Below, in pieces: positions 1-64,000 of a DNA stretch of 64,000 nt; the stretch's first letter is position 1, and each line of letters starts with the position of its first letter. This stretch comes from Rickettsiales bacterium. GTDB taxonomy: Bacteria; Pseudomonadota; Alphaproteobacteria; Rickettsiales; JABIRX01. The stretch is taken from contig JAYOLW010000004.1 in the NCBI GenBank assembly GCA_038120515.1, positions 10,605 to 74,604 of the forward strand, read 5' to 3'. The notes under the pieces were generated by a model, which was not told where the DNA came from, searched no databases, and saw nothing but the letters and a program-made list of their open reading frames with translations. The position numbers and the translations under genes were made by a program.

Positions 1-599
1 GTGCTTATGACGATATAATAAATGAATTTGCTAATGAATTTAAAATTCCAAAAGCATTAATTTCAACCGAATTTGGCTTCTGCAAAAACATAAATTTCAA
101 AGAAAAAAAAGGACTTTATTTTGTCGACAATGAAGTTGAAAAAGTTTTATATAAAATTCGCAATAATTATCAAAAACTCGACATTAAAGATAAACCTTAT
201 GTTTTTATAAAAGCTAATCGTGGAACTTATGGCATGGGTATTATGATGGTTGAATCAGGTGATGAAATCTATGATATCAACAAAAAAGAACGTAACAAAA
301 TGTCTATCATTAAGAATAATACTCAAAATGCTGAGATTATTGTTCAAGAAGGAGTTAAAACAGTAATTCAATTTGACAACAAACCTGCTGAAGCATTCAC
401 TTATCAAATTGGCGGAAAAACCGCTGGCACAATATACAGAATGAATCAGGATCGTAATGAATTTTCAAATTTAAACTCAAAAGGTGTAGAATTTAAACCA
501 ATGACAAAAACAAGTCTTGGCAAATTCGATTCATATTATAATCTAATAGCATCACTATCAACTCTTGCAGCGACAAACGAACATGACTATTATGACTAA
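1..599 (+). CDS. gshA: glutamate--cysteine ligase, C-terminal part (5' end outside window)
   Basis: Frame 3 is open from nt 3 to TAA 597-599; the ORF track only starts at an internal Met (234). The upstream translation ...KPYVFIKANRGTYGMGIMMVESGDE... resembles the Acidithiobacillus-type bacterial GshA family. This is recalled from memory, not searched. Confidence 0.55.
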   Translation, partial: AYDDIINEFANEFKIPKALISTEFGFCKNINFKEKKGLYFVDNEVEKVLYKIRNNYQKLDIKDKPYVFIKANRGTYGMGIMMVESGDEIYDINKKERNKMSIIKNNTQNAEIIVQEGVKTVIQFDNKPAEAFTYQIGGKTAGTIYRMNQDRNEFSNLNSKGVEFKPMTKTSLGKFDSYYNLIASLSTLAATNEHDYYD

Positions 600-1272
600 A
601 AACAAAATCTTCTGTTTATCAGGCTTCATGGTTAAACCTGAATTGATTCAAAAAAAACTTAAACAAAAAATTGACTATATTGATTATCTAAATTTTTCAG
701 AACAAAATTTTAAACAAGAATTATTAAAACAGAAAAGATCCTATGATCTTACAATAGGATTCTCTTTAGGTGCATGCCTAACTCTAAAATATAACCATCT
801 AATCAAAGCAAAGAAAATTTTACTTATTGCTCCGCCAGCTAATTTTATAAGCAACAAAAACAATCCTTTCGGCAAAACAACTGACGACATATCTAGCTTT
901 ATCAGTACTTTAAAAGAAGATTCTAAAGTCTTGAATCAAAAGTTTAACTTTAGCACCTCATTTCCCAAGAGACAGATTTTTAAATATCTTTCTGATCACA
1001 ATATTTACAATGATAATATTAACAAAAAGAACCTAATTGAATGGCTTTACTTTCTAGAACTATTTGATGCATCATCATATGATTTAGCCAATAAAGAAAT
1101 TCATATTCTCCATGGTTTATCTGATAATGTTGTTAGTTATAAGCAAACTTCTATCTTCAAGAAAAACTTTAAAAACTTGACTGTCAAATTAATAGAAGAT
1201 GCTCCGCATGCATTATTTCTATCGCATCCTGATGAATTCCAAGATTATGTTGATGAGATAATAAATCAATGA
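583..1272 (+). CDS. alpha/beta-fold hydrolase, BioH-like esterase candidate
   Basis: Nucleophile elbow GFSLGA, later HGLSDNVV (Asp) and DAPHALFLSHP (His) give a Ser-Asp-His triad in order. ATGA overlap with the downstream BioC-like gene. Start is ambiguous (TTG 565, ATG 583 or 592). Confidence 0.6.
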   Translation: MTIMTKNKIFCLSGFMVKPELIQKKLKQKIDYIDYLNFSEQNFKQELLKQKRSYDLTIGFSLGACLTLKYNHLIKAKKILLIAPPANFISNKNNPFGKTTDDISSFISTLKEDSKVLNQKFNFSTSFPKRQIFKYLSDHNIYNDNINKKNLIEWLYFLELFDASSYDLANKEIHILHGLSDNVVSYKQTSIFKKNFKNLTVKLIEDAPHALFLSHPDEFQDYVDEIINQ

Positions 1273-1985
1273 TGTTTGATTTCGAAAAAATTCAACATGA
1301 CTTTAACAAAAGCTCTGCTTTTTACTCAAAGAATTCACTATTACAAAAAAGCATCGCCATTGATTTAATTAAATTAGCATCTTCATATATAACAAAGGAT
1401 TCTGCAATTTTAGATCTAGGCTGTGGTTTTGGACAAATTGCTGCACTACTTGCAACTAAAGAGCTAACAAATGTTACAATGGTTGATAATGCCTCAAAAA
1501 TGCTTGATATCGCCAAGAAAAATTTTCCAAAATATAATATTATTGAAGATGACATTAATAATTTAAATAAACTTAATCAATCATATGATGTTATCTTTGC
1601 CAATATGAGTTTGCATTGGTGTAATGATATAAACAGTACTATTAAAAATGCCCAAAATCATCTTAAAAAAAATGGCAAAATCTTTATATCAATCCCATCC
1701 GAAAACTCCTTTCAGGAACTACATGAGATAAATCAAAAACTTAAGAGTAAATTAAATCTAGGCCCTCTAATCAATGCAAATCATCTTAAAAACCAACAAA
1801 TTATAACTAAAGAATATAGTCAAAATTTTAATTCACTGTCAGAACTTCTAAAAAACTTCAAGAAAACAGGTACAGGTTTTAAGTCTAAAAACATAAAACC
1901 TATCTTAAAATCAGATTACAATTATTTAAAATCTATTAACGACAAATATAAAACTCTAAGCTGGGAGATTATTTTTATTACTTAA
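1269..1985 (+). CDS. class I SAM-dependent methyltransferase, BioC-like (malonyl-ACP O-methyltransferase candidate)
   Basis: N-terminal F..S...Y...S.LQ motif typical of BioC. SAM-binding motif I ILDLGCGFGQ. Start overlaps the hydrolase stop (ATGA). Confidence 0.55.
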   Translation: MMFDFEKIQHDFNKSSAFYSKNSLLQKSIAIDLIKLASSYITKDSAILDLGCGFGQIAALLATKELTNVTMVDNASKMLDIAKKNFPKYNIIEDDINNLNKLNQSYDVIFANMSLHWCNDINSTIKNAQNHLKKNGKIFISIPSENSFQELHEINQKLKSKLNLGPLINANHLKNQQIITKEYSQNFNSLSELLKNFKKTGTGFKSKNIKPILKSDYNYLKSINDKYKTLSWEIIFIT

Positions 1986-2415
1986 GTAATGTATCTTTAG
2001 CTTTATTAATTAATTTTGACATATATTCAGATCCATCTTTGTCAGGATGAACTGATTTCATAAGCTTTTTATATTTTGCATTAATTTCAGCCTCACTCGC
2101 ATTGATGCTAACACCTAATATCTCTGCAGCTTCAGCTCTCGTTAAATCTTGATCCACATCATGTTGATAGTTTTTCTTACTACGATTAAATAGTGATGCT
2201 AGATAAGTAATAGAGCCAAAATTTCTAAGCAAAAAAGGAAAAACAATCGCAAGTAAAGCAAATAATGCTTGGCCATATCTCAGCAATATTGCACCAAAAA
2301 CTAATCCAAAAAAAACTCTAATCCAATATTTTCGATTAGCTTGTATTTGCTTCCTAGACTTAATAACCGAGATAATAATTACGATTAATAATATTATAAG
2401 AAGCAAATAAATCAT
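1978..2415 (-). CDS. membrane-anchored J-domain protein (TIM14/Pam18-like, DjlA-like)
   Basis: Three N-terminal hydrophobic helices, then a C-terminal J domain with HPD: ...INAKYKKLMKSVHPDKDGSEYMSKLINKAKDTLL. Confidence 0.75.
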   Translation of the reverse strand: MIYLLLIILLIVIIISVIKSRKQIQANRKYWIRVFFGLVFGAILLRYGQALFALLAIVFPFLLRNFGSITYLASLFNRSKKNYQHDVDQDLTRAEAAEILGVSINASEAEINAKYKKLMKSVHPDKDGSEYMSKLINKAKDTLLK

Positions 2416-2427
2416 CTAGCAGCTTAA

Positions 2428-3831
2428 TTAAATATGAATTGCCTGATCATATGCATCTAATACAGACTCATGAATCATCTCAGATAATGTTGGATGTGGG
2501 AAGATACTACCCATAAAATCTGCCTCTGTTGCTTCCATTGTTTTACCAACAACAAATGAAGAAATCATCTCCGTAACATCTGCACCAACCATATGAGCTC
2601 CTAAAAGCTCGCCTGTTTTAGCATCAAAAATAGTTTTTATTAAACCAGCCTCAGCTGATAACGCAATAGCTTTTCCATTAGCCATAAATGGAAATCTTCC
2701 AACTTTAATATCAAGTCCTTCTTCCTTAGCCTTAGCCTCTGTAAGACCAATAGAAGCAATTTGTGGATTAGAATATGTACAGCCAGGAATATTACTTCGG
2801 TTAAGCTTATGATGAGCATTTGGATTTTTAATATGATCAACACAAATAACAGCCTCATGTGAGGCTTTATGTGCAAGCCATGGTGAACCAGCAACATCAC
2901 CAATTGCATAAACACCTTCTTCATCAGTACGACAATAATCATCAACTATAATTTGGTTTTTCTCAACCTTTACCCTACTAGCTTCAAGACCAAGATTTTC
3001 AACATTACCAACTACACCAACTGCTGACAATATCTTATCAGCCTGAAGCTTTATAACTGAATTATCTTTATGATTAGTAATTTCCAATTCAACAACTCCA
3101 GCTTTCTTTTTATGAGATTTAACACTATGACTTTTTAAAATCTTAATGCCTTTTTTCTCAAATTCAGCCTCGGCTATTTTCGAAATCTCAGCATCTTCAA
3201 CAGGAAGAATTCTATCTTGAAGTTCAATAATGGTTACGTCGCAACCAAATGCATTATAAAATGATGCAAACTCAACACCTATAGCACCGCTTCCAACAAC
3301 TATTAGTTGCTTAGGTAATTCTTTTGGAACTAATGCTTCACGATAACTCCATAAATAATCACCATTTGGCTCTAAGCCTTTTATCACCCTGGCTCTTGCA
3401 CCTGTTGCAATAATTATATGTTTAGCTGTTAAATCTTCTTGATACTCATCATCTTTATATAACCTTACTTTACCAGGACCATTTAATTTAGCTTCATTTG
3501 CGTAATGTTTAATTTTATTTTTCTTCATCAAATGATTAATACCAGCTGATAATTTAGCAGAAACACCTCGTGACCTTTCAACTATTTTCTCAAAATCAAA
3601 CTCAGCTTTAACTGGCGCTTTAAATCCGTATTTATCAAGATTTGCTAGCATGTAGTTAATCTCAGCAGATTTTAAAAGTGCTTTCGTTGGAATGCAGCCC
3701 CAATTTAAACATACACCACCAAGATTTTCTTTTTCAATTATAGCTACTTTAAAACCTTGTTGAGCAGCTCTTATCGCAGCAACATAGCCTCCTGGACCTG
3801 CACCAATAACTATTACATCAAAATTTGCCAT
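2428..3831 (-). CDS. lpdA: dihydrolipoyl dehydrogenase (E3)
   Basis: FAD motif GAGPGGYVAA, redox-active disulfide GGVCLNWGCIPTK, C-terminal HPTLSE interface motif; 467 aa. Confidence 0.95.
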   Translation of the reverse strand: MANFDVIVIGAGPGGYVAAIRAAQQGFKVAIIEKENLGGVCLNWGCIPTKALLKSAEINYMLANLDKYGFKAPVKAEFDFEKIVERSRGVSAKLSAGINHLMKKNKIKHYANEAKLNGPGKVRLYKDDEYQEDLTAKHIIIATGARARVIKGLEPNGDYLWSYREALVPKELPKQLIVVGSGAIGVEFASFYNAFGCDVTIIELQDRILPVEDAEISKIAEAEFEKKGIKILKSHSVKSHKKKAGVVELEITNHKDNSVIKLQADKILSAVGVVGNVENLGLEASRVKVEKNQIIVDDYCRTDEEGVYAIGDVAGSPWLAHKASHEAVICVDHIKNPNAHHKLNRSNIPGCTYSNPQIASIGLTEAKAKEEGLDIKVGRFPFMANGKAIALSAEAGLIKTIFDAKTGELLGAHMVGADVTEMISSFVVGKTMEATEADFMGSIFPHPTLSEMIHESVLDAYDQAIHI

Positions 3832-3857
3832 TAAAACCTCTAATAATAAAATTTAAA

Positions 3858-5678
3858 TCATTCTACAGTAACAGACTTAGCCAGATTTCTTGGCTGGTCA
3901 ACATCTGTTCCCTTAAAAACTGCTACATAATAAGCAAGTAACTGCACCGGAATTGAATATAAAATCGGGGCTAAAAAATTGGTTACTTTTGGAACTTCTA
4001 TATAATTTTTACATATATCTTCAACTTGTTTAACACCTTCAGTTTCAGAAATTAATATAATTTGACCACCTCTAGCTGATACTTCCTGAATATTTGATAC
4101 CAATTTACCAAAATTATCATTCGATGGAGCTATCACCACAATATGTAAATCTTCATCAACTAATGCTATAGGACCATGCTTTAACTCACCTGCCGCAATA
4201 CCTTCAGCATGAATATATGATAATTCTTTAAGCTTTAAAGCCGCTTCAAGTGCTATGCCATAAGAAACACCACGACCGATATATATAATATTTCGACTAT
4301 GAATAATTTTATTAGCAATATTTTTAATTTGAGTATGATCTTTAAGGATTTTAGATATTTTAGAAGGAAGTCTTCTAAACTCTCTCATAATTTCAGTAAT
4401 CTCATTATCTTTTAGTAAATTCTTAGCTTGGGCTATTTTTAGACCAAGCAATGCAAATACACATAATTGAGATGTAAAAGCTTTAGTAGATGCAACGCCA
4501 ATTTCTGGTCCAGCATGCAAATAAATAATATTATCAGCAATATTAGACATACTGCTATGTTGATTATTAACAATAACAAGATTTTGATGATTTTGATCTT
4601 TTACTTGTTTTAAAGCTTTTAATGTATCTGCAGTTTCTCCAGATTGTGAAATAAAAATCACTAAATCATCTTTGTTAATTTTTCGACTATTTACGAATTC
4701 AGAAGCGATATATAATCTTACTGAAACATCACTAAATTCTTCAAACCAATATCTTGCAACCTCACCAGCATATCTTGAGGTACCACAAGCAACAATTACA
4801 ATATTGTTTATTTCATTATAATTTAAATTTACATGATCAAAATTTATACTATTGGCTATACGATCATAGTATGTATTAACCAAATTTGCGATAACTGTTG
4901 GCTGCTCATCAATTTCCTTTTGCATGAAATGACGGTAATTTTCTTTCCCAACATATATTTGAGAGATATTTTGTTCGATAAAATTCCGCTTAACTTCTTT
5001 GTTTGATTTATCAAAAATTTTAAGATCATCCTGATGAAGAAAAACAACGTCATCATCCTCAAGATAACAAATTTTATTAGTAAGTGGCGCCATAACGAAT
5101 GCATCCGAGCCAATATATTTCTCATCATTTGCAATGCCAATTGCAAGGGGTGAACCACGTTTTGTTGCAATTAGAAGATTATCTTGATCTTTGATAATAA
5201 TCCCAAGTGCAAAAGCACCCTCGATTTTGCCTAGTAATAATCTAATAGCTTTGTGAACATCATGTTCAGTTTTTAAGATATGGTCTAAAAGCAAAGGGAT
5301 AATTTCTGTGTCAGTATCAGACATAAAATTATAACCATAACCTTCTAATTCATTTCTAAGGAATTTAAAATTCTCAATAATACCATTATGAACAACAGCT
5401 ATTTTACCATTAGAATGAGGATGAGCATTTTCAGTTATTGGCATGCCATGAGTTGCCCATCTGGTATGAGCGATACCAATATTACCAGGAACTTCTCTTG
5501 TACCAATGGTTCTTTCTAGCTCCTTAATTTTGCCACTAGCTTTTTCAATCTGAAGTATACCAGCATTTAATACTGCAATTCCAGATGAATCATAACCACG
5601 ATATTCGAGTCTTTTTAACCCATCTATAAGATTGTCAGTAACCTGATTGTTGCCTATTATGCCAAATATTCCACACAT
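3858..5678 (-). CDS. glmS: glutamine--fructose-6-phosphate aminotransferase
   Basis: N-terminal MCGIFG Ntn-amidotransferase start, two SIS domains, C-terminal DQPRNLAKSVTVE; 606 aa. Confidence 0.97.
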   Translation of the reverse strand: MCGIFGIIGNNQVTDNLIDGLKRLEYRGYDSSGIAVLNAGILQIEKASGKIKELERTIGTREVPGNIGIAHTRWATHGMPITENAHPHSNGKIAVVHNGIIENFKFLRNELEGYGYNFMSDTDTEIIPLLLDHILKTEHDVHKAIRLLLGKIEGAFALGIIIKDQDNLLIATKRGSPLAIGIANDEKYIGSDAFVMAPLTNKICYLEDDDVVFLHQDDLKIFDKSNKEVKRNFIEQNISQIYVGKENYRHFMQKEIDEQPTVIANLVNTYYDRIANSINFDHVNLNYNEINNIVIVACGTSRYAGEVARYWFEEFSDVSVRLYIASEFVNSRKINKDDLVIFISQSGETADTLKALKQVKDQNHQNLVIVNNQHSSMSNIADNIIYLHAGPEIGVASTKAFTSQLCVFALLGLKIAQAKNLLKDNEITEIMREFRRLPSKISKILKDHTQIKNIANKIIHSRNIIYIGRGVSYGIALEAALKLKELSYIHAEGIAAGELKHGPIALVDEDLHIVVIAPSNDNFGKLVSNIQEVSARGGQIILISETEGVKQVEDICKNYIEVPKVTNFLAPILYSIPVQLLAYYVAVFKGTDVDQPRNLAKSVTVE

Positions 5679-5768
5679 ATTTTTTCATTTAAAGGCTTGA
5701 ATGATATAAAATTTATTTAAGATCACAATATGTTTTTTTGTTTGCAACAATCTATATTTAGATCAGTT

Positions 5769-7835
5769 TTATTTATCAAATATTGATACTGACAAAGATA
5801 TTGTGGTATCATCTTTAATATCATTATTAGTATAGAATCTATTAGTAATACTAAATATAGCGTCAAAACATCTATTATTATATAGCAAAGCCAAATAATT
5901 CTGAGTTAATGCCCCAGAAAACAAGCTTTGATCAGCATAAGAAAAATTTGACCTATTAGTAATTTTCAAACTCTTATTAAAATTATATGTGAATGTTGAA
6001 GAAAGATTTTTATCATCGACTAAGCTAGCATCAAGATGACTATATTCTACATGAGCAAGAGTTGCACCAATTTCCAATTTAGCAATTTTGCTACTTAAAG
6101 ATAAACTATTATAATAAGGATAAAAATCACTGTGATCTAATCTATTGAAATATAAAAACTTTATCGATTCTGTAGAATAAGAGAAATTATTCAAAACATC
6201 TGAAAATTTAGAATTTAAGCCACTACCAACACTATATTTACTATAATCAGCATCGGAATATTTGATACCAAACCTATATTCAAATGATTCATTTTTTTTA
6301 GACTTTAAAAAGCTTATCTCTAATGCAGCCTTATTAGCTTCATCTATTAAATCATATCCAAAAGCATTGTTTAAAGCCATCAAATTAGCAAAGTTTAAAT
6401 TATTAGATTCTGAATCATAATTAGCAACGTCATCATTTTGGATTATATTTGTAGTTGCTATGAATAGTTTTGGTGTAAGTATAATATTGTGTTTTGTATT
6501 AATATAATTTCTTTTCCAATCAGCATAAGCTCCAATTTGATATCTCAAAGCTGACTCAGAATCTTCAAACAAACCATAGCTATCAACTCTATTCATGAAA
6601 CCAAAATTCCAAATATCAGATTTATTTATTACTGACTTTTTAGCCAATTTTGATGTTAAAGATAAACGATCTCTTTTTGATTCAGTTTCAAGATTTACAT
6701 TATCATAATTTAAATCATTTTCTAGAACCAGATTTTGATTAAGTTTAATTGTTTTTTCATAATCAAATGTTGGTATTCTATAATATGACCTTTGATAATC
6801 TGAAAAATCATTCACATAGCTATATTTGACCATCAAATTATTATTATCACTTAAAAAACCAATTTTTGAAGATTCATAACGACGATAATCACCAAGATAT
6901 CTTGATAAATAATCACTGCTGGAAGTCCTATGAATATCAAGATTAAAATCACCAAATCTATTACTTAAATTAGCTGAAGTTTTAACACGCCACTTTTTTT
7001 TGTCATATAATTGATAACCATTTGCAGCTAATGACTCACGAAAATTATCATTTAACTTAAGATAGGCTATATCAAAAACCAAATTTGATTTCTTTCCTAA
7101 ATGCCTTATTTCAAGATCATGATTTATATTATTTTTACTAAATATTGTTGGAGTATATGTAAAATCTAGATTTGATTTAATATTTACAAATAACGGTAAA
7201 GCAAAATAATTGCCCATTATTGTATCATTGGCTATTGTTGGATAAAGCAACCCCGATTTTTTTGGATTTTTATTACCATTAGCAAATAAATAAGGAGAAT
7301 AAGCAACTGGTATATCCAAAACATAGAATATTAAATGATTAAATGTGAATAAATCTTGCTCCTCATTATATGAAGCTTTTTTTGATTTAATTTTCCAGAT
7401 AGGTTCATAAAACTTATCATTTTTACATATTCTACACATTGTAAAATAGGCTTTATTCAAGATGATATTTTGATTTTTCTTAACAGCAGATTTGGCAAAT
7501 AAAGAACCAAAACTAGTAAATTTAAAATGTAATTTTGAAAATTCGGAATAATTAAAATCTTCTGTTAATTTTATTTTATCAGTGACTAAAACATATGTAT
7601 TATTACTAATTGATGTTTCAAAGTCGGAAAATAGCAATTTGTTTTGCTTATCATAGGAAACCTCATAAGATCTCAAATTATAAAAACCATCTGTTGCCTC
7701 AACAAGACCACCAAATTTATAAAAACCAGATTTATTATCTAAGGAAATATTGTCACTAGTAATTTCTATGTCATTTGCAAAAGCTAAACCAATAAATAAG
7801 AAGATGAGAATATATAATCGGAAAAGAAAACCCAT
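5769..7835 (-). CDS. lptD: LPS-assembly outer-membrane protein LptD (OstA family)
   Basis: 688 aa with a signal peptide, an OstA-like N-terminal domain and a long beta-barrel-like alternating Y/F/N/S-rich sequence. Size is typical of alphaproteobacterial LptD. Confidence 0.75.
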   Translation of the reverse strand: MGFLFRLYILIFLFIGLAFANDIEITSDNISLDNKSGFYKFGGLVEATDGFYNLRSYEVSYDKQNKLLFSDFETSISNNTYVLVTDKIKLTEDFNYSEFSKLHFKFTSFGSLFAKSAVKKNQNIILNKAYFTMCRICKNDKFYEPIWKIKSKKASYNEEQDLFTFNHLIFYVLDIPVAYSPYLFANGNKNPKKSGLLYPTIANDTIMGNYFALPLFVNIKSNLDFTYTPTIFSKNNINHDLEIRHLGKKSNLVFDIAYLKLNDNFRESLAANGYQLYDKKKWRVKTSANLSNRFGDFNLDIHRTSSSDYLSRYLGDYRRYESSKIGFLSDNNNLMVKYSYVNDFSDYQRSYYRIPTFDYEKTIKLNQNLVLENDLNYDNVNLETESKRDRLSLTSKLAKKSVINKSDIWNFGFMNRVDSYGLFEDSESALRYQIGAYADWKRNYINTKHNIILTPKLFIATTNIIQNDDVANYDSESNNLNFANLMALNNAFGYDLIDEANKAALEISFLKSKKNESFEYRFGIKYSDADYSKYSVGSGLNSKFSDVLNNFSYSTESIKFLYFNRLDHSDFYPYYNSLSLSSKIAKLEIGATLAHVEYSHLDASLVDDKNLSSTFTYNFNKSLKITNRSNFSYADQSLFSGALTQNYLALLYNNRCFDAIFSITNRFYTNNDIKDDTTISLSVSIFDK

Positions 7836-7844
7836 ACTTAATTA

Positions 7845-8483
7845 CTAATAAAATTGTCTAAAAAACTCCTTTTTAAGTATAGAATCAAACTCTTGAAAAT
7901 CAGCTCTAACTCCCATATCAGCAAGAGACGTAACCCCATATTCATCACTTGAAATACCACAAGGTATAATATTTGCAAATTTCGACAAATCAGGATTTAT
8001 ATTCACGGCAACACCGTGAAAACTAACCCATTTTTTTAATCTAATACCAATAGCAGCTATCTTTTTTTCAATACCTTGATGATTCACCCATATACCTACT
8101 CTATCCTCTCTGATAAAAGCTTTGATATCATAATGTGCTAGAACCGAAATAATCCAATTCTCTAACATCTTTATAAATTGTCGAATATCACAACCAGATT
8201 TCGTCCTTTTTAAATCAAGCATAACATAAATAATACGCATACCCGGACCGTGATAAGTAATTTTACCACCTCGTTTCGAAGGGACAAATGGCACTTCAGT
8301 CTTACTAATAATATCAGATTCTTTAGCGCTTACACCCATTGTGTATATATGGTCATGCTCAACCAACCATATTTTCTCCTGAGCTTTAGCTTCAATAATT
8401 TCTTGAACATATTGCTCCATGTAATTAGCAGCAAATTCATAATTAGTAAAACCTTCACTATTCTGCCAAATCAAATCCTGCAT
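7845..8483 (-). CDS. lipB: lipoyl(octanoyl) transferase
   Basis: Motifs RGGKITYHGPGM, KIAAIGIR and IIPCGI. I place the start at ATG 8483 (MQDLIWQ...), which removes the overlap with the upstream gene. Confidence 0.9.
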   Translation of the reverse strand: MQDLIWQNSEGFTNYEFAANYMEQYVQEIIEAKAQEKIWLVEHDHIYTMGVSAKESDIISKTEVPFVPSKRGGKITYHGPGMRIIYVMLDLKRTKSGCDIRQFIKMLENWIISVLAHYDIKAFIREDRVGIWVNHQGIEKKIAAIGIRLKKWVSFHGVAVNINPDLSKFANIIPCGISSDEYGVTSLADMGVRADFQEFDSILKKEFFRQFY

Positions 8484-8497
8484 TATGAAATTACCAA

Positions 8498-9508
8498 TTA
8501 TTTTAAATCTTGAGTTATGCAATTTCTAAGTGAAATATTATAAAATTGATGCGCCATAGAATTTAAACTCGGATTATTAGATAAAATCCAACCATAAAAA
8601 ACATTTTCATATGTCTTATTATCAACAACGCTAAAAAAAGCATAATTATTTGGTAAAGCATCAGATGGTGTTTTCCAACAACTTCTTGGCGTGATATTAA
8701 TACTTTCAAAACTTAACTCTTCACCTATTTTTAACGAAAATTTATATACTCTAGCTGTGATCTTATTAAGTATTTGTATTTCGACAAAATCTGCCTCGAT
8801 AAAACCTTTTTCCGTAAATTTATCACGCAAATTTAAATAACGATTTTGATTTTCTTCAAGGGTTAATCTAAATATTTTAGTATTTGGATATTGCTTGATC
8901 AAACTATCGTATTTTTCTTTATATTCCTTTGCCTCCTCATCTTTGTTAAGCTTTATGGAAATAATATTTAGATTGTAATAAGTTTCGACTAAAGCAGATT
9001 CATTGCCAAGATTTAAATACATTGAGGAAGCCTGATTAAGTAATGATTTTGCCAAAAAATAATTTGCTTGCCGAAAATGCGTATAACCCATCCTTGTGTA
9101 TATATAGGCCAATTTATTCTGGTCATCCAATTCAATAGCAATAAGCATTGCTGAATTCAGATTATCAAGTAAGGCTATATTATCATGTTGGTAATAATTG
9201 ATCTTAGTAAGAAACAAATAATAATCTAATTTCTCCTGCTGTAAATTATAAAGCTCTATTAATGACAATATTTTATCAGAACGTTCAATAGCAGATTCTA
9301 TATTCTTTTCTTTAAAATAAATTTCAGCCTCATTACGATATTTATTCAGTTTTTCTATTACTTCCTGTGGAACCTCTTGTTTTACTTCTATAACTTCACT
9401 TTCTTCTGTATCATTATCAAACATTTCAATAAAAGCGTAACTTTTATTAAAACCAAATATAATTAGTACAAACAAAACAAAATGAGAAAATTGCATAGAT
9501 AGTTTCAC
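8498..9508 (-). CDS. secreted TPR-like repeat protein with C-terminal DUF2155 domain
   Basis: Signal peptide, about 200 aa of helical TPR-like repeats, then a C-terminus (...CWKTP...AFFSV...YGWILSNNPSLNSMAHQFYNISLRNC) matching the alphaproteobacterial DUF2155 pattern. Sits beside the NDUFA12-like gene, as DUF2155 usually does. Confidence 0.6.
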   Translation of the reverse strand: MKLSMQFSHFVLFVLIIFGFNKSYAFIEMFDNDTEESEVIEVKQEVPQEVIEKLNKYRNEAEIYFKEKNIESAIERSDKILSLIELYNLQQEKLDYYLFLTKINYYQHDNIALLDNLNSAMLIAIELDDQNKLAYIYTRMGYTHFRQANYFLAKSLLNQASSMYLNLGNESALVETYYNLNIISIKLNKDEEAKEYKEKYDSLIKQYPNTKIFRLTLEENQNRYLNLRDKFTEKGFIEADFVEIQILNKITARVYKFSLKIGEELSFESINITPRSCWKTPSDALPNNYAFFSVVDNKTYENVFYGWILSNNPSLNSMAHQFYNISLRNCITQDLK

Positions 9509-9510
9509 AA

Positions 9511-9954
9511 CTATTTTTTAAACAAGAATTTACTTAATAAACTTTCAATACTGACTGAAGATCTAGTATAGGTTAAAGTTTCACCATTATTTAATATTTC
9601 ATCAGAAATACCTGGCTCAATATCAACATATTTACCGCCAAGAAGACCAGAGCTAATAATTGATATATAAGAATCTACAGGAATTTTATATTGATTTAAA
9701 ACTGAAATTTTAATAACAGCCTCATAGGAAATAGAATCAAGCCCAACATATGCAACTGAGCCAACTTTGATACCAGCTATTCTGACATCACTACCAACTT
9801 CAACACCATCAATTCTTAAAAACTTTGCTTGTAGTTGGTAAGACTCAGATGATGAAACACCAACATCTGCAGTATTTCGTGCCGATAAAAAGAAGATTAT
9901 AGTTATAGCAACAACTAGAAAACCAACAATAATTTCAAAATAGTTTTTATTCAT
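9511..9954 (-). CDS. mlaD: outer-membrane lipid asymmetry protein MlaD (MCE domain)
   Basis: N-terminal TM helix followed by an MCE domain (F..IDGVEVGSDVRIAGIKVGSV...GLLGGKYVDIEPG); 147 aa. Confidence 0.85.
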   Translation of the reverse strand: MNKNYFEIIVGFLVVAITIIFFLSARNTADVGVSSSESYQLQAKFLRIDGVEVGSDVRIAGIKVGSVAYVGLDSISYEAVIKISVLNQYKIPVDSYISIISSGLLGGKYVDIEPGISDEILNNGETLTYTRSSVSIESLLSKFLFKK

Positions 9955-28608: not shown

Positions 28609-28775
28609 AAAAATAAATATAATAAAAAGAGTTAATTTTTTATCTATAACTACAATAACAGTTTTAAACTTTCTGCACTAATTTTTTTAGAAAGCGATTT
28701 TTATTGTATAATAAAAATAAAATTTGTAAGTAACAGCTGATTCAATTACTTCTAAATTGATACATTTTTATCTTT

Positions 28776-30515
28776 ATGAACAAAACGAACTCTAATAAAA
28801 ACTACAAGTCATGCTTCAAGCTTTTACTAAATTATGCTAGCTCATACAAGCTATTAATTTTTGGTTTTATTATTGCTTTAACGGTATCTTCAGCCTCTGT
28901 TTTATCTCTTGGAACTGCATTAAGATATCTAATTGACTCAGGCTTCAAACTTAACGACTCGTTAAATTATGCAATATTAATTTTATTATTAATTGTAATA
29001 TTTCTCTCATTAGCAACAAGTCTAAGATTTTATTTTGTAACATTATTGTCAGAAAAAATAATATTAAAAATAAGACATGATGTTTTTCATAAGCTAATTT
29101 ATCAAAATCAAAGTTTTTTCAACAAGAACAAGATTGGCAATTTAATTTCGTCTGTTACGAATGATCTGGCGCTAATTCAATCTTTCATTGCCTCAAATCT
29201 ATCTATATTACTTAGAAATTTTATTATTTTAGTGGGTGCAATTACAATCTTATCATCAACTAACATTACCTTATTTTTCTATATAATTACATTAATACCA
29301 ATTGTTGTTCTTCCTTTGATATTTTTTATAAAAAGATTAAGAAAACAATCTAAAGAAACTCAAAATGTTATTGCTGATTTGACCGCCAATATGCATGAAC
29401 ATTTATTAGGTATCAAAACAATACAAGCCTTCTCTGCGGAAAATTACTCTTCACAAATTTTTAAAACTCAACAAGACATTGTCCTTAATTTTTCTAAAAG
29501 ACGAATTTTGACTAGAAGCATTCTTACATTAGTGATTATTTTTTTAGTATTTACTACAATTTTATTTTTAATCAAAAAAGCTGGTGTTTTATTACTTACA
29601 AATCAAATATCTGCTGGCGAACTTTCATCATTTGTATTTTTTAGCCTATTAATTGCTGGATCCTTTGGTGCCATTGCAGAAGTTATAGGAAACTTATTTA
29701 AATCTCTTGGTGCTTTTGAAAGAATATCACAAATCCTTAACAACTATGAAGAAAAAAGAAATCACAACAAAACTCAACAATTAGACCAAGAAATATTCCC
29801 GATAAAGTTTGATAAAGTAAATTTTGCCTATCCCGAAACAAACTTAATATTAAGAGATATAAATTTGTCTATAAACAAAAACCAAATCGTTGCAATTGTA
29901 GGACCGAGCGGATCAGGAAAATCAACCTTATTTAATCTGCTCTTAGCTTTTTATAATACTAATTCTGGTTCTATAAAATTTGGTAATGTATCATATAACA
30001 AACTTAGTACTGCAACTATACGTTCAAAATTTTCATTAGTTCCACAAGATCCTTTTATGTTTTCTGGTTCAATTGCAGAAAATATCGCGCTTAGCCAAGA
30101 GTTTGATGATAACAAAATCATTAATGCTTTAGAATTAGCGCAAGCACTAGAGTTTGTAGAAAAACTTGATCAAGGTATTTTTACAGAATTAAATGAAAAT
30201 GGCACAAATCTTTCAGCTGGACAAAAACAAAGAATTGCAATTGCTAGAGCTGTTTATCACAAATCTTCAGTAATTTTACTTGATGAAGCAACAAGTAATA
30301 TTGACAACAAAAACGAGCAAAACCTTGTCAAAGTTCTAAAAAAACTAAGTACAAAATTTACAATAATTATTATTGCTCATAGAAGAGAAACAATTCAAAA
30401 TGCAGATTACATATATGTTTTAAACAATGGTCAAATTATTGATGAAGGCTCTGATGATGACCTTAATAATAAAAAAGGCCTTTACAAATCTTTATTAGGA
30501 ATGCAATCTGACTAA
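28776..30515 (+). CDS. ABC transporter, fused permease/ATPase (ABCB/MsbA-type exporter)
   Basis: 6-TM N-terminal domain, Walker A GPSGSGKST, signature LSAGQKQRIAIARA, Walker B ILLDEATS; 579 aa. Confidence 0.9.
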   Translation: MNKTNSNKNYKSCFKLLLNYASSYKLLIFGFIIALTVSSASVLSLGTALRYLIDSGFKLNDSLNYAILILLLIVIFLSLATSLRFYFVTLLSEKIILKIRHDVFHKLIYQNQSFFNKNKIGNLISSVTNDLALIQSFIASNLSILLRNFIILVGAITILSSTNITLFFYIITLIPIVVLPLIFFIKRLRKQSKETQNVIADLTANMHEHLLGIKTIQAFSAENYSSQIFKTQQDIVLNFSKRRILTRSILTLVIIFLVFTTILFLIKKAGVLLLTNQISAGELSSFVFFSLLIAGSFGAIAEVIGNLFKSLGAFERISQILNNYEEKRNHNKTQQLDQEIFPIKFDKVNFAYPETNLILRDINLSINKNQIVAIVGPSGSGKSTLFNLLLAFYNTNSGSIKFGNVSYNKLSTATIRSKFSLVPQDPFMFSGSIAENIALSQEFDDNKIINALELAQALEFVEKLDQGIFTELNENGTNLSAGQKQRIAIARAVYHKSSVILLDEATSNIDNKNEQNLVKVLKKLSTKFTIIIIAHRRETIQNADYIYVLNNGQIIDEGSDDDLNNKKGLYKSLLGMQSD

Positions 30516-30549
30516 AAATGTATTTATATTACAAAATTATTACCAAGAA

Positions 30550-32016
30550 ATGATTAAATTTATTTATGACAAATTAAAACCATATGTGAATATCATTTCT
30601 GCGATTTTGGTAATTTTGTCGTTATGTTTTGTAATGTTAACCCATTATAAAATCTACATATCAAATTCTGGAGATGCATCAGAACCAGTTCCTAACTGGC
30701 TTCTACTTTTAGACCTTTTACTAATAATAATAATCTGTAGTCTTATTGGCCTTAGAATTAGAAATTTCATTAATAAATATTTAAAAGGTAATAGTAAAAA
30801 CAAATTACAAAGAAAAATCTTAAACATAATAATATTGTTTGCAATATTACCACCATTTTTATGTATTACATATTTCTACATATATTTCTCTAATAGTTCA
30901 AAAATGTGGTTTAACAACGCCATCGATCAATCATTAAAAGAATCTCTAGAAATTTCCAAAATTTACGTTAACGAAAATAAAGCTAGGCTAAAAGATAACT
31001 TATTTGAACTCAAAAGATTTGTGGAGAAGAATACTGATCTATTGCTTAGTAACCCAATCAAATTTGAAAAGAAATTCTCAGCCCTTGCAGCAAGCAGATC
31101 TATTACTGAGGCAGTTATTTTAATTAATAACAAAAATAAAAATAAGATTTTATCTAAAACTGCATTCTCATTTTATCCATCTCTTGAAAATTTTAATATC
31201 ACCCAAGATTACAAGCCAAATGATGCTGGAGTCAGTATCATCATGAATGAAGATGACAATTATATGAGAGCAATTACTACCTTAGATAATATGCCTAACA
31301 CATATATATTACTTGGTATATTAGTAAATGATAAGGTAATAATGCATATCAAAAATGTTCAAGGTGCCAATAAAGACTACAACAACCTGAAATCTAATAT
31401 TGAGATTACCCAGAAACAATTTTTAACAAGCTTTACCATCTTGAGTTTTCTTGTTATCTTATCTTTGATTCTTTTATTTATAATTTTTATTTCAAAATAC
31501 ATACTGCCTTTATTAGAGGTTATAAATGGTATGCAAAAAATTTCCGAAGGTGATTATTCAACTGAATTAGACAAATCTAACAAAAATACTGAAATTTCAT
31601 TGCTTTTTTCCTCTTTCAATAAAATGACTAAATTAATTGCTCAAAAAAATAATGATCTTTCATTTTCTATGCAATTAAGTGAATCAAAAAAAGACTTTCT
31701 TGAATATATCCTTGGCTCTCTTCCTACAGGAGTAATATATATAAATACTAATAAAAACATAACTCTTTATAATCAAGCTTCATCAAATATCCTTAATGAA
31801 AAGTCACTAAATGGTAAGAATATATCAGAGGTATTTGTTGGAATTGAAAAATTAATAGCAATTGCTGAAAAACATCCTGACAAACATCATGAAGAAATTA
31901 TAAAAATTAAAATTAATGGAAAAGTTCAAAAAATAAGCGTAACTATTGCAATAGATTTTGCAAAAGGAGAAATAAGAGGCTTTATCATTAATTTTTTAAC
32001 TGTAATAAACAACTAA
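30550..32016 (+). CDS. NtrY-like membrane sensor lacking the histidine-kinase core (TM-HAMP-PAS only)
   Basis: Four N-terminal TM helices, a HAMP-like segment (LLEVINGMQKISEGDYSTEL...FNKMTKLIAQKNNDL) and a PAS-like segment. The ORF stops after ...GFIINFLTVINN, where NtrY homologues continue into the H-box and ATPase. No H-box or N/G boxes are present. Confidence 0.6.
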   Translation: MIKFIYDKLKPYVNIISAILVILSLCFVMLTHYKIYISNSGDASEPVPNWLLLLDLLLIIIICSLIGLRIRNFINKYLKGNSKNKLQRKILNIIILFAILPPFLCITYFYIYFSNSSKMWFNNAIDQSLKESLEISKIYVNENKARLKDNLFELKRFVEKNTDLLLSNPIKFEKKFSALAASRSITEAVILINNKNKNKILSKTAFSFYPSLENFNITQDYKPNDAGVSIIMNEDDNYMRAITTLDNMPNTYILLGILVNDKVIMHIKNVQGANKDYNNLKSNIEITQKQFLTSFTILSFLVILSLILLFIIFISKYILPLLEVINGMQKISEGDYSTELDKSNKNTEISLLFSSFNKMTKLIAQKNNDLSFSMQLSESKKDFLEYILGSLPTGVIYINTNKNITLYNQASSNILNEKSLNGKNISEVFVGIEKLIAIAEKHPDKHHEEIIKIKINGKVQKISVTIAIDFAKGEIRGFIINFLTVINN

Positions 32017-32034
32017 CCTTTTAGATATAGAATC

Positions 32035-33381
32035 ATGACTAAATGCTATATATTAATAAATAGTACCACAACAAAGAAAAAGCTAACCTCATTCTTTGAA
32101 AATAATAAAATTGAGTTTGCAACTATATGTGATTCTAATCTAGAGCAATTAAACATAGAAGATGTTTCTAATGCAGCGTTATTTATTGATTCTGAAAATT
32201 TAATTAAAATCGCAGAATTCTACAATTTTCAAAAGACTAATTTCCAAAGTACTATTTTAATTCAGAATATATCTGACAACATTACTACAAAAAAACATAC
32301 AAAGCTCTGTGAGCTAATAATTAACCCGCCTTTATCAAAGGTAAAACTTGAAAAAACTTATGATTTTATAAACAAATATAATATTTTAGAGATTAACAAT
32401 AAAAATGTAGATTCATTTGATTATGGTGAATATTTCTTACAAGGAACCTCGCAAATACTTGGCAACTTTAACACTGAACTAAAAAACATTGCAAAAACCC
32501 AAGATAATATTTTTCTTGAAGGTAGTTTAGGTACTGAAAAAATAAGAGTTTTAAATCATATTGTTGAAAATGTTAGGGCTAAAAGTGAAAAAATTGTTTA
32601 TTTAAGATGTAAACAAGTAATGAAAAGTGATGCTCCTAAAAAAGTTATCAATACAATATTAAAGAGCTTATCTAATAATTCTGAATTTAATGAACTTTTA
32701 GTAATTTACCAACCTTATCATCTTGATGAAGAGGCACAAAATATATTATTGTCACTCTTAACAGAAAAACAAAATATTCAATCTATTACTGTTAGTCAGT
32801 ATTCGCCGGATGTATTAATTAACGAGTTTAATTTCAAGAAAGATTTAATTGCTTTGTTAACCAATCAAACTATTAAAATCCCTGTTCTTGTAAATAGAAA
32901 ACATGACATTCCTCACATTGTGGATTATTTAACTGAACGTCTTATTTCGATATATGGTTGTCAGGATATCAAATTTTCAACTACCGCTCTTATTACACTT
33001 CAATCATATGAATGGCCTGGTAATTATACAGAACTTAGAAATATCATAGAATCATTATTAATAAATGCAGTTGAAAACCAAATGGATATAATCGAATCAA
33101 AAGACTTACCTTCTGATTTATTTATTGTTAATCAAGCATCGCTTAACCCTTCTGTTAATTATGATATTATGTCAAAAGATCTTAAGGAAGCACGATCAAT
33201 TTTTGAGAAGCAATATATAGAAGCCCAAATTCGAAGATTTGGTGGCAATGTTTCTCATACCGCAAATTTTATTGGTATGGAAAGAACCGCATTACATAGA
33301 AAATTATCTTATCTTGGAATTATGAGTGACGACTTAAGATCTTCAATAAAAGGATATAAGAGAAGCTCAAGTAATAGCTAA
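32035..33381 (+). CDS. NtrX/NtrC-family regulator homologue with degenerate receiver and Walker A
   Basis: Central AAA+ sigma54-interaction-like domain (YHLDEEAQNILLSLL, FKKDLIALL..IKIPVLVNRKHDIPHIV, WPGNYTELRNIIE) and C-terminal Fis-type HTH (GGNVSHTANFIGMERTALHRKL). The P-loop reads GSLGTEK (nt 32521-32541) instead of GxxGxGK. The N-terminal REC-like region lacks the DD pocket and the conserved Lys. Confidence 0.65.
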   Translation: MTKCYILINSTTTKKKLTSFFENNKIEFATICDSNLEQLNIEDVSNAALFIDSENLIKIAEFYNFQKTNFQSTILIQNISDNITTKKHTKLCELIINPPLSKVKLEKTYDFINKYNILEINNKNVDSFDYGEYFLQGTSQILGNFNTELKNIAKTQDNIFLEGSLGTEKIRVLNHIVENVRAKSEKIVYLRCKQVMKSDAPKKVINTILKSLSNNSEFNELLVIYQPYHLDEEAQNILLSLLTEKQNIQSITVSQYSPDVLINEFNFKKDLIALLTNQTIKIPVLVNRKHDIPHIVDYLTERLISIYGCQDIKFSTTALITLQSYEWPGNYTELRNIIESLLINAVENQMDIIESKDLPSDLFIVNQASLNPSVNYDIMSKDLKEARSIFEKQYIEAQIRRFGGNVSHTANFIGMERTALHRKLSYLGIMSDDLRSSIKGYKRSSSNS

Positions 33382-33417
33382 CAATATCCACTACTAGCAT
33401 CATTTAATTGTTTAAAA

Positions 33418-36400
33418 ATGTCTGAAGCATTGCAAAAGAAAATATCAAAGAAGTTTTTATCTTCTTATAAAATTGCTTTAAATTCATCTGATTTAAAAGC
33501 ATTTGATAATGAGAAACTTAATTTTATTGCCAATACTCTTTTGAAGCTAGGCTTTCAGAAGAAACCTGGAGAAGCTAAATTGGATATAGTTACCCCTAGT
33601 AGTAAAGATGATAATTTTAATTTAGATGCTAGCATTATAAATATAATTAACGATGATAAACCATTTTTGGTTGATTCTATAACATCAGCAATAAATGATT
33701 TAGGTTATCATATAAATTTAATTGTTAACAAAGTTTTATATATAAAAAGAGATAAAAATAATTTTATTGAAGATATCAAAGACACAAAATATGACGAAAA
33801 CTTCAAAGCAGAATCATATATTCAACTTCATATCAAGAAAATTTATAACAACAAAACCAAAGAATTCTTAAAAAATCAATTAACACATATTGTTCAACTT
33901 GTTGAGGTTGCAGTTTTTGATTGGAAAAAGACAATAGACCTTCTTGATGATGCTAGACATAAAATTATAAAAACTGATCATGAGTCAGATAAAAAACACG
34001 AAGCAATTGAATTTATTGATTGGGCATTAGATAGTAACTTTATCTTTTTAGGTTATTCAGAAACTTATATTAAGGAAAAAAATGAAACTTTTGATTTTGT
34101 CCAGAAAAACTCTGAAAATCTTGGTATTCAAAGATTACACAATTATGATGATCTATCATCAATTACCAAAAAGGTTTTTTTAGAAGATAATTTTCCTATT
34201 ATTATAGTAAGTAAATTAATTGCAAAATCGCCTGTTCATCGACCTGTTAATCTAGACATGATTCGAATAACTATTTTTGATGACAAGCTAACACCTTCGG
34301 GTGAACTTCGTTTTATTGGTTTATTTACATCAAAACTATTCTATCAATATGCAAAAGATATACCTATAATTAGAAAAAAAATTGAATATGTAACTAAAAA
34401 AGCCAATTTTGATCCGAAAGGGCATAATGGTAAAGCATTAGTTTCAGTTTTGGAATCATATCCAAGAGAAGAATTATTTCCGATTAAACATGATGAATTA
34501 TTAGATATCTCATTGGGAATTATAAAACTTGGTGGTTCAAATGAGGTTAAAACATTTTTTAGAATAGATCCTTTATGTAGATTTATTAGTGTAATTTGTT
34601 TTGTTCCAAAGAAAAATTTTAGTACCGGTATAAGACAAAATATTCAAAAGATTTTGTCGAATGAGATAAATCATAAAGTTACATCTCACTCAACATTGAT
34701 TTCAGATCAACCTTATGCAAGAGTTCATTTTATAATTGTTGTTAAGGATTGCAACATCAGAAAAATTAATTACAAGAAAATTGAAAAACTAATTACTGAA
34801 TCTGCACAAAATTGGCATGATCAACTTGAAATAGAGATTTTTCAAAATTATGATGAAAATCTAGCAACAGGATATGTCAGTAAATATCTAAATTGTTTTC
34901 CTTTGTCATATCAAGAGCATTTTAGTTTTTGCAATGCAGTTAATGATGTTGTTATATTTGATAATTTGTTAAAAAATGACAGCCCTTTTATATCTTTGTC
35001 TAAAATTGATGATAGAGAAGGTATTTTTCATTTAAAATTATACACTGTTAATCAGGTTACATTATCAAATATAATGCCAACATTGAATAATTTTGGACTA
35101 AATGTAATCAGTGAAAATATCTATTTAATAAAACCAGAAAATTCTATCAAGAAAATTTGGATAAGCAGTTTTGATGTTTCTATTAATATTTCAGATTCAG
35201 AGTTTATATCAATTAAGAAACATTTTGAACTAGCTCTTTTAGATTGTTGGCTTTCTAAATATGAAAATGATCATTTGAATCAATTACTGTTAAAAGCATC
35301 ATTTCATATTAAAGATATTTTCCTTATTAGATCATTTGCCAAATATATTATTCAAACTAGCTTTTCATTCAGTTTAGACTTTATTGAAAATACCCTTGTT
35401 GAATACCCAGATATCACTAGAGAGATCAAGGATTTATTTTATGCAAAATTTGATCCCTCAATAAAGAATAGAAACATTTCGAAATTTAAAGACAATATTT
35501 TAAAACACTTACAAAAAATTTCAAATATTTCTCATGATCATATTTTTAAAAAATTTGTTGAAATTATCGACAATATGGTTCGAACAAATTTTTTCCAAAA
35601 AGATCAAAATAATTATATATCCTTTAAGTTATTAAGTAAAAACTTATCAGATTTATTGTTACCAAAACCTTTTGCAGAAATTTTTGTTTATTCGGCTGAA
35701 ACAGAAGGTATTCATTTGCGTGGAGGAAAGGTTGCACGAGGTGGCCTTAGATGGTCTGATAGGATTGCTGATTATCGAACTGAAGTTCACGGGCTTGCAA
35801 AAGCTCAAATGACTAAAAACTCCATTATTGTTCCTGTAGGTTCCAAAGGTGGATTTATAGTTAAGAAAGATACATCAAAATTAACAAGAGATGAGTTTGT
35901 TGCAGAAGGTATTAAATCTTATACTACTTTCTTAAGTGGTTTACTAGATATAACCGACAACATAATAGATGAAAAAATTGTCAAACCTGATTCTGTGATT
36001 TGTTACGATGGAGATGATCCGTATCTAGTAGTTGCTGCTGATAAAGGAACAGCTACATTTTCAGATATTGCAAATTCAATATCTGCAAAATATAATTTTT
36101 GGCTTGGCGATGCTTTTGCCTCAGGTGGATCTCAAGGCTATGATCATAAGAAGATGGGAATCACAGCAAAAGGAGCTTGGCAATCAGTCACAAGACATTT
36201 TTTTGAAATTGGGATAAATATTAATAAGAATGATTTTAGTTGCATAGGTATTGGTGATATGTCGGGAGACGTATTTGGTAATGGTATGTTATTATCAAAA
36301 AAACTTAAGCTTGTTGCAGCTTTTAATCACATGCATATTTTTATTGACCCTACCCCTAATGCAGAAAAATCTTTTAAAGAAAGACAAAGGTTGTTTAAAC

Positions 36401-38157
36401 TTCCAAGGTCAAATTGGACCGATTATAACTCTAAATTAATTTCAGAAGGTGGAGGAGTTTTTTCACGTCAAGAAAAGTCTTTGGAATTAACGAAACAAAT
36501 CATGGATTTACTTAATATAAATTCTAAAATTGTTACACCAAACGAGTTAATTCAGGCAGTATTAAAAGCAGATGTAGATCTATTATGGAATGGTGGTATT
36601 GGAACATATATTAAAGCTAGTGCTGAAAGTAATGCTGATGTTGGTGATAAGAATAATGATGCATTGAGAGTTAATGCTAAAGACCTTAGATGTAAAATTA
36701 TTGGTGAAGGCGGAAATTTAGGCCTAACTCAAAGAGGTAGAATTGAGTATGCACATCATGGTGGAAGAGTTAATACTGATTCAATTGATAATTCAGGTGG
36801 CGTAAATTGCTCTGATCATGAAGTAAATATTAAAATCGCACTTCAAGATTTACTGCAAAAAAACATAATAAATGTAGAGGTAAGAAACAAACTTCTTGAG
36901 GAAATGTCAGATGGTGTAGAAGCTTCAGTATTATATGATAGTCTTTTATCAGCTCAAGCAGTCTCTCTTGCCGAGTCTAACAGTTATAACGCTCTTGAGC
37001 ATCAAGAACGACTTATGAAAAAACTTGAAGATTGTGGTTTACTTGATCGTAAAGTCGAGTTCTTACCTGATACCGAAGAAGTTAACAGAAGAAAATCTGA
37101 AAAAACTGGTTTGACCCGACCTGAGTTATGTGTATTACTATCATATTCGAAAATTTATTTATATAATGATTTAGTCTCGTCATCTTTACCAGATGAAGGA
37201 TATTACTTGAATGAATTAATCAAATATTTTCCACAAAAACTTGTTAATGAATTTAAAGCTGAATTATTTAATCATCCTCTAAAAAGAGAGATTATTTGTA
37301 CATTTGTTGCAAATAGTATGATTAATAGATTAGGTATAACTTTTTTTAATCGTGTATCCAATGATACAGGTCTCAAAATTTGTGACATTTCTAGAGCCTA
37401 TACAATTATTAAGGATTCTTGTGAATTACCTATATTATGGAAAGACCTTGAGAAATTAACATATAAGACCTCAGCCGAAATCCAAATAAAGATGTTTAGA
37501 AAAATTTCTAAATTCATTGAACAGTCAACATTATGGTTACTTCGAGTATATAGAAATACGCTTGATATTATTGAGAATTATGTAGCAATTTATCATGACA
37601 AAATTGCAATAATACTTGATAATCTTGAAAAAGTTTTATCCGAAGAGGCATTAGAGAGTTTTAATAAGAATTATAAATTTTATAAATCTCAAAATGTTAC
37701 TGATGATATTGCAAAAAAAGTTGCAGCGTTAGAATTTATGCCAGCAATTTATCAAATTATTTATGTATCACAAGATAGTGATATTGATTTATTATCTATT
37801 GCCAAAATATATTTTCATATTGGTATTAGAATGCATTTTAGATATCTTAGTCTCAAAGTAATTGATTTAAACCCGGATTCTTATTGGGATAAGCTATCTT
37901 TAAAGAGTTATATAAGTAATCTTTTTGATCAACATATGAGAATTACGAGCGAAGTTGTAAAGTCTTATACAAAAGAAACTAAAATTGCTAATTCAGATAA
38001 GGTTGTTGATGAATGGATTCAATTAAATCAAAAACAGATTCAGCGTTATGATGAACTTATTGCTGATATTCAAACTCATCAATATCCTGATTTTTCAATG
38101 CTTAATGTTGCGGGTCATAGGGTTAAAGAGATTTCATCTATGACAAAGAATGTATGA
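33418..38157 (+). CDS. gdhB: NAD-specific glutamate dehydrogenase, large (about 180 kDa) class
   Basis: 1579 aa. Catalytic core motifs HLRGGKVARGGLRWSDR, AKAQMTKNSIIVPVGSKGGF, VVAADKGTATFSD and GGSQGYDHKKMGITAKGAW are typical of the GdhB-type enzyme. Confidence 0.9.
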   Translation: MSEALQKKISKKFLSSYKIALNSSDLKAFDNEKLNFIANTLLKLGFQKKPGEAKLDIVTPSSKDDNFNLDASIINIINDDKPFLVDSITSAINDLGYHINLIVNKVLYIKRDKNNFIEDIKDTKYDENFKAESYIQLHIKKIYNNKTKEFLKNQLTHIVQLVEVAVFDWKKTIDLLDDARHKIIKTDHESDKKHEAIEFIDWALDSNFIFLGYSETYIKEKNETFDFVQKNSENLGIQRLHNYDDLSSITKKVFLEDNFPIIIVSKLIAKSPVHRPVNLDMIRITIFDDKLTPSGELRFIGLFTSKLFYQYAKDIPIIRKKIEYVTKKANFDPKGHNGKALVSVLESYPREELFPIKHDELLDISLGIIKLGGSNEVKTFFRIDPLCRFISVICFVPKKNFSTGIRQNIQKILSNEINHKVTSHSTLISDQPYARVHFIIVVKDCNIRKINYKKIEKLITESAQNWHDQLEIEIFQNYDENLATGYVSKYLNCFPLSYQEHFSFCNAVNDVVIFDNLLKNDSPFISLSKIDDREGIFHLKLYTVNQVTLSNIMPTLNNFGLNVISENIYLIKPENSIKKIWISSFDVSINISDSEFISIKKHFELALLDCWLSKYENDHLNQLLLKASFHIKDIFLIRSFAKYIIQTSFSFSLDFIENTLVEYPDITREIKDLFYAKFDPSIKNRNISKFKDNILKHLQKISNISHDHIFKKFVEIIDNMVRTNFFQKDQNNYISFKLLSKNLSDLLLPKPFAEIFVYSAETEGIHLRGGKVARGGLRWSDRIADYRTEVHGLAKAQMTKNSIIVPVGSKGGFIVKKDTSKLTRDEFVAEGIKSYTTFLSGLLDITDNIIDEKIVKPDSVICYDGDDPYLVVAADKGTATFSDIANSISAKYNFWLGDAFASGGSQGYDHKKMGITAKGAWQSVTRHFFEIGININKNDFSCIGIGDMSGDVFGNGMLLSKKLKLVAAFNHMHIFIDPTPNAEKSFKERQRLFKLPRSNWTDYNSKLISEGGGVFSRQEKSLELTKQIMDLLNINSKIVTPNELIQAVLKADVDLLWNGGIGTYIKASAESNADVGDKNNDALRVNAKDLRCKIIGEGGNLGLTQRGRIEYAHHGGRVNTDSIDNSGGVNCSDHEVNIKIALQDLLQKNIINVEVRNKLLEEMSDGVEASVLYDSLLSAQAVSLAESNSYNALEHQERLMKKLEDCGLLDRKVEFLPDTEEVNRRKSEKTGLTRPELCVLLSYSKIYLYNDLVSSSLPDEGYYLNELIKYFPQKLVNEFKAELFNHPLKREIICTFVANSMINRLGITFFNRVSNDTGLKICDISRAYTIIKDSCELPILWKDLEKLTYKTSAEIQIKMFRKISKFIEQSTLWLLRVYRNTLDIIENYVAIYHDKIAIILDNLEKVLSEEALESFNKNYKFYKSQNVTDDIAKKVAALEFMPAIYQIIYVSQDSDIDLLSIAKIYFHIGIRMHFRYLSLKVIDLNPDSYWDKLSLKSYISNLFDQHMRITSEVVKSYTKETKIANSDKVVDEWIQLNQKQIQRYDELIADIQTHQYPDFSMLNVAGHRVKEISSMTKNV

Positions 38158-39100
38158 TAATTGTTTTAACCTTTGAAGATAGTTGAATATTTTCTACATT
38201 TCTCTCAATATAATTTCTTACATTTGGAAGATATTTTTTGTATTTACTAAAACCTTTTCTCTGAGAAAATTTTGAAAATAATCCATATATTCTTAAATTT
38301 CTTTGTATTGATAATATAGAATATTCTTGAATAAATTCCTTTTTATCAATTTCTGGATTATGATCAAAAAAGAAATCTAGCATTTGCTTTTCAAAAATTG
38401 GGGTAACAAATCTTCGAGCATCCTGAAGCAGTGAAACAACATCATAGGATTGAAAGCCTATTGAAATATCCTGATAATCAATTAGCCCTACTTTATTAAT
38501 TCCTTCACGTTCATCCAACCACATTAGGTTATCAACATGGAAATCTCTAAGCGAAAGAAATGTCGGTTTTTTTAATAATTTAAATAATGAAACAAAGGAA
38601 TTTTCGACCTCATCTTTATATAAGTCAATGACACAATTATTAACAAATTCTTCGATTCCATTTTTTAGACTTGTTAAATTATGAAACTCAAAATCAAGAT
38701 TATTAACGGATAGTTTTTGCAATTTAGATAAAAGATATAAAGATTTTTTATATATTTCTTCTTCAGTTCCCTGGCTAACATCACGCAGATAATTGTTAAC
38801 TTTAGTATCACCAAAATCTTCTATCAAGGCAATTGAATGTTCAAAATCTATTAAATGTATATAAGGAACAGAGAAACCATGATTATTAAGGAAATATGAA
38901 GATTTTATAAATTTATCAAATTGCTTTGGCTCCTTCATAGAATCCATTATGACATAAGTTTTATTTTTGTGCAAAACTCGATAATATTTTCTATCTGATA
39001 AATCTGTTGGCAAAGAAAATATTTTTGAATTTGCCAAATTATTATCTATAAATTCAACTAATTGCCTTGGTAAATTGTATTTATTAACTTCAATTTGCAT
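38138..39100 (-). CDS. aminoglycoside-phosphotransferase-fold kinase (AmgK-like MurNAc/GlcNAc kinase candidate)
   Basis: Brenner-type LRDFHVDNLMW and IDYQD motifs of the APH/choline-kinase fold. Sits immediately downstream of tsaE, as in many alphaproteobacteria. Confidence 0.7.
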   Translation of the reverse strand: MQIEVNKYNLPRQLVEFIDNNLANSKIFSLPTDLSDRKYYRVLHKNKTYVIMDSMKEPKQFDKFIKSSYFLNNHGFSVPYIHLIDFEHSIALIEDFGDTKVNNYLRDVSQGTEEEIYKKSLYLLSKLQKLSVNNLDFEFHNLTSLKNGIEEFVNNCVIDLYKDEVENSFVSLFKLLKKPTFLSLRDFHVDNLMWLDEREGINKVGLIDYQDISIGFQSYDVVSLLQDARRFVTPIFEKQMLDFFFDHNPEIDKKEFIQEYSILSIQRNLRIYGLFSKFSQRKGFSKYKKYLPNVRNYIERNVENIQLSSKVKTIIIHSLS

Positions 39101-39516
39101 TGGTTTGAGCTAGTTACCTCAATATATCTTTTTTTATCTAATAAAGAAATATTTATCTCTATTCTATCAAAATTATTAATTTCATCAAACAAATCCGGCC
39201 ATTCGATAATAACAATATTATTAGCGACAAATTCTTCAATAGCCAAGTTTAAAATTTCGTGCTCTGACTCTAACCTATAAAAATCACAATGATAAATCTT
39301 GTAATCCTTTAGATCATAATAATTAACTAAAGAGAATGTAGGACTTGTAACAAGTTCGTTATAACCAAGATTTCTAAGTAAAGATTTTACAAAGGCTGTT
39401 TTACCTGTACCAAGATCTCCTTTTAGATAAATAAGAGGATTATTCTCAAGCAATGGAATGAAAGCTAAAGTAAACTTATCAAGGTCCTCTAAACTAGTAA
39501 TTTCTTTTTTATTCAT
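39058..39516 (-). CDS. tsaE: tRNA threonylcarbamoyladenosine biosynthesis protein TsaE
   Basis: GDLGTGKTAFVKSLL P-loop, SPTFSLVN.Y and HCDFYRL motifs; 152 aa. Confidence 0.9.
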   Translation of the reverse strand: MNKKEITSLEDLDKFTLAFIPLLENNPLIYLKGDLGTGKTAFVKSLLRNLGYNELVTSPTFSLVNYYDLKDYKIYHCDFYRLESEHEILNLAIEEFVANNIVIIEWPDLFDEINNFDRIEINISLLDKKRYIEVTSSNQCKLKLINTIYQGN

Positions 39517-39600
39517 AATTGCTCTTTACAGAAATACTAAATGTTGTTAAAAAATTGGTGTTTTGTTTTTAAAACAATAAATATATGTGAAATATAAAAA

Positions 39601-40485
39601 ATGAAGAACTTTCAACAAGTTACAATTCAAAGACCAATAAAATTCTCTGGAATTGGTATTCACTCTGGTAAAATTAGCAATGTTAAGATTTCTCCGGCTG
39701 AACCCGATTCTGGTATTACCTTCATAAGAACAGATATAGAAAAATCAAAAAACGTAATAAAAGCTAGTTTTGATAATGTAATAAGCACAAAACTTGGCAC
39801 TTCTCTTACAAATAAACATAATGTAAAAGTTTCTACAGTTGAACATTTAATGGCGGGTTTATGGGCAGCTTCAATTGATAATTGTCTTATTGAAATCGAT
39901 AATGAAGAAATTCCTATTTTTGACGGTAGTTGCGAACCTTTTATTTTTATAGTAGAATGCGCAGGTAGAGAACATCAATATAATCTAAAAAAATTTCTTA
40001 AAATTAATAAGAAAATTTCATATGAGGAGATAGATAATGGTCACAAAGTATCCTGCTCTCTTGAACCTGATCGTGGATTTAGTGTAGATTTGTCAATTGA
40101 GTTTGAAAACAAGGTAATTGGCAGTCAAAACTTTAATTTTAGTTATTTAGACAATGATTTTAAAACTTCCATTGCAAGAGCCAGAACTTTTGGTCTTGAG
40201 AAAGAAGTAAAAGCTATGAACGATATGGGACTTGGTCTTGGAGGCTCTTTAGATAACGCAATTGTGGTTGGTGAAAAAGAAATTTTAAACTCAGACGGCC
40301 TTAGATTTGACAATGAATTTGTCCGTCATAAAATTTTAGACTCAGTCGGTGACCTATATTTATCAGGATATCCAATCTTAGGGAAATTTATAGGCTTCAG
40401 ATCCGGTCATACTGCTAATAACAAATTATTAAGAAAAGTTTTTGCTAACAAAGATAGTTATGAAATCATTGAAGTAGTAAATTAA
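39601..40485 (+). CDS. lpxC: UDP-3-O-acyl-N-acetylglucosamine deacetylase
   Basis: GIGIHSG, VSTVEHLMA, EIPI.DGS, HKILD..GDL and GHT.NN motifs; 294 aa. Confidence 0.95.
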   Translation: MKNFQQVTIQRPIKFSGIGIHSGKISNVKISPAEPDSGITFIRTDIEKSKNVIKASFDNVISTKLGTSLTNKHNVKVSTVEHLMAGLWAASIDNCLIEIDNEEIPIFDGSCEPFIFIVECAGREHQYNLKKFLKINKKISYEEIDNGHKVSCSLEPDRGFSVDLSIEFENKVIGSQNFNFSYLDNDFKTSIARARTFGLEKEVKAMNDMGLGLGGSLDNAIVVGEKEILNSDGLRFDNEFVRHKILDSVGDLYLSGYPILGKFIGFRSGHTANNKLLRKVFANKDSYEIIEVVN

Positions 40486-40488
40486 TAA

Positions 40489-41862
40489 TCACACATATTT
40501 AAACTTATGTGAAAAAATCTTTTCTACTTTCTTTAATTGCGACACATAAGAAACAATAATTAAACTATCTCCAGCTTCTATCATAGTATCATCAAGAGGA
40601 ACAACTGTTTTACCTCTTCTTAAAATAGCAATTATATCTATTCCTTCTGGCAATTTTAATTCAGATAATTTTTTGCCAGATGAAAAAGAATTGTCATATG
40701 AGGCAGTTTCGATAATTTCTGCCTGCCCCTCACAAATAGAGAATACATTCCTAGATTTTATATCTCTTGTATATCTTAAGATAGATGATACTGATATTTC
40801 TCTTGGATTAACAATAACATCAATACCTAACGAAGAAAATAATGGAGCAAAAGAAGAAGAGTTAATAAGAGATATAGCTTTTCTACATCCAAACTTTTTA
40901 GCAAGTAAAGCAGATAAAATATTTACCTCGTCATCATTAGTGATAGATATTATCATATCACTATTTTCAATATTAACTTCACGAAGTATTTCTTTCTCTA
41001 AAGCATTACCATTTATAATTGAAATATCTGGAAAATGTCCTGCCAAGAAATGAGCCCTTTCAGTATTAGTTTCAATTATTTTTAAATTAATAGCACTATT
41101 TTGTTGTAAATTTTTAGCTAAACTAAACCCTACTCTTCCTCCACCAACTATACGAATATTTCTTGCTTCTGAATCCTCATGGCCAAGCAAAGACATTACT
41201 TCTTTTATATCTTCATTATCTGCAGCTAAATATATCTCATCATCATGCGTTAAAATAACATCTTTTTTTAAGCTAAATTCTTGATCTCTAAGAAAACCAA
41301 ATATCTTAACCCGTAAATTTTTTGATAACTTCTCATTAGCTTTAGCAATAGTTAAACGATTAACAATTGAATCTTTTGTAAAGCGAACGGATACAACCTT
41401 AGCTCTATCCCCAGAAAAAATAAATGTTTCATTAGCTCCTGGAACTTCTAATCTATTAAAAATAGCTTTAGCTACCTCTTTCTCTGGAGATATAATTAAA
41501 TCAATTGGAAATGTGTCAGTTGAAAAAATACTATCATGATATTTACCAAGATAACTATGATGCCTAATATGCGCAATTTTCTTTTTTACACCAAATAAAT
41601 TTGACGCCAAAAAGCATGTAACCATGTTAACTTCATCAGAATCTGTAACAGCAATTATCATATCAGCTTCATCAGCGCCAGCAGCTCTCAGCATGGATGG
41701 ATGAGATGATAGACCAACAATACAATTTAAATCTAATTTATGTCTGATTTTGTCAAGGATCTCATCACTTGAACCAATAACCGTAACATCATTACCTTCA
41801 TTAACAAGCTGTTCAGCAATACCTGATCCAACTGGACCAGCTCCACAAATTATAACTTTCAT
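40489..41862 (-). CDS. trkA: Trk potassium uptake system protein TrkA
   Basis: Two RCK_N domains (MKVIICGAGPVGSG; IVGGGRVGFSLA) each followed by an RCK_C domain. Start placed at ATG 41862, giving 458 aa. Confidence 0.9.
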   Translation of the reverse strand: MKVIICGAGPVGSGIAEQLVNEGNDVTVIGSSDEILDKIRHKLDLNCIVGLSSHPSMLRAAGADEADMIIAVTDSDEVNMVTCFLASNLFGVKKKIAHIRHHSYLGKYHDSIFSTDTFPIDLIISPEKEVAKAIFNRLEVPGANETFIFSGDRAKVVSVRFTKDSIVNRLTIAKANEKLSKNLRVKIFGFLRDQEFSLKKDVILTHDDEIYLAADNEDIKEVMSLLGHEDSEARNIRIVGGGRVGFSLAKNLQQNSAINLKIIETNTERAHFLAGHFPDISIINGNALEKEILREVNIENSDMIISITNDDEVNILSALLAKKFGCRKAISLINSSSFAPLFSSLGIDVIVNPREISVSSILRYTRDIKSRNVFSICEGQAEIIETASYDNSFSSGKKLSELKLPEGIDIIAILRRGKTVVPLDDTMIEAGDSLIIVSYVSQLKKVEKIFSHKFKYV

Positions 41863-41936
41863 AAATTTAAAATTAGAAGTTTTTATAACAATTCTAATAA
41901 GCAGCTTGATTATTAAAATCAAATTGTATCGTGATT

Positions 41937-42818
41937 TTATTTTGAATCACGCCAACGATTATGAACCCAAAACCACTGACTGGGATCAATATTTATCCAA
42001 TCAGAAACCTTTTGATTAATAGTTGTCATAATCTCAAAAATTTGATCATCTTTATTATTACAGTTTTTAAATTTTAACTGAGGCTCAATCACTAATTCAT
42101 ATCGTAAATTCCCAATTCTCTTTACAAAGATTCCAATCACTGGCAGGTTATATTTTATAGCAATTTGTGCAATTAAGGGAGGTGTGTTAGCTTGTTTACC
42201 CATAAAAGGTACTGAAATTCCTTCATTTAATTTTTGATCAACAAAACTGGCAATTGATATATTGTTTTTTATTCCTTTAATAACATTTGAAGCGCCTCTT
42301 TTTCCCTTCTCATTCATAAAGAAAAAGTCTGATGACCTTGTTTTTACAATAAAATCATTAAGAACTTCATTGTTAGTTTTTCGATATATCATATTTGTTT
42401 TGATTTTATGGCGAGAAAGAAAAGCTGCTATTACTTCCCAATTTGAAAAATGGGCTGAGAAGAAAATCATTGGCTTATTATGCTTTGCCAAATCTAAAAT
42501 ATGTTCAAGTCCAATAATTTTTACATGTTTAAGAAACACCTCCTTCGAACATTTTGAGAAAAACTCAAACTCAGCAAAATTATGACCTAAATTTTTCCAC
42601 ACTCCTTCTACAATATTGTTTTTCTCATTATGTGTAAGTTCTGGATATATCATTGTCAAATTATCATATGCAACCTTACTGGCTTTTAATCTTTTACCCA
42701 CAAATAAAAACAAATTGGCGCAGTAAAGTGACATTATCGAAATAGGAATAAACCTTGTTATAAGAAAAAAAGTTATAACAACATGATATTCTATTTTATA
42801 CCTTAGCTTTTTAATCAT
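41937..42818 (-). CDS. lpxL: lipid A biosynthesis lauroyl/late acyltransferase (LpxL/HtrB family)
   Basis: N-terminal TM helix, HFSNWE catalytic H(x)4E motif, C-terminal P.QW.W.H.RW; 293 aa. Overlaps lpxK. Confidence 0.8.
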   Translation of the reverse strand: MIKKLRYKIEYHVVITFFLITRFIPISIMSLYCANLFLFVGKRLKASKVAYDNLTMIYPELTHNEKNNIVEGVWKNLGHNFAEFEFFSKCSKEVFLKHVKIIGLEHILDLAKHNKPMIFFSAHFSNWEVIAAFLSRHKIKTNMIYRKTNNEVLNDFIVKTRSSDFFFMNEKGKRGASNVIKGIKNNISIASFVDQKLNEGISVPFMGKQANTPPLIAQIAIKYNLPVIGIFVKRIGNLRYELVIEPQLKFKNCNNKDDQIFEIMTTINQKVSDWINIDPSQWFWVHNRWRDSK

Positions 42819-43794
42819 ACTGTATTTTTGTTTTTAAAAATTCTATAAATTGAATTTTATCAATAAATTCAAGCTTCATTTTACAAACATTAATATCTGT
42901 AGAAGCTAACCCATTAATTTTTACAAAATCTTTTTCGGTCGTTATAATTGATAGATTTTTTTCTTTTGCGTATGCAACAATCTTTTCAATATCTTCAATT
43001 TTATAACTGTAATGATCTTTAAAAGACTTATGTTCAACAACATTTACATCATTATCACTTAAAAAGTTAAAAAATTTTTTGTTATTGGCAAGAGCGGAAA
43101 ATGCAAAATAATTTTTGTTAAGATCAATTTTAGAAACTAACTTTGGTGACAATCTAAAAACAGGCTTATTTTTACTTATGCTTTTAATAAAATTTTCCGA
43201 ATCATTTATATGAGAATTTTTGATAATAAAAATGCAATCTGCTTTATTAATGTGCCAACTAATTGTATTTCTAAGAGGACCAGAAGGAAATAATATCTTA
43301 TTACCAAATAAATAACTATCATCAATAATAAGAATATTAAGATTACATGCTATATACGCATTTTGAAATCCATCATCAAGTAAAAGAATTGGTGCAGCAT
43401 CATTCCCCAGAAATTCAATAGCTTTATGCCTTTTTTTAGCAATAAATGTTTCATTATTTGCTGCAAGCAACCTTGCCTCATCTCCTGTATCAATCACAGA
43501 TTGTGTAGTGAGATTAACTTTTTTTGGTCCAATAATTTTACCTTGATAACCCTTTGTTACAAAGCTGTAGGAAATTTTTAGCTCAGATAATACTTCTCCA
43601 ATTGCAATTGCAGAAGGAGTCTTGCCGGCCCCACCCATTGTTGCATTACCTATAACTATAGAAAATTGTTTGAATTTTTTTGGCTTAATTATTTGGTATC
43701 TAAACTTTAAAACTAACCAAAAAATTACAGTCAAAGGCAAAAAAATAAATGTAAATATATTTATTTTACGATAGAAATTTAACATATCATTCAA
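42811..43794 (-). CDS. lpxK: tetraacyldisaccharide 4'-kinase
   Basis: GNATMGGAGKTP P-loop, GDEARLL, LLDDGFQ motifs; 327 aa. Confidence 0.92.
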   Translation of the reverse strand: MNDMLNFYRKINIFTFIFLPLTVIFWLVLKFRYQIIKPKKFKQFSIVIGNATMGGAGKTPSAIAIGEVLSELKISYSFVTKGYQGKIIGPKKVNLTTQSVIDTGDEARLLAANNETFIAKKRHKAIEFLGNDAAPILLLDDGFQNAYIACNLNILIIDDSYLFGNKILFPSGPLRNTISWHINKADCIFIIKNSHINDSENFIKSISKNKPVFRLSPKLVSKIDLNKNYFAFSALANNKKFFNFLSDNDVNVVEHKSFKDHYSYKIEDIEKIVAYAKEKNLSIITTEKDFVKINGLASTDINVCKMKLEFIDKIQFIEFLKTKIQYD

Positions 43795-43868
43795 TTCTAG
43801 AGATTTCTTTATAATTAAAATTATTTAAACATCTTTAATTATTTATAACAAATTTAATTCTATCTTTC

Positions 43869-43897
43869 TTGACAGCTTGATAAATAATCTTTATAAG
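43869..43897 (+). promoter_or_regulatory. sigma70-like promoter of rpmH-rnpA-yidC
   Basis: TTGACA (43869-43874), 17-nt spacer, TATAAG (43892-43897), 25 nt upstream of the rpmH ATG. Confidence 0.5.
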
Positions 43898-43922
43898 ACT
43901 TACTCCAATTTATGTTATAAAA

Positions 43923-44057
43923 ATGAAAAGAACCTTTCAACCATCAAAAATTGTAAGAGCAAGAAGACACGGTTTTAGAGCTAGAATGGCAACAAAAAGC
44001 GGTAGACAAATTCTTGCAAATAGAAGAGCCAAAGGCAGAAAAAGACTTTGCGCTTAA
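43923..44057 (+). CDS. rpmH: 50S ribosomal protein L34
   Basis: Not in the ORF track (44 aa). My translation is [44 protein letters not shown], the canonical L34 sequence, upstream of rnpA as usual. Confidence 0.97.
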
Positions 44058-44081
44058 TCTAAACTTGCCAAAAAGCTTTTA

Positions 44082-44453
44082 ATGAATTTTACCCCTGCTC
44101 CATCAATAGCATTTTCGAAAGCTAAAAAGACCAGCAATAAAATTGTTTCAAGACCTTTAGTAATCATTTATCATAAAAATAATTACAATAATATAGCTAA
44201 TGACACCCACTTTATGGGAATAACTATTAGTAAAAAATCGATTAAAAAGGCTGTAGTAAGAAATAAAATCAAAAGGAGAATTAGGGTTATTTTTAAAAAG
44301 TTTATTTTAGAAAACTCATTGCCAAAAATAACAATCATTTTTATTGTTAGAGCCCAAATTTTAAATTTTTCTTTTGCAACTCTTCAAAGTGAAATTATAA
44401 AGAATCTAAAATTAATTGAATCAAAACTTAATAAATCTTGTATAAATGGATGA
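44082..44453 (+). CDS. rnpA: ribonuclease P protein component
   Basis: Basic 123-aa protein with the KAVVRNKIKRRIR RNR-motif, between rpmH and yidC. Confidence 0.88.
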   Translation: MNFTPAPSIAFSKAKKTSNKIVSRPLVIIYHKNNYNNIANDTHFMGITISKKSIKKAVVRNKIKRRIRVIFKKFILENSLPKITIIFIVRAQILNFSFATLQSEIIKNLKLIESKLNKSCING

Positions 44454-46116
44454 TAAAAGAAACCTAATTATTGCTCTAATTCTTTCTGTAGCAGTTATTA
44501 CTTCATGGAATTACTTTGTTGAAAAACCTAAATATGATGAATTTTTAAAACAAAAAGAAATATATGACCAACATCAGTTAGAAGTTCAACAATTAGATAA
44601 AGTTCAAGAGAAATCGAAACAAGAAATAATTAAAGCATCTAATACAAGCCCAAGAATTAATTTTGATAACAATGAAATATCTGGATCATTTAATAGGAAT
44701 CTTGGCTATCTTGATGAACTAACATTAAATAAATATTTAGTAGCAAAAGGTAGCGATGAGAAAGTTCAGATACTTCATAAAAAATATGAAGAAGATTCAT
44801 ATTTTGTCGATTTTGGATATATTACTAAAAACAACATAAACATTAATCAAATTGATTGGATAAGCAGTGAAAAATCTTTTGATAAGAATATTACTTTACA
44901 AAAAACAACTGAAAATTTTGTCTTAGACAGAGAAATATCTATCCTAGACAAATATCTCTTTAAAATAACTGACTCAATTACAAACATTTCTAACTATAAC
45001 CAAGAAATAAAACATTACGGACTTTTAAACCGAGGCTTTCCTTCTGATTCTCAAAGTTTTCTAATTTTACATGAGGGCCCAATCTCTGTTATTAACGATG
45101 AATTACAGGAAGAAACTTTTAAAGATATAAAAAAGCAAGATTTCGAGTACAAATCTATTAATGGATGGACTGGATTTTCTGATAAATATTGGTTAACTGC
45201 TTTAATTCCAAACAAAGAAAAATCATATAATTACAACATATATCATTACCAAAAAAACGATCAAAATGACAGATTTCAAAATGAACTAAGCAGTAATTGG
45301 TATGAGCTAGCCCAAAACCAAACTGAAACATTTGAATATCTTGTTTTTGTTGGCCCTAAAGAATTAGAAATACTTGATAAATATTCTTCCCAATATCAGA
45401 TAAAACTCTTTGATAGAGCTGTAGATTTTGGTGTTTTATATTTTATGACAAAACCAATTTCTAAGGCCCTACATTTTATAAATCAATTTGTTAATAATTT
45501 TGGTGTCACAATTATTATTTTTACAATTTTACTAAGATTACTGCTTTACCCTCTTGCGGATAAATCTTTTAAAGAAATCTACAAAATGAAACAGTTACAA
45601 CCAGAAATCAAAGATTTAAAAGAAAAATATAAAGATAATAGACTAGCTCTAAACAAAGAAATTATGTCACTATACAAAAAATATAGCGTCAAACCTATGG
45701 CAGGCTGCCTCCCCTTACTAATTCAGATCCCAATCTTTTTTGCATTGTACAAAGTATTATTTGTAACAATTGAAATGCGACAAGCTGGTTTTTTTGGCTG
45801 GATTACGGACTTATCTATACCTGATCCAACATCAATTATTAATTTATTTGGTCTGTTACCATTTGATCCATTTTTTAACATAGGGATTTGGCCATGCTTA
45901 ATGGGACTTACAATGATTTTACAACAAAAATTCAACCCTACTCCACAAGATCCAATGCAGGAAACAATGATGAAAATATTACCATATATGTTTACTTTTA
46001 TTTTCGCAACTTTTCCAGCAGGGCTTGTGATATATTGGACATTTAACAATGCGTTATCGATATTACAGCAATATTTTATCAATCGTAAGCATTCTAAAAA
46101 CACGAAAAAGGCTTAA
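44446..46116 (+). CDS. yidC: membrane protein insertase YidC
   Basis: N-terminal TM helix, large periplasmic domain, C-terminal 60-kDa insertase core (LLYPL..KS...M..LQPE...L...YK.......E.M.LYKK..V.P..GCLP.LIQIPIFFALY); 556 aa. Confidence 0.95.
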   Translation: MDDKRNLIIALILSVAVITSWNYFVEKPKYDEFLKQKEIYDQHQLEVQQLDKVQEKSKQEIIKASNTSPRINFDNNEISGSFNRNLGYLDELTLNKYLVAKGSDEKVQILHKKYEEDSYFVDFGYITKNNININQIDWISSEKSFDKNITLQKTTENFVLDREISILDKYLFKITDSITNISNYNQEIKHYGLLNRGFPSDSQSFLILHEGPISVINDELQEETFKDIKKQDFEYKSINGWTGFSDKYWLTALIPNKEKSYNYNIYHYQKNDQNDRFQNELSSNWYELAQNQTETFEYLVFVGPKELEILDKYSSQYQIKLFDRAVDFGVLYFMTKPISKALHFINQFVNNFGVTIIIFTILLRLLLYPLADKSFKEIYKMKQLQPEIKDLKEKYKDNRLALNKEIMSLYKKYSVKPMAGCLPLLIQIPIFFALYKVLFVTIEMRQAGFFGWITDLSIPDPTSIINLFGLLPFDPFFNIGIWPCLMGLTMILQQKFNPTPQDPMQETMMKILPYMFTFIFATFPAGLVIYWTFNNALSILQQYFINRKHSKNTKKA

Positions 46117-46125
46117 GTTTATTTG

Positions 46126-46749
46126 ATGGTCATGTCTTCGAAAAACTTATCAATTTCTGATTTAAAAAAACGTAATTTTAAATTTGAACTATCTGCTAAT
46201 TCTGCTAAGAACTGGCCAAAATTACTACTGCCTGAGTTTGCTTTTATTGGCAGATCAAATGTTGGCAAATCTTCTCTAATAAACAGCTTAACTATTCAAC
46301 ATAATCTTGCCAAAACCTCAAAAACTCCTGGAAGAACCCAAATGATAAATTGTTTTCTTTATAAGGATATTTTTAGATTGGTTGACTTACCAGGATATGG
46401 TTATGCAAAATCACCTAAGCATGAAATTATGAAATGGGCAAATTTTACAGAGGAATATCTTTTACATCGAGAAAATTTAAAAATTTTATTTATTTTAATT
46501 GATTCTAGACATGGACTTAAAGCACATGATTTTGATATGATTAATTTTTGCGCTACCAATGAAATTAACTATCAAATCATTCTAACAAAAATTGATAAAA
46601 CAAAAAAAGTTGATTATCTAAATAAGAAGGATTTAATACAAGAAAATTTAAATAAGGAACTTGGTTATAAAAATGAAATTTTTATGGTAAGCTCTTTTAA
46701 AAATATTGGTCTTGATGATATAAGGTCACTAATAATTAAAAATGTATAA
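46126..46749 (+). CDS. engB: ribosome biogenesis GTP-binding protein YihA/EngB
   Basis: G1 GRSNVGKSSLIN, KTPGRTQ, DLPGYGYA, TKIDK motifs. ATG 46126 preferred to TTG 46123. Confidence 0.92.
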   Translation: MVMSSKNLSISDLKKRNFKFELSANSAKNWPKLLLPEFAFIGRSNVGKSSLINSLTIQHNLAKTSKTPGRTQMINCFLYKDIFRLVDLPGYGYAKSPKHEIMKWANFTEEYLLHRENLKILFILIDSRHGLKAHDFDMINFCATNEINYQIILTKIDKTKKVDYLNKKDLIQENLNKELGYKNEIFMVSSFKNIGLDDIRSLIIKNV

Positions 46750-46751
46750 TT

Positions 46752-47717
46752 ATGGAAGTAATAGATTTAAAAAGCAGAAAAAAAACGAGTAAACCAAATA
46801 CAAGTGATACAAAAGTTAATAACATCACTGAAATAAACTTTATGGATAAAGCCTCGATCTTAGCTGAAGCCCTTCCATATATTCAAAAATTTTCAGGTGA
46901 AGTTTTTGTTATTAAAATTGGTGGAAGCGCCATGGGTGATCCTAAGGTTATTGAGAACTTCGCTCGAGATGTTACTCTACTTAAACAAATAGGTGTAAAT
47001 CCAGTTATAGTCCATGGTGGTGGTACACAAATTGGTGATATGTTGAATAAACTTAAAATAAAAAGTGAGTTTATCGATGGTCTAAGAGTAACTGATAGAC
47101 AAACCGTTGATATTGTTGAGATGGTTTTATCGGGATCAATCAACAAAGAGCTTGTTACTGCTATTAATAAACAAGGAGGTCATGCAATTGGAATTTCTGG
47201 TAAAGATGCAAATTTAATTATTGCGCAAAAGCTACAAAAAACTCATAGAGATTCAGATTCAAACATTGAAAAAATTCTAGACCTTGGTTTCGTAGGTGAG
47301 CCTGTAACTATAAATCCTGAAATTCTATATACACTAGATGAAAGCGATTTAATACCAGTTATTGCTCCTATTGGTATTAGTAAAGATGGCCAAACATACA
47401 ATATAAATGCTGATACAGTGGCTGGAAAAATAGCATCAAGTTTAAACGCATATAAATTAATCGTACTTTCAGATGTTGATGGCATTTACAAAGATGACAA
47501 ATTAATAAACTCTATAAATGTTAATGAAATTCATGATCTCATTAATAAGAAAGTTATATCTGCTGGTATGATACCAAAGACCAAAACTTGCATAGACGCT
47601 CTAGAGAATGGAGTTAACTCTGTGCATATTTTAAATGGAAAAACACCTCACATATTACTTGTAGAAGTATTTACAGAGCATGGTGTTGGAACTATGATAA
47701 AACTTGATGATAGATAA
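46752..47717 (+). CDS. argB: acetylglutamate kinase
   Basis: LAEALPYIQKF.G..FVIKIGG, VHGGG.QI and GFVGEP motifs. The first 30 aa are a non-conserved extension, so the true start may be ATG 46842. Confidence 0.92.
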   Translation: MEVIDLKSRKKTSKPNTSDTKVNNITEINFMDKASILAEALPYIQKFSGEVFVIKIGGSAMGDPKVIENFARDVTLLKQIGVNPVIVHGGGTQIGDMLNKLKIKSEFIDGLRVTDRQTVDIVEMVLSGSINKELVTAINKQGGHAIGISGKDANLIIAQKLQKTHRDSDSNIEKILDLGFVGEPVTINPEILYTLDESDLIPVIAPIGISKDGQTYNINADTVAGKIASSLNAYKLIVLSDVDGIYKDDKLINSINVNEIHDLINKKVISAGMIPKTKTCIDALENGVNSVHILNGKTPHILLVEVFTEHGVGTMIKLDDR

Positions 47718-47719
47718 GT

Positions 47720-64000: not shown

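What the first reader, a model, noticed from the sequence alone, without database searches (positions are those of the whole stretch)
30550..33381. NtrY/NtrX pair that seems to have lost its phosphorelay: sensor without kinase core, regulator with degenerate receiver and P-loop
Seen in sequence:
- The NtrY-like ORF (488 aa) has the 4-TM, HAMP and PAS layout. It terminates at ...GFIINFLTVINN, where NtrY proteins continue into the H-box/DHp and ATPase domains.
- Only 18 nt separate it from the next gene, so no kinase core is hidden in the spacer.
- The NtrX-like ORF keeps recognisable AAA+ and Fis-HTH motifs (YHLDEE Walker B, FKKDL...IPVLVNRKHDIP, WPGNYTELRN, GGNVSHTANFIGMERTALHRKL).
- Its Walker A is GSLGTEK (nt 32521-32541) rather than GxxGxGK.
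- Its receiver-like N-terminus has INST where the acidic DD pocket is expected, and INPP where the conserved K-P is expected.

Established knowledge: NtrY/NtrX is a conserved alphaproteobacterial two-component system that needs His-to-Asp phosphotransfer. NtrX is already atypical because it lacks the GAFTGA loop.

Inference: both partners are kept as intact ORFs but probably signal without phosphorylation or ATP hydrolysis, as a pseudo-kinase and pseudo-receiver pair. Alternatively they are on the way to being lost.
Basis: partly seen in the sequence, partly recalled or inferred. Interest (0 to 1): 0.55.

Follow-up and report, generated by a model that had tools for sequence, protein, structure and literature searches.

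The report
Kinase-less NtrY with dead-pocket NtrX
An uncultured marine alphaproteobacterial lineage has kept, under purifying selection, a two-component sensor/regulator gene pair in which the sensor has lost its whole kinase module and the regulator its phosphorylation pocket and ATPase motifs, so the pair can no longer signal by phosphotransfer.

Summary

**NtrY-like ORF (30550-32016, 488 aa).** It has four TM segments, a periplasmic domain, HAMP and PAS. It stops 4 residues after the last PAS strand, so there is no DHp or ATPase domain.

**NtrX-like ORF (32035-33381, 448 aa), 18 nt downstream.** It keeps the receiver/AAA+/HTH fold of Brucella NtrX. It lacks four of the five receiver active-site residues: both DD positions, T and K. 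It also lacks the Walker A glycine (GTEK), both Walker B acids (YQ) and the conserved RL arginine.

The phospho-acceptor Asp (D52) is retained. YHLDEE is not the Walker B.

**Not decay.** The same kinase-less NtrY and degenerate NtrX occur in 13 loci from about a dozen marine lineages. These form one clade in an NtrX tree. Pairwise dN/dS is 0.04-0.18 at saturated dS, like the flanking housekeeping genes.

**Conserved neighbourhood.** In all 13 loci a giant NAD-glutamate dehydrogenase gene lies directly downstream. It is within 10 kb of none of about 71 canonical ntrYX loci.

**Most likely reading.** This is a phosphorylation-independent sensor/transcription-factor remnant, probably tied to glutamate catabolism. 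How or whether the two proteins communicate is untested. It is a new variant of known kinds: pseudo-receivers and atypical enhancer-binding proteins.

The parts
28776..30515 (+). ABC exporter-type gene (ABC_membrane + ABC_tran, 579 aa), 34 nt upstream of the ntrY-like gene. It is a conserved upstream neighbour in the related loci and possibly the first gene of the operon.
   Evidence: Pfam. Present upstream of the kinase-less ntrY in window, L001, L002, L003, L004, L018, L082, L084, L087 and L088. Spacers are given.
30550..32016 (+). NtrY-like membrane sensor without a transmitter (488 aa).
   Evidence: Pfam NtrY_N, HAMP and weak PAS; no HisKA or HATPase_c. Aligns to full-length NtrY up to the end of PAS. 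My kinase-core HMM finds nothing. AF2 model pLDDT 78. Foldseek finds WalK-type TM-Cache-TM-HAMP-PAS and many PAS domains.
30550..30909 (+). NtrY-like residues 1-120: three N-terminal transmembrane helices.
   Evidence: Hydropathy segments at about 15-35, 50-70 and 90-112. AF2 helices 2-39, 49-77 and 85-120.
30910..31404 (+). NtrY-like residues 121-285: periplasmic alpha/beta (Cache/PDC-like) domain. It is the best conserved part of the protein.
   Evidence: AF2 secondary structure. Mean pairwise identity is 0.85 in the close clade and 0.61 across the whole kinase-less clade, higher than any other region. Foldseek finds chemoreceptor and kinase ligand-binding domains.
31405..31659 (+). NtrY-like residues 286-370: fourth transmembrane helix plus HAMP.
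   Evidence: Hydropathy segment 293-317. Pfam HAMP at 320-360.
31660..32001 (+). NtrY-like residues 371-484: cytoplasmic PAS domain. The protein ends 4 residues after its last strand.
   Evidence: Sub-threshold Pfam PAS hits at 384-481. AF2 strands 394-484. Foldseek PAS matches. Alignment to canonical NtrY.
32017..32034 (+). 18-nt spacer between the two genes. It is too short to hide a kinase core.
   Evidence: Sequence. Spacers of -1 to 28 nt in most related loci.
32035..33381 (+). NtrX-like regulator (448 aa): pseudo-receiver, degenerate AAA+ domain, Fis-type HTH.
   Evidence: Pfam. NCBIfam NtrX scores 169 bits against a cutoff of 600. AF2 pLDDT 82. Foldseek top hits are Brucella NtrX 5m7p/5m7o/5m7n over about 456 columns, E 1e-25.
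32035..32394 (+). Residues 1-120: receiver-like (beta-alpha)5 domain. Active-site positions are DD1=I8, DD2=N9, D=D52 (kept), T=Q77 and K=P98.
   Evidence: AF2 strand and helix order. Residue tally against 71 canonical NtrX. No Response_reg hit from Pfam or from an NtrX-receiver HMM run with --max.
32437..32889 (+). Residues 135-285: AAA+ alpha/beta subdomain with deletions and degenerate motifs.
   Evidence: Pfam Sigma54_activ_2 at 137-285. Alignments. Mean identity in the close clade is only 0.55.
32521..32541 (+). Walker A remnant GSLGTEK. The Gly before the Lys is replaced by Glu168.
   Evidence: Translation. E or Q in 12/12 members of the clade, against G in 70/71 canonical NtrX.
32707..32712 (+). 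Walker B position: Y225-Q226 in place of D-E.
   Evidence: Alignments.
32890..33123 (+). Residues 286-363: AAA+ lid domain, well conserved.
   Evidence: Pfam AAA_lid_14, E 2.8e-14. Close-clade identity 0.89.
33190..33321 (+). Residues 386-429: Fis-type helix-turn-helix, nearly invariant.
   Evidence: Pfam HTH_8. Identity is 0.95 in the close clade and 0.80 across the whole clade. Invariant columns.
33418..38157 (+). Large NAD-specific glutamate dehydrogenase gene (1579 aa), 36 nt downstream of the ntrX-like gene.
   Evidence: Pfam GDH domains in the orthologous loci. Directly downstream in 13/13 kinase-less loci and absent within 10 kb of all canonical ntrYX loci.
40489..41922 (-). trkA, the usual downstream neighbour of ntrYX in Alphaproteobacteria. 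It supports positional orthology.
   Evidence: Pfam TrkA_N and TrkA_C. trkA lies within 10 kb of ntrX in 61 canonical loci.

Best explanation
This is a selectively maintained derivative of the alphaproteobacterial ntrY-ntrX two-component operon, shared by a clade of uncultured marine lineages that NCBI labels 'Rickettsiales bacterium'.

**What changed.**
- In the common ancestor of the clade, NtrY lost its whole transmitter (DHp plus ATPase). It kept its four TM helices, periplasmic ligand-binding-type domain, HAMP and PAS.
- NtrX became a pseudo-receiver with a non-catalytic AAA+ domain. It kept an almost invariant lid and Fis-type DNA-binding domain.
- His-to-Asp phosphotransfer and ATP hydrolysis are therefore no longer part of the mechanism.

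**Proposed mechanism (inferred).**
- The NtrX-like protein acts as a sigma-70-type DNA-binding regulator, as other GAFTGA-less enhancer-binding-protein relatives do.
- Its likely targets include its own tightly packed gene cluster: ABC exporter, ntrY*, ntrX* and the NAD-glutamate dehydrogenase gene. That would link it to glutamate catabolism.
- The membrane NtrY-like sensor modulates the regulator by direct protein contact or membrane sequestration, not by phosphorylation.

**Shown versus inferred.**
- Shown: domain content, the missing residues, clade-wide conservation, purifying selection, and the gene-neighbourhood association.
- Inferred: DNA binding, the gdh target, and any physical coupling between the two proteins.
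For: **Domain content.**

**No kinase core.** My NtrY kinase-core HMM finds nothing in the window or in any of the 13 related loci. The same HMM detects NtrY, NtrB and other kinases in the other loci.

**Active-site tally, 12 clade members against 71 canonical NtrX.**

| Position | Clade | Canonical |
|---|---|---|
| DD1 (Asp) | 0/12 | 70/71 |
| DD2 (Asp) | 3/12 | 70/71 |
| D (Asp) | 8/12 | 71/71 |
| T/S | 3/12 | 70/71 |
| K | 1/12 | 70/71 |
| Walker A Gly before Lys | 0/12 | 70/71 |
| xxRL Arg | 2/12 | 70/71 |

**Pattern of decay.** Different lineages replaced D, T and K with different residues. The clade member that kept the most receiver residues (L005) still has D, S and K and a sub-threshold Response_reg hit. 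This pattern is expected if the pocket drifted after a single ancestral loss of the kinase.

**Single origin.** The clade is monophyletic in an NtrX neighbour-joining tree.

**Purifying selection.** dS exceeds 1 for almost all pairs, while dN is 0.06-0.26 for ntrY* and 0.13-0.33 for ntrX*. This is similar to gdh and the ABC gene.

**Where constraint falls.** In NtrY* it is strongest on the periplasmic domain (0.85 and 0.61 identity). In NtrX* it is strongest on the lid and HTH (0.89-0.95).

**Neighbourhood.** gdh is directly downstream in 13/13 loci against 0 of about 71 canonical loci. Spacers are very short, and stop and start overlap in L018.

**Literature.**
- Ehrlichia NtrX binds and activates the putA and glnA promoters, which are glutamate and glutamine genes (PMC4251998).
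- Brucella NtrX and other atypical EBPs work without sigma-54 (PMC6158489).
- Pseudo-receivers are a recognised class (PMC12632262).
Against: - No experiment or transcript data exist for this lineage.
- The promoter and terminator scan is uninformative in this AT-rich DNA.
- No convincing conserved operator was found.
- Conserved gene order in streamlined genomes can persist without functional coupling.
- D52 is retained in 8 of 12 lineages, so some residual use of that site cannot be excluded.
- The DHp domain, which is the normal docking site for a receiver, is gone. A new contact surface would therefore have to exist.
- The rest of the genome could not be searched for kinases.
- The NJ tree could group fast-evolving sequences artificially.
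Confidence: 0.6

Rival explanations
1. The two proteins are both functional but no longer work together. The NtrX-like protein is a constitutive or ligand-controlled transcription factor. The NtrY-like protein has a separate role, for example working with the adjacent ABC exporter or another membrane partner. Adjacency would then be inherited synteny.
For: - The receiver's normal docking partner (DHp) is absent.
- The strongest constraint on NtrY* is periplasmic, not cytoplasmic.
- The ABC gene is a constant upstream neighbour.
- Most characterised atypical response regulators act without a partner sensor (PMC12632262).
Against: - The pair has stayed adjacent, co-oriented and separated by -1 to 28 nt in most lineages across deep divergence, while the outer flanks changed.
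- The receiver-like and PAS folds are both retained.
Confidence: 0.25
2. The phosphorelay still exists. A separately encoded kinase core, a cross-talking histidine kinase or acetyl phosphate phosphorylates D52 of the NtrX-like protein.
For: - D52 is kept in the window and in 8/12 clade members.
- Only 64 kb of this genome and +/-10 kb of its relatives could be searched.
Against: - DD1 is absent in 12/12 members and DD2 in 9/12. T and K are both absent in the window protein. These residues bind the metal and the phosphoryl oxygens (PMC12632262).
- Four lineages replaced the Asp itself with T, Q or E.
- No kinase or further receiver domain was found in the window.
Confidence: 0.07
3. The genes are decaying remnants (pseudogenes in the making) that have not yet acquired stop codons.
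For: - Many catalytic motifs are lost.
- The N-terminal half of the NtrX-like protein evolves fast, at 0.52-0.55 identity in the close clade.
- One single-cell genome (L087) carries a frameshift in ntrX*.
Against: - Intact ORFs of constant length occur in 12 of 13 loci, spanning lineages with saturated dS.
- Omega is 0.04-0.18, like neighbouring housekeeping genes.
- The HTH is near-invariant and the periplasmic domain highly conserved.
- Both models are confident and well folded.
Confidence: 0.03
4. The truncation is an assembly, binning or gene-calling artefact.
For: The sequences come from metagenome-assembled and single-cell genomes.
Against: The same end point, 3-9 residues after the last PAS strand and followed directly by ntrX*, is seen in independent assemblies from different projects. 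These are Saanich Inlet, Black Sea, sea ice, Tara, JGI, Logan and a GORG single cell.
Confidence: 0.01

Closest known systems
Canonical NtrY/NtrX two-component system of Alphaproteobacteria (e.g. Brucella abortus NtrX, PDB 5M7N/5M7O/5M7P; Ehrlichia chaffeensis NtrYX)
   Same: - Same gene order and orientation, with trkA nearby.
- NtrY_N, HAMP and PAS domains in the sensor.
- Receiver, GAFTGA-less AAA+ and Fis-HTH fold in the regulator.
- Brucella NtrX is the best sequence match and the best structural match.
   Different: - No DHp or ATPase domain in the sensor.
- Four of the five receiver active-site residues are missing.
- The Walker A Gly, both Walker B acids and the xxRL Arg are missing.
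- NCBIfam NtrX scores 169 bits against a cutoff of 600.
- The gdh gene is inserted directly downstream.
Pseudo-receiver / atypical response regulators (PsR/ARR as defined in PMC12632262; e.g. ChxR, HP1043-type, FrzS)
   Same: Predicted (beta-alpha)5 receiver fold lacking conserved catalytic residues. Presumably regulated without Asp phosphorylation.
   Different: - Most characterised examples are orphans (PMC12632262). Here the ancestral partner sensor is retained next door, but without its kinase.
- The window protein is not aspartate-less, because D52 is kept.
- The receiver is no longer detected by Pfam PF00072 at all.
Atypical, sigma-54-independent enhancer-binding-protein relatives with non-consensus ATPase motifs (VpsR, TyrR, HupR, PhhR, HsfA; PMC6158489)
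   Same: The AAA+ fold is kept, there is no GAFTGA loop, the Walker motifs are non-consensus, and the C-terminal HTH is intact. VpsR and FleQ are among the top structural matches.
   Different: - Degeneration goes further here: Walker A, Walker B and the Arg are all affected, and there are two internal deletions.
- No evidence for a small-molecule ligand such as c-di-GMP.
Pseudo-histidine kinases (concept of Collins and Childers as summarised in PMC12632262; e.g. DivL from my own knowledge)
   Same: A sensor of two-component ancestry that can no longer autophosphorylate yet is retained.
   Different: Pseudo-kinases keep a DHp/ATPase-like fold with lost functions. Here the whole transmitter is deleted and only the input modules remain.
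SAR11 (Pelagibacter) NtrY/NtrX
   Same: A streamlined marine alphaproteobacterium that keeps ntrYX as one of very few regulators (PMC3870248). The NtrY is shortened, and the Walker B Glu is already lost in its NtrX.
   Different: SAR11 NtrY (593 aa) dropped the PAS domain and kept HisKA plus HATPase_c. Its NtrX keeps all five receiver residues. This is the opposite trimming.

Membership tests
NtrY sensor histidine kinase | NtrY_N region (multi-TM plus periplasmic domain) | tested here: met
   Pfam PF19312, E 1e-12, 48.5 bits against cutoff 23.2. Four hydrophobic segments.
NtrY sensor histidine kinase | HAMP followed by a cytoplasmic PAS domain | tested here: met
   HAMP scores 24.9 bits against cutoff 25, which is borderline. 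The L005 orthologue scores 29.7 bits. PAS is sub-threshold in Pfam but is supported by the AF2 model and by Foldseek PAS matches.
NtrY sensor histidine kinase | HisKA/DHp domain with the phospho-accepting His (H-box) | tested here: not met
   No Pfam hit at E<=1. The alignment ends before the H-box. The kinase-core HMM gives no hit.
NtrY sensor histidine kinase | HATPase_c catalytic domain | tested here: not met
   Same results as for HisKA. The 18-nt spacer leaves no room for it.
NtrY sensor histidine kinase | Encoded immediately upstream of ntrX, with trkA nearby | tested here: met
NtrX response regulator | Receiver domain with the five conserved residues (DD, D, T, K) | tested here: not met
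   The window protein has I8, N9, D52, Q77 and P98, so only D is kept. The canonical residues occur in 70-71 of 71 NtrX. No PF00072 hit.
NtrX response regulator | AAA+ central domain without GAFTGA but with nucleotide-binding motifs (Brucella NtrX was crystallised with ATP and ADP) | tested here: not met
   The fold is kept. Walker A reads GTEK, Walker B reads YQ, and the xxRL Arg is Leu. Nucleotide binding itself was not tested.
NtrX response regulator | C-terminal Fis-type HTH | tested here: met
   Pfam HTH_8, E 2.4e-10. The stretch F412-L424 is invariant except G414, which is conserved in at least 90% of sequences.
NtrX response regulator | Passes the curated NCBIfam equivalog model NF051870 | tested here: not met
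   168.9 bits against cutoff 600. Only residues 259-429 match well.
Pseudo-receiver / atypical response regulator (PMC12632262 definition) | Receiver (beta-alpha)5 fold | tested here: met
   AF2 gives beta1 4-7, alpha1 11-23, beta2 28-30, beta3 48-52, alpha3 53-66, beta4 72-76, alpha4 84-91, beta5 94-96 and alpha5 102-129. This is a prediction, not a solved structure.
Pseudo-receiver / atypical response regulator (PMC12632262 definition) | [quoted passage not shown] | tested here: met
   Lacks four.
Aspartate-less receiver (ALR) subset | Phospho-acceptor Asp absent | tested here: not met
   D52 is present in the window protein. The Asp is absent in relatives L018, L082, L084 and L088.
Atypical sigma-54-independent EBP | No GAFTGA loop and non-consensus Walker motifs | tested here: met
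   Alignments. Class description in PMC6158489.
Atypical sigma-54-independent EBP | Acts with sigma-70 RNA polymerase at target promoters | not testable with these tools
   No expression or binding data exist, and the genome-wide presence of rpoN could not be checked.
Pseudo-histidine kinase | Retains a DHp/ATPase-like fold that lacks one or more kinase functions | tested here: not met
   No such fold remains.

The most novel reading that the evidence does not exclude
A two-component system has been converted, once and stably, into a phosphorylation-free signalling pair. A kinase-less membrane sensor (periplasmic domain, HAMP, PAS) would control a pseudo-receiver transcription factor by direct contact, and the pair would be dedicated to switching the co-encoded NAD-glutamate dehydrogenase. 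This would be a natural example of how a His-Asp pathway can be rewired into a one-step protein-protein switch in a streamlined genome.
Probability: 0.25. Interest if true: 0.7.

Novelty: new variant of a known kind. Interest (0 to 1): 0.5.

Why it matters
- Pseudo-receivers are common, but how they are switched is largely unknown (PMC12632262), and nearly all studied cases are orphans.
- Here the ancestral sensor is still encoded next to the pseudo-receiver, but without any kinase module. Both genes are under purifying selection across a whole marine lineage.
- That gives a natural, comparative system for asking how input domains can control a receiver-like domain without phosphorylation.
- It also shows what genome streamlining removes first. 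SAR11 kept the kinase and dropped the PAS domain, and this clade did the reverse.
- The strict association with a giant NAD-glutamate dehydrogenase gene gives a concrete, testable target.
- It also warns against counting these genes as a working NtrY/NtrX two-component system in metabolic or regulatory reconstructions of marine metagenome-assembled genomes.

Tried and rejected
- **Hidden or split kinase core.** An HMM built from the DHp and ATPase region of six full-length NtrY found no hit in the window or in any of the 13 kinase-less loci. It did find NtrY, NtrB and other kinases elsewhere. A whole-genome search was not possible.
- **Further receiver domains in the window.** An NtrX-receiver HMM run with --max found none. 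It did not even detect the N-terminus of the NtrX-like protein.
- **Solved structures for the NtrY-like protein by sequence.** No hit.
- **Exact-sequence contig look-up for the window's own NtrY-like protein.** Not on record.
- **Promoter and terminator scan of 27900-38600.** Counts equal the shuffled expectation, so it is uninformative for operon structure.
- **Phylogenetic footprinting of the region upstream of the ABC gene.** Only a short motif (AAATTTGTAA) and an imperfect palindrome are shared by the three closest genomes. This is too weak to call an operator.
- **dN/dS.** Synonymous sites are saturated for almost every pair, and some NG86 dS values are undefined. The omega values are therefore rough, and only the qualitative result (dN far below dS, similar to the neighbours) is used.
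- **Naming the lineage through UvrB.** Beyond its own clade, the best named relatives are only about 64% identical and are spread over Rickettsiales, Holosporaceae and Sneathiella. No finer placement could be given.
- **Rfam.** Only three tRNAs in the window, and nothing near the locus.

Full report
**1. What is in the sequence**

The window is about 29% G+C. On the + strand it carries four tightly packed genes:
- an ABC exporter-type gene, 28776-30515;
- after 34 nt, a 488-aa ORF, 30550-32016;
- after 18 nt, a 448-aa ORF, 32035-33381;
- after 36 nt, a 1579-aa NAD-glutamate dehydrogenase gene, 33418-38157.

Pfam on the first ORF finds NtrY_N (res 19-300, above the curated cutoff), HAMP (at the cutoff) and several sub-threshold PAS models (384-481). 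Nothing resembles HisKA or HATPase_c, even at E<=1.

Pfam on the second ORF finds Sigma54_activ_2, AAA_lid_14 and HTH_8, but no Response_reg. The NCBIfam NtrX equivalog is its best hit, at 169 bits against a cutoff of 600, and matches mainly residues 259-429.

**2. The sensor has lost the whole transmitter**

Aligned with full-length NtrY proteins (737-764 aa), the ORF is collinear through the TM region, periplasmic domain, HAMP and PAS. It ends at ...GEIRGFIINFLTVINN. In canonical NtrY the equivalent strand (G.v.tFDDIT) runs straight into the H-box (AHEIKNPLTPI) and the ATPase domain.

Hydropathy gives four TM segments.

An AlphaFold2 model (pLDDT 78) shows, in order:
- three N-terminal helices;
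- an alpha/beta periplasmic domain (about 123-282);
- a fourth TM helix continuing into HAMP;
- a PAS fold whose last strand ends at residue 484 of 488.

Foldseek finds the TM-Cache-TM-HAMP-PAS part of WalK and many PAS domains.

An HMM I built from the DHp and ATPase region of six canonical NtrY finds nothing in the 64-kb window. It readily finds NtrY, NtrB and other kinases in unrelated loci.

**3. The regulator keeps the fold but not the chemistry**

The AlphaFold2 model (82-sequence alignment, pLDDT 82) has a regular (beta-alpha)5 N-terminal domain, an AAA+ domain, a lid and an HTH. Its best structural matches are the three full-length Brucella abortus NtrX structures (about 456 aligned columns, E about 1e-25). 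NtrC1, VpsR and FleQ follow. By sequence alone only residues 247-429 match Brucella NtrX.

I tallied key positions in 12 members of the kinase-less clade against 71 canonical NtrX from other Alphaproteobacteria:

| Position | Window residue | Canonical residue present in | Kinase-less clade |
|---|---|---|---|
| DD1 | I8 | D in 70/71 | D in 0/12 |
| DD2 | N9 | D in 70/71 | D in 3/12 |
| Phospho-acceptor D | D52 (kept) | D in 71/71 | D in 8/12 |
| T/S | Q77 | S or T in 70/71 | S or T in 3/12 |
| K | P98 | K in 70/71 | K in 1/12 |
| Walker A Gly before Lys | E168 | G in 70/71 | E or Q in 12/12 |
| Walker B D | Y225 | D in 54/71 | D in 0/12 (E in 5, C in 2) |
| Walker B E | Q226 | E in 39/71 | E in 7/12 |
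| Arg of xxRL | L274 | R in 70/71 | R in 2/12 |

Two short deletions remove the segment around the former GAFTGA position and the FxRVGG stretch.

- The phospho-acceptor Asp is still there.
- YHLDEE is not the Walker B. It aligns with the downstream MPLETQ stretch, so the true Walker B is lost.

By the definition in PMC12632262, a receiver lacking any of the five residues is a pseudo-receiver. This one qualifies, but it is not an aspartate-less receiver.

**4. It is old, shared and under selection**

Homology searches and contig look-ups recovered the same arrangement in 12 further loci:
- **Close relatives**, with 65-82% protein identity: L001, L087, L002, L003 and L004.
- **Distant relatives**, whose NtrX-like proteins are only about 30% identical to the window's: L005, L018, L082/83, L084/85, L088, L086 and L089.

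The sources are independent: Saanich Inlet, Black Sea and sea-ice metagenome-assembled genomes, Tara and JGI contigs, Logan assemblies and a GORG single-cell genome.

Where the gene is complete, the NtrY-like protein is 485-503 aa long and stops 3-9 residues after the last PAS strand. All other alphaproteobacterial loci retrieved with a complete ntrY gene have an NtrY of 590-830 aa with a kinase core.

In a neighbour-joining tree of 83 NtrX sequences, the 12 kinase-less-associated NtrX form one clade with no intruders. Long-branch attraction is a caveat.

Pairwise NG86 estimates among the six close genomes show saturated synonymous divergence (dS about 1 to over 4, sometimes undefined) but low dN. 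For the closest pair (L001 and L087):

| Gene | omega |
|---|---|
| ntrY* | 0.04 |
| ntrX* | 0.11 |
| gdh | 0.05 |
| ABC gene | 0.075 |
| asd | 0.044 |

Constraint is uneven:
- In NtrX*, the receiver-like and AAA+ alpha/beta parts are 52-55% identical within the close clade. The lid and HTH are 89-95% identical.
- In NtrY*, the periplasmic domain is the most conserved part: 85% in the close clade and 61% across the whole clade.

Different lineages replaced D, T and K with different residues. L005, the clade member with the most receiver residues kept, still has D, S and K and a sub-threshold Response_reg hit. This pattern is expected if the kinase core and DD1 were lost once and the rest of the pocket then drifted.

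The pseudogene reading and the artefact reading are therefore rejected.

**5. Context**

The window otherwise encodes housekeeping functions. These include purine, arginine and LPS biosynthesis genes (purL, argB, lpxK, lptD) and also glmS, uvrB, yidC and tyrS. purC/S/Q, kdsA, lpxC and dnaA are identified by synteny with annotated relatives. This gene content is not what one expects of a typical obligate intracellular Rickettsiales (my inference).

UvrB has no named relative above about 67% identity, so the lineage is deep and uncultured.

trkA, the usual downstream neighbour of ntrYX (present in 61 canonical loci), lies 7 kb downstream. This supports positional orthology.

The large NAD-GDH gene lies directly downstream of ntrX* in 13/13 kinase-less loci and is not found within 10 kb of any canonical ntrYX locus. 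An ABC exporter gene is upstream wherever enough sequence is available.

Spacers are short. ABC to ntrY* is 15-57 nt in most loci, ntrY* to ntrX* is -1 to 28 nt in most, and ntrX* to gdh is 8-69 nt in most. This is compatible with one transcription unit. The consensus promoter and terminator scan is uninformative in this AT-rich DNA, and upstream footprinting gave only weak motifs.

**6. Mechanism**

Shown:
- There is no transmitter, no competent phospho-acceptor pocket and no catalytic AAA+ site.
- The input domains and the DNA-binding domain are conserved.
- The pair is conserved with gdh.

Inferred:
- The NtrX-like protein acts as a phosphorylation- and ATP-independent DNA-binding regulator.
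  - It would resemble other GAFTGA-less, sigma-54-independent relatives. Brucella NtrX is described as a repressor of its own promoter. VpsR, TyrR and HupR have non-consensus Walker motifs (PMC6158489).
- A likely target is its own cluster, including gdh.
  - A link between NtrX and glutamate or glutamine genes has precedent in Ehrlichia, where NtrX binds and activates the putA and glnA promoters (PMC4251998).
  - SAR11 offers a second precedent, where NtrX responds to nitrogen limitation (PMC3870248).
- The NtrY-like sensor could control the regulator by direct contact or membrane sequestration. This is the weakest step, because the normal receiver docking site (DHp) no longer exists.

The main rival is that the two proteins now act independently.

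A residual phosphorelay through an unlinked kinase is unlikely. The metal-binding DD1 residue is absent in all 12 clade members, and DD2, T and K are absent in most. It could not be excluded genome-wide.

**7. Comparison and novelty**

The pair derives from NtrY/NtrX, but it fails the defining tests of both families. The sensor has no HisKA or HATPase_c. The regulator has an incomplete receiver pocket and scores below the NtrX equivalog cutoff.

The regulator fits two known categories: pseudo-receiver or atypical response regulator, and atypical EBP. The sensor is not a pseudo-kinase in the published sense, because no kinase fold remains.

In my four literature searches I found no description of a kinase-less NtrY or of a conserved pair of a transmitter-less sensor and a pseudo-receiver. 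That is absence of evidence from a limited library.

SAR11 makes a useful contrast. Its NtrY dropped the PAS domain but kept the kinase, and its NtrX keeps all five receiver residues.

I rate this a new variant of known kinds, of moderate interest. It is a clean evolutionary case with a testable target, but it has no demonstrated mechanism.

Noticed in passing
L087:12630-12870 (GORG single-cell genome GCA_902612485.1): The ntrX-like gene has one extra T in a homopolymer run (..CAATTTTTTGAAAAAC..). This gives a premature stop after ...ARSIF. The HTH is still encoded intact in the next frame. It is either a sequencing error or a very recent frameshift.
   Followed up: partly
L056:7891-9672 and other Pelagibacter loci (L042, L053, L057-L059, L070): SAR11 NtrY is only about 593 aa. 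It consists of NtrY_N, HAMP, HisKA and HATPase_c with no PAS domain. This is the opposite trimming to the clade studied here.
   Followed up: partly
NtrX genes of 71 canonical loci (L006-L079): The Walker B catalytic Glu is absent (Q, N, G or C) from 32 of 71 otherwise canonical NtrX, and the Walker B Asp from 17 of 71. ATP hydrolysis therefore may not be a general property of NtrX.
   Followed up: no
L024:9581-10948, L026:9155-10573, L035:9581-10948 (Candidatus Midichloriaceae MAGs): These NtrX proteins have a fully canonical receiver pocket, but no NtrY-like gene lies within 10 kb. They are orphan NtrX, unlike the retained kinase-less NtrY here.
   Followed up: no
window 33418-38157 and the equivalent gene in all 13 related loci: The giant (about 1580-1610 aa) NAD-glutamate dehydrogenase gene is inserted between ntrX and the APH, tsaE and trkA genes only in the kinase-less clade. 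It overlaps the convergent APH-family gene by 20 nt (38138-38157).
   Followed up: partly
window 28700-28775 (upstream of the ABC gene): An imperfect palindrome (TTATTG-N2-YAATAA) is followed about 12 nt later by a conserved AAATTTGTAA. Both are shared with L001 and L087 but not with L002 or L004. They could be an operator and a -35 element, or chance in AT-rich DNA.
   Followed up: partly
window 14571-15851 (+), 17145-18314 (-), 47720-49726 (-): Three sizeable ORFs (426, 389 and 668 aa) have no Pfam family at E<=0.01.
   Followed up: no
window 20013-21377 (-): By synteny with L001 and L087 this ORF is dnaA, so the chromosomal replication origin may lie within the window. The GC-skew profile shows no sharp switch there.
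   Followed up: no
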